DNA of 64,000 nucleotides from an uncultured Pelagibacteraceae bacterium (lineage in GTDB: Bacteria > Pseudomonadota > Alphaproteobacteria > Pelagibacterales > Pelagibacteraceae), in assembly GCA_902516625.1 (NCBI GenBank), contig CABXYU010000004.1:473-64472 (forward strand), read 5' to 3'. Under the pieces are notes generated by a model that saw only the letters and a list, made by a program, of their open reading frames with translations, had not been told where the DNA came from and did not search any database. The translations under genes and the position numbers were made by a program. Positions 1 to 64,000 of this stretch are shown here, in pieces. The number at the start of each line of letters is the position of its first letter. Positions within the stretch are counted from its first letter, which is position 1.

Positions 1-3
1 ATA

Positions 4-1722
4 ATGCGGAAATTTAATAAGAGAAAATTACCTAGTAGACATACATCTTTAGGTGCTGATAGAGCACCACATAGATCTTTTTACTACGCAATGGGTGAAA
101 CAGAAAAAGATGTTTCAAAGCCCTTCGTTGGTGTAGTTTCAACTTGGAATGAAGCAGCTCCGTGTAATATTGCGTTAATGAGACAAGCTCAATCAGTTAA
201 AAAAGGAGTAAGAGCTTCAGGAGGAACTCCAAGAGAGTTTTGTACAATTACAGTTACTGATGGTATTGCAATGGGTCATGAGGGTATGAAATCTTCATTA
301 ATCTCGAGAGAAGTCATAGCTGACTCAGCTGAATTGACCGTTCGTGGTCATTGTTATGATGCATTAGTGGGTATTGCAGGTTGTGATAAATCTTTGCCTG
401 GATTAATGATGTCAATGGTTCGTTTAAATGTTCCAAGTGTTTTTATTTATGGTGGTTCAATACTCCCAGGCAAATATAAAGGCAAAGATGTAACAGTTGT
501 TGATGTTTTCGAAGCTGTTGGAAAACATTCTTCAGGTCAAATGTCCGCAAAAGAATTAAGAAAATTAGAATTAGTTGCTTGTCCTACTGCGGGTGCATGT
601 GGAGGTCAGTTTACAGCAAATACAATGGCCTGTGTATCTGAAGCGATTGGATTGGCATTACCATATTCCGCAGGAACACCAGCTCCGTATGAGGAAAGAG
701 ACAAATATGCAAAAGCAAGTGGTAGAATGGTAATGGATCTATTAGCAAAAGGAATTAAACCAAGAGATATCGTTACAAGAAAATCTTTAGAAAATGCAGC
801 AACTATTGTTGCAGCGACAGGTGGTTCTACAAATGCTGCATTACATTTACCCGCAATTGCTAACGAGGCTGGAATTAAATTTGATTTAATGGATGTTGCA
901 AAAATATTTAAAAAAACTCCTTATCTTGCAGATTTAAAACCGGGTGGAAAGTATGTTGCAAAAGATATGTGGCTAGCAGGTGGAGTACCAATGTTATTAA
1001 AAACTCTTTATGATGGTGGTTACATTCATGGAAATTGTTTAACTGTAACTGGAAAAACTATGAAAGAAAATCTTAAAGGAATAAAATTTAATCCAAAACA
1101 AAAAGTTTTAAGAGCTTATAATAGACCTTTATCACCAGATGGAGGAGTGGTTGGGTTAAAAGGAAATTTAGCTCCAGAAGGTGGAATTGTAAAAATAGCA
1201 GGTTTGAAAAAATTACAATTCACTGGAAGAGCAAGATGTTTTGATAATGAAGAAAGTGCAATGCAAGCAGTTCAAACTAGAAAATATAAAGATGGTGATG
1301 TAATAATTATAAGATATGAGGGACCAGTAGGCGGCCCCGGTATGAGGGAAATGCTTTCAACAACTGGTGCAATTTATGGTCAAGGAAAAGGAGAAAAGGT
1401 CGCTTTAATTACTGATGGAAGATTTTCAGGGGCAACTCGTGGCTTTTGTGTTGGTCATGTTGGTCCAGAGGCAGCTTTAGGTGGACCGATTGCTCTTTTA
1501 CGTAACGGCGATGTTATCGATATTGATGCTAAGAAAGGAACAATTAATGTTCGATTAAGTAAAGCTCAACTAGCTTCAAGAAAAAGAAAATGGAAAGCTA
1601 AAAAATCTGATTTTGGATCAGGAACACTTTGGAAATATGCTCAAACAGTTGGCCCTGCTTATTTAGGTGCACCAACTCATCCTGGTAAGAAAAAAGAAGT
1701 AAAGGAATACTCGAAAATTTAA
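4..1722 (+). CDS. ilvD: Dihydroxy-acid dehydratase
   Basis: 572 aa; PCN, DGIAMGH, GCDKS, GPGMREM and TDGRFSG motifs of the IlvD/Edd family. Confidence 0.95.
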
Positions 1723-2915
1723 TGAAAATACGCCCAGTTATTTTATGTGGTGGTGCTGGAACACGACTTTGGCCAAATTCGAAAAAACATCAGGCTAAAC
1801 AATTTATAGATTTTGGCAATTGGACTTTATTAGGTAAAACTCTTGAGAGAGTTAAAGCACCAATATTTGATCCTCCAATTATAAGTACAAATACAAAATA
1901 TTTAAAACAAATTAAACAACACTTAAAAAAATATAAAATAAGAAAATTCAAGATAGTTTTGGAACCATCTAAAAGAAATACTGCACCAGCTATATTAAGT
2001 ACGGCATTAATAAAGGATATTCCAAATGAACAACCGTTAATGTTTTTAGCAGCTGATCATTTGATAGAAAAGGCTGGCTTGTTTAATAAAGCTATTAGAA
2101 AAAATCAAAAGAAACTTACTCAAAATAATATCTTTATTTTTGGGATTAAACCAACAATGCCCTCTAGTGAGTTTGGTTATTTTTTAACAAGAAAAGATAA
2201 AGTGACTAGATTCATAGAAAAACCTCAAGAGGCTAGAGCTAAACAAATAATTAGTAAAAAGGGTTATTGGAATTCTGGAATGTTTTATTTAAGAAAAGAC
2301 TCGATAATAAATAATTTTAAGAAATATCAACCAAATATTTATAGAAATTGCAACAAAGCTGTAACAAAAGCAAAATATAAGAATAATGTTTATTATTTAG
2401 ATAAACAATCTTTTACCAAAGCTACAGCAAAATCATTTGATTATGCGATATTAGAAAAAACTAAAGATATTAACGCTATCAAATTAGATATACCTTGGTC
2501 GGATCTTGGATCTTGGAAAGAAATTTGCAAAATGTATGGCAGGAATAAACAAAAATATTTTAAAAAGAAAAATGTATTTTATCGTCCATGGGGAAGATAT
2601 GTGAACTTATTTAATGGAAAAGATTTTTTAATTAAAGAGTTATACGTTAAACCTAAAGGTATTTTAAGTCTCCAGAAACACCACCATAGAGCTGAACACT
2701 GGGTAGTTACTCACGGTAAACCAATGATTACTTTAAATAAAAAATCTTTTGTTAAAAAACCTGATGAAACTATTTTTATACCTTTAGGAGCTGTTCATAG
2801 AATAGCTAACCCTTACAAACAACCAGTAAAGATAATTGAAGCGCAGATAGGCTCTATTCTTAAAGAGACAGATATTGTAAGATTTGAGGATGTATATGGG
2901 CGAGTTAAAAATTAA
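1722..2915 (+). CDS. manC: Mannose-1-phosphate guanylyltransferase / mannose-6-phosphate isomerase
   Basis: N-terminal ILCGGAGTRLWP, EP..RNTAPA, FIEKP, WSDLGSW; C-terminal cupin RPWG...LSLQKHHHRAEHW. Confidence 0.9.
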   Translation: MKIRPVILCGGAGTRLWPNSKKHQAKQFIDFGNWTLLGKTLERVKAPIFDPPIISTNTKYLKQIKQHLKKYKIRKFKIVLEPSKRNTAPAILSTALIKDIPNEQPLMFLAADHLIEKAGLFNKAIRKNQKKLTQNNIFIFGIKPTMPSSEFGYFLTRKDKVTRFIEKPQEARAKQIISKKGYWNSGMFYLRKDSIINNFKKYQPNIYRNCNKAVTKAKYKNNVYYLDKQSFTKATAKSFDYAILEKTKDINAIKLDIPWSDLGSWKEICKMYGRNKQKYFKKKNVFYRPWGRYVNLFNGKDFLIKELYVKPKGILSLQKHHHRAEHWVVTHGKPMITLNKKSFVKKPDETIFIPLGAVHRIANPYKQPVKIIEAQIGSILKETDIVRFEDVYGRVKN

Positions 2916-3505
2916 TCTAAAAGAGATTCTACGTATTCCCAATTAATTAATTTTTCTACAAAGTTATTTAAGTACTCAGGTCTTCTATTTTTGTAATCAA
3001 TGTAATATGAGTGTTCCCAAACATCACAACCTAAAATTGGCTTCATGTTTTCTATTAAAGGATTTGCTGCATTGGCAGTTTTAGTTACAACTAATTTGCC
3101 GTTGTTAATTGACAACCAACACCAACCTGAACCAAATTGTGTTGTTCCAGCTTGAATAAAATCTTTTTTGAATTGTTCAACACTACCTAAATCATCAACA
3201 ATTCTTTTTTCTAATTTAGGAGGTATTTTTCCACCACCACTTGGCTTCATACATTTCCAAAACAGATTATGGTTCCAATGTTGACTAGCATTATTGAAAA
3301 TTCCTGCTTTTGCTTTATCTTTAGAACTCTCTAAAATTATATTTTCTAAAGACTTATCAGCCATATCGGTGTCTTTTATAAAATTGTTTAAATTTGTTAT
3401 GTATGTTTGATGATGTTTTCCATGATGTAAATCAAGTGTTTCCTCAGACATTATTGGAGATAAAGCACTATTAGCATAGTCTAATTTTGGTAGTTCAAAA
3501 GCCAT
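2912..3505 (-). CDS. sodB: Superoxide dismutase, Fe/Mn family (Fe-type signature)
   Basis: HHGKHHQTY, NNASQHWNH, DVWEHSYY; start trimmed from the ORF track to MAFELPKL (ATG at 3505). Confidence 0.88.
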   Translation of the reverse strand: MAFELPKLDYANSALSPIMSEETLDLHHGKHHQTYITNLNNFIKDTDMADKSLENIILESSKDKAKAGIFNNASQHWNHNLFWKCMKPSGGGKIPPKLEKRIVDDLGSVEQFKKDFIQAGTTQFGSGWCWLSINNGKLVVTKTANAANPLIENMKPILGCDVWEHSYYIDYKNRRPEYLNNFVEKLINWEYVESLLD

Positions 3506-3549
3506 ATAGTTTTTATACCTATTTATATCAACAAAAGTCAAATTAAAAA

Positions 3550-3585
3550 TTATTCGGGCGTGTATAATTATACACGACCAAATAA
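3550..3585 (-). terminator. Hairpin with perfect 18-bp palindromic core; probable terminator of the upstream membrane-protein gene
   Basis: CGTGTATAATTATACACG at 3559-3576, with imperfect extension; A/T-rich tail on the - strand. Confidence 0.55.
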
Positions 3586-3591
3586 ATAGAT

Positions 3592-4557
3592 TTAAAACCA
3601 ATTATTTGGAATAATTATGTAGTGAATTGCTAAAACAATTCCAACTGAAACACTCAATCCAAAGATCATTTTAAGAAAGTCTTTACCAATTAATGGGAAG
3701 ACATACTTAAATTTATAATCTTTGTTCATTGTTGAAATCGCAAGTTCTCTACCACATAATAAACCAACAAAAACCCATGTAGTTGACATAGGTAAATCAT
3801 TAAGTTCTTTAAAGTAGAATAAGACACCAGCATAAATTACGTTGATAATTGTAGCTGATCTTGCATATCTAGTTCCAGTTTTTTCTAAAACTACAGTTTG
3901 TATTCGTCCACCTTGAATATAGAAGATGTAAAATAGCAAAGCTGTAAAATATCCCATTACAGTTAGCAGAATTGTTATATCCAGTTGTCTTGGAAGATAT
4001 ACAGCAATGTTTGCTACATCATGAGATAACCAAACCCACCAAAGCCAACCTGAAGTGACCCATACTGAGTTTCTCCAAAAGCCTATATACTTTTCATCAA
4101 CTTCATCTAATTTTTCATTGATAAATTTTGATACAACAATCCAAGCAATATAAGCGACCATTGCTGCTAAACCATAACCAACTACACTTTTTAATAGCAT
4201 TTTTTCAAGCACAACTGTTGAAGCAAACGCTGAAAGAACTAAAAAGGTTGTGGATACAGGTATACCAACTCTTGTTAATATTAAGAGTATTGCAGGCGCT
4301 ACTGCATGATACCATTGAATTTCTTGATAAGGTATTCTAGTTAATCTTCCATATGAAATATCACCATCATACGCATACCATCCCCATGCTAAAGCTAAAA
4401 TCATTACACTAGAAGCTGATCCTGCAAGTATGTACCATTTGAACCACTTCTTTTTTGAAGCTATAAATGTACCTAATGTTTGAATTGAGTCGTTAGCGAT
4501 TACGCTATAACCGGCAAGGGCGAAGCCTATAACCGTATAAATTAAAGTCATTTCCAT
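3592..4557 (-). CDS. Integral membrane protein, divergent PiT/PHO4-like transporter
   Basis: 321 aa, hydrophobic; duplicated PiT-like motifs ANDSIQT/PVSTT and SHDVANIA/PMSTT; AAGGAG RBS. Confidence 0.6.
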   Translation of the reverse strand: MEMTLIYTVIGFALAGYSVIANDSIQTLGTFIASKKKWFKWYILAGSASSVMILALAWGWYAYDGDISYGRLTRIPYQEIQWYHAVAPAILLILTRVGIPVSTTFLVLSAFASTVVLEKMLLKSVVGYGLAAMVAYIAWIVVSKFINEKLDEVDEKYIGFWRNSVWVTSGWLWWVWLSHDVANIAVYLPRQLDITILLTVMGYFTALLFYIFYIQGGRIQTVVLEKTGTRYARSATIINVIYAGVLFYFKELNDLPMSTTWVFVGLLCGRELAISTMNKDYKFKYVFPLIGKDFLKMIFGLSVSVGIVLAIHYIIIPNNWF

Positions 4558-4722
4558 TCTTAATCTCCTTTATATTATTGTTTTCGGTTCCTATCGATTC
4601 ATGACTTAAGGACTATGTAATCTGAGACGGAAAATAATTCTACATGTAAATTTATTGATTTAAGAATTTAGGGAGGGATTCGTCAGTTTCTAAACTAATC
4701 TAAATTAAAGTCTACTTTAAAA

Positions 4723-4944
4723 TTAAAATACAACCTTATAAATACCAATGATAAATAGTGGTATCTGTAATCCAAAATTAGTAAGGATCGCTTTATCTTT
4801 ACTAATAAATCCAGCTATAGTCCATCCAACAACTCCCAATCCATGAAAATAAATATTTAAAGGATATATATTTAGGTTTGTTAATAGAATACCAACTAAA
4901 ACTAGAAATGTGCTTATCCATTTAAGATACTTCTTTATAAACAT
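4723..4944 (-). CDS. Small membrane protein of unknown function
   Basis: 73 aa with about 3 hydrophobic segments; purine-rich AAAGGAAA upstream. Confidence 0.65.
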   Translation of the reverse strand: MFIKKYLKWISTFLVLVGILLTNLNIYPLNIYFHGLGVVGWTIAGFISKDKAILTNFGLQIPLFIIGIYKVVF

Positions 4945-4988
4945 ACGTTTTCCTTTCAGCTCATTTTATTTAGATTTTAGATAATAAC

Positions 4989-5372
4989 TTATCTACACTT
5001 TTTACATAATCCAAAAAACTCAAGATTGTATTTACTATATTTCATACCATCTTTGTCTTTGAAATTAGTTAAGTATTTAGAAAGACTTGCACTGCTTATT
5101 TCTGTTACTTTTTCACAGATTTCACAGATTGAGAATGCGGTAGCTTTCGATACCTGACAGCTTGAATTTTGACAGGCTATAAAGGCATTTCTGCTTTCAA
5201 TTTTATGAATTTTTCCTATTTCCACTAACTTATCTAATGCTCGATATACTTGTAATGGAGCTTTAATCCCTTTTTTTTGAACATTAAAAAGTATTGCATA
5301 AGCTTTCATTGGCTCAGGTGATTTGTCAATTAAATCAAAAATGATTTGCTGATTTTTTGAAAGAGTTTGCAT
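4989..5372 (-). CDS. zur: Zinc uptake regulator (Fur family)
   Basis: QVYRALDKL helix, IHKIES, two CxxC motifs; adjacent to znuABC. Confidence 0.85.
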   Translation of the reverse strand: MQTLSKNQQIIFDLIDKSPEPMKAYAILFNVQKKGIKAPLQVYRALDKLVEIGKIHKIESRNAFIACQNSSCQVSKATAFSICEICEKVTEISSASLSKYLTNFKDKDGMKYSKYNLEFFGLCKKCR

Positions 5373-5396
5373 TTTACTTATTCTACTAATTCCTCA

Positions 5397-6200
5397 TTAA
5401 TTTTTCAATTTAATCGATTGTTTTATATTTAATAATGACAGGATAAATAAGAATAAAGAGGCTGCTATAATTGAAGGTCCAGAAGCAGTATTAAATTCCA
5501 ATGAAGAAAATAGTCCTAAAATTACAGATAACAAACCACCTATAATTGAATAAATTACCATTTTCTGTGGACTTGATGAAATATTTCTAGCCATTGCTGC
5601 AGGTATAATTAACATTCCTGTAATTAATAATAAGCCAATCATCTTAATTGATATTGCAATGATTGCTGCCATTAAGATTGTAAATATAGCCTTTGCTCTA
5701 TCAGGATTTAATCCTTCTGCTTCAGCTAGTTCATAATTAACAGTTGATGCAAACAAAGGTTTCCAAATTAATTTTAAAACTAAGAGGATTAATGCTCCTC
5801 CGATCCATATAATTAAAAGATCATTAACAGTAACGGCTAATATATCTCCAAATAATAGTCCCATAATATCAAATCTGATAAATGATAAAAAACCTATAAC
5901 AACAAGCCCCACAGCTAACGATGAGTGAGCTAGGAGACCGAGTAGAGCATCACCCGGCAAATTAGTTCTTTTTTGCAGTTGTATTAACGTTAAAGCTATT
6001 AAAGATGAGATAATAAATACAGAAAATGCTATGTTGAATTCCATTGAGTATGCCAATGTCACTCCAAGTAAAGCGGAGTGGGAGAGAGTATCACCAAAAT
6101 ACGAAAGTCTTCGCCAAATAACAAAACAACCAAGAGGTCCCGTAACAATCGCAACTCCAATACCTGCTATTAAAGCTCTTATAAAAAAATCATCAAACAT
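5397..6200 (-). CDS. znuB: Zinc ABC transporter permease
   Basis: GCFVIWRRLSYFGDTLSHSALLG, LLFGDIL. Confidence 0.92.
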   Translation of the reverse strand: MFDDFFIRALIAGIGVAIVTGPLGCFVIWRRLSYFGDTLSHSALLGVTLAYSMEFNIAFSVFIISSLIALTLIQLQKRTNLPGDALLGLLAHSSLAVGLVVIGFLSFIRFDIMGLLFGDILAVTVNDLLIIWIGGALILLVLKLIWKPLFASTVNYELAEAEGLNPDRAKAIFTILMAAIIAISIKMIGLLLITGMLIIPAAMARNISSSPQKMVIYSIIGGLLSVILGLFSSLEFNTASGPSIIAASLFLFILSLLNIKQSIKLKN

Positions 6201-6947
6201 TTAATTTTTCTTTATTTCACCTTCGCTAGTATGAACATGGTCGTGTTTATGCTCATATCGCGATAATATTTGAGAAGCTTGTTCACCAAACAAAGCTTTG
6301 TACTCATTATTCTTAGCCACATCTATTGGAGAACCTGAACAACACACATGCCCATTTAAACAAACAACATGGTCTGTAGCACTCATTACAGTATGAAGGT
6401 CATGAGAAATTAATAGGATACCACAGTTTAATTCATCAGAGATTTTTTTTATTAATTCATATAAGGCAATTTCACCAGTAAAATCTACTCCTTGTACAGG
6501 TTCATCTAGTACCAATAATTCTGGTTTTTTTGAAATAGCTCTTGCAAGTAGTACTCTTTGGAATTCTCCCCCAGATAAGTCACCCAAATTTTTATTTTTA
6601 AGGTGAATGACACCAGTTAAAGACAAAGCTTCATCTATTGATTCTTTATCAAGACTTTCAGTTAGTACCATGAAATCATTTACTCTTAGCGGCAGTGTCC
6701 AATCAATTGAAATTTTCTGAGGAACATACCCAACCTTATTTGTATATTTTTCAACTGAACCATCAATCTTTTTGTAAATACCTAAAGCAATTTTTGCTGT
6801 TGTACTTTTTCCTGATCCATTTGGACCAATTAAAGTAACTATTTTACCTTTTTCAACTTGAAGTGATACTCCTTTAACAAGCCATTTATTATTTAAACTA
6901 AAACCAGCTTTATTTAATTTCACAAGTATATTTTGTTCAGAGCTCAT
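6201..6947 (-). CDS. znuC: Zinc ABC transporter ATPase
   Basis: GPNGSGKS, LSGGE, LDEP, CLNGHVCCSG, His-rich C-terminus. Confidence 0.92.
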   Translation of the reverse strand: MSSEQNILVKLNKAGFSLNNKWLVKGVSLQVEKGKIVTLIGPNGSGKSTTAKIALGIYKKIDGSVEKYTNKVGYVPQKISIDWTLPLRVNDFMVLTESLDKESIDEALSLTGVIHLKNKNLGDLSGGEFQRVLLARAISKKPELLVLDEPVQGVDFTGEIALYELIKKISDELNCGILLISHDLHTVMSATDHVVCLNGHVCCSGSPIDVAKNNEYKALFGEQASQILSRYEHKHDHVHTSEGEIKKN

Positions 6948-6967
6948 TTTATTCCTTGACTAATTAA

Positions 6968-7000
6968 TGTTATATTATTACATAGTGTTATATTATAACA
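6968..7000. promoter_or_regulatory. Two tandem Zur boxes between divergent znuC and znuA
   Basis: Perfect 7-1-7 palindrome TGTTATA-T-TATAACA at 6986-7000; one-mismatch copy TGTTATA-T-TATTACA at 6968-6982. Confidence 0.85.
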
Positions 7001-7017
7001 ATTTAAATAAACAACAT

Positions 7018-8055
7018 ATGAAAAACATTAAAAAATTACCATTTATCTTATCAATATTATCATTTCTAACCATTTTTGTACCAGCAAATGCTGAAATTAA
7101 AGTAGTTACTTCAATTAAACCAATTCATTCATTAGCTAGTTATTTAATGGATGGAGTAGCAAAACCAGATTTAATTGTGGACGGTTATGCTTCTCCACAC
7201 GGATTTGCCTTAAAACCATCTCATGCAAAAATGTTACAAAATGCAGATCTTATATTCTGGGTTGGAGAGGGTTTGGAAAATTTTTTAGAAAAACCTTTAA
7301 AATCTGTTGCAAAAAAAGCTGAGAAAATTGAGTTAATGGAAATCAAAGATTTAACTTTGCTTAAGTTTAGAGAAAGAAATATTTTTGAAGAACATGATCA
7401 TGGGCATAAAGAGGATGACCACGATGATCATGCAAAAAAAGAGGACGATCATGATGACCACGACCATGATAAAAAAGAAAAGGAACATGGACATGACGAT
7501 GAGCATAAAGAAGATGGTCACGATGATCACGGTCATGAAGGTCACGCACACGGTGAGTATGATCCACATATTTGGTTGGATCCAATGAATGCAAAAGTGA
7601 TTTTAAGTGAAATGGCTGACCATTTAATTGAAAAAGATCAAAAAAACGAGGCTAAATATAAAGCAAATTTAAAGAGAGCACATAATGATTTAGATAAACT
7701 AACAAAAAAAGTTAAATCTGAATTAAATAAAGATTTTAAATCGATAGTTTTTCATGATGCATATCAATACTTTGAAAAAAGATTTGGTATTAATATTCTT
7801 GGTGCATTTACCGTAAATACTGATGTAATGCCTGGTGCTGAACAATTAGCTGAAATAAGAGAAATAATTGAGCATGATAAAGTAAGTTGTGTATTTTCTG
7901 AGCCACAATTTAATCCTGATATTATTAAGGCTGTAGCAAAAGATACTAAAGTTGAAACAGGGGTTATAGATCCATTAGGAGCAACCCTTAATCCAGGTAA
8001 AGATTTATATTTTGACTTAATTAGCAACATGTCAAAATCTTTTAAAGGCTGTTAA
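7018..8055 (+). CDS. znuA: Zinc ABC transporter periplasmic binding protein with His/Asp-rich loop
   Basis: Signal peptide, SPH, DPHIWL, FHDAY, DPLG; start moved to MKNIKK (ATG 7018) because the longer ORF runs through the Zur boxes. Confidence 0.92.
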   Translation: MKNIKKLPFILSILSFLTIFVPANAEIKVVTSIKPIHSLASYLMDGVAKPDLIVDGYASPHGFALKPSHAKMLQNADLIFWVGEGLENFLEKPLKSVAKKAEKIELMEIKDLTLLKFRERNIFEEHDHGHKEDDHDDHAKKEDDHDDHDHDKKEKEHGHDDEHKEDGHDDHGHEGHAHGEYDPHIWLDPMNAKVILSEMADHLIEKDQKNEAKYKANLKRAHNDLDKLTKKVKSELNKDFKSIVFHDAYQYFEKRFGINILGAFTVNTDVMPGAEQLAEIREIIEHDKVSCVFSEPQFNPDIIKAVAKDTKVETGVIDPLGATLNPGKDLYFDLISNMSKSFKGC

Positions 8056-8097
8056 ATAAAAATTGATATTTAGCCATAAATAATATCTAATAATGGG

Positions 8098-9096
8098 ATG
8101 AGTACGGTCTCCCTTACCTTAGATGAAATTTTTGATTTAGCTAAAAAAACATTATTAGCTAATGGATGTGATGATGGAACAGCATCAATTCTTTCTGACT
8201 TAATCAGAAATGCAGAACGTGATGGGTCTTTATCTCACGGATTATTTAGATTACCTGCGTATGTAAGTGGTTTAAAAAGTGGAAAAATTAATGGTAAAGG
8301 AAAACCAGAGGTTAAAAAAATTTCACCATCAGTAGTTAAAGTTCAAGGAAATAATTGCCTAGCGCCTGTCGTTTTAAATAAAGCTTTGCCTGAATTAGCT
8401 AAAGCTGCAAAAGAAAATGGTGTAGCAGTGCTTGCAATAAATAATTCTCATCACATGGCGGCGATGTGGCCTGAAACAGAAAAATTAGCAGAAGAAGGTT
8501 TAGTCGCTTTTGCTTGTACATCTTATAAGCCCGTAGTAGCACCTGCTGGTGCAATTAAACCATTGTTTGGAACAAATCCAATTTCATTTGCATGGCCAAG
8601 ACCTGGAAAAACTCCAGTGGTTTACGATATGGCAACTGCATCAATGGCAATGGGTGAAGTTCAAGTTGCTAAAAGAGAAGGGCACAAGGTTCCATTTGGA
8701 ACTGGTTTAACAAAAGATGGTAAAGAGACAACTGATCCAGGAGCAATAGCAGATGGTGGAGTGTTACTTCCTTTTGGCGGTTACAAAGGTTCAGCGATAG
8801 CAATGATGGTTGAGTTAATGGCTGGAGCTTTAGTTGGTGACAATTTTAGTTTTGAAACAGCGGCCAAAGATAATAATGATGGTGGACCACCTAGTGGAGG
8901 AGAATTTATTATTGCAATTTCACCAGATAAAACATCAGGAACTAATTGGCAAAATCATGCTGATGAATTTTTTGATAAGATGAAATCATTTGAGGGTGTC
9001 AGACTTCCAGGAGAGAGAAGACATAAAAATAGATTAGACAAAGGTCCTCGAAATATTAATGAAGAGCTATTAAATAAAATAAAATCCTTAAGCTAA
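8098..9096 (+). CDS. Ldh2-family oxidoreductase (malate/L-lactate/sulfolactate dehydrogenase type)
   Basis: SHGLFRL, FGTNPI, DMAT, GGYKG, RLPG motifs. Confidence 0.85.
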   Translation: MSTVSLTLDEIFDLAKKTLLANGCDDGTASILSDLIRNAERDGSLSHGLFRLPAYVSGLKSGKINGKGKPEVKKISPSVVKVQGNNCLAPVVLNKALPELAKAAKENGVAVLAINNSHHMAAMWPETEKLAEEGLVAFACTSYKPVVAPAGAIKPLFGTNPISFAWPRPGKTPVVYDMATASMAMGEVQVAKREGHKVPFGTGLTKDGKETTDPGAIADGGVLLPFGGYKGSAIAMMVELMAGALVGDNFSFETAAKDNNDGGPPSGGEFIIAISPDKTSGTNWQNHADEFFDKMKSFEGVRLPGERRHKNRLDKGPRNINEELLNKIKSLS

Positions 9097-9864
9097 AGTT
9101 ATTTCAATTGGTGTATGGTCTGATGGTTTTTCACGGCCTCTTGGGTCTTTATTAATATTTATATTCTCAACTTTATCAATTAAAGAATTAGAAACTAAGA
9201 AATGATCTATTCGCATACCATTATTTTTTTGCCAAGCACCTCTCATATAATCCCAAAAAGTATATTCCTCTTTAGTCTCATTGAAATGTCTATATACGTC
9301 ATTAAAACCAATGTTTATCATCTCCCTTAATTTTTTTCTTATTTCTAATCTAAATAATGCATCATCCTCAAAACTTTTGGGATTATAAACATCCTCAGCT
9401 GCTGGAATTATATTAAAATCACCAGCAAGAATTATATTAGAGTTTTTTTTTGTTAATGTTTTTAATTGTTTGATCAAATCATCTAACCATTTCTTTTTAT
9501 AATTATATTTTTCTGTATCAACAGGATTACCATTCGGTGTATAGATATTTATCAATTGTATATTTTTTTTCTTATATTCTAGCTCAGCTGAAATTATTCT
9601 TGATTGTTTTAACTTATCTTTTATTAAATCTGTTCTAATATTCTTTAATTTTCCTTTAGAGATAATTGCAACGCCATTATAACTTTTTTGGCCAAAAACA
9701 TGACTTTCATAATCCATTGCTGAAAAATCGTCATAAGGAAAATTTATATCTTCAGTCTTAATTTCCTGCATCATTACAATGTCTGGTTTATATTTTAAAA
9801 GATAACTTTTAATATTTTCTATACGAGCACGAACTGAATTCACATTCCACGAGGAAATAATCAT
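9088..9864 (-). CDS. xth: Exodeoxyribonuclease III
   Basis: SWNVNS, QEIK, YNGVAI, GDFN, RIDH, SDHTP; start trimmed to MIISSW. Confidence 0.93.
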   Translation of the reverse strand: MIISSWNVNSVRARIENIKSYLLKYKPDIVMMQEIKTEDINFPYDDFSAMDYESHVFGQKSYNGVAIISKGKLKNIRTDLIKDKLKQSRIISAELEYKKKNIQLINIYTPNGNPVDTEKYNYKKKWLDDLIKQLKTLTKKNSNIILAGDFNIIPAAEDVYNPKSFEDDALFRLEIRKKLREMINIGFNDVYRHFNETKEEYTFWDYMRGAWQKNNGMRIDHFLVSNSLIDKVENININKDPRGREKPSDHTPIEITLA

Positions 9865-10181
9865 TAAATAGAAAAAGAAACACCACAACCACAAGATGAT
9901 TTGGTTTGTGGATTTGTAATTTTGAATTGTTCACCAATCAGCTCAGATACATAATCTACTTCTGATCCTTTTAAGAGATCTGCAGAAGTTTTATCAATAA
10001 GTATATTTTCATAACTTAAGTCATCCACAGCTTTTTCTCTGTCAAAAGTAAATTCATACTGGAAGCCTGAGCATCCACCACCTTTTATAGCGATTCTAAA
10101 AAAAGATCCTTTATCTTTTTTAGACAACAAAACATTGATCTGTTTTAGTGCTTTATCAGTAAATTTAATTTCTTTAATCAT
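9864..10181 (-). CDS. erpA: A-type Fe-S cluster carrier (HesB/ErpA family)
   Basis: GGGCSGFQY and SSCGCGVSF. Confidence 0.85.
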   Translation of the reverse strand: MIKEIKFTDKALKQINVLLSKKDKGSFFRIAIKGGGCSGFQYEFTFDREKAVDDLSYENILIDKTSADLLKGSEVDYVSELIGEQFKITNPQTKSSCGCGVSFSI

Positions 10182-10231
10182 AATTGATCACTGGTATTAC
10201 TAATATAATACTTAAATTTTTATTTTAAAGG

Positions 10232-11350
10232 ATGAAAAAATACTCAAAGTTAGGTCTATTTAAAAGTAAAGGAAGAATTTTTAAGGAATCCTTATCAAAA
10301 TATCGATCTCCATTTCAAAGAGACAGAGATAGAATTATTCATAGCCCTTCATTTAGAAGACTTAAGCACAAAACACAAGTATTTGTAAATACAGAAGGAG
10401 ATCATTACAGAACAAGAATAACCCACTCATTCGAAGTGGCACAAATAGCGAGATCAATAGCTCGATATCTAAACTTGAATGAAGACTTAGCAGAAACTTT
10501 AAGTCTAGCTCACGATTTGGGTCATACTCCTTTTGGTCATGCTGGTGAAGATTCTTTAAATGAATGCATGGTGAACTATGGTGGTTTTGATCATAATTTA
10601 CAAACTTTACGCATAGTAATGTTTATAGAAAATAAATATTTGAAATTTACTGGATTAAATCTTTCAATTGAAACATTGGAAGGTTTATTAAAACATAACG
10701 GTCCTGTAGAAAATTTAGATTTAGTTGATAGTTTAATTGGTGTTAAAAATTTTAAAAAATTGATAAATTTTAATAGATATCCCTCTTTGGAGGCCCAAAT
10801 TTCAGCAATTTCTGATGATATAGCTTATAATAATCATGACATTCAAGATGGTATAAATGCTAACCTGTTTAAATTGGAAGAGTTAGTTGAAATTAATTTT
10901 TTTAAAGATATTTACAAAAAATATAAAAAGAAAATAAATAAAAAAAATTATAAAATTGCAACTTATCAGATTATTAGAGACTCAATTGACTTAATGATAA
11001 AAGATTTAATAAAAAATACAAAATATAATTTAAAATTTAACAAAATAAATAATCTAAAAGATATAAATAAAACAAATTTTCTTATAGTTGATTTTTCTGA
11101 TAAAATTAAGAACTCTGAAAATGAGATAAGATATTTTCTTAAAACAAAAATGTATAATAATAAAAATGTTTTAAATAAAAATAATAAAGGTAAATTGATT
11201 ATTCAAAAATTATTCAATAAAATAGAACAAAATCCATCAAAATTTATTTCAAAAGAACAACTTTATTTTAATAAATTTAGAGCAATTTCAGATTTTATAT
11301 CAGGTATGACAGATAGATATGCAATTAACCTTTATAATAAAATTAAATGA
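10232..11350 (+). CDS. dgt: dNTP triphosphohydrolase (HD domain)
   Basis: FQRDRDRI, KTQVF, RITHS, HDLGHTPFGHAGE, DFISGMTD. Confidence 0.92.
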   Translation: MKKYSKLGLFKSKGRIFKESLSKYRSPFQRDRDRIIHSPSFRRLKHKTQVFVNTEGDHYRTRITHSFEVAQIARSIARYLNLNEDLAETLSLAHDLGHTPFGHAGEDSLNECMVNYGGFDHNLQTLRIVMFIENKYLKFTGLNLSIETLEGLLKHNGPVENLDLVDSLIGVKNFKKLINFNRYPSLEAQISAISDDIAYNNHDIQDGINANLFKLEELVEINFFKDIYKKYKKKINKKNYKIATYQIIRDSIDLMIKDLIKNTKYNLKFNKINNLKDINKTNFLIVDFSDKIKNSENEIRYFLKTKMYNNKNVLNKNNKGKLIIQKLFNKIEQNPSKFISKEQLYFNKFRAISDFISGMTDRYAINLYNKIK

Positions 11351-13080
11351 ATATTTTTGATCAATATTTAAATAAATTAAAAAAAATTTTACTTGAATTA
11401 TCAAAGAATGGAAGTTTGATTTTACCTAATAAACTTGACGGTATCACTGTCGAGATTCCTCCATCGAAATTTAAAAGTGACATTTCAACAAATGTTGCGA
11501 TGGTTCTATCAAAAATTAACAATAAGTCCCCTAATGATTTAGCTAGAACTTTAGTTCAATCGATTAAAAAAGAGGATGAACTTATTGAAAATGTAGAAAT
11601 TGTTAAACCAGGATTTATTAATATTAAATTTAAACCAATTTTTTGGACAAATTTTGTTAAAGAAATAATTAAAAATTCAAAAACATTTGGAATTAACCTT
11701 GAGGAAAGTAAAAATAATTATTTAATTGAATTTGTTTCTGCTAATCCAACGGGTCCTTTGCATGTTGGTCATTGTAGAGGGGCAATTTTAGGAGACGTAA
11801 TTTCAAATATATTATTATTCAATAAACATAAAGTTACAAAAGAATATTATGTAAATGATTATGGAAATCAAATCATAAACTTTACTAAATCTGTATATTT
11901 TAGAATAAGAGAAATTCTATATAGTGAATCATTTCCCTCAGATAATAAAGACTTATATCCTGGAGAGTATATAATTAATTTTGCTAAAAATATTATTAAT
12001 TTAAATAAAAAAATTGATTTTGAAAATTTTGACAAAATAGCTGACGAATTAACTGAGTATTCAATCGAAGAAGCTTTGAAATTAATAAAGATCAATCTTA
12101 ACAGTCTTGGTATAAATCACGATAACTTCGTAAGTGAAAAAAAATTAGTTAAAAATCAAGAAGTAGAAAAAGTAATTGACTTTCTTCAAAAAAATAACCT
12201 AGTTTATCGTGGTAAAATTAAAGCTCCAGCTAGTGAAGATAAAGATAATTGGATAGAAAGAGAACAATTACTTTTCAAGTCAACTGATTTTGGGGATGAT
12301 AAAGATAGAGCTTTACAAAAATCTGATGGAGCTTGGACTTATTTTGCAAGTGATGTCGCTTATCATAAAAATAAATTAGATAGAAATTTTGATTATTTGA
12401 TTAATATTTTAGGAGCCGATCATGCAGGATACATTAAAAGAATTTCATCTTCAGTCCAGGCCTTATCAAAAACAAATGATAAATTAATCTGTAAAGTAAG
12501 CCAATTAGTAAAACTTATTAAAGATAAAAAACCATTTAAAATGTCAAAAAGAAAAGGAGATTATATAACTGTAGATGATTTGATCAAAGAAGTAGGAAGA
12601 GATGCTACAAGATTTATTATGTTAAATAGAAGCAGTGATGCAGAATTAGATTTTGATTTTGATAACGTAATTGAAAAATCAAAAGAAAATCCTCTGTATT
12701 ATGTTCAATATAGTTATGCGAGAATAGCTTCTGTATTTAGACATTTAGAAAAAAATTTAAAATCAGAAATTAAGATATCAAAATATGATTTTGAATATAC
12801 AAATGAAGAAATAAAAATTTTACAGAAAATATCTGAATGGCCTAAATGTGTAGAGACCGCATGCAATAAACTCGAACCACATAGAATTCCAACTTATTTA
12901 TATGAATTAGCCTCTTTATTTCATTCTTACTGGAATTTGGGAAAAGATAATCCCGATAAAAGGTTCATAAATAATCAAAAAAATATATCTGATGAAAAGC
13001 TTATTTTTTTAAAGATAATATCTGATGTGATCAAATCTGGAATGGATATTGTTGGTGTTTCAGTTCCTGAAAAAATGTGA
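11347..13080 (+). CDS. argS: Arginine--tRNA ligase
   Basis: SANPTGPLHVGH, GADH, MSKRKG. Confidence 0.96.
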   Translation: MNIFDQYLNKLKKILLELSKNGSLILPNKLDGITVEIPPSKFKSDISTNVAMVLSKINNKSPNDLARTLVQSIKKEDELIENVEIVKPGFINIKFKPIFWTNFVKEIIKNSKTFGINLEESKNNYLIEFVSANPTGPLHVGHCRGAILGDVISNILLFNKHKVTKEYYVNDYGNQIINFTKSVYFRIREILYSESFPSDNKDLYPGEYIINFAKNIINLNKKIDFENFDKIADELTEYSIEEALKLIKINLNSLGINHDNFVSEKKLVKNQEVEKVIDFLQKNNLVYRGKIKAPASEDKDNWIEREQLLFKSTDFGDDKDRALQKSDGAWTYFASDVAYHKNKLDRNFDYLINILGADHAGYIKRISSSVQALSKTNDKLICKVSQLVKLIKDKKPFKMSKRKGDYITVDDLIKEVGRDATRFIMLNRSSDAELDFDFDNVIEKSKENPLYYVQYSYARIASVFRHLEKNLKSEIKISKYDFEYTNEEIKILQKISEWPKCVETACNKLEPHRIPTYLYELASLFHSYWNLGKDNPDKRFINNQKNISDEKLIFLKIISDVIKSGMDIVGVSVPEKM

Positions 13081-13343
13081 TGCTAAAAGAAATTAAACAT
13101 TTAATATTTTTTATCATTATTTGCTCATTTATTTTTTTTACTGGAAGATATTATTTTTCAGATATAAATAAAAAAAATGCTTATCGATCTTTAAATACTA
13201 TTAATGAAAAAATTAATAATTATGCTGAAAAATTACCTGTCCTAAAAGATAATACCAGTGACATAATAGAATACGTTGAACGATCAACAACAAAAAAAAA
13301 GAAAAAATTTAACTTTTGGAAATTATTAGAGTCAAATGAATAA
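13077..13343 (+). CDS. Small single-pass membrane protein between argS and nagZ
   Basis: 88 aa with N-terminal TM helix; overlaps both neighbours. Confidence 0.7.
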   Translation: MMLKEIKHLIFFIIICSFIFFTGRYYFSDINKKNAYRSLNTINEKINNYAEKLPVLKDNTSDIIEYVERSTTKKKKKFNFWKLLESNE

Positions 13344-14283
13344 TCGAAGATCTTTTATTATTGGCATAAAATCATATAAACTTTTAAAAAAAGAAAAAAT
13401 TTTCTTAAAAAGATATAAGCCTTGGGGAATAATTTTATTTTCAAGAAATATTAAGAATATTGAACAAGCGTTGAAACTAACTTCTTCTATAAGAAAAATT
13501 TTTAAGGATAAAAATTATCCCATCTTAATTGATCAAGAAGGTGGTCGTGTAAATAGATTAAAAAAGATTATTTCTCTTGATTATTTAACTTCTGAATTTT
13601 TTGGAAACAAATATGCTAAAAATCAAAAAGAGTTTAAATTTGTCTATAAATTATTTATTGATAAAACTTCATTTTTTTTAAGATTAATTGGTGTTAATAT
13701 AAATACCTCTCCTGTTTTAGATTTAAGGTTTAAAGGTTCATCTAAAATTATAGGCAATAGATCTTTTTCAAATGATCCAAAAATAGTCTCAAAAATAGGT
13801 GACTACTGTATTCAATATTATCATGAAAATGGAATAGGCACCGTGATCAAACATATTCCTGGCCATGGACTAGCTAAAGTAGATAGTCATAATTTTACCC
13901 CAGTAGTCTCTAAAAAATTAAGATTTTTATCCAAAAAAGATTTTGTTCCCTTTAAAAATAAAAAAACCTTTTTTGCCATGACTGCTCATATCATTTTCAG
14001 TAAAATAGATAAAAAAAATACCGTCACTCATTCAAAAAAAATAATTTCATTAATTAGAAAAAGTATAGGATTTAAAAACATATTAATTTCAGATGATCTA
14101 TCAATGAAAAGTTTAAAAGGATCAATTAAAGAAAATACACTTAAAACGTTTAAAGCCGGTTGTAATCTTGCTCTACATTGCAATGGTAATTTTAAAGAAA
14201 TGAAAATAGTAGGTAAAAACTCTCCTTTAATCAGTAGATTTATTTTAAAAAAAACCTCACAATTTTATAAGATTTTGAGTTAA
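13336..14283 (+). CDS. nagZ: Beta-N-acetylhexosaminidase (GH3)
   Basis: IDQEGGRV, KHIPGHG...DSH, SDDLSM. Confidence 0.9.
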   Translation: MNNRRSFIIGIKSYKLLKKEKIFLKRYKPWGIILFSRNIKNIEQALKLTSSIRKIFKDKNYPILIDQEGGRVNRLKKIISLDYLTSEFFGNKYAKNQKEFKFVYKLFIDKTSFFLRLIGVNINTSPVLDLRFKGSSKIIGNRSFSNDPKIVSKIGDYCIQYYHENGIGTVIKHIPGHGLAKVDSHNFTPVVSKKLRFLSKKDFVPFKNKKTFFAMTAHIIFSKIDKKNTVTHSKKIISLIRKSIGFKNILISDDLSMKSLKGSIKENTLKTFKAGCNLALHCNGNFKEMKIVGKNSPLISRFILKKTSQFYKILS

Positions 14284-14292
14284 TATTGTTGA

Positions 14293-15036
14293 ATGACTAT
14301 TAAAGATTCCACTTTATTTGAAGTAGATATTGAAAATTACCAGGGTCCTTTGGATATTTTGCTTGATCTAGCTAAATCACAAAAAGTTAATTTAGAAAAT
14401 ATATCTATAACAAGATTAGCTGATCAATTTCACAATTTCATTACCAAAGAACAAAAATTAAATTTAGAAATTGCTTCAGAATACTTATTAATGGCAACTT
14501 GGTTAGCGTATTTGAAATCCAAATTATTATTGCCAGGAACACCAGAAGAAGAATTTAAGGTTCTTGAAGTAGCAGAAAAACTCAAATTACAATTAAAGAA
14601 ATTAGAATTAATCAGACTATTGTCTGAGCAAATGTTAAAAAGAAAAAGGTTGGGTAGAGAAATTAGAACAAGAGGAATGAGAGCGGGGATAAGACCAGTT
14701 TACAATAGTGAGTATAAATTAAATTTATATGAATTACTAAAAACTTATGCAATGATAATTTCTACTAAAGACTTTCAGAAAATAAATATTCCAAAATTAC
14801 CTGTTTTCACTACAGAAGAGGGTATTAAAACCATTAAGGAATTTTTTGGAAAATTAATAGATTGGAAAAATCTTGAAGATTTAATACCTAAGAATTTTAA
14901 AAAAGGCTCTAGATTTGAAACTACCGGTAAGGCAGGTATTTTTGCTGGTTCCCTTGAATTAGTAAAAGAGGGAAATTTAAGGATTAAACAAGAAAATATT
15001 TTTGGTGATATTTATGTGAAAGAAAAAAATGATTAA
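14293..15036 (+). CDS. scpA: Segregation and condensation protein A
   Basis: YQGPLDILL, EYLLMATWLAYLKSKLLLP, LELVK. Confidence 0.92.
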   Translation: MTIKDSTLFEVDIENYQGPLDILLDLAKSQKVNLENISITRLADQFHNFITKEQKLNLEIASEYLLMATWLAYLKSKLLLPGTPEEEFKVLEVAEKLKLQLKKLELIRLLSEQMLKRKRLGREIRTRGMRAGIRPVYNSEYKLNLYELLKTYAMIISTKDFQKINIPKLPVFTTEEGIKTIKEFFGKLIDWKNLEDLIPKNFKKGSRFETTGKAGIFAGSLELVKEGNLRIKQENIFGDIYVKEKND

Positions 15037-15730
15037 GAAAAAAATGAAAAAAAAAGATAATATAATCAACTTTCCAACAAAGCTTTCCTCTTTAGAAAAA
15101 GAAATAGAGGCTTTAGTTTTTGCAGCTGCGGAGCCTTTAGATACTGAAACTATTGAAAGTAAAATTTCAAAAAAAACAGATGTACAAAAAATATTATCAA
15201 AACTACAGAATGAATACAAAGATAGAGGAATAAATCTAATTTGTATTTCAAAAAAATGGTCATTTAGGACTTCTCCAAATCTATCTAATTTAATGAAGCA
15301 AGAAAAAACAATTGAAAAGAAATTATCTAGAGCTGCAATTGAAACCCTAGCAATTATAGTTTATCACCAACCAGTCACCAGAGCTGAAATTGAAGAGATA
15401 AGAGGTGTTGCATTTGGCACAAATACTCTTGAAATATTAATGGAACTTAATTGGGTAAAACCCGGTGGAAGAAAAAATGTTCCTGGAAAACCAATCCAAT
15501 ATATAACAACTGATGATTTTTTGAGTCATTTTAATCTTCAAAAATTATCTGATTTACCAACCGTTGATGAGCTTGGAGCTGCGGGATTAATTGACAGCAC
15601 TAATATTGATAACGCAATTTTTGGAACGGGTAAATTTTATAAAGAAAAACAGGACGATAAAAAAGAGGATATTTATTCAAATATCGATGAAATGTTAAAT
15701 AGCACTCTTGATGAAGAAGATAATAAATAA
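15029..15730 (+). CDS. scpB: Segregation and condensation protein B
   Basis: LSRAAIETLAIIVYHQPVTRAEIEEIRGV, PGKP. Confidence 0.93.
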   Translation: MIKKKMKKKDNIINFPTKLSSLEKEIEALVFAAAEPLDTETIESKISKKTDVQKILSKLQNEYKDRGINLICISKKWSFRTSPNLSNLMKQEKTIEKKLSRAAIETLAIIVYHQPVTRAEIEEIRGVAFGTNTLEILMELNWVKPGGRKNVPGKPIQYITTDDFLSHFNLQKLSDLPTVDELGAAGLIDSTNIDNAIFGTGKFYKEKQDDKKEDIYSNIDEMLNSTLDEEDNK

Positions 15731-15799
15731 ATTAATGATTAAGATTCTCTTAAAAAAAAGGTACTTTAAAATTCATGATAAAAAGGTTATAAGTTTTAT

Positions 15800-16000
15800 A
15801 TGAGTATAGGAATTTGGCAAATAGCTATAGTAGTTATACTTGTAGTTTTATTGTTTGGTCGAGGTAAAATATCAAGTCTGATGGGCGATGTTGCAAAAGG
15901 AATTAAAAGTTTTAAAAAGGGAATGGCATCAGACGCAACTGATGACACCGAACCTAAAAATATTTCTGACGAAAATCAAGATCCAAATAAAAAAGAATAA
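15800..16000 (+). CDS. tatA: Twin-arginine translocase TatA
   Basis: LLFGRGKI...GIKSFKKG. Confidence 0.92.
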
Positions 16001-16005
16001 ATCAC

Positions 16006-16221
16006 ATGCCTACAATTGGTTGGTTTGAGATTTTAATTGTAGTTGCTATAGCAATTATTGTTCTTGGACCAAAAGATTTCCCAATAATGTTAAAAAAAGT
16101 TGGATCATGGATTGGAAAAACTAAAAAATATGTAAACACAATACAAAATGAGGTTTCAAATATTGATATCGAAGATAATCAAATAGAAAAAAAAGAAGAT
16201 AAAAAAGATGAGTCAAGATGA
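16006..16221 (+). CDS. tatB: Twin-arginine translocase TatB
   Basis: GWFEILIV...GPKDFP; between tatA and tatC. Confidence 0.88.
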   Translation: MPTIGWFEILIVVAIAIIVLGPKDFPIMLKKVGSWIGKTKKYVNTIQNEVSNIDIEDNQIEKKEDKKDESR

Positions 16222-16978
16222 AAATGATAGTGGCTTCATAAGTCATTTAGCTGAACTAAGAAAAAGATTAATTCATAGTTTAATATTTCTTTTTATTTTT
16301 TTTATCGCTTGTTATTTATTCGCTGAACATTTATATGGTTTTTTTGTAGAACCTTTTGCTAAAGCAGTGAAAGATGATGGAACCAATAGAAGATTAATTT
16401 TTACAGCACTTCAGGAAACCTTTTTAACTTATTTAAAAGTTTCATTTTTTACAGCTTTTTTCGTAACATGTCCGTTCATTTTAATTCAAATATGGAAATT
16501 TATAGCACCAGGTCTTTATAAACACGAGAGGGTAGCAATTTTACCTTATTTAGTTTTAACTCCAATATTATTTTTGTTAGGAGGGATGCTCGTTTATTAT
16601 CTAATAATGCCATTAGCTATAAAGTTTTTCTTATCTTTTGAAAGCACAGGAATGTCTACTTATTTACCAATCCAGTTAGAAGCAAAGGTAAATGAATATC
16701 TTTCATTAGTAATGAAACTAATCTTTGCATTTGGAATAAGTTTTCAATTACCTGTAGTTTTAAGTTTGTTAGCTAGGGTAGGAGTTGTTGATTCTAAATT
16801 TTTAAAAAAAAGAAGAAAGTATGTTATTGTTATAATATTTGCTGCAGCAGCAATTTTAACCCCCCCTGATCCAATTACTCAAATTGGTTTAGCGATACCG
16901 TTACTAATTTTATATGAATTATCTATTTTTTCTGTAAAATTTATAGAAAATAAAAAACTAAAAGATTCAGATGCATAA
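16208..16978 (+). CDS. tatC: Twin-arginine translocase TatC
   Basis: HLAELRKRL, FIAPGLY, TPPDP. Confidence 0.95.
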   Translation: MSQDENDSGFISHLAELRKRLIHSLIFLFIFFIACYLFAEHLYGFFVEPFAKAVKDDGTNRRLIFTALQETFLTYLKVSFFTAFFVTCPFILIQIWKFIAPGLYKHERVAILPYLVLTPILFLLGGMLVYYLIMPLAIKFFLSFESTGMSTYLPIQLEAKVNEYLSLVMKLIFAFGISFQLPVVLSLLARVGVVDSKFLKKRRKYVIVIIFAAAAILTPPDPITQIGLAIPLLILYELSIFSVKFIENKKLKDSDA

Positions 16979-18230
16979 TCTAAAAGAAATTCGAAAAGAT
17001 TTTGAAAACTTTAAAAAAGCTTTAAAAAAAAGATCTGTCGATATTGATTTAAATAATCTTGAAAAACTTGATAAGCAAAACAGAGAATGTATTTTAAAAA
17101 GAGAAACTTTAGAAAAAGAAAAAAAAGATATTTCTAAATTAAAAGATAAGTCATTATTTGACAGATCAAAAAAAATTTCGCAATCTATTGAAGAAATAAT
17201 CGGAAAACAAAAAAAAATTAAAGATGATTTAGAAAAAATTCTATTTAATCTTCCAAATATACCTCACAAAGATGTTCCAATTGGAAAAGATGAAAATGAT
17301 AATGTTGAAATTGAAAGATTTGGGCAAATACCTAATTTTGATTTTAAAGCAAAATCTCATTACGAATTGGGAGAAAAGCTTGGCATGCTTGATTTCGATC
17401 TTGCGACTAAAACAACCGGTTCAAGATTTGTATTTGTAAAAGATAAACTAGCATTACTTGAAAGGGCAATTTCAAATTTTATGTTAGACACTCATGTTTC
17501 AAAAAATGGATATCAAGAGATTTCACCGCCTTTATTAGCGTCTGAAAATTCAATGTTTGGTACAGGACAGCTCCCAAAATTTGAAAATGATCAATTTGAA
17601 GTTAAACTTGATGATGGAAGTAATAGAAAATTTTTAATTCCAACGGCTGAAGTAATATTAACTAATATAGTAAAAGATCAAATTTTAAATGAAAAAGATC
17701 TACCATTAAGATTTGTTGCATCAACACCATGTTTTAGGAAAGAGGCTGGAAGCTACGGTAAAGATACAAAAGGAATGATTAGACAGCATCAATTTTATAA
17801 AGTTGAGCTAGTGAGTATTGTTGATCAATCAAAATGTTTAGATGAATTAGAAAGAATGACAAATTGTGCAACAGATATTCTAGATCTCCTAAATTTGCCA
17901 TATAGAAAAATGATTTTATGTAGTGGAGATATGGGTTTTAGCTCTGAAAAAACTTATGACATTGAAGTATGGTTACCTTCAGAAAATAAATTTAGAGAGA
18001 TCTCTTCATGCTCATCTTGCTCAACCTTTCAATCAGTTAGAATGAAAACTAGATATAAAAATCAGAAAAAAGAGATTATATATGCAGGTACACTAAATGG
18101 AAGTGGTTTGGCAGTTGGAAGAACATTGATTGCTATTTTGGAAAATTATCAACAAATAGATGGATCTATTACAATTCCGAAAGTTTTAAGACCCTATATG
18201 AATAATTTGGAAAAAATTTCACTCAAATAA
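16971..18230 (+). CDS. serS: Serine--tRNA ligase
   Basis: LIPTAEV, FRKEAG, RQHQF, EISSCS, LNGSGLAVGR. Confidence 0.96.
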   Translation: MHNLKEIRKDFENFKKALKKRSVDIDLNNLEKLDKQNRECILKRETLEKEKKDISKLKDKSLFDRSKKISQSIEEIIGKQKKIKDDLEKILFNLPNIPHKDVPIGKDENDNVEIERFGQIPNFDFKAKSHYELGEKLGMLDFDLATKTTGSRFVFVKDKLALLERAISNFMLDTHVSKNGYQEISPPLLASENSMFGTGQLPKFENDQFEVKLDDGSNRKFLIPTAEVILTNIVKDQILNEKDLPLRFVASTPCFRKEAGSYGKDTKGMIRQHQFYKVELVSIVDQSKCLDELERMTNCATDILDLLNLPYRKMILCSGDMGFSSEKTYDIEVWLPSENKFREISSCSSCSTFQSVRMKTRYKNQKKEIIYAGTLNGSGLAVGRTLIAILENYQQIDGSITIPKVLRPYMNNLEKISLK

Positions 18231-18284
18231 AGTTGTTTTAATCTTATAGATAGTATAAAAATTCAATTTTAATCAAGGAGTTTT

Positions 18285-18572
18285 ATGGAAAGTTCAGGAA
18301 TAGGCCAGTTTATACCTTTAATATTAATTTTTGTTATTTTTTATTTTTTTCTAATAAGACCACAACAAAAAAAAGTTAAAGAACACAAGGCAATGGTTGA
18401 GAGTCTAAAAAAAGGTGACAAGATCGTTACATCTGGTGGGATTACAGGAACTATATCAAGAGTTATAGATAACGATAAAATAGAAGTAGAAATAGCTGAT
18501 AATGTAACCGTTGAAGTAATTAGAGGAACAGGTGTTCAAAGCTTAATAAACTCTCAAGAAGTAAAAAAATAA
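18285..18572 (+). CDS. yajC: Preprotein translocase subunit YajC
   Basis: FLIRPQQKK, KGDKIVTSGGI; AAGGAG RBS. Confidence 0.93.
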   Translation: MESSGIGQFIPLILIFVIFYFFLIRPQQKKVKEHKAMVESLKKGDKIVTSGGITGTISRVIDNDKIEVEIADNVTVEVIRGTGVQSLINSQEVKK

Positions 18573-18590
18573 ATTTTTTGTTGAAATAAA

Positions 18591-20144
18591 GTGCTATATT
18601 TTTCAAAGTTAAAAATAGTTTCTGTTATTATTTTATCCCTATTTTTTATACTAATAGCCTCCTCAAATCTTTTAAAATTCAATAATAAATTTTTAAATAA
18701 AAAAATAAATCTTGGTCTAGATTTGCAAGGAGGGTCATATCTTTTACTAGAAATTGATAATACTCCTGTTATAGAACAACGTCTTCAAAACTTTACAGTT
18801 ACAATTAGAAATTACTTTAAAAAACAAAATATAAGAATTAAAAATCTTAAATTAGAAAATCAAAAATTGATATTTTCAGTGGACAATCAATTTCAACAAA
18901 AAATTTTAGATTTTTTTAATGATGAAGAAAGTGAAATAAATCCATATTATCCAAGATTTAAGTCTCATCAATTTGAAATATTAAAAGAAAAAAATTTTTT
19001 TATAGTCAATTATTCAAGACAGGGTATCGTTGAACTTAAGACTTCTTCACAAGATCAAGCCCTTGAAATTGTTAGAAGAAGAATTGATGAAATAGGCACG
19101 AATGAACCAAATATTATAAAGCGAGGTAATGATAGAATTTTAGTTGAATTACCAGGGTTAGATGATCCAATGAGAATCAAATCTTTACTTGGAAAAACTG
19201 CGAATTTAACTTTTAGATTTATTACTAACAATAATGAAGACTCTTTTGGTGCAGAAAAACTTCAATTTGAAGACAGTAGTGAAGAAGCAGTGGTTAGTAA
19301 AAGAATTATTATGAGTGGTGATAATCTTTTAGATGCCCAACCTAGAATGGATAATCAAACAAATGAAACAATTGTAACTTTCACTCTCGATCGAGTAGGT
19401 GCAAAAAGATTTGGTAAAGCGACCGCCACAGGTATTGGCAAACAATTAGCGATAGTTTTAGATGGAAAGATTATAAGTGCCCCAGTTATTAGAGACACTA
19501 TAGCCAGTGGATCAGGTCAAATAAGTGGAGGTTTTACATTTCAATCTGCTACAGACCTAGCACTATTGCTAAGATCAGGTGCTTTACCAGCGCCCCTTAA
19601 TATTATCGAAGAAAGAACTGTTGGGCCAGATTTAGGTAAAGATTCAATAAAAGCGGGTATTATCGCTCTAATTATTGGATTTATTTTAGTAATTCTATTT
19701 ATACTTTTAAAGTATAAATTTTTTGGTTTAATCACAAATATTACATTAGTTTTAAATTTAGTAATTTTATTAGGAATTTTAACTTTATTTGAAGCTACTT
19801 TAACTCTACCAGGTATTGCTGGAATAATACTTACAGTAGGAATGGCTGTTGATGCAAATGTTTTAATTTTTGAGAGAATTAAAGAAGAGCTTAAAAATGA
19901 AAAAAATAATTTGATTGCTTTCGATAGCGGTTACTCCAAATCTCGTACTGCTATACTTGATGCAAATATAACAACCTTATTAGCGGCGATTATATTATTT
20001 TTTATGGGCTCTGGACCAATTAAAGGATTTTCTCTTACACTAGGAATTGGAATATTTACGACACTTTTTTCAGTGTATTTTATAGCTAGATTACTAACAG
20101 TGCTTTATGTTTCAAAAAACAAAAATAAGGAAAAGTTAATTTAG
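18591..20144 (+). CDS. secD: Protein translocase subunit SecD
   Basis: LGLDLQGG, GPDLG, GMAVDANVLIFERI; GTG start. Confidence 0.95.
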   Translation: MLYFSKLKIVSVIILSLFFILIASSNLLKFNNKFLNKKINLGLDLQGGSYLLLEIDNTPVIEQRLQNFTVTIRNYFKKQNIRIKNLKLENQKLIFSVDNQFQQKILDFFNDEESEINPYYPRFKSHQFEILKEKNFFIVNYSRQGIVELKTSSQDQALEIVRRRIDEIGTNEPNIIKRGNDRILVELPGLDDPMRIKSLLGKTANLTFRFITNNNEDSFGAEKLQFEDSSEEAVVSKRIIMSGDNLLDAQPRMDNQTNETIVTFTLDRVGAKRFGKATATGIGKQLAIVLDGKIISAPVIRDTIASGSGQISGGFTFQSATDLALLLRSGALPAPLNIIEERTVGPDLGKDSIKAGIIALIIGFILVILFILLKYKFFGLITNITLVLNLVILLGILTLFEATLTLPGIAGIILTVGMAVDANVLIFERIKEELKNEKNNLIAFDSGYSKSRTAILDANITTLLAAIILFFMGSGPIKGFSLTLGIGIFTTLFSVYFIARLLTVLYVSKNKNKEKLI

Positions 20145-21032
20145 ATGATATCATTCAATAAATATTATAATCAATTTAATATACTTTCACTCACATTAGT
20201 ATTAGTTTCTCTTATTTTATTGTCATTTAAAGGTCTAAATTTTGGAATAGATTTTAAGGGTGGAACGTTAATTGAATTAAGGTCTAATGATAGCAAGATT
20301 AGCGTTACCTCTTTAAGAGATAATTTGGGCCAAATGGATTTAGGAGATATTTCGGTCAAAAATTTTGGAAATGAAAAAGACTATTTAATAAAATTTGAAA
20401 ATAGTAATAACAAAAATATTATTGAAGAAATAAAATCTAGTTTAGAAAACTCCTTTGGTAATAGTTTTGATTTTCGAAGGGTTGAAAATGTTGGACCCAA
20501 AGTCAGCGCTGAACTTCTAAAATCAGGAATTATAGCCATCTCAGTAGCTTTAATTTTAATGCTTATTTATATTTGGATAAGGTTCGAGTGGCAATTTAGT
20601 TTAGGTGCGATACTTGCTTTATTTCATGATGTCTTGGTAACATTAGGCTTATTTTCATTATTTAGCCTAGAAATAAATCTGTCAATTATAGCTGCTGTAC
20701 TAACTATTGTTGGTTATTCAATGAATGATACAGTTGTAATTTTTGATAGAGTAAGAGAAAATTTAAGAAAATATTCTGATATAAAGATTTATGAACTCAC
20801 CAATATTTCAATTAATGAAACTCTTTCAAGAACATTAATTACCTCAATAACTACCTTATTGGCTCTTTTATCCATCTTTTTCTTTGGCGGTGAAGTTTTA
20901 AAGGGTTTTTCACTAGCAATGATTTTTGGTGTTGTTTTTGGCACTTATTCATCAATTTATATTGCAAATACTGTTTTGGTTAGATTAAAAGTTTCTCAAA
21001 AAACTATCCTAAAAGACGATAGTAGCAGTTAG
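20145..21032 (+). CDS. secF: Protein translocase subunit SecF
   Basis: GIDFKGG, VGP, GYSMNDTVVIFDRVRE. Confidence 0.95.
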   Translation: MISFNKYYNQFNILSLTLVLVSLILLSFKGLNFGIDFKGGTLIELRSNDSKISVTSLRDNLGQMDLGDISVKNFGNEKDYLIKFENSNNKNIIEEIKSSLENSFGNSFDFRRVENVGPKVSAELLKSGIIAISVALILMLIYIWIRFEWQFSLGAILALFHDVLVTLGLFSLFSLEINLSIIAAVLTIVGYSMNDTVVIFDRVRENLRKYSDIKIYELTNISINETLSRTLITSITTLLALLSIFFFGGEVLKGFSLAMIFGVVFGTYSSIYIANTVLVRLKVSQKTILKDDSSS

Positions 21033-21652
21033 TATAAATTTTGGGCAGCTATCATTGAAAATAACATTGGTAAAGAAAATATTGTGTTTAATCTTGAAAA
21101 AATAATTACAGTTTTTGCTGACTTAGCCTTAGTTTCCAAATCACAGTCTATTATACCAAGTGCCCTTTTCTGATTTGGCCATATAATAAACCAAACATTA
21201 AATGCCATAATAATTCCTAACCACATTCCAATACCAATCGCGGTATGTTTTGGGATTCCTGATGTTACACTGAGTGTTAAAGCATCTTTTAAGTATCCAT
21301 TTAACACTGCTAGTATGAGACCTGATAATATTGTTAAGGCCGCAGCCCATCTAAAATAAAATAGAGCTGCTGGAGCAATAATCTTTCCTATAGCAGGTTT
21401 TTGTTCATCTGGAATTTTAGACATATTTGGTATTTGAACAAAATTAAAATACCACAATAATCCAATCCACATTATAGCTACTATAGCGTGAGCATATCTT
21501 GCTATGCCACTCCAAAAAAAATTATCAAAGTTAAATCCATTATTTAAATAAAAAAGTGATAAAAATAATATGATAGTTAAGGCTAATGATGCATGTACAG
21601 TTTTAGATAATGACGACAAAAATTCAAAAATTGAAGTTTGAAGATTTTTCAT
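21029..21652 (-). CDS. Urate hydroxylase PuuD-like membrane protein
   Basis: WIGLLWYFNFVQIP, FRWAA, NVWFIIWPNQK, SRLN..LPMLF. Confidence 0.7.
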   Translation of the reverse strand: MKNLQTSIFEFLSSLSKTVHASLALTIILFLSLFYLNNGFNFDNFFWSGIARYAHAIVAIMWIGLLWYFNFVQIPNMSKIPDEQKPAIGKIIAPAALFYFRWAAALTILSGLILAVLNGYLKDALTLSVTSGIPKHTAIGIGMWLGIIMAFNVWFIIWPNQKRALGIIDCDLETKAKSAKTVIIFSRLNTIFSLPMLFSMIAAQNLY

Positions 21653-21697
21653 TTATGAAAATTATACTCTAAAATATACATTATTTAACTTAAATAT

Positions 21698-24553
21698 TTA
21701 ATTTAAAAGTGGTTTCAAAAATTTTCCAGTATAACTAGAGCTTATTTTGCAAATTTCCTCTGGTTTTCCTTCAGCAATAATTTTACCGCCTTTCACTCCG
21801 CCTTCTGGACCCATATCTACAATGTAATCTGCAGTTTTAATTACATCTAAATTATGCTCAATTACAACTACTGTATTTCCTAAAGCAACAAAAGTATGAA
21901 GAATTTCAAGAAGTTTTTTTATATCATGTTGATGTAGACCAGTGGTTGGTTCATCTAAAATATACATTGTTCTTCCTGTTGATCTTTTAGATAATTCTTT
22001 TGCTAATTTTATCCTTTGAGCTTCTCCACCAGATAGTGTTGTAGCTTGTTGACCAATCTTAATATAACCTAAACCCACTTTTTTTAATGTTAATAATTTT
22101 GTTTTAATATTTGATATATTTTCAAAATATTCACAACCTTCATCAACAGTCATGTTTAAAACATCTGCTATACTTTTTTCTTTAAATTTGATTTCAAGCG
22201 TTTCTCTATTATACCTTGTACCTTTACATTCATCACACTGTATGTACACATCAGGTAAAAAATGCATCTCATATGTAATTACTCCATCACCTTCACAAGC
22301 CTCACATCTACCTCCTCTTACATTAAAAGAAAATCTACCAGGCTTATATCCTCTTGTTTTTGACTCTGGTAAACTTGTAAACCAATCTCTGATTGGTCCA
22401 AAGGCACCAGTGTAAGTAGCAGGATTAGATCTTGGAGTTCTTCCAATCGGTGATTGATCTATATCAATTATTTTATCAATTAGCTCAGTCCCCTTAAATC
22501 CTTTAAAGGGTTTTGGAATTTTTCTAGATTTATTATTATTTAAAGTTAAATTTAAAGCATTATAAAGTGTTTGTAAAACTAGAGTAGACTTTCCACTACC
22601 AGAAACACCTGTTACGCAAGTTAAACTTCCTAGAGGAATTTTTAAGTTTACGTTATTAAGATTGTTTCCCGTTGCTCCAGTGATTTCTAGAAATCTACCG
22701 TTTTTTGCTAATCTTCTTTTTGGAGGAACATTTATTTTAAGTTTATTCGAGAGATATTTACCGGTAATACTGTTTTCATTTTGGCTAATGTCTTTAAAAG
22801 TTCCTTGAGCAACCACTTTTCCACCATTGTTTCCAGCTTCAGGGCCAAGATCAATAATGTGATCTGCATTTTCCATTGTTTCAGTATCATGTTCTACAAC
22901 AATTACTGTATTACCCAAATCTCTTAATCTTTTTAATGCATTTATAAGTTTAACATTATCTTTTTGATGTAGGCCTATCGAAGGTTCATCTAACACATAA
23001 AGGACACCAGTTAATCCAGATCCAATTTGTGAGGCTAATCTAATTCTTTGTGCCTCACCTCCAGAAAGCGTTCCAGATTCTCTTGATAAAGTTAGATAGT
23101 CCAGTCCAACGTTTAATAAGAAATTTAATCTCTCATTAATTTCTTTTAAAATATGTTCGGCTATTTTAATCTGTTTTTTATCTAAATTATTTTTGAGATT
23201 ATCAAACCAATTAGCAGCATCTAAGATTGATTTTTCAGTTACCTCACTTATATGTAGACCATCAATTTTTACACATAAAGCCTCGTCTTTTAATCTATGT
23301 CCATTACAACGTTCACATTTTGTATCAGACTGATATTGAGCTATTTCTTCTCTTTTCCAGTCACTATCTGTCTCCAAATATCTTCTCTCAAGATTATTTA
23401 TAACTCCCTCAAAGGTTTTTTTATGGGAATATTTTTCGTAACCATCGTCGTAAGTAAATTTAATTTCTTCATCATCTGAACCAAAAAGAATTATATCTTT
23501 AATCTTTTTAGGAAGCTTTGACCATTTTTCTTCCAGAGAAAAGTTATAATGTTTTGCTAAAGACGATAATGTTTGAGCATAATATAATGTTGTAGTTTTA
23601 GCCCATGGCTCTATTGCTCCATCAATAATACTTTTTTTTTCATTTGGAACTACAAGGCTAGGGTCCACATTTAGCTTAATTCCTATACCTTCACATTCTT
23701 CACATGCTCCAAAAGGACTATTAAATGAGAATAATCTCGGTTCAATCTCCTCTATTGTGAACCCGCTTTCTGGGCAAGCAAATTTTGTAGAAAAAATTAA
23801 ATTTTCTGTTTTTCTAAATTTCTTTGGTAGGGTTTCGTCCTCATACTCAACAAATAATAATCCATTTGATAAATTTATTGAAGTTTCAATTCCTTCAGCC
23901 AATCTATTACCTAAGGATGAATTTAAAATAATTCTATCAACGAGAATAGAAATATCGTGCTTAACTTTTTTATTTAACTCAGGAACTTTTTCAATATCGT
24001 ATAAAATCTCATCAATTTTAATTTTTCTAAAACCTCTTTTTTTATAATTTAAAATTTCTTTTTTATATTCGCCTTTTCGGCCCCTCACTATAGGAGCATA
24101 AAGAAAAATTGTTGCTTTTTTAGGCAATTGTTTTATTTTATCTACAATTTGTGTCACAGTTTGAGACTCGATTGGTTTTCCAGTAAAGGGAGAGTAAGGA
24201 ATTCCTGCACGAGCAAAAAGTACACGCATGTAATCGTAAATTTCTGTTACTGTTGCAACAGTAGACCTTGGATTTTTTGAGGTATTTTTTTGTTCTATAG
24301 ATATTGCAGGACTTAAACCTTCAATTAAATCAACATTTGGTTTTTTCATTTTGTCAAGAAATTGTCTAGCATATGCGGATAGACTTTCCACATATCTTCT
24401 TTGCCCCTCTGCATAGACTGTATCAAAAGCTAAGGAGGATTTTCCAGACCCTGAAAGCCCAGTTATTACAACAAATTTATCTTTTGGTATCTCTAAAGAA
24501 ATATTCTTTAGATTATGTTCTTTCGCTCCCTTAATAAGTATCTTTTTCATCAT
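21698..24553 (-). CDS. uvrA: Excinuclease ABC subunit A
   Basis: Two ABC ATPase modules ([18 protein letters not shown]; LSGGEAQRI twice). Confidence 0.97.
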
Positions 24554-24642
24554 AATTTTTGTTGCTTTGAACTAATAAAATTATTATTCAGAGTAAATTG
24601 TGATATAATTTAAATTAATTAATTTAACAAATAATAAATATT

Positions 24643-25098
24643 ATGGCTGGAAGTTTAAATAAAGTACTTTTAATTGGTCGTTTAGGCGCAGACCCCGAAA
24701 TTAAACAGATGGTAAATGGCAAAAGTGTAGCAAGACTAAGTCTAGCAACAAGTCAATCCTGGAAAGATAAAAACACAGGTGAAAAAAAAGAAAAAACAGA
24801 GTGGCACCGTATAGTTGTATTTAACGAAGGTTTAGTAAATGTTGTTCAACAATATTTAAAGAAAGGAGCACAAATTTATGTAGAGGGGCAACTGACCACA
24901 AGAAAATGGAAAGACGAACAATCTGGTCAAGATAAATATTCAACAGAAATTGTAATACAAGGTTTTAATTCTTCACTCACCATGTTGGGCGGAGGAAGCT
25001 CGAGTGGTGGTATATCAAATGATATGAATCAATCTTCAAAAAATAATGAAGAGACGTCTCAAATATCAAATGATATGGATGATGAAATTCCGTTTTAA
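24643..25098 (+). CDS. ssb: Single-stranded DNA-binding protein
   Basis: [14 protein letters not shown]; C-terminal DDEIPF. Confidence 0.96.
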
Positions 25099-25103
25099 AA
25101 TCT

Positions 25104-27677
25104 ATGCAAAAAAATCAAGTTTCAGAAAATAAAAAAATCAAATCAATATCAATGCATGATGAGATGAGTTCATCTTATCTTTCTTATGCAATGAGTGTAA
25201 TAGTAAGTAGGGCACTTCCAGATATAAGAGATGGCTTAAAACCTGTACATAGAAGAATTTTATACGCAATGTATAAAGGTGGCTATGACTGGTCTAAACA
25301 ATTTAGAAAATCAGCGAGAATAGTTGGTGATGTAATAGGTAAATACCATCCTCATGGAGATCAATCTGTTTATGATGCTCTGGTTCGTATGGTTCAAGAT
25401 TTTTCAATGAGCTTACCTTTGATAGAAGGCCAAGGAAATTTTGGTTCTATTGACGGAGATCCGGCGGCTGCAATGAGATATACAGAGACAAGATTATCAA
25501 AAGTATCTCAATTTTTAATTGATGATATAGACAAGAATACGATAATTTTTAAAAGCAATTATGATGAAACAGAAAAAGAACCTACAGTTCTTCCAGCTCA
25601 ATTTCCAAATTTATTAGTTAATGGTGCTGGAGGTATAGCAGTTGGTATGGCAACAAGTATTCCCCCACATAATCTTGGTGAAGTTATTGATGGCACTTTA
25701 GCATTAATAGAAAATAAAGATATTACAGTAAAACAATTAATGAAATATATTCCAGGACCAGATTTTCCAACTGGAGGAATAATAATAGGCAAAGATATAA
25801 TTAAAGAGGGATACACAAAAGGTAGAGGATCTTTCAAAATAAGAGGGAAAATTTCAATTGAACAAATAAAAGGTGGAAGAGAAAGATTGGTAATTACTTC
25901 TATTCCTTATCAAGTAAATAAATCTGTTTTAAATGAAAGGATTGCTCAATTAGTAAGAGAAAAAAAAATAGAGGGAATTAGAGATATAAGAGATGAATCA
26001 AATAGAGAAGGTATTAGGGTATCAATAGATTTAAGAAATGGAGTTGAACCTGAAACAGTAAAGAGACAACTATATAAGAATACTCAAATTGAAAGTTCTT
26101 TTGGCTTTAACACACTAGCTATAGTTGATGGAAAACCTGATACTTGTGATCTCAAAAAATTTTTAACAAATTTTTTATCTTTTAGAGAAGATGTCGTTAT
26201 AAAAAAAACAAAATTTGATTTACAAAAAGCAGAGGATAGAGCTCATATACTTATTGGTCTTTCAGTCTCAGTTGAGAATTTAGATAAGATCATAAAGATT
26301 ATAAGAAGCTCAAAAAATCCTGACGATGCGAAGAAATCGATACTTAAAACTAAATGGAAAATTAATAAATCTCAAAAACTAATTTTATTAGTAGAAAATA
26401 AAAGATCAAAAGGCATGTATTCTCTTTCAGAGGAACAAGTAAATGCTATTCTAGAATTAAAATTACAAAAGTTAACTGCATTAGGAATAAATGAAATTGA
26501 AGTAGAGATTAAAAAATTAGCCGAGTTAATAGTCAGATTTAAAAAAATTATTTCTTCAAAAAAAGAATTACAAAAAGTAATAAGTGAAGAACTAAGAATT
26601 ATAAAAGAAAAATATTCAGTTAAAAGAAGAACTGATATCATAGATGCTGTATTAAATTATGATATTGAAGAAACTATACAGAAACAATCGGCCCTTATAA
26701 CTGTTACTCTTCAAGGTTATATCAAGAGAGGCTCATTAAATAGTGTTAAAACACAAAAGAGAGGCGGAAAAGGTAAAACAGGTATCACAACAAGAAATGA
26801 AGATTCTGTAGTCCAGACACTATCTGTTAATACACATACGTCTGTGTTGTTTTTTTCAACTGAAGGACTTGTCTACAGAATTAAAGCTTGGAAAATACCA
26901 GAAGGATCCGCCTCGTCAAAAGGAAAATCTTTATTTAATATACTTCCTCTTAAAAATCATCAATCTATAAGTTCCATAATGCCTTTTCCAGAAGATGAAT
27001 TAAAAGATTATCAGATAGTTTTTGCTACAGCACAAGGAAAAATTAGAAAGAACAATTTAGAAGATTTTTCATCAATCAATTCTGCGGGAAAAATAGCAAT
27101 GAAGTTAGATACAAATGATAAAATTGTTGGTGTGAAAATTTGTAAAAATAATCAAGACATAATGTTAAGTACTAAATTAGGGAAATGTATTAGATTTGAG
27201 TCAAACAAGTTAAGAGTTTTCAAAGGAAGATCTTCAAAGGGTATTAAGGGCATAGTTTTAGCACAAAATGATCAAATCGTATCATTATCTATTATTGATA
27301 ATGATAAATCTTCTAAAAACGGAAAGAAATCAAATGATGAAAAATCAGAAATAAAAGCAAAAGAGAAATTTATTTTATCTATAACAGAAAATGGTTATGG
27401 AAAAAAAACATCACACACAGATTATAGAGTTACTAACAGAGGTGGAAAAGGTATAATAGGGATAATTAATTCTCCAAGAAATGGCAATATATCATCTTCT
27501 TTCCCAGTTTTTGAAGGCGATGAAATTTTAATTTCGACAGATAAAGGTAGAGTTATAAGAGTTGCTGTTAAGGAAATAAGAACAGCAGGAAGAAATACTC
27601 AAGGAGTTAGAATTATTAAATTATCAGGAGATGAAAAAGTTGTTTCAGCCGATAAAATTGATGATAACCTAGTTTAA
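25104..27677 (+). CDS. gyrA: DNA gyrase subunit A
   Basis: YHPHGD, AAMRY, GyrA-box QKRGGKG. Confidence 0.96.
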
Positions 27678-28171
27678 TGACTAAAATAGCTATTTATCCT
27701 GGAACTTTTGATCCTATTACCTTTGGTCATATAGATGTTATTAAAAAAGGATTAAAATTATTTAATAAAATTATAGTTGCCGTATCAGATGTCGACAATA
27801 AGAATTATTTATTTGATTCTTACGAAAGAATTGAAATAGTAAAAAAAGCTTTATTTTCAGACTTAAAATTTAATAAAAATAGAATCACTGTTATATCTTT
27901 TTCAATATTAACTACTAATTTGTGTAAAAAATATAAATCAAATTTTATATTAAGAGGATTAAGAGCAGTTTCGGATTTTGAATACGAATTTCAGTTAGCC
28001 GGTATGAATAGAAAATTGAACAATAATATAGAGACAATCTTTTTAATGTCTGATGTTGAAAATCAAATTATTTCATCTAAATTTGTAAAAGAAATAATTA
28101 AATTAAAAGGAGATATAAAAAAATTTACCACAAAAAGTACAATCAAATTGTTGAAAAAAAAATATGAATAA
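27677..28171 (+). CDS. coaD: Phosphopantetheine adenylyltransferase
   Basis: YPGTFDPITFGH, RGLRAVSDFEYE. Confidence 0.95.
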   Translation: MTKIAIYPGTFDPITFGHIDVIKKGLKLFNKIIVAVSDVDNKNYLFDSYERIEIVKKALFSDLKFNKNRITVISFSILTTNLCKKYKSNFILRGLRAVSDFEYEFQLAGMNRKLNNNIETIFLMSDVENQIISSKFVKEIIKLKGDIKKFTTKSTIKLLKKKYE

Positions 28172-28724
28172 ATTTTTAACTAAGATATTAATTTTATTAT
28201 TTTTAACAATCAATCAATCAATTTCGGAGGAAAATATAATGATTTTAAAATTAAAAGATGGTGTAGTAAAGATAGAGTTATTTGAAGATACTGCTCCAAA
28301 TCATGTGAAAAGAATTAAAGAATTAGCTAATTCTGGAAAATATGACAATGTTGTTTTTCACAGAGTAATAGATGGTTTTATGGCTCAAACCGGTGATGTA
28401 AAATTTGGTAATTCAAACAATAAAGATTTTGATTTAAATAGAGCAGGGATGGGTGGTTCAGATTTACCTGATTTAAAACAGGAGTTTAATAGTTTACCGC
28501 ACGAAAGAGGAACCTTATCAATGGCTAGGTCTTCGGATCCTAATAGTGCTAATAGTCAATTTTTTATTTGTTTCAAAGCAGCACCTTTTCTTGATAGGCA
28601 GTATACCGTTTTTGGAAAAGTAATTGAGGGAATGGAAAATGTTGATAAAATTAAAAGAGGTGATGAAAATAATAATGGTTCAGTTAGTGATCCTGATAAG
28701 ATAATTAGTTTTAAATCTTTATAA
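28164..28724 (+). CDS. Cyclophilin-type peptidyl-prolyl isomerase
   Basis: FHRVIDGFMAQTG, SMAR, SQFFI, YTVFG; N-terminal signal-like sequence. Confidence 0.92.
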   Translation: MNKFLTKILILLFLTINQSISEENIMILKLKDGVVKIELFEDTAPNHVKRIKELANSGKYDNVVFHRVIDGFMAQTGDVKFGNSNNKDFDLNRAGMGGSDLPDLKQEFNSLPHERGTLSMARSSDPNSANSQFFICFKAAPFLDRQYTVFGKVIEGMENVDKIKRGDENNNGSVSDPDKIISFKSL

Positions 28725-28731
28725 GCTTAAA

Positions 28732-29844
28732 TTGAAATTGAAAAAATTTGAATTTAAAATTTTATGTAAAGACAAATATTCAAGATGTGGTGTAATTGAA
28801 ACACAAAGAGGAACTATAAATACCCCAGCTTTTATGCCAGTGGGAACACAGGCTACTGTAAAAGCTTGCACAATAAACGATATAAAAAAAACAGGCTCAG
28901 AAATAATTCTAGGTAATACTTATCACTTGATGATACGTCCTGGAGTAGAGAGAATTCAAAGAGTTGGTGGTTTACATGAATTTATGAATTGTGATTTACC
29001 AATTTTAACAGACTCTGGAGGTTTTCAAGTAATGTCTTTATCTAAATTGAATAGAATTGATCGTGAGAAAGGTGCAATCTTTAATTCTCATGTTGATGGA
29101 AAAAAATTTTATCTAAGCCCAGAAGAAAGTATAAAAATTCAATTAGGTTTAAACTCAGATATAGTCATGATAATGGATGAGTGCCCAAAAAAAACAAATG
29201 ATTATGATTTGATAAAAAATTCTATGAATTTATCATTATATTGGGCAAAAAGATCAAAACAAGCATTTGGAAAAAATCCACATAAAGCTCTTTTTGGTAT
29301 TATTCAAGGAGGATTGTTCAAAGATTTAAGAATAAAATCTTTGAAAGAACTATTAAAAATAGATTTCGATGGATATGCAGTTGGTGGTTTAGCTGTTGGG
29401 GAAAGTCAAAATCAAATGTTTTCAGTTTTAGATGATCTAAAAGATCAGATGCCATTAGAAAAACCTCATTATTTGATGGGTGTGGGCACACCATCAGATA
29501 TATTAGGAGCAGTAAAAAGAGGCATTGATATGTTTGACTGCGTTCTTCCAACTAGATCTGGTAGAACAGGTCTAGCTTTTACATGGCAAGGTAGAGTAAA
29601 TATTAAAAATAATAAATATCAAAATGATGACGAGCCTTTAGATAAGGAATGTAAAAATCTGGATCTAAATAAATACTCTAAAAATTATCTCAATCATTTA
29701 TTCAATACTAACGAAATTTTAGGATCAATGCTTTTAACACTACATAATATCAATTTTTACCAAGAACTAATGGCTGCTATTAGGAAAAATATAAGTAAAG
29801 GTACATTTGATGAATTTCATAATAAATACATAGATAAGTTGTAA
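28732..29844 (+). CDS. tgt: tRNA-guanine(34) transglycosylase
   Basis: TPAFMPVGT, TDSGGFQ, GGLAVGE, DMFDCVLPTR; TTG start. Confidence 0.94.
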   Translation: MKLKKFEFKILCKDKYSRCGVIETQRGTINTPAFMPVGTQATVKACTINDIKKTGSEIILGNTYHLMIRPGVERIQRVGGLHEFMNCDLPILTDSGGFQVMSLSKLNRIDREKGAIFNSHVDGKKFYLSPEESIKIQLGLNSDIVMIMDECPKKTNDYDLIKNSMNLSLYWAKRSKQAFGKNPHKALFGIIQGGLFKDLRIKSLKELLKIDFDGYAVGGLAVGESQNQMFSVLDDLKDQMPLEKPHYLMGVGTPSDILGAVKRGIDMFDCVLPTRSGRTGLAFTWQGRVNIKNNKYQNDDEPLDKECKNLDLNKYSKNYLNHLFNTNEILGSMLLTLHNINFYQELMAAIRKNISKGTFDEFHNKYIDKL

Positions 29845-29926
29845 ATGAGAAACTATTTGTCTCATAAATTCCTGTTTGAATTATTAAAATAATTCTGTAT
29901 ACACAAATAAATTTAGTATTAAATTT

Positions 29927-30002
<76 letters not shown>

Positions 30003-30010
30003 CTAAATTT

Positions 30011-30838
30011 TTAAGAAATTTTAATTGGTGGGTATTGCATCAATATATCGTTAGTCCACTTTCTTATATTTTTCATTCTATTTTCTGCCGAAGGATGAGT
30101 GCTCATAAATTCTGGTGGGGCTTTACCTTTATTATATTCACTCATCCTCATCCAAATTTTTTCGGTTTCTAAAATATTAAAACCAGAAAGAGAAGAAAAA
30201 ATCATACCCAAATAATCTGCTTCACTTTCTTGTTTTCTACTAAAAGGATTCATAATACCCAGTTGAGTTAAAAGCCCTACAGTATTCATTCCAGTTGTTC
30301 TATTTACTTGTGAAAGTTTTCCTCCACTTAAAATATCAACTAGTTGAGTGCCTGTATTTATCAATGTACTTCTACTTGCACGTTCGACAGAATGTTTGGC
30401 GACTGCATGTGCTATTTCATGCCCCATAACAGCTGCAAGTCCATGGGTATTTTTTGTTATATCAAACATTCCAGTATAAACAGCAATTTTACCACCAGGC
30501 ATGCACCAAGCATTTCTCACTTTTTTATTTTCAATTAATATATATTCCCAATCAAAGTTAGCTGTTGGATCATCAAGCTTAGCATTATAAAAATATTGAC
30601 CTATAGAATTTTCCATCTTTTTTCCAATATCTATAATTTCTTGAAGTTTTTTTGTATCTTTACTTAACTTTTCTTTTTCTTTTATTTTTTCAAAAATTCT
30701 AGCTGCATCAGCATTTAATTTTGATTCTGGAAATAATTTAAGTTGTTTTCTCTGAGTAATAGGAGCAGTTGTGCATGAATTTAATACCAAACCACAACAA
30801 CTACAACCTACATAAGATAAAAATTTTCTTCTATTCAT
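30011..30838 (-). CDS. M48-family zinc metallopeptidase, Tat-type signal, probable lipoprotein
   Basis: MNRRKFL, NAWCMPGG, HEIAH, ESEAD, STHP. Confidence 0.88.
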   Translation of the reverse strand: MNRRKFLSYVGCSCCGLVLNSCTTAPITQRKQLKLFPESKLNADAARIFEKIKEKEKLSKDTKKLQEIIDIGKKMENSIGQYFYNAKLDDPTANFDWEYILIENKKVRNAWCMPGGKIAVYTGMFDITKNTHGLAAVMGHEIAHAVAKHSVERASRSTLINTGTQLVDILSGGKLSQVNRTTGMNTVGLLTQLGIMNPFSRKQESEADYLGMIFSSLSGFNILETEKIWMRMSEYNKGKAPPEFMSTHPSAENRMKNIRKWTNDILMQYPPIKIS

Positions 30839-30950
30839 TTTACTATAAGATTGATAAAGTATTTTAATATGAATCTAAATAATAAAATTTTATTATTCCT
30901 TTTCATAATAGCTATTTTTTTTGTAATATACTCAAGTTTTAAGTAAAATT

Positions 30951-31568
30951 ATGGCTAAAAATATAAAAAAAAAATCACTTACTGCAATTTTAAGAAATTA
31001 CTTCATAACAGGAGTTGTAGTATTGATACCAATTGGTTTTACATTATATTTAACTAAATTTATAATTGGTATTTCATCTGGTATAATTCCACAAAATATA
31101 AATCCAAATAATTATTTACCTTACGCAATACCAGGGATAGAAATTTTAATTTCAGTTTTTTTTATTACAATTGTTGGTGGACTTTCACTTTCATTTTTAG
31201 GAAAAAGAATTTTAAGATTAATTGATGATTTGTTTAAAAGAATTCCTTTTTTAAGAACAATTTATTCAGCAATTCTTCAAATGACTGAGTCATTTTCAAA
31301 TAAAGATAATGACAAAAAAAGTGTTGTCCTGGTGGAATACCCAAGAAAAGGTGTTTGGGCAGTTGGTTTTGCTACAAAAGAAAATAAAGGTGAAATGGCA
31401 AAAAAAACTAATCAAAAACTTATAAATGTTTTTGTTCCAACAACACCTAATCCAACTAGCGGTTTTTTATTAATGTTTCCAATAAATGAAGTTATTCATC
31501 TTAACATGTCTTTTGAAGAAGCTTCTAAATTTATTGTTTCAGCGGGAACATCAGCTGAAAAAAATTAA
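30951..31568 (+). CDS. DUF502-family membrane protein
   Basis: VLVEYPR, VFVPTTPNPTSG. Confidence 0.85.
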   Translation: MAKNIKKKSLTAILRNYFITGVVVLIPIGFTLYLTKFIIGISSGIIPQNINPNNYLPYAIPGIEILISVFFITIVGGLSLSFLGKRILRLIDDLFKRIPFLRTIYSAILQMTESFSNKDNDKKSVVLVEYPRKGVWAVGFATKENKGEMAKKTNQKLINVFVPTTPNPTSGFLLMFPINEVIHLNMSFEEASKFIVSAGTSAEKN

Positions 31569-33616
31569 ACAATATCATTAATTATATCAGCTCTATCGTA
31601 TAATTTTATCAATGGTTTAAATTTTGAAATGTCTTCTTTTGACTTTTCAATTCTCTTTATTTCTTTTTCTGCAAGTAAAAATAAGTCATTATTATGTATC
31701 GGGTCTGCTAATTTAAAATTTTTGATACCACTTTGTTTAAATCCTAAAATATCTCCAAATCCTCTTATTTTCATATCTTCTTCTGAAATTATAAAGCCAT
31801 CATTATTCTTTTTCAAAATATTAATTCTTTTCTTTGCGTTTTCACTCAAATTTGATTTGAACATTAAAATACAAGTTGAGTCTTTTTTTCCTCTTCCTAC
31901 ACGACCTCGAAGTTGATGAAGCTGAGATAATCCAAACTTGTTTGCATTCTCAATAATAATCACGTTTGCATTTGGAAAATCAATTCCAACTTCTATTATC
32001 GTTGTTGAAACTAATATCTTAAACCTGTTATCCAAAAAATTATTTAAGATTTGTTCTTTTTCTTCTTGTGTGGTTTTGCCGTGAAGCAAAGATACTTGGT
32101 TTGGAAAAATCTTTTTAAGATATTCAAATTTTTTTATAGCCGATGAATGATCAATTTTTTTCGATTCTTCTATTAAAGGGCAAACCCAAAAAACCTGATT
32201 ATCTAAAGAAATTTCCTTCTTTATGAATTTTATAACTTCATCGATTTTATTTTCAAGTTTGCTGTAAGTTTTTATTGGTTTTCTTAGACTCGGTTTTTCA
32301 TTGATAATAGAAAGATCCATATCACCATATATTGTCATTGTTAAAGTTCTAGGTATAGGCGTTGCGGTCATTAACAGTACATCACAATCATTTCCACCTT
32401 TATCGGATAATTTTTTTCTTTGACTAACACCAAATTTATGTTGTTCATCTATTATAATTAATCCAAGCTTTTTAAAATTTACTTTTTTTTGAAAGATTGC
32501 ATGTGTACCAAAAATTAAATCAATTTTATGGTTAGTTAGATTATTAAGTATATTTATTTTATCCTTATAAATTGATTTACCTGAAATAAATCCAATACAT
32601 ATATCTTTAGGAAAAATTTTTTTTGCTAAATTAAAATGTTGTCTGGCTAGAATCTCAGTAGGTGCCATAATTGCAACTTGAAAACCAGAGTTAACAGTAT
32701 TGTAAGCGGATAATAAGGAGACAATAGTTTTTCCACTTCCCACATCACCCTGTAGAAGTCTAAACATTTTGCTAGACGAGGTTAAATCATTATTAATTTC
32801 ATTTAGGGACTTTAATTGATCATTAGTAAGTAAAAAATCTAGTTTTTTAATTAAAAATCTTTGTTTTTCGAAATTGATTATTTTTTTTTTCTTTTTATTT
32901 TTTTTTATTTTTTTTCTAATTTCTGAATTTACTAAAAATGTTGAAAAGATCTCGTCAAAAGCCAATCTTTGATAAAAATTTTTTTCAAAATTTCCAATAT
33001 TTTCTGGTTTGTGTAGTTCTTTTATTGATTCGTTCCAACAAATATTATCAAAATTTTTTAAGATATCTTTTGAGTGCCACTCGTCTAAAATTGGTAATTT
33101 TTCAATTATTTGAGAAATAATGTTATTATAAATTTTTTCTGAAATTCCTTCTGTTAGTGAATAGGTATTGTGCTTCTGTTTAATTAAAGATGAATCTTCA
33201 GAAATATATTTGGGATTTGTAATTTGGTATTTGTTTTTAAATCTTCCAATTTTTCCACTTATTGTAATTTCTTTACCTAAGGGTAAAATTTTTTTGATAT
33301 AACCTTCGTAGCTATTAAAGAAAATACAATCTAGTTCACCTGAATTATCTCTACAAGAGACTCTGTTAGGTAAATTTCGAATCCTTGGGAAATAATACTT
33401 CTGTGGGATTACAGTAACCGTTTGATTTTCACCAATTCTTAAATCTTTAATTTCAGAAGATAAACTTCTATCTGTGTAAGATTTTGGCAATTTCCACAAC
33501 AAGTCAAAAATATTATTAATATTTTTCTTTTTAAGTATTTTCACTGTTTTTGAGCCAACGCCCTTCAAAGCTGATAAATCTGATAAAAGAAATTTATAAT
33601 TACTTTTATTACCCAT
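31565..33616 (-). CDS. recG: ATP-dependent DNA helicase RecG
   Basis: QGDVGSGKT, DEQHKFG, TATPIPRT, QLRGRVGR. Confidence 0.95.
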   Translation of the reverse strand: MGNKSNYKFLLSDLSALKGVGSKTVKILKKKNINNIFDLLWKLPKSYTDRSLSSEIKDLRIGENQTVTVIPQKYYFPRIRNLPNRVSCRDNSGELDCIFFNSYEGYIKKILPLGKEITISGKIGRFKNKYQITNPKYISEDSSLIKQKHNTYSLTEGISEKIYNNIISQIIEKLPILDEWHSKDILKNFDNICWNESIKELHKPENIGNFEKNFYQRLAFDEIFSTFLVNSEIRKKIKKNKKKKKIINFEKQRFLIKKLDFLLTNDQLKSLNEINNDLTSSSKMFRLLQGDVGSGKTIVSLLSAYNTVNSGFQVAIMAPTEILARQHFNLAKKIFPKDICIGFISGKSIYKDKINILNNLTNHKIDLIFGTHAIFQKKVNFKKLGLIIIDEQHKFGVSQRKKLSDKGGNDCDVLLMTATPIPRTLTMTIYGDMDLSIINEKPSLRKPIKTYSKLENKIDEVIKFIKKEISLDNQVFWVCPLIEESKKIDHSSAIKKFEYLKKIFPNQVSLLHGKTTQEEKEQILNNFLDNRFKILVSTTIIEVGIDFPNANVIIIENANKFGLSQLHQLRGRVGRGKKDSTCILMFKSNLSENAKKRINILKKNNDGFIISEEDMKIRGFGDILGFKQSGIKNFKLADPIHNNDLFLLAEKEIKRIEKSKEDISKFKPLIKLYDRADIINDIV

Positions 33617-33638
33617 TATCTACTAATATATTCTAATT

Positions 33639-33905
33639 ATGAATTTTGATACAGATCATTTGAAAAAAAAAATTATATATCGTTCTAATTATCGTGGTAC
33701 AAAAGAAATGGATAAACTACTTGGTGCTTTTATCAAAAAATATATTAATACAATATCTACTCAAGATTTAGTAGATTTGGAAAAATTACTTAATGTAGAT
33801 GACGATAATTTATTCAACTTTTATAAAGGTTTAAAAACTGATATTATATTTGAAAAAAATAATATAAATAATCTTTTTCAAAATTTTAAGTACAATGTTA
33901 AATAA
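33639..33905 (+). CDS. sdhE: Succinate dehydrogenase assembly factor (SdhE/Sdh5)
   Basis: RGTKEMD (RGxxE motif); divergent from recG. Confidence 0.85.
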   Translation: MNFDTDHLKKKIIYRSNYRGTKEMDKLLGAFIKKYINTISTQDLVDLEKLLNVDDDNLFNFYKGLKTDIIFEKNNINNLFQNFKYNVK

Positions 33906-33908
33906 ATG

Positions 33909-33998
33909 TGGCGGAGAGACTGGGATTCGAACCCAGGAAAGAGTTGCCCCTTTGCCGGTTTTCAAGACCGGTGCTTTCAACCGCTCAGCCATCTCTCC
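33909..33998 (-). tRNA. tRNA-Ser(UGA)
   Basis: 90-nt cloverleaf with long variable arm; anticodon arm CCGGT-CTTGAAA-ACCGG; CCA end. Confidence 0.96.
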
Positions 33999-34084
33999 TA
34001 CTAGGATCTTTTATTATTAAAAATATTTAATTCAACAATAAAATAGTCTAATTAACATAAGTATTATCAATTCATAAAATTTAT

Positions 34085-34963
34085 ATGAAAAAAGATTTTA
34101 ATAAAGGATTATTACTAACATCTTTAGGATCATTTTGGTGGGGATTTGTTGGTGTAATATATTTTGAATATGTTGCATTTATTGGTCACATAGAATTAGT
34201 AGTACATAGATGTTTGTGGACTGCTGTTATGCTAATCTTAACAACTTCTTTTTTTTCAAAATGGAAATTATTTATTAAAGTTGCTTCGAATAAAAAAAAC
34301 CTAATAGGATTATTTATATCTGGTTTTTTAATATTCATAAATTGGGCAGTATGGATTTATGCAGTAGCTTCAGAAAGAATTATAGATGCAAGTTTCGGCT
34401 ATTTTATAATGCCTATTATAAGTGTTTTGCTTGGGTATATATTTTTTAATGAAAATCTAAATAATAAAAGAATTATATCTATTTTTTTAGTTTTAATTTC
34501 AATTTTTATTCTAATTTTCTTTAACTTAAAGTCGTTGCCTTGGGTAGGTATCATTGTTGCTTTAAGTTGGGCGTTTTATAATTTAGTAAGAAAAAAAATT
34601 AATGTTGATACAGATATTGGTTTACTTATTGAGAGTTTATATATTTTACCTTTTGCATTAATAGTTTTTTATTTGATTGCATCAAAAGGAATGAATGATT
34701 TTAATTTGACAAAACCAGGATTGAGCTTAATTTTGATTTTAGCTGGTCCTATGACTGTAATTCCTTTATTCTTATATGTAAGAGGTGTTGAGCTAATAGG
34801 ATTGGGTCCAACAGGAATGATTTTTTATATAACTCCAACATTACAGTTTTTATTAGGTTATTTTTATTATAATGAGGATTTTTCATTGGTTAAATTCGTA
34901 AGTTTTATTATTATTTGGATAGCGGTAATAATATATTTAAAAGATCTTTATGAAACAAATTAA
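34085..34963 (+). CDS. rarD: EamA/DMT permease, RarD family
   Basis: NWAVWIYAV..DASFGYFIMP, YITPTLQF. Confidence 0.8.
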   Translation: MKKDFNKGLLLTSLGSFWWGFVGVIYFEYVAFIGHIELVVHRCLWTAVMLILTTSFFSKWKLFIKVASNKKNLIGLFISGFLIFINWAVWIYAVASERIIDASFGYFIMPIISVLLGYIFFNENLNNKRIISIFLVLISIFILIFFNLKSLPWVGIIVALSWAFYNLVRKKINVDTDIGLLIESLYILPFALIVFYLIASKGMNDFNLTKPGLSLILILAGPMTVIPLFLYVRGVELIGLGPTGMIFYITPTLQFLLGYFYYNEDFSLVKFVSFIIIWIAVIIYLKDLYETN

Positions 34964-35951
34964 TACATTAATCTTATCAATAATTTTGTTTTTTTCTGTA
35001 GCGCATTCAGAGGAAAATATAGAATTTAATCAATGGAAGGTTCAATTTAAAAAAACTGCTTTAGCAAATAACATCTCTGAAAGTACTTTTGATAAAGTTA
35101 TGACCAATGTAAGATTTTTGCCAAAAGTAATTGAATACGACAGGTTTCAACCAGAATTTTATGAAGATACAAAAACTTATATATCAAAACGAACTTCAAA
35201 AAAAAAAGTTTCTAAAGGTTTGGATTTTTATAAAAATAAAAATGATTTAATAAATAAAATCGAAAAAATATATTCAATTGAAAAAGAACTTTTACTAGCT
35301 TTAATGGGCATTGAAACAAATTATGGTTCTTATGTTGGTAAAATGGATATTTTGTCTTCGTTAGCGACTTTGAGTTTTGATAAGAGGAGGTCAAAGTTTT
35401 TTACTAATGAACTTTTAATTTTATTAAGATTAATAGAAAAAGAACAAATAGATTATAAAACTCTTTATGGTTCTTGGGCCGGGGCTTTTGGTTTTTTTCA
35501 ATTTATGCCTTCAACAATAAAGAATTATGCCATTGATTTTAATAATGATAATTATATAGATTTAAAAAATCCATATGATGCCTATGCTTCTGCGGCTAAT
35601 TATTTGAGCGCTATGGGTTGGAAAAAAAACTCACCATGCTTCATAAGAATCGAATTAGATCAAGATATTAATAAGAAATATTTAAATGTTTCAGCCAAAA
35701 AACTTATAAACCAAAAAAAACTCAAATTTTTTAAAAAATATATCAGAAATGTTAATGACCTAAAAAATTTAGATGAAAATCTCAAAGTAGCAATAATAAC
35801 ACCTGATAAAGACATAATACCTGGTGCCGAAAAATTAAAACCAGCTTATATTGTTTTTCAAAACTACGAGATAATTCTTAAATGGAATCGTTCTCTTAGA
35901 TTTGGATTAGCTGTATGTACCTTAAAAGATAAATTAGCAAATGAAATTTAG
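34950..35951 (+). CDS. Lytic murein transglycosylase (MltB/SLT_2 family)
   Basis: GIETNYG, GSWAGAFG..QFMPS, SAANYL, WNRS. Confidence 0.9.
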   Translation: MKQINTLILSIILFFSVAHSEENIEFNQWKVQFKKTALANNISESTFDKVMTNVRFLPKVIEYDRFQPEFYEDTKTYISKRTSKKKVSKGLDFYKNKNDLINKIEKIYSIEKELLLALMGIETNYGSYVGKMDILSSLATLSFDKRRSKFFTNELLILLRLIEKEQIDYKTLYGSWAGAFGFFQFMPSTIKNYAIDFNNDNYIDLKNPYDAYASAANYLSAMGWKKNSPCFIRIELDQDINKKYLNVSAKKLINQKKLKFFKKYIRNVNDLKNLDENLKVAIITPDKDIIPGAEKLKPAYIVFQNYEIILKWNRSLRFGLAVCTLKDKLANEI

Positions 35952-36690
35952 ATTATTATTAATTACTCTTTATTCGTTATTTTTAGCCAATTGTGAAACT
36001 ACTAAACAAAATAAAACTCAACTAAATTTAGAATTTAAACCAAAATACACAAACTCTGGTTTTGCTTTAGTTTACAACGAAAAACTCATAAATATTAAAA
36101 AACTCGAAAATAGATCTTTAAAAATTTATCACAAATCATTAAAAAAAAAATCCCAAGTAAAAATAACAAATCCAAAAAATGGTAATAGCTTAATAGCTGA
36201 AGTAAAATCTAATAAAATTAAATTTTCACCTTTTTATAATTCTATATTGAGCTCTCGTATAGCAGAAGATTTAGATTTAGACTTAAAAGAACCGTATATA
36301 GAAATAATTTCAATATCAAAAAATTCAATGTTTATTGCAAAAAAAGCAAAAACTTTTGATGAAGAAAGATCAGTTGCTGAAAAAGCACCAATAGATGGTA
36401 TTCAAATTAATGATTTGAATTCTAAGCCCAAAAAAAACAAAAAGGTTTTTAAAAAGAATTTTTCATATTCAATTAAAGTAGCTGATTTTTATTATAAAAA
36501 AACTGCAGAAATGATGAAAGAAAGAATTAAAGATGAAACTTCATTAAATAAACTTACGATAATTAAGTTATCACCAACTAAATATAGGGTATTAATAGGC
36601 CCTTTTAATGATATAAAAACTTTAAAAGAATCTTTTGAAAAAATGAATTTATTAAATTTTGAAAATTTAGAAATTTTAAAGAATGCATAA
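35941..36690 (+). CDS. RlpA-like lipoprotein with C-terminal SPOR domain (divergent)
   Basis: Lipobox LANC; VKITNPKNG; SPOR-like YRVLIGPF; sits between mltB and dacA. Confidence 0.65.
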   Translation: MKFRLLLITLYSLFLANCETTKQNKTQLNLEFKPKYTNSGFALVYNEKLINIKKLENRSLKIYHKSLKKKSQVKITNPKNGNSLIAEVKSNKIKFSPFYNSILSSRIAEDLDLDLKEPYIEIISISKNSMFIAKKAKTFDEERSVAEKAPIDGIQINDLNSKPKKNKKVFKKNFSYSIKVADFYYKKTAEMMKERIKDETSLNKLTIIKLSPTKYRVLIGPFNDIKTLKESFEKMNLLNFENLEILKNA

Positions 36691-37834
36691 GTATATAATT
36701 TTTATTTTTTTTATATTTTTTTTTCCTTTAAAAAATTTAAGTGCGAATATTGATATAAAAGCGAGAACTGCAATACTTCAAGATTTTTTATCAGGTGAAA
36801 TTTTATTTGAGAAAGACCCTGATAGATCTATTTATCCTGCCTCTATGACTAAAATAATGACAAGCATAATTGCTTTTGACTTAATTAAATCTGGTGATTT
36901 AAGACTAGATGAAAAATTTATTATTTCTGAAAAAGCTTGGCGTTTGTCTACTGCTGGATATTCATCAATGTTTGTAATGGTTGGAGACGAAGTAACGGTA
37001 GAAGATTTGTTAAAAGGGATAATCATAGCCTCTGGAAATGATGCCTGTATTGCCTTAGCTGAAGGTATAGCAGGAACAGAGGAAGAGTTTGCTTTAATGA
37101 TGACAATAAAAGCAAAAGAACTTGGAATGGAAAATACTAATTTTGCTAATTCTTCGGGAATTAATGATCCAGATAACTATTCGACAGTAAGAGACATAAT
37201 GATTATGTCGAATTATTTAATTAGAGAATATCCTGAGTATTACAAGTGGTTCAGTGAGAAAGAATTTACTTGGGACAGAACAGGGGGTGATCCTATAACT
37301 CAAGGCAATCGTAATCCGTTATTGTATAAGAATTTGGGTGCAGATGGTATTAAAACTGGTTATTTAGCAGTTGAAAGGTATTCACTTGCTTCGTCTCTTG
37401 AAAGAAAGGGAAGAAGACTAGTTGCTGTTGGAAGTGGTTTTGAAACAAAAAATTTAAGATCTAGAGAAAGTTCAAAGCTTTTAATCTATGGATTAACAAA
37501 TTATGATTTAGTTGAAATAACTAAAGCAGAAAAACTTTTCGATAAGGTTGAAGTTTGGCAAGGAAAAAAAGACTTTGTTGATGTTTATACAAAAGAAGAT
37601 ATCTATAAAACAATAAAAAAAGGTCAAAAAAAAAAACTAAAAATTAAAGTTTCTTATACCGGCCCAATTGAAGCTCCAATTAAAAAGGATCAGATTTTAG
37701 CAAAACTAAGAATTATTTATGACCAAGAATTATTAGGCGAGTATGACTTACATGCTGCAACAGAAATTAAAAGAGTAAATGTTTTTTCTAGATTAATTAA
37801 ATCTTTGAATTATCTGATTTGGGGTGATGTCTAA
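36683..37834 (+). CDS. dacA: D-alanyl-D-alanine carboxypeptidase
   Basis: ASMTK, SGN, KTG penicillin-binding motifs. Confidence 0.9.
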   Translation: MHKYIIFIFFIFFFPLKNLSANIDIKARTAILQDFLSGEILFEKDPDRSIYPASMTKIMTSIIAFDLIKSGDLRLDEKFIISEKAWRLSTAGYSSMFVMVGDEVTVEDLLKGIIIASGNDACIALAEGIAGTEEEFALMMTIKAKELGMENTNFANSSGINDPDNYSTVRDIMIMSNYLIREYPEYYKWFSEKEFTWDRTGGDPITQGNRNPLLYKNLGADGIKTGYLAVERYSLASSLERKGRRLVAVGSGFETKNLRSRESSKLLIYGLTNYDLVEITKAEKLFDKVEVWQGKKDFVDVYTKEDIYKTIKKGQKKKLKIKVSYTGPIEAPIKKDQILAKLRIIYDQELLGEYDLHAATEIKRVNVFSRLIKSLNYLIWGDV

Positions 37835-38441
37835 AAAACCCATCATAGTTTTTGAAGGTATAGAGGGAAGTGGAAAAAGTTCGCATATAAATTTTGTATC
37901 AAATTACCTTAAAAAAAAAAAAATTAAATTTATCAAAATAAGGGAACCTGGAGGAAGTAAAAGTTCAGAAAAAATAAGAAGATTAATTCTTAATAATAAA
38001 TCAGATTTTAATAAATCAACAGATTTATTATTATATCTAGCTGCAAGAAGTGAAAATTTGTCACTTCTTAAAAAAAATTATAAAAAAAAGATAATACTTA
38101 TTGATAGATTTGTAGACTCAACAATTGCATACCAACATTATGGTTTTGGTGTCGATTTATCTTTAATTGAAAAAATAAATAGATATCTACTAAAGAATAT
38201 TAAAATTACCTTTACTTTTTTAAATATAGTAAATCAAAAAAATATGTTAACTAGGTTAAAAAAGAGAAAAAAACTTAATAGATACGACAAGTTTAATTTT
38301 ATCTTTTATAATAAAGTTCAAAAGGGATTTCTTAAATTAGCTAAAAGAAAAACCAAGATTTATAAAATTGTTGACTCAAATAAAGATTTAAAAAAAAATA
38401 AAGAAATTATATTAAATAAAGTTAAAATGTTAATAAAATGA
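37827..38441 (+). CDS. tmk: Thymidylate kinase
   Basis: EGIEGSGKS, REPGG, DRF..STIAYQ. Confidence 0.93.
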   Translation: MSKKPIIVFEGIEGSGKSSHINFVSNYLKKKKIKFIKIREPGGSKSSEKIRRLILNNKSDFNKSTDLLLYLAARSENLSLLKKNYKKKIILIDRFVDSTIAYQHYGFGVDLSLIEKINRYLLKNIKITFTFLNIVNQKNMLTRLKKRKKLNRYDKFNFIFYNKVQKGFLKLAKRKTKIYKIVDSNKDLKKNKEIILNKVKMLIK

Positions 38442-39358
38442 ATTTTAGACCAGAAAATCAAACAAGGCTTTTTGGTTTAAGAAAATTCTTAAATGAATTG
38501 ATTGAATTATATAATACAAAAAGGTTACCAAATAAGATTTTATTATCAGGTCAAAAAGGTTTAGGCAAATGTACAATGGCCTATCATTTAATTAATTATA
38601 TTTTGTCTAACGGGGAGGAGTTTTCTTATGATACTAACAAAAATGAAATTAATTTACTAAATAGATCTTTTAAATTAGTTCAAAACGAATCAAACATGAA
38701 TTTTAATCTGATTGATATTAATTTAGATAAAAAGAATATTGATATAAATCAGATTAGAACATTAATTCAAAATCTAAGAAAATCGTCATTTAATAATAAG
38801 CCAAGATTTATTTTAATTGATAATCTTGAATTTTTAAACAAAAATTCAATTAATGCTCTTTTAAAGATATTAGAAGAGCCTAATGATAATATCTATTTTA
38901 TTATGATAAATAATAACAAAAAAATTTTACCAACTTTAAGATCAAGATTTTTAGATTTTAAAATTTTTTTATCAAATGAAGAAGCACAATTAGTGTGTAA
39001 TGATTTATTAGGTGGAAATTTATCACAATATATCAATGAAGAATTCTTAGATTATTACATAACACCTGGAAAAATATTAAATTTAATCAAATTTTCAGAG
39101 GAAAATTCCATTGATTTGAAAAGATCTAATTTAAATGAATTTTTAACTGTTATAATCGAAAAATCATATTATAAAAAAGATAGTTCAATAAAATATTTTA
39201 TTAACGATTTTTTTGAACTTTTTTTATCAAAAAATGTTTCGTCGAAATATTTAGATTTCAGAAATTATTTTTTAAAACAAATAAATTATATAAAAAGATA
39301 TAACCTTGATGAAGAGTCGTTGTTTATTGAATTTAAAAATAAACTTTTAAATGGATAA
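38438..39358 (+). CDS. holB: DNA polymerase III subunit delta'
   Basis: GQKGLGK, NALLKILEEP, LPTLRSR; tmk-holB-metG order. Confidence 0.85.
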   Translation: MNFRPENQTRLFGLRKFLNELIELYNTKRLPNKILLSGQKGLGKCTMAYHLINYILSNGEEFSYDTNKNEINLLNRSFKLVQNESNMNFNLIDINLDKKNIDINQIRTLIQNLRKSSFNNKPRFILIDNLEFLNKNSINALLKILEEPNDNIYFIMINNNKKILPTLRSRFLDFKIFLSNEEAQLVCNDLLGGNLSQYINEEFLDYYITPGKILNLIKFSEENSIDLKRSNLNEFLTVIIEKSYYKKDSSIKYFINDFFELFLSKNVSSKYLDFRNYFLKQINYIKRYNLDEESLFIEFKNKLLNG

Positions 39359-40892
39359 AAATTTTTACATTACCACGCCAATCTATTACCCATCTGCTAA
39401 ACCACATATGGGTCATGCTTATTCAAGTATTATCGCAGATTTTTTTGCAAGATTTAAGAAAATTGATGGATATGATGTCTTCTTCTTAACCGGAACAGAT
39501 GAACACGGTTTAAAGATACAACGGGCAGCTGAAAAAAAAGGAGTTGAACCATTAGAATTTTGTGATGAAATAAGTCAGACTTTTAAAGATTTATCAAAAG
39601 TTTTAAATTTAACAAATACAGATTTTATAAGAACAACAGAGAAGCGTCATAAAATATCAGTTCAGAATTTATGGGATCAATTAAAAAAAAATGAGGATAT
39701 TTATCTATCTAAATATTCTGGATGGTATTCTATATCAGACGAGGCGTTTTACTCAGAAGATGAAATAGAGGAAATCGAAGGCAATAAAAGATCAATTTCA
39801 TCAAAATCATCTGTTGAATGGGTCGATGAGGAATCTTTTTTTTTTAAATTATCAAAATGGGAAAAACCATTACTTAATTTTTACGATGAAAATCCTAACT
39901 TTATATTACCTGAGTCCAGAAAAAATGAAGTAATTAGTTTTGTCAAAAATGGACTAAAAGATCTTTCTGTAAGTAGAAAAAGTTTTTCATGGGGTATTAA
40001 AGTTCCTGGTAACGAAGATCATGTAATATATGTATGGCTTGATGCATTAACCAATTATATCAGTGCACTAAATTATCCAGATAAAAAAGATAATTTATTT
40101 AAAAAATTTTGGCCAGCATCTATTCATCTTATTGGAAAAGATATCCTAAGATTTCACGCTGTTTATTGGCCTGCATTTTTAATGGCAGCAAAAATACCAT
40201 TGCCAAAAAAAGTTTATGGTCATGGGTGGATTCTTTCTGGTGAGGAAAAAATGTCTAAATCAAAAGGAAATATTTTGGATCCATTAGAAATTATCAAAAT
40301 TTATGGTTTAGATCCATTACGTTATTATCTCATAAAAGAAGTTTCGTTTGGAAACGATGGAAATATCTCTAAAGAGAGATTGGAAGATTGTATAAATAGT
40401 GATTTAGCTAATAATTATGGAAATCTTTGTCAAAGAGTCACCACTTTCGCTATTAAGAATTGTAATGGAAAAATTCCAAATGAAATTGATTTTAGTGAGG
40501 TAGATTTAAAACTTTTAAATAAATTTAAATCAAATTTAGAAAATTTAAGATATAAAATTGATAATCAAGATATAAATTATTATATAAATTTTATTGTAGA
40601 ATGTTTATTCGAAACGAACAAATATTTTAATGATCAGGAGCCATGGAAAAAGAAAGATCAGAAAATAAGGTTAAATACAATTGTATATACTACCTTAGAA
40701 GTAGTGAGAAAGATAAGTTTTATGTTATTTCCAATAATTCCCCATTCAGCTTTAAAAGCATTAAAAATTTTTAACATTAATGAAGAAGAAATAATCTTTT
40801 CAACTATAGAAAATCACGAATACTTGAAAAGAGGTAGCTCTATAAATAGTATAGATATTCTTTTTAAAAAAATTGAGAAAGAAAATGATTGA
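39351..40892 (+). CDS. metG: Methionine--tRNA ligase
   Basis: PHMGH, YVWLDAL, KMSKS. Confidence 0.96.
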   Translation: MDKNFYITTPIYYPSAKPHMGHAYSSIIADFFARFKKIDGYDVFFLTGTDEHGLKIQRAAEKKGVEPLEFCDEISQTFKDLSKVLNLTNTDFIRTTEKRHKISVQNLWDQLKKNEDIYLSKYSGWYSISDEAFYSEDEIEEIEGNKRSISSKSSVEWVDEESFFFKLSKWEKPLLNFYDENPNFILPESRKNEVISFVKNGLKDLSVSRKSFSWGIKVPGNEDHVIYVWLDALTNYISALNYPDKKDNLFKKFWPASIHLIGKDILRFHAVYWPAFLMAAKIPLPKKVYGHGWILSGEEKMSKSKGNILDPLEIIKIYGLDPLRYYLIKEVSFGNDGNISKERLEDCINSDLANNYGNLCQRVTTFAIKNCNGKIPNEIDFSEVDLKLLNKFKSNLENLRYKIDNQDINYYINFIVECLFETNKYFNDQEPWKKKDQKIRLNTIVYTTLEVVRKISFMLFPIIPHSALKALKIFNINEEEIIFSTIENHEYLKRGSSINSIDILFKKIEKEND

Positions 40893-41643
40893 TTCACATT
40901 GCCATCTAGATCACGAACCACTATTAAGTAACTTAAAAACTGTAATTGAAAAATCTAAATTAGCTGGAATAAGTAAAATTTTAACAATTTGTACAACAAT
41001 AAATAGCTTTGATGCTATAAAACAAATTATTTTAAAAGATGAAATGATTTATGGAACATTTGGTATTCATCCTCATGAGGTTAAAAACAACAAAATAACT
41101 TTAGAACATATCTTAAAGGAAGTTCGTCAAAATAAAAAAATTATTGGTGTAGGGGAAACCGGATTAGATTTTTACTACAATAACAGTGAGAAAAATAAGC
41201 AAATTGAAAGTTTTATGAGACACATTCAAGCTTCATTAGAATTAGATATTCCTATAATAGTTCATTCTAGAAATGCAGAAAAGGAAACCTTTGAAATTTT
41301 AAACGAATATAGGGATAAAAAACCTAAAATTTTGATGCATTGCTTCACAGGCTCAAAAAGTTTTGCAAAAAAACTATTTGATTTAGATGCATATTTTTCT
41401 GCTAGCGGGATTATCACTTTTAAAAACTCTACAGAGCTTCAAGACACTTTTAAAATTATTCCACTAAATCGGTTATTAATTGAGACAGACAGTCCTTTTT
41501 TAGCACCAGAACCAAAAAGGGGGAAAAAAAATGAACCATCTTTCATAAAATACACTGCAGAAAAACTTGCTTTTATTAAAGAAATTCCAAATAAAAAGTT
41601 AATTGAATTAACTTCAAATAATTTCAATAAACTATTTAATTAA
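40885..41643 (+). CDS. tatD: TatD-family deoxyribonuclease
   Basis: DSHCHL, GETGLD, HCF, ETDSP; start trimmed to MIDSHCH. Confidence 0.9.
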   Translation: MIDSHCHLDHEPLLSNLKTVIEKSKLAGISKILTICTTINSFDAIKQIILKDEMIYGTFGIHPHEVKNNKITLEHILKEVRQNKKIIGVGETGLDFYYNNSEKNKQIESFMRHIQASLELDIPIIVHSRNAEKETFEILNEYRDKKPKILMHCFTGSKSFAKKLFDLDAYFSASGIITFKNSTELQDTFKIIPLNRLLIETDSPFLAPEPKRGKKNEPSFIKYTAEKLAFIKEIPNKKLIELTSNNFNKLFN

Positions 41644-41649
41644 AAAACT

Positions 41650-42420
41650 ATGAAGTTTATTATACTTGGGTGTGGTAGTTCAATGGGAGTGCCAAGACCC
41701 GATGGTTTTTTTGGTAATTGCGATCCTAAAAACCAAAAAAACTATAGAACAAGATGCTCTGCACTTTTACAAACGAGAACTGAAAATATATTAATCGATA
41801 CTTCTCCTGATTTACGCCAACAATTACTAAGACATAATATCAAAAAAATAGATAAAGTTTATTATTCTCATATGCACGCTGATCAAACTCATGGTATAAA
41901 TGACCTAAGATCATTTTTCATTAATAGTCAAAAACAAATTAATGTATATGCTGATAGTGCTACTTCAAAATATCTAAAACATAATTTTTCTTATTGTTTT
42001 AAAAGTTTTTCAAAAGAATACCCTGCAACTTTAAAATTAAATAAGATTAAAAAAAATTTAATATCGTTTGATAATAATAAAAAAGTTTATATCAAACCAA
42101 TTTTAGTAGAACATGGAAAAGTACAATCAATATGTTACATAATTAATAAAAAAATTGCTTATATAACCGATGTAAGTGAAATCTATAAAAAAGATTTCCA
42201 ACATTTTAAAAATCTTAATTATCTAATCATAGATTGTCTTTGGTATAAATATCATCCATCTCATTTGAATTTAGAAAAATCTTTGTATTTTATAAAAAAA
42301 TTTAAGCCAAAAAAAGCAATTTTATCTAATCTTTCACCAGTTTTAGATTATAAACAACTTAAAGAACTTTTACCAAGTAATGTAGTTCCAGCTCATGATG
42401 GTTTGACAATTTCTTTATAA
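41650..42420 (+). CDS. MBL-fold metallohydrolase (PhnP-like)
   Basis: LGCGSS.GVP, HMHADQTHG. Confidence 0.85.
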   Translation: MKFIILGCGSSMGVPRPDGFFGNCDPKNQKNYRTRCSALLQTRTENILIDTSPDLRQQLLRHNIKKIDKVYYSHMHADQTHGINDLRSFFINSQKQINVYADSATSKYLKHNFSYCFKSFSKEYPATLKLNKIKKNLISFDNNKKVYIKPILVEHGKVQSICYIINKKIAYITDVSEIYKKDFQHFKNLNYLIIDCLWYKYHPSHLNLEKSLYFIKKFKPKKAILSNLSPVLDYKQLKELLPSNVVPAHDGLTISL

Positions 42421-42960
42421 TATTTGTTCTATTTTTTTTACTAATTTATTAGATGTTGGATTTGTGAATGATGAAAAAACATCTTCTATTTTTCCTTGCT
42501 TATTTATCAAAATTTTATGAAAATTCCACTTCGGAACTGCTGAGTTACCATGATTTTTTTTTGCCCATTTGAATATTTCATGAGCATTTTCACCTTTTAC
42601 ATCTATTATAGCTGAAAGTGGAAAATCTATGTTAAAATTAACTTCACAAAATTTTTTTACCTCATTATTATCTTTTTTTTCTTGATTAAAGGAATTTGAG
42701 GGAATGCCCAATACAATTAAACCTTTTGATTTGTATTGATCCCATAATTTTTGAAGATCAGAATATTGATTTGTAAAACCACAATAGCTAGCTGTATTAA
42801 CCATTAAGATAACTTTATTCTTATAGTCATTAAGATCAATAATCTTACCATTAATACTTTCTAATTTAAAATCATAAAAAATTTTTTCATAATTGGCCAT
42901 TACTGAATTTTTAAAAAAAAACATTACAAGTGTCAGTCCGATAAGTAAAATTTTATTCAT
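42415..42960 (-). CDS. Glutathione peroxidase-family protein (Cys type)
   Basis: NTASYCGFT, PSNSFNQE, PKWNFHK. Confidence 0.9.
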   Translation of the reverse strand: MNKILLIGLTLVMFFFKNSVMANYEKIFYDFKLESINGKIIDLNDYKNKVILMVNTASYCGFTNQYSDLQKLWDQYKSKGLIVLGIPSNSFNQEKKDNNEVKKFCEVNFNIDFPLSAIIDVKGENAHEIFKWAKKNHGNSAVPKWNFHKILINKQGKIEDVFSSFTNPTSNKLVKKIEQIL

Positions 42961-42969
42961 TAAATTTTA

Positions 42970-44142
42970 TTATTTATTTGGGGTAAGTAATATCAGGAAG
43001 TAGCCAGCTAATGTGGATAATAATGACCCAGTCAAAACACCAATTTTTACACCATCCATGTACTCCATATTTTCAACAAACGCTAAATTTCCCACGAAGA
43101 GACTCATTGTGAATCCAATCCCAGTTAAAATTCCTACACCGTAAAAATTGTACCAATTTGAATTATTAGGCATTTGTGCAATTTTCATTTTAATAGATAT
43201 ATATGAAAAAACAAATACACCTAATTGCTTACCTAGGAAAAGTCCTAGTAAAATCCCTAAAGGCACTTTGTCTAATAAAGAAGCAAAAGACAATCCCTCC
43301 AATGAAACTCCAGCATTAGCGAAAGCAAATAATGGCATTATTCCAAATGCAACATAAGGGCTAATCGCATGCTCTACTTTAATTAGTAAAGAAAAATCTT
43401 TTTCTTTTTTTCTATGAGGGATGGTCATTCCCAACAGGACACCAGCTATAGTCGCATGAATACCTGAATTATGAGTAAAATCCCAGAGGAACAATCCCAC
43501 TATTAAGTAAGGTAAAAATTTTTTAATATTAAATTTATTAATTATTAACAAGAAAATGAAAGCTAATAGCATTAAACTTAAATATTTTAGACTTAAATCT
43601 CCAGAATAAAATACTGCGATAATGACTATCGCTCCTAAATCATCAATTATTGCTAAAGCAGTTAGAAAAACTTTTAGAGACAAAGGTACTCTTTTTCCCA
43701 ATAATGACAAGACCCCTAAAGAAAAAGCAATGTCGGTAGCTGATGGTATTGCCCATCCATTTAAAGTTTTAGCATCATCAAAATTAATATAAACATAAAT
43801 TAGAGCTGGAATTACCATCCCTCCAACTGCTGCTATAATTGGTAATAGGGCCTGTTTAATATTAGAAAGTTCTCCCTGTAAAAATTCTCTTTTAATTTCC
43901 AAAGTTACAAAGAAAAAAAATACAGCCATTAAAGCGTCATTTATCCAATGAAGAACACTCAGTTTTAAACCAAACTCATTGACCCCAATAAATAAATATT
44001 TATCTAAAGTAGAAAAATAGATGTTTGATAGGTAAGAATTACTAATTATCAAGGCTATTATTGCTGCAAAAAGTAGTACTAGACCGCTTGCAGCTTCAAG
44101 TTTAAAAAACCATTTAAAAGGTTTTGATAAATAATTAATCAT
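42970..44142 (-). CDS. nhaA: Na+/H+ antiporter NhaA
   Basis: WINDALM, ATDIAF, LAIIDDLGA, GIGFTMS. Confidence 0.95.
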   Translation of the reverse strand: MINYLSKPFKWFFKLEAASGLVLLFAAIIALIISNSYLSNIYFSTLDKYLFIGVNEFGLKLSVLHWINDALMAVFFFFVTLEIKREFLQGELSNIKQALLPIIAAVGGMVIPALIYVYINFDDAKTLNGWAIPSATDIAFSLGVLSLLGKRVPLSLKVFLTALAIIDDLGAIVIIAVFYSGDLSLKYLSLMLLAFIFLLIINKFNIKKFLPYLIVGLFLWDFTHNSGIHATIAGVLLGMTIPHRKKEKDFSLLIKVEHAISPYVAFGIMPLFAFANAGVSLEGLSFASLLDKVPLGILLGLFLGKQLGVFVFSYISIKMKIAQMPNNSNWYNFYGVGILTGIGFTMSLFVGNLAFVENMEYMDGVKIGVLTGSLLSTLAGYFLILLTPNK

Positions 44143-44144
44143 AA

Positions 44145-44618
44145 TTAAGTTAAATCTTTTATAAACAGGCTTATATCTTTAAGAGTTTCAAACAAATTAT
44201 AATATATTAATTCTAAATATGGAAAAATATCAAATATGAGTGATTTAAAAGTATCTACAACTATTATCAATGCAATAAAAGAAACTATTAAAACTAGAAT
44301 ATATGACAAAAAATGACTTAAACGAAATTTGGGTTTTGTTTTTTTTCTATTTTCGATTGATCTTTTATTTTTATCAACCTCTTTATTATTAATTATCTCT
44401 CTAGACTTTCTAGATATTGGTAATTCAATTTCTTTTTCTTGAAATAATGAAAATGATTCTTGTTCTTTTTGTATATCCTTTCTTGGTTTTATTTGATCTT
44501 TTATATTAAAAAACCAGATATGATTACAGGAGCCACACTGTAAATTACGACCTTCGCTTGGAATCAAGTCAGAATTAACTTTAAAAGTTTTGGAACAGTT
44601 AATACACTCAATATTCAT
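44145..44618 (-). CDS. Zinc-ribbon (MJ0042-type) membrane-anchored protein
   Basis: CINC...GRNLQCGSCNHIW plus C-terminal TM helix. Confidence 0.75.
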   Translation of the reverse strand: MNIECINCSKTFKVNSDLIPSEGRNLQCGSCNHIWFFNIKDQIKPRKDIQKEQESFSLFQEKEIELPISRKSREIINNKEVDKNKRSIENRKKTKPKFRLSHFLSYILVLIVSFIALIIVVDTFKSLIFDIFPYLELIYYNLFETLKDISLFIKDLT

Positions 44619-44711
44619 ATTGGTTATATATCAGATTCTATCAAAATTACCTTTATTTATACAATCTTTCCACTTTTAAATATTTAATAAGTGCTGTATT
44701 AGTAATCCACT

Positions 44712-44788
<77 letters not shown>

Positions 44789-44797
44789 TCATTATTT

Positions 44798-45079
44798 ATG
44801 AGAAAAGCTAAAATTTACATTCCAAATAAAAGTGCCATGCAATCAGGATTGGGTAAAACTGATAAATGGATTTTAGAATATGAAACCAAAGATCCAATTA
44901 AAAATCCTTTAATGGGTTGGGAGAGTTCATTAGACACTTATACCGAAATTAGACTTGAATTTTCATCGAAGGAATTAGCTATAAACTATGCTAAAAAATT
45001 GAAAATAAATTACGAAATTATTGAGCCAAAAAAAAGAAAAACTGTTAAAAAATCTTATGCTGATAACTTTTTAAATTAA
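44798..45079 (+). CDS. Complex I accessory subunit (NDUFS4-like)
   Basis: AMQSG, NPLMGW, KSYADNF. Confidence 0.88.
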   Translation: MRKAKIYIPNKSAMQSGLGKTDKWILEYETKDPIKNPLMGWESSLDTYTEIRLEFSSKELAINYAKKLKINYEIIEPKKRKTVKKSYADNFLN

Positions 45080-45086
45080 TAAATCA

Positions 45087-46124
45087 ATGATAAAAAGTTT
45101 TTTTTATAATAAAGAGTGGCGACTTTGGTCGTGGGGTGGTCTGTTTGTTTTAATTATCTCACTTTGGATACAAGTAAGTTTAACTGTTGCTATAAATACA
45201 TGGTATGGTGGGTTTTATGATTTACTTCAAAATGCTGGGGATTATAAAGATAATCCTTTAGACGGAATTTCAATATTTTATGCGAAGCTAGTTTCGGTAC
45301 AATATACCCTAAGTGGATTTGAGGGAGACATTTCTTTTGCAGAAATTGTTTTTCCTTATATATTCGTTGCTATCTTTACAGGTTGGTTTACCAGAATTTA
45401 TGGATTGAAATGGCGTGAAGCTATGACGTTTAGCTATATACCCAGATGGCAATCTGTTGAAGAAGAGATAGAAGGAGCTAGTCAAAGAATTCAAGATGAT
45501 TGTTATAAATTTGCTAAAATAGTAGAATCATTAGGTTTACAGGTAATAAGAGCTATTATGACTCTGATAGCATTTATACCAATTTTATGGGGTTTGAGTG
45601 ATAAAGTAGATATTCCAATTCTAAGAGATATTGAAGGATCTCTAGTTTGGTTCTCATTAATTGTTTCATTAGGTGGATTAATAATTTCTTGGTTTGTTGG
45701 TATAAAGCTACCAGGTCTTGAATATAATAACCAAAGAGTTGAAGCAGCTTTTAGAAAAGATTTAGTTTTGGGTGAAGATAATAAAAAAGATTACGCTCAA
45801 ACAAATGTTCTTAAAGATTTATTTACAGGTATAAAATATAATTATAATAGACTATTTTTACATTATGGATATTTTGATGGCTGGATGACAACTTACGACC
45901 AATTTATGATCATTGCTCCATATTTAATAATGGGACCAGGTTTATTTACAGGATTAATCACTTTAGGTGTATTAGTGCAAGTTTCTAATGCTTTTGCCAG
46001 AGTACATGGTGGTTTTGCTTTATTTCTTCATAATTGGACTACAATAACTGAATTAAGAAGTATTTATAAACGTTTGAGTGAATTTGAGTATAATCTTGAA
46101 AGATATGCAAAGGTTAGAGTTTAA
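45087..46124 (+). CDS. SbmA/BacA-like peptide transporter
   Basis: WREAM, EGASQRIQDD, NNQRVEAAFRK, ELRSIYKRL. Confidence 0.85.
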   Translation: MIKSFFYNKEWRLWSWGGLFVLIISLWIQVSLTVAINTWYGGFYDLLQNAGDYKDNPLDGISIFYAKLVSVQYTLSGFEGDISFAEIVFPYIFVAIFTGWFTRIYGLKWREAMTFSYIPRWQSVEEEIEGASQRIQDDCYKFAKIVESLGLQVIRAIMTLIAFIPILWGLSDKVDIPILRDIEGSLVWFSLIVSLGGLIISWFVGIKLPGLEYNNQRVEAAFRKDLVLGEDNKKDYAQTNVLKDLFTGIKYNYNRLFLHYGYFDGWMTTYDQFMIIAPYLIMGPGLFTGLITLGVLVQVSNAFARVHGGFALFLHNWTTITELRSIYKRLSEFEYNLERYAKVRV

Positions 46125-46297
46125 TGAGTGAAACTACATTATTTTTGTTAATTACTTTATTTATAGTCTTTATTATTTATGCTGTTCACGTATATGACAA
46201 AATATTAGTTAAACGTATTAATGAACATGAAGAGAAACTAGAAAAAAAAGGAATATTAAAAAGACATTATTATAAAAAAGATAATGACAATAGATAA
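46124..46297 (+). CDS. Unannotated 57-aa single-pass membrane protein
   Basis: Hand translation MSETTLFLLITLFIVFIIYAVHVYDKILVKRINEHEEKLEKKGILKRHYYKKDNDNR; TAATG coupling to the sbmA-like gene; overlaps glpX start. Confidence 0.7.
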   Translation: MSETTLFLLITLFIVFIIYAVHVYDKILVKRINEHEEKLEKKGILKRHYYKKDNDNR

Positions 46298-47225
46298 TAA
46301 ATTAGAAAATTTATTTTTAAACGTTTCTAGTAGAGCCGCCTTATCATCATATCGATTAGTTGGAAAAAAAGATAAGATTGCTGCTGACAAGGCTGCTGTT
46401 GATACAATGAGAAATGAATTAAATAAAATTAATATGAAAGGAAAAATTGTAATAGGTGAGGGTGAACTTGATGAAGCTCCAATGCTTTTTATTGGAGAGA
46501 AACTAGGCACAAATAAAGGCCCTGAATTAGATATAGCGGTTGATCCTTTAGAAGGTACAAATTTTGCTGCAAATAACCTTCCGGGTGCTTTATCGGTTAT
46601 ATCCGTTGCAAATAAGAATAATCTTTTTAATGCTCCAGAGACTTACATGGACAAAATTTCAGTTAATTTATCAGATCCAAATATTGTTGATTTAGACTAT
46701 CCTATAAAAAAGAATATATTTAATTTGGCTGAATACAAAAATAAAAAACCCGAAAATTTGACTGTATGTATTTTGGATCGTCCTAGGCATAAAGAAATAA
46801 TCAATGAATTAAAAAAATTAAATGTTAAGATAAAACTAATAACTGATGGTGATGTCTCTGGAGCTCTTCTAGTCACAGATAAAAAGTATGGTGTTGATTT
46901 ATTTCTTGGTATAGGTGGTGGACCGGAAGGTGTATTAGCAGCATCGGCTTTAGACGCATTTGAATGTAACTTTCAAGGCAGATTTTTATTCAAAACTGAA
47001 AAAGATAAGGAAAGGGCTTCTAAAATGGGTATAAAAGACTTTGAAAAAAAATATGAATTAAATGAAATAGTTTCTGGTGACTCAATATTTTGTGCGACAG
47101 GAATTACCTCTGGGGATTTAGTAAAGGGTATTAAAATCGAAGAAGATGAATTTATTTCTGAAACTTTAATTACTCACAAATCATCTGGATTAAAAAAGAT
47201 TATAAAAATAAAACAAAAAATTTGA
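46284..47225 (+). CDS. glpX: Class II fructose-1,6-bisphosphatase
   Basis: VIGEGELDEAPML, DPLEGT, DRPRH, GGGPEG, ATGIT. Confidence 0.94.
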   Translation: MTIDNKLENLFLNVSSRAALSSYRLVGKKDKIAADKAAVDTMRNELNKINMKGKIVIGEGELDEAPMLFIGEKLGTNKGPELDIAVDPLEGTNFAANNLPGALSVISVANKNNLFNAPETYMDKISVNLSDPNIVDLDYPIKKNIFNLAEYKNKKPENLTVCILDRPRHKEIINELKKLNVKIKLITDGDVSGALLVTDKKYGVDLFLGIGGGPEGVLAASALDAFECNFQGRFLFKTEKDKERASKMGIKDFEKKYELNEIVSGDSIFCATGITSGDLVKGIKIEEDEFISETLITHKSSGLKKIIKIKQKI

Positions 47226-47285
47226 TACTTTAATAATTAAAAAAACTTGATAAATAATACTTTTTACACTACAAAGCACCTTTTT

Positions 47286-47360
47286 GGTCCCTTCGTCTAT
47301 CGGTTAGGACACGTGGTTTTCATCCTCGAAAGAGGGGTTCGATTCCCCTAGGGACCGCCA
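47286..47360 (+). tRNA. tRNA-Glu(UUC)
   Basis: Cloverleaf; anticodon arm CGTGG-TTTTCAT-CCTCG; CCA end. Confidence 0.95.
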
Positions 47361-47364
47361 TAAA

Positions 47365-47631
47365 ATGAAATTTTTTGTATATATGCTCATTTCAAAGAAA
47401 AAGAGCAAATATTTTTCTTATGTTGGTTACAGCAAAGACTTAAAAAAAAGACTATATTTACATAATACTTCAAAAGGAGCTAAATACACAAAAGGTAAAA
47501 AATGGAAATTGATTTACAAAAAAGGCTTTTCGACAAAATCAATAGCTTTAAAAGAGGAGTATAAGCTAAAAAATGATTATCATTTAAGAAATAAATTAAA
47601 AAGAAGATATATTAAAGATGCTGAAGTATAA
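47365..47631 (+). CDS. Stand-alone GIY-YIG nuclease (UPF0213-like)
   Basis: FVYML..SYVGY..RL..HN..KGAKYT..E. Confidence 0.85.
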   Translation: MKFFVYMLISKKKSKYFSYVGYSKDLKKRLYLHNTSKGAKYTKGKKWKLIYKKGFSTKSIALKEEYKLKNDYHLRNKLKRRYIKDAEV

Positions 47632-48211
47632 AAAAATAAAAGGCAATTTAGTTCACAAAACAGCTGTAATTGACTGGAGTAAATTAATTATAGGCAAGGG
47701 TAATAAAATAGGACCTTACGTTATAATTGGAAATGATCCGCAACATCCAAAGTCAAAAAGTAAGGGAAAAATTTTTATAGGTAATAACAATACTTTTAAT
47801 GAATTTTGTAATATTCATTTACCAACAAAGATCAAAAAAAAAACAATAATTGGTGACAATAATTATTTTATGAATGCCTCAACAATAGATCACGACTGTA
47901 TCATCGAAGATAATGTAATTTTATCAAGTAACACAATTTTAGGAGGCAATGTCATTATAATGAAAAATTCTCAATTAGGTATTGGGGTTACTGTGCATCA
48001 AAATCAAATAATTGGCTCATATGTTATGATTGGAATGAAGTCGTTAATAACCAAAAAATTAAAAGTCAAACCGGGTTATATGTATTATGGAAAACCCGCA
48101 AAAATGATAAAAAAAAATTTAGTTGGTATAAAAAGAAATAAAATAACTGAAGAAATATTAAAAAAAGAATATAAAAGATTTTTAGATCTTAAAAGAAAAA
48201 ATGAAAAATAA
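47618..48211 (+). CDS. Left-handed beta-helix acyl/acetyltransferase, LpxA-like
   Basis: Hexapeptide repeats; IGNDPQ, NEFCNIH, TIIGDNNYFM, DHDC. Confidence 0.75.
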   Translation: MLKYKKIKGNLVHKTAVIDWSKLIIGKGNKIGPYVIIGNDPQHPKSKSKGKIFIGNNNTFNEFCNIHLPTKIKKKTIIGDNNYFMNASTIDHDCIIEDNVILSSNTILGGNVIIMKNSQLGIGVTVHQNQIIGSYVMIGMKSLITKKLKVKPGYMYYGKPAKMIKKNLVGIKRNKITEEILKKEYKRFLDLKRKNEK

Positions 48212-50282
48212 AATTGCTATATTATTGCCCTATAAAGAAAATTATAACATAGATAAAGCTGGTGCTGCTTCGATATGGGTAAAGGATTATCTAAAACTAA
48301 GTAATTTAAAAAAAAAAACAATAGTATACGGAAGTCTTGATCGTAAACTAAAACCTTTAACTAATAATTTTAAGAACATTGACATAAGTAAGACAATTTT
48401 AAGTAAAAATATTTATTACACAAAACAACTATTAAAAGAGTACCAAAAAAATAAATTCTCAATAATAGAGATACACAACAGGCCAGAATCTCTTCTTTAT
48501 ATGATCAAAAATAAAGTTTCTTCTAAACTAATATTTGTTTTTCACAATAACCCTCAAGACATGAGAGGCTCAGTTTCTATTAAAGAAAGAATTTTCTTAG
48601 CTGAAAATACTGATTATATTTATTTTGTAAGCAACTGGGTTAAAAAAAAATTTTTTGAAGGCTTGCCTTATGAAAATAGAAATAATTGCGAGATTTTATA
48701 CCCAGCAATTAAACAGCTTAAAAGATTTCCAAAAAAAAATAAAACAATTATCTTCTGTGGTAAATTAAATTCATCAAAAGGTTTTGATATCTTTGGAAAA
48801 GCTACAATTAGAGTATTGACTGAATTTAAAGATTGGAATGCAATAGCAATCGGGAACGAACCGAGAGAAAAATATATATTTAAACATAAAAATTTTAAAA
48901 TTCTTGATTGGGTAAAACATCAGGATATTTTAAAATATTACTCAAAATCCTCAATATCGATTGTACCATCAAAATGGCAAGAACCATTCGGTAGAACAGC
49001 AATGGAGTCTGCAGCACATGGCTGTGCGACTATTACTAGTAATAAAGGTGGTCTGATTGAAACTTTTAAAAATGATCTAGTATTGAAAAATTTAAATCAT
49101 ATAGAACTATATAAAATTATTAAAAAGTTAATTTTAAATAAGACTTTACTTAAAAAGATTCAAAGAAAAAATTTTTTAAATGTTGTTCACAAACTTGAAC
49201 ATAAAGTAATTAAAATTGATAGACTTAAAAATTTCTTATTAAAACCAAAGATTAACTTTTTAAATAAGTCAAAATATAAGATTTTACATATCTCACAGTT
49301 CGATGAACGTAATAATTTTAGACTATTTAATATTTCCATTGCTAATAAAATTTCTAAGGGTTTTATCAGAAACGGACACGATGTAATTAATCTAAGTTAT
49401 AGAAATTATATAAATAAAAATTTACTTAAAGATAGATTTGAATTTATAAATGAAAAAATTAAATCAATTGTTGAAAATTATAGACCCTCTTTAATTGTGC
49501 TAGGACATAACAATGTTCTGACAAGAAATACGATTGAACAAATAAAGAAAAGATATAGTACAAAAATATCATTATGGTATGAGGATGCTTTAGGTGAAAG
49601 AGGAGAGGGCCCTAATTGGCAAAAAAATCTAAAGCTTATTGAAAAAAATAGCGATCTCATCGATAGCTATTTTACTACAACTCATCCTGATGAAATCAAA
49701 TCAGTAATAAAAAAAAATAAGATGCATTTTTTACCCATTCCAGTTGATGAAAATATTGAAGATCTCGAACTTTACAAAATTCATGATAAATTTAAGGATC
49801 TTTTCTTTGCCCTAAGTCATGGAGTAAATTTTGGGAAACTTAAAAAAAGAAAAATTGATGAAAGAGAAAAATTTATTAATTCATTAATGAATAAATTTCC
49901 AAATTTAAATTACAATATACTAGGAATGGCTAATGAAAATCCAAAATGGAATTATGATTTCTATAACGAATTAGCTAAGTGTAAGATCGCTTTGAACTTA
50001 AGCAGGGGTTTGCCAATAAAATATACCTCTAGCAACAGAATAGCATCTCTAATAGGGAATGGAATCTATACCTTTGTTGATAAAAAAACTCAATTAAGTG
50101 ATTTTTTTAGTGAGGACGAGGTTGGTACTTACATTTCTATTGACGAATTAGGTAATAAGATAGAAAAATTGTTATCAAAACCAAGTTTAATAAATAAATA
50201 TGCTCAAAACGGCTGTAGAAAATATTTCAAATTATTTAATAATAAGATCATCACTGCAAAAATGATTGATAGAACTTTCTAA
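48201..50282 (+). CDS. Two-module glycosyltransferase (GT4-like plus second GT-B-like module)
   Basis: IHNRP, PSKWQEPFGRTAME; second module with IALNLSR...YTSSNRI. Confidence 0.8.
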   Translation: MKNKIAILLPYKENYNIDKAGAASIWVKDYLKLSNLKKKTIVYGSLDRKLKPLTNNFKNIDISKTILSKNIYYTKQLLKEYQKNKFSIIEIHNRPESLLYMIKNKVSSKLIFVFHNNPQDMRGSVSIKERIFLAENTDYIYFVSNWVKKKFFEGLPYENRNNCEILYPAIKQLKRFPKKNKTIIFCGKLNSSKGFDIFGKATIRVLTEFKDWNAIAIGNEPREKYIFKHKNFKILDWVKHQDILKYYSKSSISIVPSKWQEPFGRTAMESAAHGCATITSNKGGLIETFKNDLVLKNLNHIELYKIIKKLILNKTLLKKIQRKNFLNVVHKLEHKVIKIDRLKNFLLKPKINFLNKSKYKILHISQFDERNNFRLFNISIANKISKGFIRNGHDVINLSYRNYINKNLLKDRFEFINEKIKSIVENYRPSLIVLGHNNVLTRNTIEQIKKRYSTKISLWYEDALGERGEGPNWQKNLKLIEKNSDLIDSYFTTTHPDEIKSVIKKNKMHFLPIPVDENIEDLELYKIHDKFKDLFFALSHGVNFGKLKKRKIDEREKFINSLMNKFPNLNYNILGMANENPKWNYDFYNELAKCKIALNLSRGLPIKYTSSNRIASLIGNGIYTFVDKKTQLSDFFSEDEVGTYISIDELGNKIEKLLSKPSLINKYAQNGCRKYFKLFNNKIITAKMIDRTF

Positions 50283-50291
50283 AACTGTTTT

Positions 50292-51374
50292 ATGATAAAA
50301 TTTTTAGATATTAATAATCAAGATAAACAAATATTAAATTTAATATATTCAGATATTAGAAAAATAATTAAAAAAAATAATTTTATTTTAGGGGAACAAG
50401 TAACAAAATTTGAAAATAAATTCTCAATCCTTTGTGGCAGCAAATACTCAATTAGTTGTGCTAATGGTACTGATGCACTTCTAATAGCTCTTAAGAGTTT
50501 AGACTTACCCAAGAACAGTGAAGTTATATTACCTGCTATGACCTATTGTTCTACTGCATTTGCTGTAATTAATGCTGGGTTAAAACCTATTTTAGTAGAC
50601 GTAGATTATTTGAGTCCACTTCTTAACTTGCAGAATTTAAAAAATAAAATAACAAAAAAAACTAAAGTCATAATGCCAGTTCATCTTTATGGTTCTGTTG
50701 TAAATATTCCTTTAATTAGAAAAATACTAAATAATAAAAAGATTTTTATAATTGATGATTGTTCACAAGCCCACGGCGCTAAATTTTATAAAAAGAAAGT
50801 AGGATCGATGGCTGACATTTCATGTTTTAGCCTTTATCCAGGTAAAAATTTAGGTGCTTATGGAGATGCAGGAGTGATTACTACCAATAATAGAAGTTTA
50901 AATATTAAAATGAAAAATTACAGGAATTTAGGCTCCTTGCAAAAATTTAAACATACTCAAATTGGAGTAAATAGTAGGCTCGATACTTTACAGGCAGCAA
51001 TTTTATTAAGAAAATTACCTTTGTTGAATAAATATAACAATAAAAGAAACAAAATAGCTAAATATTATGATTTAAAGATTAATAACACTAAGATTAAAAA
51101 ACTAAATTATGTTGATGGTGCAGTTTATCATCAATATGTTATTCTCTCAAATAATAGAAAAAAACTCACTGACCTTTTAAAGAAAAATAATATACAATTT
51201 GGTTTCCATTACCCATATCCAATTCATAAATTGCAAGCACTAAGGAAATATTTTAGAAAACAAAAATATAAAAATGCGGAGATGCTTGCTAGCAAAGGTA
51301 TCAGTTTACCAATTGATCCCAATCTAAGTAAAAAAAATCAAGATAAAATAATTAAAGTTTTAAATAGTTTCTAA
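50292..51374 (+). CDS. DegT/DnrJ/EryC1/StrS sugar aminotransferase
   Basis: NGTDAL, VHLYG, DCSQAHGA, SLYPGKNLGAYGDAG, NSRLD. Confidence 0.92.
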   Translation: MIKFLDINNQDKQILNLIYSDIRKIIKKNNFILGEQVTKFENKFSILCGSKYSISCANGTDALLIALKSLDLPKNSEVILPAMTYCSTAFAVINAGLKPILVDVDYLSPLLNLQNLKNKITKKTKVIMPVHLYGSVVNIPLIRKILNNKKIFIIDDCSQAHGAKFYKKKVGSMADISCFSLYPGKNLGAYGDAGVITTNNRSLNIKMKNYRNLGSLQKFKHTQIGVNSRLDTLQAAILLRKLPLLNKYNNKRNKIAKYYDLKINNTKIKKLNYVDGAVYHQYVILSNNRKKLTDLLKKNNIQFGFHYPYPIHKLQALRKYFRKQKYKNAEMLASKGISLPIDPNLSKKNQDKIIKVLNSF

Positions 51375-52349
51375 AAACTTTAATATTTTAAGTGAAAATA
51401 AAAAGTCAGTAATAGGCCTATCCTTTTTTTTCAATTTTAAAAAATATTTTATTTCATTTAGAAGTGACTGAGAGGACTTTATCTTAGGTGAAAAATTTTT
51501 ACCTAAGTAGATCAAAGCTTTTGCTTCAAAAAATTTTTTATTAAATTCGTGGATTTTGGGATATTTTGCATATTTATTATATATTCTGATAGGATTTACT
51601 AAATCCATTTCATCAAAGGAAAGCATTTTTTTTGAACCAACAATATTAATTTTTCTTATTTTAGTTGGGTTGATCCAATTATTATTAATATCGATGAAAG
51701 TATTATCAAGTTTCATATGTAGGTTTGAAATATCGCAAAGATTCTTTTTTAATATGGGATATTTTATGTGGGAAATTTTTTTTGGCAATTTACCAAATAA
51801 AAATAATATAATACTTAAATCATGAGAAGTTAAATCATAGGTTACATCAACATCATTTCTTATTGGACCTAAATTTTGTCTTTGAAAGTTAATATATAAA
51901 AGTTTTCCCAAAACATTTTTTGATATTATTTTTTTAATATATTTTATATGGTCACTAAAACAGTAAACATAACCAAACATTACTCGACTATTAAATTTTT
52001 TGTTCAATTTGATCAATTTATTCAGATCAGAAGATTTGTTTACGCCTGGTTTTTCAAGAAAAATTATTTTGTTGTTTATAATAGCTTGTTTTACTAAACT
52101 ATAATTCATTGAAGGAGGAGTCGCAAAAAAAAGATTTGTTAAATCTTTATCAAATAATATTTTGCTATAATTTTTAATTATTTTAACGGTATTGTATTTT
52201 TTTTTTAATGCATGTAAATTTTTTGCACTAGAATCGTATATAAAAATATTCTTTAAACCTAATTCAATTAAAGTTTTAGTAATAATTGTCCCCCAATATC
52301 CACAACCAATTATTGCTATTTTTTTATCTTTGTTAATTATGGTATTCAT
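51360..52349 (-). CDS. Gfo/Idh/MocA-family NAD-dependent oxidoreductase
   Basis: GCGYWG, ATPP, LEKP, DLTSHD. Confidence 0.88.
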   Translation of the reverse strand: MNTIINKDKKIAIIGCGYWGTIITKTLIELGLKNIFIYDSSAKNLHALKKKYNTVKIIKNYSKILFDKDLTNLFFATPPSMNYSLVKQAIINNKIIFLEKPGVNKSSDLNKLIKLNKKFNSRVMFGYVYCFSDHIKYIKKIISKNVLGKLLYINFQRQNLGPIRNDVDVTYDLTSHDLSIILFLFGKLPKKISHIKYPILKKNLCDISNLHMKLDNTFIDINNNWINPTKIRKINIVGSKKMLSFDEMDLVNPIRIYNKYAKYPKIHEFNKKFFEAKALIYLGKNFSPKIKSSQSLLNEIKYFLKLKKKDRPITDFLFSLKILKFLETI

Positions 52350-52384
52350 TTAATAAATCTTTTATAAGAAGGTATACTAGCAAA

Positions 52385-53260
52385 ATGAATTTTTCTATTA
52401 TTATCCCTACTTTTGAAAATTATAATTATTTGTCTTTGTGTATAGAGTCAATCCAAAAAAATTCTTATTATGACCATGAAATAATAATTCATATTAATGG
52501 TTTAGACGAACAAACTAAAAATCTTATTTTAAAAAAAAAACTATTATATACAGAAAGTGAAAAAAATATTGGTTTATGTAGAGGTGTTAATCTAGCATCT
52601 AAAAAAAGCTCGACAAAATATATTGTATATGCTCATGATGATATGTATTTTCTTCCAAAGTGGGATTATTATCTAGCTGAAGAAATAAACAATCTAAAAT
52701 CTAATTTATTTTACTTTTCATCAACTCAAATAAGTCATATTTCCGATAAAAAAGGGAAGGAAATACCTAATCATATTTATTTTGATGCAGGTAAAAATAT
52801 TGATACTTTTGATGAAAAAAAAATTTTACTTAATTTTGAAAATTTGAATTTTCACGATCTACAGGGTAGTCATTGGGCTCCACATGTAATTCATAAAGAT
52901 ATTTGGGAGAAAATTGGTGGATTTAGTGAAGAATTTGATCCTGGATTTGGATCAGACCCTGATTTAAATATGAAGCTATGGCAAATAGGTGTAAGGATTT
53001 TTAAGGGTGTAAATAAATCTCGGGTTTATCATTTTGGATCGTTAACGACAAGAAAAAATAAAGATGTTATTCAAAACAAAGGACGAAAAACTTTTTTAAT
53101 TAAATGGAAAATCACAACAGATTTTTTTACAAAATTTTATTTGCTAAGAGGGAATAAATATGATGGTCCTTTAAAAATACCAAGTTTTACTTTATTATAT
53201 ATATTTAACTTATTGATCAATAAAATAGTTTATTTTTTTTATAAATGGATAAAAAACTGA
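52385..53260 (+). CDS. Glycosyltransferase family 2
   Basis: SIIIPT, AHDD, GGFSEEF..GSDPD. Confidence 0.88.
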   Translation: MNFSIIIPTFENYNYLSLCIESIQKNSYYDHEIIIHINGLDEQTKNLILKKKLLYTESEKNIGLCRGVNLASKKSSTKYIVYAHDDMYFLPKWDYYLAEEINNLKSNLFYFSSTQISHISDKKGKEIPNHIYFDAGKNIDTFDEKKILLNFENLNFHDLQGSHWAPHVIHKDIWEKIGGFSEEFDPGFGSDPDLNMKLWQIGVRIFKGVNKSRVYHFGSLTTRKNKDVIQNKGRKTFLIKWKITTDFFTKFYLLRGNKYDGPLKIPSFTLLYIFNLLINKIVYFFYKWIKN

Positions 53261-54159
53261 TAGTTAGAATTGCCGAAGGTCTTGGTAATCAATTGTTTAT
53301 GTATGCAAATGCTTTTTCTTTATCAAAAGATTTAGATTATGATCTTTATGTAGATGATAAAAGTGGTTTCATAAAAACAAAAAATTTTAGAAATTATTAC
53401 TTAAATGAATTTAACTTATCATCAAAGATAATCCCAGATAATGAAAAATTCGACACTACTTTTTTAAACTTAAAAAGAAAAATACTAAAACAAATTGATT
53501 TTTTTAAAACAAAAAAGTCTTTTTTGATCGAGAAAAAATCTTTAAATAAAAATACCAAATTTTATGATATTAAGAAAAAGAATTATTCAAATAGGCTTTA
53601 TGTTGAAGGTCATTATGAGTCTGAGCAATATTTTTTAAAACACCGAAATGACTTATTAAAAGAATTTTCTTTCAAAAACGAAAATAATTTTAAAAAAAAT
53701 ATGTATTATGAAATGATTAAATCTTCATCAGAAAATATAGTTTCAATTTCAATTCGAACAAATAGATTTTCTGAAAGGGAAGATAATAGATTCAATAATA
53801 TATCAAAAAACAAATCAAGTCAATTTACGCATGATACAATTGAATATGTTTATCGTGCCATTAAGAATGTTAAAATTAATATTCCTAATGCTAAATTTTT
53901 AATATGGAGTAATGATTTTTCTGGTTTAAGAGAATATTTTCCACAAAATGAATTTATATTTATTGATAATAAGATAGACAAAATTCATAATGATTTTTAT
54001 TTATTGTCATTATGTAAAAATTTTATTGTCGGTCCTACTTCTTTTCATTGGTGGGGAGCTTGGTTAAATAAAAATAGCAATAAAATATGTTTTAGACCCA
54101 AAAATTTGAATCCATCAAATAACAATGATTTTTGGCCGAAAAACTGGATTAGTATCTAA
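53245..54159 (+). CDS. Glycosyltransferase family 11 (alpha-1,2-fucosyltransferase-like)
   Basis: GLGNQLFMYA, GHYESEQYF, SFHWWGAWL. Confidence 0.8.
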   Translation: MDKKLIVRIAEGLGNQLFMYANAFSLSKDLDYDLYVDDKSGFIKTKNFRNYYLNEFNLSSKIIPDNEKFDTTFLNLKRKILKQIDFFKTKKSFLIEKKSLNKNTKFYDIKKKNYSNRLYVEGHYESEQYFLKHRNDLLKEFSFKNENNFKKNMYYEMIKSSSENIVSISIRTNRFSEREDNRFNNISKNKSSQFTHDTIEYVYRAIKNVKINIPNAKFLIWSNDFSGLREYFPQNEFIFIDNKIDKIHNDFYLLSLCKNFIVGPTSFHWWGAWLNKNSNKICFRPKNLNPSNNNDFWPKNWISI

Positions 54160-55061
54160 AATTTTATTTTATTTAAAGCATTATTTTTAAATAAGTTTGC
54201 TTCATGTATATATCTTCTAACCATTTGAGTTGTTTTATGACCTGTCATAGCCATAATATTTCTTTCCTCGGCTCCAAATTCTGCTGCTGTTGTGGCAAAA
54301 CCTGATCTTAAACTATGTCCGGCATATTTAGATGGGTCTAGACCAGCTTTTTCTGCATATTTTTTTATAATAAGTGCAACTGATTTATCTGAAATCCCAA
54401 AAACTTTTCCTTCTGATTTTATTGTAATTTTTTGATTAATATAATTTTTCAGAGTTAGTACTGGGCAAAATTCTTTATTATCAAAGTAGGGGATAGCTTT
54501 AACTGTACCTTCTCCTGATTGATCTGTTTTAGATCTTTTAACCAAAATCCTTACTCCTTCAGATACAAATTCAATATCCTCATAGTCTATATTTACAAGT
54601 TCTGATCTTCTAAACCCACCAGCGAACCCTATTAAAATTAAGGCCTTATCTCTTATTTTTTCTTCATCTATTGCTTTAATAATTAATTTTAAATCATTGA
54701 TTAATATAGGTTTTTTTGCCTTTTGCCTTGAGCCTAAAGTTCTTTTAATTCCATGTAAATTTTCCATAATAATAGGATGTTTGGTGTCCAGGTAATGCCC
54801 TTTTAGCTTATGTATAACGCTAATTGAGGCTATTCTTCTTTTTAAAGTGCTAAATTTAGATGATTTAGATAAATGGGTAATATAAATTGCGATTATTTTT
54901 GGCTGTGTTGGGATCGAAGATAAGCCATTTTTTGCACAGAAAGCTGAAAAATCTTTAAAATCAGATTGATATGCTCTTAATGTGTTATTAGCTTTTGAAT
55001 TTTTTAAGTTTTTTAAAGTTTCAATTTCTAAGCTTTTAACATCTGTTATTAAATCATTCAT
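54156..55061 (-). CDS. Cre-type tyrosine site-specific recombinase
   Basis: N-terminal NTLRAYQSD helix; catalytic set R (FRRSEL), K (RSKTDQ), HxxR (GHSLRSG), H (TGHK), Y (VRRY). Confidence 0.9.
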   Translation of the reverse strand: MNDLITDVKSLEIETLKNLKNSKANNTLRAYQSDFKDFSAFCAKNGLSSIPTQPKIIAIYITHLSKSSKFSTLKRRIASISVIHKLKGHYLDTKHPIIMENLHGIKRTLGSRQKAKKPILINDLKLIIKAIDEEKIRDKALILIGFAGGFRRSELVNIDYEDIEFVSEGVRILVKRSKTDQSGEGTVKAIPYFDNKEFCPVLTLKNYINQKITIKSEGKVFGISDKSVALIIKKYAEKAGLDPSKYAGHSLRSGFATTAAEFGAEERNIMAMTGHKTTQMVRRYIHEANLFKNNALNKIKF

Positions 55062-55065
55062 AATT

Positions 55066-55094
55066 ATTTCCGATAACCATTAATTATCGGAAAT
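55066..55094. promoter_or_regulatory. Candidate recombinase target site (lox/dif-like 11-7-11 inverted repeat)
   Basis: ATTTCCGATAA-CCATTAA-TTATCGGAAAT; perfect arms, asymmetric spacer, 4 bp upstream of the recombinase ATG. Confidence 0.75.
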
Positions 55095-55121
55095 TATATA
55101 ATAGGTGATTTTTAATGTCAA
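55093..55121 (-). promoter_or_regulatory. Consensus sigma70 promoter of the recombinase gene
   Basis: TTGACA (55121-55116), 17 bp, TATAAT (55098-55093). Confidence 0.8.
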
Positions 55122-55140
55122 TAGTTTAAATTAAAAAATT

Positions 55141-55317
55141 ATGGGTTCAATTGATGGAGAAATTCCAGCAGTATGGTTTTTAATTAGTTCAATAGGTTTT
55201 ATTATATTGACTTTCATTCAATATAGAAACACTGGTAAGAGCTTTAACACTATATTCTTGTCTATAATGGCTATTATATTCTTTGTAAGTTACATAATTC
55301 TATTAATTCCACGCTAA
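55141..55317 (+). CDS. Unannotated 58-aa two-TM membrane protein
   Basis: Hand translation MGSIDGEIPAVWFLISSIGFIILTFIQYRNTGKSFNTIFLSIMAIIFFVSYIILLIPR; ends 6 bp before the MGMT gene. Confidence 0.6.
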   Translation: MGSIDGEIPAVWFLISSIGFIILTFIQYRNTGKSFNTIFLSIMAIIFFVSYIILLIPR

Positions 55318-55323
55318 AAATTA

Positions 55324-55593
55324 ATGCAGGGAACAAAGTTTCAATTAAAAGTCTGGAAATACCTTAAAACTATACCAAAAGGTAAAGTAAAAACCTATAA
55401 ACAGGTTGCTATTGGCATAAAAAGCCCTAAATCGGCTCGTGCTGTAGCTAATGCTTGTGCTAAAAACCCATATCCTCCAAAAATACCTTGTCATAGAGTG
55501 ATTAGGTCCGATGGAGCGCTTGGAGGCTACTCTGGCAGAGGTGGAATTAGGCAAAAGCTCAGATTACTTAGATCTGAAAAAGTAGCGATTTAG
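55324..55593 (+). CDS. Single-domain O6-alkylguanine-DNA alkyltransferase (MGMT family)
   Basis: IPKGKVKTY, ARAVA, IPCHRV, LGGY. Confidence 0.88.
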   Translation: MQGTKFQLKVWKYLKTIPKGKVKTYKQVAIGIKSPKSARAVANACAKNPYPPKIPCHRVIRSDGALGGYSGRGGIRQKLRLLRSEKVAI

Positions 55594-56055
55594 CCCTATT
55601 TTAAGCCTTTTTTAAGTAAAAAAAGTAAGTAAAAATAAAGGTTTTTTAACCTTTTTACGTGATTAATCCGTAAATAATACAATTCACCCTTTAGTTGTAC
55701 CAGAAATGAGCTTATAACTAAAATAGACCCCTCTATGGGCGTTTAAATGGTATATTCAATTAGTGCATCGCTCCACTATTCAACTATATCAATGCTTTTT
55801 GCCTCCCCTATTTTTATGGAATTTCATAACTACAATTGTTTAAAAAAGCTCTATTTTAAAGGATTATTTTATGTTTTTCTTAATTTCCTAAAAATTCAAA
55901 TTCTTGCACAGGATTTTAAGGTGATTTTACATTAAATAATTAAAAATATTCTAGTAATTATATTTTTTATACAATTAATAAAATATAATAAATACAACGG
56001 TTTAAATTATATACTTAATGTAATACTTTATATATTAGTAAATAAATAATACCTA

Positions 56056-56907
56056 TTATTTAACTTTTTTAACTAAGTTCTCTCTTCTTGAGATGTAGAT
56101 ACCACTTAATACAATAATAAATAAACCAATGAAAGTCCAATTATCAGGGAAATCACTGAAGAAATAATAACCTATAATGATGTTTGTAATAATCTCAAAG
56201 TAGCTAAATGGAGCCAATTTAGAGGCATCTGCGTATTTGAGAGACAATATTAAAAATAAATGCCCTATACAAGCAAATACACCTATGGCAGCCATCATAG
56301 ACCACTGATTTAATGTTGGTTTTACCCACACAAATGGCATTACAATTGATATGATTACGGCCCCTACTACACCAGTCAATAATAAAGTAAGTAGAGGATT
56401 ATCTGAGGTACTTAATTTACGAGTGATAATTAAATAAAAACCATACATCACACCTGTTCCAAGAGCAGCTATACTTGCTAAGTTAATCTCAACAAAACCT
56501 GGTCTTATTACTACTAAAGACCCTATAAAACCTATAATTACTGCAGACCATCTTCTAAATCCCACCTTCTCATCTAAAAAAACTGGAGAAAAAGCTGTAA
56601 CAATTAAAGGAGCGACAAAAGCTAAAGTTAATGCTTTAGCCAAAGAGATAACTGAAATCGCATAAAAGAAACAGATGTTAGCTGTTAAAAGAATTAAACC
56701 TCTTATGAATTGTAATTTTGGTTTATCAGTCCATACAAGATTTTTTCGAAAAAAGAAAAACATTATTGGAAAAGTAAATGCAACAGTAAAAAAATATCTT
56801 GCCCAAGTTATTTGTAATATTGGAAGATCTGCACTTAAGTATTTCGCAAATCCATCCATAATTGGGAGCATTACCCATGCTAAAAGATTAAATGTTATAG
56901 CCTTCAT
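56056..56907 (-). CDS. DMT/EamA-family transporter
   Basis: About 10 TM helices; APLIVTAFS..LDEKVG.RRW, ASKLAPFSY. Confidence 0.85.
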   Translation of the reverse strand: MKAITFNLLAWVMLPIMDGFAKYLSADLPILQITWARYFFTVAFTFPIMFFFFRKNLVWTDKPKLQFIRGLILLTANICFFYAISVISLAKALTLAFVAPLIVTAFSPVFLDEKVGFRRWSAVIIGFIGSLVVIRPGFVEINLASIAALGTGVMYGFYLIITRKLSTSDNPLLTLLLTGVVGAVIISIVMPFVWVKPTLNQWSMMAAIGVFACIGHLFLILSLKYADASKLAPFSYFEIITNIIIGYYFFSDFPDNWTFIGLFIIVLSGIYISRRENLVKKVK

Positions 56908-56925
56908 AAATATGAAGGATATATA

Positions 56926-57828
56926 TTAATTAAAGTATTTTAAAGCAAAGAATACAACGATTGGAATAGTTATAAATGACATCAATGTTGATACAACAAT
57001 AGTACTAGCAACACTATCAACAATTTTTTTAGGTGAATATATTGATGCTACAAGATAATTTAAAACAGCACTAGGCATTGAGCATTGAATTAATAGAACA
57101 CCAGCCGCGAATCCTTCTAAATTAAAATATAAAATTAATAAGTATCCAATTAAAGGTCCTAAAATAACTCGTCCGACAGAGGAGAAAATGGCTTTATTAA
57201 GTGAAAAAACCTTAAGCCTAGTCAATGCAATGCCCAAAGACATCAAAATAAGAAATATTGTTGCATACATTAATAAGAAAGTAGTGTTTTCTACAAACCC
57301 CGGAAGTTCTAAATTAAAATAAAGTAAGAATATAGCAATTATTATTGCGTAAAAAGGAGGACTTTTAAGAATAACTTTAATACTAAATTTTCTGTCAGCT
57401 AAAAAAACACCTAAGGTAAAATGGCATAAGATTATTAGTGCAGATATTGCAGCAGATACTCCTAAACCTTGTGAACCATAAGCAAATAAACATATTGGTA
57501 AACCCATATTACCAGTATTAGGCATTGCTAATGGAGGTAATTCTCTAATAATATCTTTAGTTTTTAAAAGGAATAAAGTTATTATTCCAGTAATTATAAA
57601 TCCACAAATAGCTATTGCATAATACCAAAAATAATTAAGAAAAATATTAAATGATATATTTACTGGATTTAAAGCATAAATAATCATTGCAGGAGTACCT
57701 ACATTTGCTGCAAAATTAGTGATAAACGTAGTATCAATTTTTGGATTTTTTTTACCCAAATAGTACCCAATACCCACTACAAAAAATACAGGAAATAAAA
57801 CTTCAAAGAGTTTAAGGTAAATTTCCAT
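56926..57828 (-). CDS. AEC (auxin efflux carrier)-family transporter
   Basis: PNTGNMGLP, MPSAV..Y, STLMSF. Confidence 0.85.
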   Translation of the reverse strand: MEIYLKLFEVLFPVFFVVGIGYYLGKKNPKIDTTFITNFAANVGTPAMIIYALNPVNISFNIFLNYFWYYAIAICGFIITGIITLFLLKTKDIIRELPPLAMPNTGNMGLPICLFAYGSQGLGVSAAISALIILCHFTLGVFLADRKFSIKVILKSPPFYAIIIAIFLLYFNLELPGFVENTTFLLMYATIFLILMSLGIALTRLKVFSLNKAIFSSVGRVILGPLIGYLLILYFNLEGFAAGVLLIQCSMPSAVLNYLVASIYSPKKIVDSVASTIVVSTLMSFITIPIVVFFALKYFN

Positions 57829-59120
57829 TAATTATAAAGTCTTATTAATATTGGAAATTTAAGAATATTCTTATTTTTTTTGAATATTGATAAACAATTT
57901 TTTGCATTAATTTCAGTTGTTTTATGTGTAATGATTACAATTGTTGCTTTTTTACTCTTTTTATCAGGTGTTTGGATTATTCTTTTCACTGATATTTTGT
58001 ATTTAGCCAGTCTATTTGTAATTAATGAAAGAACACCTTGCTTGTCCTTAACTTCAAATCTTAGATATAAAGAATTAGTATAGTTATCTTTATTAAATGG
58101 CATAATAGACTTTCTTTTATTAAAGGAAATGCCGAATGGATATTTAGTATTACCTCTTAAAATTGATAATAAGTCTGACAGTAAAGAAGATGAAGTTGGT
58201 CCAGGACCAGCTCCCTCGCCCTGTAGAACACTCTCCCCTACAGGTTTACCCTCTGTAATCACAGCATTCATAACACCATTAACATTTCCTATATATGTAT
58301 TTTTACTTACTAAACATGGGTGAACAGTTTCAAATAACTGACCATTAATAATTTCAGAGATTCCAAGTAATTTAACTCTAAGACCCAATTGAGCCGCAAT
58401 TTTAATATCTTCTAATCTAATATTTTCTATTCCCTCCATAATGCATTTGCTTTTAGAAATTTTTGTATTGAATGAAAGAGCTGATAATATTCTAATTTTA
58501 GCAAAAGCATCAAAACCATTCAAATCTAATTTAGGATTACCTGGTTCAGCATAACCAAGTTTTTGTGCTTTTTGTAAAACTTTATCAAAAGTTTCGTTGC
58601 TATTTTCCATTTCAGATAAAATATAATTAGTTGTTCCATTAAGTATCCCATAAACTTTACTTATTTTATTTGTTGCTAAACCTTCTTTTATTGTTCTTAA
58701 AATTGGAATACCGCCTGCAACAGATGCCTCGAACTCTAAATTTACTTTATTTTTTTCTGCAAGTTTAGCAAGGTAATCACCATGTTTAGCTATCAAAGAT
58801 TTATTCGGTGTTATAACATTAATTCTATTCTTTAAAGCTAGTTCAACGACTTTCTTTGAAATTCCATCTGATTGTCCAATAGATTCAAATAAGATATCTA
58901 TTTTTTTTGATTTAAATATTTTTAATGGATTTGAATAAAAAATTTTTTTATTAATCTTAAATCGTCTTTTTTTATCTCTGTTTTTAGCTGATATAGCAAT
59001 TATTTCTATTTTTTTTCCTGTTTTAGTTTCTATTTCATTTTTTTTTATATTAAGTTCATTATATAAATAATTACCGATTTGACCAAGTCCAACTACTGCA
59101 ATATTAATTTTTTTTTTCAT
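57828..59120 (-). CDS. hom: Homoserine dehydrogenase
   Basis: GLGQIG, EASVAGGIP, GILNGTTNYIL, GEGAG; C-terminal ACT domain. Confidence 0.94.
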   Translation of the reverse strand: MKKKINIAVVGLGQIGNYLYNELNIKKNEIETKTGKKIEIIAISAKNRDKKRRFKINKKIFYSNPLKIFKSKKIDILFESIGQSDGISKKVVELALKNRINVITPNKSLIAKHGDYLAKLAEKNKVNLEFEASVAGGIPILRTIKEGLATNKISKVYGILNGTTNYILSEMENSNETFDKVLQKAQKLGYAEPGNPKLDLNGFDAFAKIRILSALSFNTKISKSKCIMEGIENIRLEDIKIAAQLGLRVKLLGISEIINGQLFETVHPCLVSKNTYIGNVNGVMNAVITEGKPVGESVLQGEGAGPGPTSSSLLSDLLSILRGNTKYPFGISFNKRKSIMPFNKDNYTNSLYLRFEVKDKQGVLSLITNRLAKYKISVKRIIQTPDKKSKKATIVIITHKTTEINAKNCLSIFKKNKNILKFPILIRLYN

Positions 59121-59123
59121 CTC

Positions 59124-59297
59124 TTATTCATTTAAATTTGGATACTTGCTTTTTTCGGCATACTTATTAAGTTCATCAATAAATTGGTTCATGTTCATTT
59201 CAGTAGAAAAAATTATCTTTTCTTTAGAGTTATTAATTTTTGAATTTGTATTACAGCCGAAGAGAAAAATTACAAAAAAAATTAATAAAAATTTCAT
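59124..59297 (-). CDS. Unannotated 57-aa lipoprotein
   Basis: Hand translation MKFLLIFFVIFLFGCNTNSKINNSKEKIIFSTEMNMNQFIDELNKYAEKSKYPNLNE; lipobox LFGC; ATGA overlap with argC stop. Confidence 0.7.
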   Translation of the reverse strand: MKFLLIFFVIFLFGCNTNSKINNSKEKIIFSTEMNMNQFIDELNKYAEKSKYPNLNE

Positions 59298-60316
59298 TCT
59301 AATCCCTCATTTATCTTAAAACCAAATTTTAAATTCATGTTTTGTACAGCCTGTCCTGCTCCACCTTTGATTAAATTATCTATAGCAGATAAAATTATTA
59401 CTTTATTACTAAATTTTGTTTTGCACACTGAAATAAAACATTGGTTTGTATTTATTACATCATTAGTACTGATTTGTTTATTTAATTTCAAAATTTTTAT
59501 AAACTTATTTTTTAAGTAATATTTTGTTAAATATTCATTTATTTTCTTTAAAGATACGCTATTTGAGATCTCAAGATAAATTGTACTCAAAATACCTCTA
59601 AACATAGGAGATAGATGTGGTGTAAATGTAAAATCAACATTTTTTTTTGTATACTTTCTTAACTCTTGTTCAATTTCAGAATTATGTCTATGAAAGCCTA
59701 CACTATAAGCACTTAAAGATTCATATAAATTTCTGTTTTTATATTTTTTGTGTACTGTTCTACCTGCTCCAGAGTATCCAGATTTAGAATCTATGATAAT
59801 GTTTTTTGTATTAATTAATTTTTTATTCACCAGCGGTATAAGCGGAAGCAAAATTGATGTTGGATAACATCCTGGGCAACTAATTATTTGATAACCCTTA
59901 ACTTTTTTTCCTGTTATTTCTGGTAGTGAATATATACTTTTTTTGATATTTTGAGTTGCTTTATGTTTTTGATTATACCACCTAAAATATTCTGATTTTT
60001 TTTTTAGTCTAAAATCTGCAGCTAAATCTATCAAAGTATTTTTTTTTAATAAAGATTTTGAAATAATTTGAGCTTCACCATTAGGTAATGCTGTAAATAT
60101 CACTTCTACATCATTAAGATATTTTTTATCAAACTTGACAATTTTAGGTAATTTGTTTTTTGTTAGTGTTTTATCGTAATCAGATACTTTTTTTCCAATT
60201 GATGAATTGCCACAAAGATATTTTATCTCAACATTTTTATGATTTACTAATAATTTGATTAGTTGGATTCCAATATACCCAGTAGGTCCAGCAATTAATA
60301 TATTTAGCTTTGACAT
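59294..60316 (-). CDS. argC: N-acetyl-gamma-glutamyl-phosphate reductase
   Basis: GPTGYIG, PGCYPT, SGYSGAG, DNLIKGGAGQAVQNMN. Confidence 0.95.
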   Translation of the reverse strand: MSKLNILIAGPTGYIGIQLIKLLVNHKNVEIKYLCGNSSIGKKVSDYDKTLTKNKLPKIVKFDKKYLNDVEVIFTALPNGEAQIISKSLLKKNTLIDLAADFRLKKKSEYFRWYNQKHKATQNIKKSIYSLPEITGKKVKGYQIISCPGCYPTSILLPLIPLVNKKLINTKNIIIDSKSGYSGAGRTVHKKYKNRNLYESLSAYSVGFHRHNSEIEQELRKYTKKNVDFTFTPHLSPMFRGILSTIYLEISNSVSLKKINEYLTKYYLKNKFIKILKLNKQISTNDVINTNQCFISVCKTKFSNKVIILSAIDNLIKGGAGQAVQNMNLKFGFKINEGLE

Positions 60317-60350
60317 TATTTATAATATAACAATTTATTGAAAAAAAAAA

Positions 60351-60788
60351 TTATCTTTTAGAAAATTGAAAGCTTCTTCGAGCTTTTTTTCTTCCAGGTT
60401 TTTTTCTTTCAACAGCCCTGGAATCTCTCGTGGTTAATTTTTCAGATTTAAGAGTGGATTTAAAATTTTCATCAAACATCACTAAGGCTTTTGATATACC
60501 ATGAACCATAGCTCCGGCCTGACCAGTTGGGCCACCTCCTTTGACACTACATCTTACATCGTAATCAGTTAGTTGTTTAATAATTTCAAAAGGTCTTGTT
60601 ATTAACATTCTGTGAGTATCACTTGAAAAATATTTATCAAATAATTTACCATTTACGTAAATCTTGCCTGAGCCTTTTTTGACCCATACTTTTGCAATTG
60701 ATGTTTTTCGTCTACCAGTAGCATATTTACTATCTTTAAAGTCTAGTTTTATTTTTTCAGATTTAGTTGCTGCTTGAGTGTTTTCCAT
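60351..60788 (-). CDS. rpsI: 30S ribosomal protein S9
   Basis: TGRRKTS, GGGPTGQAGA, C-terminal QFSKR. Confidence 0.97.
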   Translation of the reverse strand: MENTQAATKSEKIKLDFKDSKYATGRRKTSIAKVWVKKGSGKIYVNGKLFDKYFSSDTHRMLITRPFEIIKQLTDYDVRCSVKGGGPTGQAGAMVHGISKALVMFDENFKSTLKSEKLTTRDSRAVERKKPGRKKARRSFQFSKR

Positions 60789-60789
60789 A

Positions 60790-61248
60790 TTAATTTCTTA
60801 AAAGATTTTTACTATTTAATTTTTCTAAATTTATAATTTTGGGATTTTGCGATGAATGAGGATGCTCGTTTCCAGAGTAAATTTTTAGTTTAGTTAGTTG
60901 TTTTCTTCCTAAGACACCACCTGGCAACATTCTCTTAACTGCTAATTTTAAAACTTCACTCGGTTTTTTTTCATGTAATTTTTCTGGCGTAGTTTCCTTT
61001 ATACCACCAGGATGGCCAGTGTGTTTAAAATATTTTTTATCTTGAAATTTTTTTCCTGTAAATTTCACTTGCTCAATATTCTTTACCACAACAAAATCAC
61101 CATGATCCATATGTGGAGTATAAGTATTTTTATTTTTTCCTCTGATTATTTTAGAGATAATAGTTGCTAATCTTCCAACCACTGCGTTTTTAGCATCAAT
61201 TTCATACCAAGATGATGAAATTTGATCTTTTTTAACAAATTTTGTCAT
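60790..61248 (-). CDS. rplM: 50S ribosomal protein L13
   Basis: GRLA, YTPHMDHGD, HTGHPGG, KRMLP. Confidence 0.97.
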   Translation of the reverse strand: MTKFVKKDQISSSWYEIDAKNAVVGRLATIISKIIRGKNKNTYTPHMDHGDFVVVKNIEQVKFTGKKFQDKKYFKHTGHPGGIKETTPEKLHEKKPSEVLKLAVKRMLPGGVLGRKQLTKLKIYSGNEHPHSSQNPKIINLEKLNSKNLLRN

Positions 61249-61330
61249 TGTGCGAGGATTAATACTAATAATAAATTCAATGTCAAATTGATATTTTAGT
61301 TGTTTTATATATTAAATTTGATAAGAATTA

Positions 61331-61374
61331 GTTGCCGATTTGATCCTATTGCGGGCAACAACAGCTAAAAAGGA
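61331..61374 (+). ncRNA. SAM-II riboswitch aptamer
   Basis: GTTGCC-GATTTGATCCTATTGCG-GGCAAC...GCTAAAAAGGA fits the SAM-II H-type pseudoknot pattern; upstream of metY. Confidence 0.8.
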
Positions 61375-61388
61375 ACTTTCATTAAATC

Positions 61389-61446
61389 GGTAGGTATTTG
61401 AACTATATTGTGCACCTTGCATCAAGCTAAAGTACTAAAAAAGGAG
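61389..61446 (+). ncRNA. SAM-V riboswitch aptamer, running into the metY RBS
   Basis: ATTTGAACTATATTGTGCACCTTGCATCAAGCTAAAGTACTAAAAAAGGAG matches SAM-V conserved blocks (UUGAAC, UUGU, ACUAAA, GGAG). Confidence 0.8.
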
Positions 61447-61450
61447 TAAT

Positions 61451-62779
61451 ATGAATAAAAAAAGAAATAATCCAGAAACCATCGCTTTACATGGTGGTGA
61501 TTACAGAAGTGATCCTACAACAAATGCTGTAGCAGTACCAATATACAGAACTACTTCTTATCAATTTAAAAGTACCGAACATGCTGCCAATCTTTTTGCA
61601 TTAAAGGAATTCGGAAATATTTATACAAGAATTATGAACCCTACCAACGACGTTCTTGAAAAAAGAGTAGCAGCTTTAGAGGGTGGATTAGCGTGTGTGA
61701 CTGTTTCATCAGGACAAACTGCCTCTTCATTTGCTGTATTAAACGTAGCTCAAACTGGAGACAACATTATCAGCTCAACTGATCTATATGGTGGAACTGT
61801 TTCTCTATTTACTCATACTCTAAGTAAACTTGGAATAGAAATTAGATATGCTGATCCTAAGGATCCAAGAAATTTTGAAAAATTGATAGATAATAAAACG
61901 AGAGCTTTTTATGGGGAAACTTTACCCAATCCATATTTGAGAGTTTTTCCAATCAAAGAAGTTTCTGATATTGGTAGAAAATACAATATTCCTTTAATTA
62001 TGGATAACACTGCTGCGCCAGTTATTTGCAAGCCAATTGAGCATGGAGCTGCAGTTGTTATACACTCATTAACAAAATATATAGGAGGTCATGGGACTGC
62101 AATTGCTGGAAGCATTGTTGATAGTGGTAATTTTGATTGGACGGCAGATCCAAAAAGACAACCTTTATTTAACGAACCAGACTCTAGTTATGGTGGAGTT
62201 ATTTGGGGAAAGGCTGTACCAGAATTAACAGGTGCAAATATTCCTTTTGTGGTACGAGCTAGAGTTTGTTTATTAAGAGATCTTGGTTCTGCACTATCTC
62301 CTGATAACGCATTTGCAATTATTCAAGGTCTTGAAACTGTTGCTTTAAGAATGAAACAACACTGTAATAATGCCGAAAAAGTTGTCAATTTTTTAAAGAG
62401 ACACAAAGAAATTGTTAAAGTTATTTATTCTACAGAACACGATAAACCTATAACTGATAGAGCAAAAAAATATTTGATAGGTGGTAAAGGTCCTATGGTT
62501 GGTATTGAACTAAAAGGTGGAATAGAAGCAGGTAAAAAATTTATAGAATCTTTAAGAATGTTTTATCATGTAGCAAATATTGGAGATGCCAGAAGCCTGG
62601 CTATTCATCCTGCAAGTACAACACACAGTCAGCTCAATGAAAAAGAACTTGCTGCTGCAGGAGTAACACAAAGCTATGTTAGACTATGTATAGGATTAGA
62701 ACATATAGATGATATAATTGAAGATCTAGATCAAGCTTTGAATAAATCTTCTAAAGGAAATCTTAAAGCTGTTAGTTAG
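61451..62779 (+). CDS. metY: O-acetylhomoserine sulfhydrylase
   Basis: GNIYTRIMNPT, HSLTKYIGGHG, ANIGDARSLAIHPASTTH. Confidence 0.93.
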   Translation: MNKKRNNPETIALHGGDYRSDPTTNAVAVPIYRTTSYQFKSTEHAANLFALKEFGNIYTRIMNPTNDVLEKRVAALEGGLACVTVSSGQTASSFAVLNVAQTGDNIISSTDLYGGTVSLFTHTLSKLGIEIRYADPKDPRNFEKLIDNKTRAFYGETLPNPYLRVFPIKEVSDIGRKYNIPLIMDNTAAPVICKPIEHGAAVVIHSLTKYIGGHGTAIAGSIVDSGNFDWTADPKRQPLFNEPDSSYGGVIWGKAVPELTGANIPFVVRARVCLLRDLGSALSPDNAFAIIQGLETVALRMKQHCNNAEKVVNFLKRHKEIVKVIYSTEHDKPITDRAKKYLIGGKGPMVGIELKGGIEAGKKFIESLRMFYHVANIGDARSLAIHPASTTHSQLNEKELAAAGVTQSYVRLCIGLEHIDDIIEDLDQALNKSSKGNLKAVS

Positions 62780-63788
62780 GATTTGTATTTAGATAAAAAA
62801 AATAAATACATGAACTTACTAAAAATATCGAGCTTAATTGGTGCATAGAGGCAACATAAATATGAGCTCCATGAATAATTGTAAATATACCTAAAATTAT
62901 TTGCAAAATTATAAAAAAACCAACAATATTTATAGATTTATATAGTTCATATTTTTTATCTTTGTAAACTTTATAGAACATATACAAATAAAAAATTCCT
63001 ATTATATAAGCCAAATTTCTATGTAAGAACTGTACTAATGAAGGATCGCTTAAAGCTGATAACTTTAATAGATTAAAAACATTATTATCATCAGGAAAAA
63101 AAGTATTTCCCATTAACGGCCAAGAATTATAGATTTTTCCTGCATCCATTCCTGATACAAAAGCCCCAATTACTATTTGCAAAAAAACTAAAATTAAGAA
63201 CAAAAAAGGTATTAATGAGCCAATTTTATTATAAATAATTTTTTCATTATTAATTTTTAAATAATTCCACAAAATTAAAGACAATATTATAAATGCTAAA
63301 AATAAATGAATAGAAAGTCTAAAATGACTTACATCTACCCTGTCAATTAAGCCACTACTCACCATATACCATCCAATAAATCCTTGAAAACATATGAGGA
63401 AAAAAATCAGATAAAAACTATATAATTTAGATATTTTAATCTTAAATGAAAAATAGATTAAAGGTATTAAAAAACTAATGCCAATTAATCTTCCAAGAAA
63501 CCTATGGGCCCATTCCCACCAAAAAATTACTTTAAATTCTTGCAGGTTCATGTTGTAATTTTGTAATTTAAATTCAGGAATCTCTTTATAAAGATTAAAA
63601 TAAAATACCCATTCACTATTTGTTAGAGGAGGAAAGATTCCTGAAAATAATTGCCATTTAGTAATTGATAAACCTGAGTCAGTTAATCGAGTTAAACCAC
63701 CAACTAAAATCATGATTGCTATAACAAAAAACATACCCATAAGCCAAATGGATAACTGCTTTTTAATTTTCGGATTAACTATGTACAT
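62772..63788 (-). CDS. ctaA: Heme A synthase (COX15/CtaA type 2)
   Basis: GGLTRLTDSGLSI, WEWAHR, QFLHR, HQ. Confidence 0.92.
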   Translation of the reverse strand: MYIVNPKIKKQLSIWLMGMFFVIAIMILVGGLTRLTDSGLSITKWQLFSGIFPPLTNSEWVFYFNLYKEIPEFKLQNYNMNLQEFKVIFWWEWAHRFLGRLIGISFLIPLIYFSFKIKISKLYSFYLIFFLICFQGFIGWYMVSSGLIDRVDVSHFRLSIHLFLAFIILSLILWNYLKINNEKIIYNKIGSLIPFLFLILVFLQIVIGAFVSGMDAGKIYNSWPLMGNTFFPDDNNVFNLLKLSALSDPSLVQFLHRNLAYIIGIFYLYMFYKVYKDKKYELYKSINIVGFFIILQIILGIFTIIHGAHIYVASMHQLSSIFLVSSCIYFFYLNTNPN

Positions 63789-63831
63789 ATCAGGATAAAT
63801 ATAATAATTTTTAAGTTATCCAAATATATAA

Positions 63832-64000
63832 ATGTCGCCATTAAAAAGAAAAAAATTAAGTAAAATAAGGTCAGAGCTCGACAATCTTGATAATACTCTT
63901 ATCAATATAATTAAAAAGAGAACAAATTTGGTAAAAAAAGTCTTAAAGCTTAAAGACAAAAAAAATCAAATAGTAGACCAGAGCAGAATTAGAAAAATTC
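63832..64000 (+). CDS. Chorismate mutase (AroQ type), cut off by the window end
   Basis: Hand translation MSPLKRKKLSKIRSELDNLDNTLINIIKKRTNLVKKVLKLK...IVDQSR. Confidence 0.7.
   Translation, partial: MSPLKRKKLSKIRSELDNLDNTLINIIKKRTNLVKKVLKLKDKKNQIVDQSRIRKI

Follow-up and report, generated by a model that had tools for sequence, protein, structure and literature searches.

A Cre-type recombinase and its adjoining palindrome at the apparent replication terminus of SAR11 genomes: a candidate single-enzyme chromosome dimer resolution module in place of XerCD/dif

What is a Cre-type tyrosine recombinase with its own palindrome doing in the chromosomal core of SAR11 bacteria, a group of which Pelagibacter is listed as lacking dif/Xer by Carnoy and Roten 2009 (PMC2731167, available text)? 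The gene and the palindrome lie in the window analysed here, a stretch of 64,000 nucleotides that represents contig C4 in a source assembly of 795 kb and 65% completeness (Table 1). The organisms named for close homologues assign it to Pelagibacterales. From sequence comparison we consider it quite probable that the two form a one-enzyme system for chromosome dimer resolution, a domesticated plasmid-type resolvase which would act in place of XerCD/dif. The observations behind this reading are the predicted fold and the catalytic set of the enzyme, the conservation and single copy of the site, its position, and the absence of XerD from the family together with its presence in the sister family.

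Table 1. Features of the recombinase locus and its surroundings (positions in the window).
Feature	Position	Strand	Evidence
Cre-type tyrosine recombinase, 301 aa, short-loop (type A) version	54156..55061	-	ORF, profiles, alignment, fold model
Catalytic set R151, K178, H249, R252, H275, Y284 (span)	54210..54611	-	Invariant columns; aligned to Cre catalytic positions
F221/G222 junction, at which the 12-aa loop of type B (aligned to Cre FCRVRKNG..SQLS) is missing	54396..54401	-	Alignment
Gene-proximal arm ATTTCCGATAA; inner 9 bp invariant in 33/33 type A loci	55066..55076	+	Sequence, repeat search, locus comparison
Asymmetric 7-bp spacer; gene strand reads TTAATGG	55077..55083	+	Locus comparison
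Promoter-proximal arm TTATCGGAAAT	55084..55094	+	Sequence, repeat search, locus comparison
Consensus sigma-70 promoter TTGACA-17-TATAAT, 12/12 match; -10 box extends into the outer end of the site	55093..55121	-	Sequence
Variable slot of genes for sugar modification, directly next to the stop codon of the recombinase; outside the module	50292..54159		Profile scan, region comparison, metagenome contigs
Gene of an Ogt-like alkyltransferase, which commonly borders the site side (10/14 regions)	55324..55593	+	Profile scan, region comparison

The recombinase ORF contained no internal stops and matched PF00589 and PF02899 in a profile search. Its six catalytic residues, K178 lying inside an SKTDQ motif, were invariant across 47 aligned relatives, and the R-K-H-R-H/W-Y set together with a CB plus CAT fold in the predicted model places it in the tyrosine recombinase superfamily. 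The original prediction, made from the window sequence, of an intact enzyme with SKTDQ and the full catalytic set was borne out, as was its statement that the enzyme is not XerC/D-like: the XerC and XerD models scored 72 and 79 bits against cut-offs of about 330, and XerS (62 bits against 267) and XerA (82 against 220) also fell far short. A single-sequence search gave XerD as a weak top match, and a search with the 47-sequence profile placed Cre first (E 3.5e-28), ahead of XerD (8e-18), with XerH (2.6e-12) far below Cre. Similarly, the predicted structure (pLDDT 88.5) found Cre as its best fold match (Z 23.4, rmsd 3.5 over 275 residues), followed by XerA (Z 19.3), XerH (18.3) and XerD (13.0); the integrase-fold repressors SroF and MrpR were also among the matches. 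By sequence profile and predicted fold the enzyme is therefore of Cre type, Cre being its nearest solved match.

The description "Cre-like" holds to this extent; the nearest sequences, however, were uncharacterised plasmid integrases of 38-44% identity (Alicyclobacillus, Protochlamydia, Rickettsiales Ac37b, Chromobacterium), followed by a TnpS-like protein, the 323-aa integrase of pWW0 (27% identity, 110 bits). We take this integrase and its divergent 332-aa partner to be TnpS and TnpT of Tn4651, judging by their sizes and gene layout. At E<=1e-30 the recombinase matched 2,182 clusters, and the family's patchy occurrence elsewhere in the phylum (18/300 genomes) fits the expectation for mobile genes.

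The palindrome, ATTTCCGATAA-CCATTAA-TTATCGGAAAT at 55066-55094, is placed between the sigma-70 promoter and the ATG of the recombinase, 4 bp from the latter. Its arms are perfect over 11 bp and match at 13/14 positions once extended, around an asymmetric 7-bp spacer, exactly as had been described. No second copy was detected in the source assembly even when up to 6 mismatches were allowed, in agreement with the earlier statement that a second full site is missing. The inverted repeat alone was rejected as evidence, since the assembly contained 15 rows of perfect 11-bp repeats with a 6-8 bp gap; such a repeat is not rare there, and its significance therefore rests on conservation. We found that the core GATAA-N7-TTATC was invariant in 53/53 SAR11 loci, that the spacer was 7 bp long in all 53 and read TTAATGG in 42, and that TTGAC stood 32-34 bp upstream of the core in 52.

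The same core also occurred upstream of distant relatives of the recombinase. It was present at 7/14 parsed proteobacterial loci (5 of 19 had been dropped as no ORF was parsed, and 0 of 380 single-base shuffles used as the control carried the core), at 3/4 loci of plasmid relatives (one with N6), and at 7/7 parsed viral loci, which had been selected by that motif. Because distant relatives carry this core upstream, it is very likely, to judge from these sequences, that the enzyme has its own target in the palindrome, and a 7-bp spacer would be normal for the branch. The validated SloxM1 site shares the inner arm TCCGATAA with the GATAA/TTATC sites described here (PMC3082901, available text). 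A SloxP site was not found in the Shewanella plasmid locus L400, the SCre label of whose protein is presumed, and a pattern search of the pWW0 intergenic region found no GATAA/TTATC palindrome.

The promoter's -10 box runs into the outer end of the site, so that the enzyme, once bound there, would probably repress its own expression. Contigs from RNA libraries (Logan) span the recombinase gene, although contigs cannot show transcription or a start site. The overlap with the recombinase's own promoter also suits an explanation in which the palindrome is mainly an operator and the protein a terminus-binding or regulatory factor, or one for decatenation, which rarely recombines. The same holds for the presence of SroF and MrpR among the fold matches and for phage copies of the site, in which the arms are kept while the spacer varies between 6, 7 and 8 nt, as suits binding more than strand exchange. 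Nevertheless, all six catalytic residues are invariant, and in the host loci the spacer shows a constant length of 7 bp and a nearly constant sequence, which favours a recombination site, as an operator needs neither. Self-regulation also gives no reason for a terminus location or for the exclusion of XerCD, and we regard this explanation as very unlikely.

The position of the site was determined in the complete, 1,308,759-bp genome G069, where it lies at 998.85 kb, within 4 kb of the maxima of cumulative GC skew (996.0 kb) and AT skew (1002.2 kb) and of the gene-strand switch (996.1 kb). The cumulative minima were found at 362-369 kb, with that of the GC skew at 368 kb; a search for perfect DnaA boxes as a sign of oriC revealed no cluster at the skew minimum of this genome. 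The raw skews track gene orientation in G069, and the coding-corrected GC3 skew formed a broad plateau, about 860-1,135 kb, which does not pinpoint the site. In the window, ORFs numbered 41 plus and 17 minus to the left of the site and 2 plus and 7 minus to its right, and the cumulative GC skew peaked at 54,095, which agrees with the strand switch noted earlier near 55.6 kb. The distance from dnaA to the site was 40-46% of the chromosome in 10/10 genomes of known length.

We then considered GGGNAGGG, which we take to be KOPS. In G069, 14/15 copies pointed toward the site, making it the most skewed of 42 words of the same composition (pooled 72%). In ten other genomes, five of them with rounded lengths, 133/159 copies pointed to the site, as did 30/32 of those inside 100 kb; in G024 and G021 the KOPS strand flipped within 1-5 kb either side of the site, and the polarity was weak in G093 (11/16) and G023 (8/13). 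The window itself contained no copy. The source assembly encodes an FtsK with 4TM, alpha, motor and gamma domains, and with KOPS converging on the site this lends no support to the earlier hint at independence from FtsK. The site apparently sits at the replication terminus, as located by skew and KOPS.

The recombinase was matched in 136/150 genomes of the family f1, which we infer to be Pelagibacteraceae (a tally that includes the unpublished G045 and G124, used there alone), and in 104/111 of the near-complete ones; the genomes are kin, and these counts are not independent. All 14 genomes without a match were in 10-80 contigs, and the site was also missing in the five of them that were tested. 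Among one-contig genomes the recombinase was present in 43/43 and was the sole PF00589 match in 26, and the site core occurred exactly once in 42, the 43rd (G091) having a spacer variant. Gene and site occupied the same chromosomal slot with the same orientation to the flanks in 14/14 regions from four genera, among neighbours that were housekeeping or sugar genes. Frameshifts or stops were seen in 7/8 loci fetched for suspected breaks, two of them in the one-contig genomes G115 and G140; these are likely sequencing errors, several lying in visibly error-rich sequence, and real decay may also contribute.

At E<=1e-40, the XerD model matched 0/180 family genomes and 20/20 genomes of the sister family f2, in which all matches were just under the curated cut-off and 18 genomes had two Xer matches. 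No orthologue of the recombinase was identified in the 20 f2 genomes, the only matches being of 23-30% identity and at the f2 Xer loci, and the site was absent from 4/4 f2 genomes tested. Two Xer genes without an orthologue in f2 is the pattern predicted by replacement. Taken together with the family-wide distribution and with a single site at the switch of skew, strand and KOPS, these results support what the original prediction had supposed, namely that the module replaced XerCD, is not patchy among relatives, and is single-copy at the terminus. A 2026 preprint reports "XerC and XerD" in Arctic Pelagibacterales from Prokka annotation (10.64898/2026.10.07.757358, available text), which our XerD search of the family did not reproduce. 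Some database entries label the recombinase itself XerD, which presumes its function by name, with no reference to the site or to a single enzyme of Cre type.

The features of the single-recombinase class, one conserved recombinase without XerCD and a single-copy intergenic palindrome at the probable terminus, were both found here. In dimer resolution by such a module, four monomers would bind the two site copies of a dimeric chromosome, two per site and one per arm, and strand exchange across the 7-bp spacer via a Holliday junction would yield two monomers. FtsK, guided by KOPS, would draw the two sites together at the septum and tilt the outcome in favour of resolution, and the enzyme, sitting over the transcription start, would keep its own activity low by repressing its gene. 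The module may have originated as a plasmid multimer-resolution system captured by the ancestor of the family.

The loci fell into two enzyme-plus-site versions. Type A (33/53 loci, including the window) combines a short enzyme without the 12-aa loop with TTCCGATAA arms, and type B (20/53) combines a long, loop-bearing enzyme with ACTAAYGATAA-type arms; 30 of the 53 loci had been picked as best matches to the window protein, and type A is overstated by these counts. Loop state and arm type were concordant in 53/53 loci. On a quick tree of the recombinase two loop/arm changes were needed, one of them forced, and the complete match therefore stands for one or two events, not 53. The loop aligns with Cre residues about 241-257, and in Cre this loop contacts the outer lox bases. 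In the available text of PMC3553980 that contact was not found. The outer bases of the arms would be read by the 12-aa loop, in keeping with the longer stretch of conserved arm in the version that has it: type A arms were invariant over 9 bp, and type B arms were symmetric to 14-15 bp. The loop as sole cause of the arm sequence is a weakened idea, as TCCGATAA arms also occur with long-loop relatives outside SAR11.

The versions also disagreed with the kinship of their surroundings. The type B genome G069 had flanks 85-88% identical to those of the type A genomes G079, G093 and G135, and their recombinases were 61-64% identical. Similarly, the type B recombinase of G016 (genus g8) was 80% like those of G015 and G083 (genus g1) and 52% like that of G008 from its own genus, with flanks that were 73% alike between the two g8 genomes. 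On a flank tree of ten g1 genomes, three version changes were forced. Because the versions disagree with the tree of the flanking genes, it is likely, as far as these sequences tell, that gene and site were swapped in place as a unit between lineages; two matched enzyme/site versions would thus replace each other at one chromosomal slot.

Copies of the site were also present in viral sequences. We found 92 viral matches to type B arms (12 with short flanks), of which 76 lay within 1.5 kb of terS or terL, 47 were accompanied within 50 bp by an exact type A arm, and one stood beside a recombinase; spacers of 6, 7 and 8 nt numbered 24, 53 and 15, and the commonest host spacer was found in none of the 92 and the second commonest in three. 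At least 121 viral type A matches were listed (41 with short flanks), and among these 37 were near terL and 8 were beside a recombinase of their own, in unrelated, mostly GC-richer contigs; among the low-GC 7-bp spacers of the listed type A matches, 0/51 equalled the commonest host spacer and 14 were one base off. The genes flanking the viral sites encode terminase subunits nearest to those of pelagiphages. The isolates HTVC106P, HTVC035P and HTVC100P carry imperfect tandem A and B sites upstream of terL, Greip has a type B site, HTVC010P has only a degenerate site, and the stretches of Lederberg, Skadi-6 and the Methylophilales phage Venkman contained no full site. In HTVC035P and HTVC100P the distance between the site and the end of the record, which may be arbitrary, is 180-290 bp.

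No recombinase of the SAR11 family was found in the Pelagibacter phages of the collection at E<=1e-5, and the surroundings (1.5 kb) of 40 viral core matches were likewise free of a recombinase. Among the matches listed for the spacer TTAATTG, 112 metagenome loci comprised 93 host, 17 phage and 2 unassigned ones, and 0/44 loci with both sides assigned were phage-host junctions. The idea that type A phage spacers are never used by type A hosts was weakened, since TTAATTG occurred in 22 type A host loci and 14 type A phage loci among the matches listed. Phage mimicry of both host versions lends independent support, at the level of sequence, to the view that the host enzyme would bind these arms. 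For the phage, we prefer a use in circularising or monomerising its DNA, by analogy with P1; titrating the enzyme or recruiting it as a DNA-binding factor is an alternative favoured by the variable spacer length, and rare integration into the host is possible. Conflict with phages would be compatible with dimer resolution as a second layer. A combined account can be put forward tentatively, as possible more than probable: a domesticated two-version Cre-type resolvase replaced XerCD, and the tandem sites that its most abundant phages carry at the packaging end of their genomes would let the enzyme of either kind of host circularise or monomerise the phage DNA, with mismatched spacers preventing integration into the host and phage pressure driving the version swaps.

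The swapping of versions between lineages and the presence of both arm types in phages might instead reflect a selfish or anti-phage cassette, held at the terminus by history, with dimer resolution incidental or absent and the versions a record of phage conflict. That some relatives on plasmids adjoin toxin-antitoxin genes and that a few copies look broken would agree with such a cassette. Against it, the module is a fixed single copy in one slot of the convergence zone, it and XerCD are mutually exclusive, and mobility genes are lacking nearby: profile scans of 55 + 6 window ORFs, with ORFs right of 57.8 kb identified from their translations, revealed no phage, plasmid or transposon families, which confirms an earlier claim. 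We consider a selfish cassette very unlikely. That the enzyme integrates or shuffles the adjoining sugar-modifying cassette, integron-like or pdif-like, is highly improbable: the stop codon of the recombinase is adjoined by 0-8 variable genes and the site by 0-2, and metagenome contigs part ways exactly at 54157, yet neither a second site nor a cassette array was found near the sugar genes in the assembly or in one-contig genomes (the site being single in 42 of these), the larger variable block is at the gene end away from the site, and the IntI model scored 33 bits against a cut-off of 265.

Dimer resolution by one enzyme, the favoured reading, has known counterparts. XerS/difSL of streptococci and lactococci, XerH/difH of Campylobacter and Helicobacter and XerL/dif of Legionellales likewise use one recombinase and one terminus site (for XerL, 10.1101/2021.09.12.459815, available text), and for XerS and XerH the gene and site form one module (PMC5357621, available text). 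The SAR11 enzyme, probably of an unrelated branch, is 301-326 aa long and not about 356, scores far below the XerS model cut-off and is closer in fold to Cre than to XerH, and its site has symmetric arms around 7 bp, whereas difSL is imperfect with an 11-bp centre. The SAR11 module most likely works like XerS, XerH and XerL and probably belongs to none of these families, the sequence comparison having covered XerS and XerH. With XerCD/dif it shares the terminus position, an FtsK with gamma domain and KOPS convergence; it differs in having one enzyme and a symmetric site with a 7-bp centre, dif being asymmetric (11-6-11).

Symmetric arms and a site adjoining the gene are shared with Cre/loxP and SCre/SloxP, VCre and Vika, and Cre/loxP placed at the terminus can replace dif (PMC2731167, available text). 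The identity to Cre is, however, 16-19%, with His275 at the position of Trp315, and the 7-bp gap between the GATAA/TTATC cores exceeds that of SloxM1 by one, with arms of 9-11 bp in type A and of 14-15 bp in type B, in contrast to the 13-8-13 of loxP; the SAR11 enzyme and site thus have neither the Trp nor the site layout of Cre. Moreover, type A lacks the loop aligned to Cre, and the SAR11 gene belongs to the chromosomal core, whereas Cre belongs to a phage/plasmid. Unlike TnpS/TnpT of Tn4651, the SAR11 gene has no divergent TnpT-like partner or Tn3-family transposase in the 14 regions and the window. Mobile elements that exploit the Xer enzymes of the host (the IMEX elements CTX and LME-1, plasmid cer/psi) resemble the pelagiphages, in which the host site is copied and a family recombinase was not found; in the pelagiphages, however, no junction with the host was seen among the matches listed, the spacers are mostly unlike the host's, and the two arm types are held in tandem at a fixed position at terS/terL.

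No description of the module was found in the literature searched, mostly outside subscription papers. The available text of PMC3025954 does not mention Pelagibacter, that of PMC8477408 contains no SAR11-type site, and Pelagibacter is absent from that of the recombinase screen PMC10250229, whose candidate table possibly lies elsewhere; 10.1101/2025.06.25.661606, supplements aside, makes no mention of Xer, FtsK, dimers, a recombinase or the terminus. New here are the matched two-version enzyme and site, the swapping against the flank tree, and the pelagiphage copies beside terminase genes. In nature the two matched versions amount to a switch of specificity, and they are candidates for compact recombinase/site pairs; with their 7-bp spacer they would have been passed over by the screen of PMC10250229 for 8-bp spacers (available text). 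If the dimer resolution reading is true, it would close the stated dif/Xer gap of Pelagibacter, add another case in which single-enzyme dimer resolution arose independently, and provide a natural Cre/lox-type pair standing in for dif, an arrangement previously engineered only. The site gives SAR11 genomes a terminus marker and corrects the "XerD" labels in databases, and the phage copies of both versions suggest that HTVC010P-type and HTVC106P-type pelagiphages make use of a host factor.

In the window, the surroundings of the Cre-type recombinase gene and its palindromic site include a run of genes low in GC (22-25%) that encode acetyltransferase, glycosyltransferase, DegT and GT11 fucosyltransferase proteins. 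Relatives differed in the content of the interval that separates the 693-aa glycosyltransferase gene from the recombinase gene, which held from 0 to 8 genes. Just beyond the site, a 450-bp AT-rich intergenic stretch, long by SAR11 standards, extends from the Ogt-like gene to an EamA transporter gene.

We identified a frameshifted recombinase in two one-contig genomes, G115 (locus L407) and G140 (L408), reflecting either error or real decay; one site arm carried a mismatch in G115. Three genomes (loci L120, L121 and L043) had an N-terminal extension on the type B gene, which encodes the 12-aa loop, and a site farther from the start codon.

The loop, missing from the window's enzyme, was also absent from a recombinase relative encoded by a GC-rich viral contig, whose site has short arms, TTCCGATAA; this enzyme and site are possibly an independent short version. 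In pelagiphages, type A (short-arm) and type B (longer-arm) sites stood in tandem between or beside the terminase genes terS and terL, with variable spacers. In two sister-family genomes, a GATAA-N5-TTATC palindrome with outer symmetry was found near xerD.

Coordinates and loci of the features described
Feature	Locus	Position
Low-GC run	window	47618-54159
AT-rich intergenic stretch	window	55600-56056
Viral recombinase relative	L236	3102-3998
Viral site	L236	near 4001
Sister-family palindrome	L390	near 3561
Sister-family palindrome	L391	near 302
Pelagiphage tandem A+B sites	L163, L151, L130, L302, L308, other viral loci; L286-L288	

Toxin-antitoxin pairs adjoin plasmid relatives of the recombinase in L386, L388 and L389. 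Since the L386 palindrome lies ~880 bp upstream, in front of an AbrB-PIN pair, the plasmid enzyme may regulate this pair.

Finally, the dnaA-to-site distance was only 40% of the chromosome in genomes G023 and G029, which means that oriC probably lies at some distance from dnaA, or that the arms are unequal.
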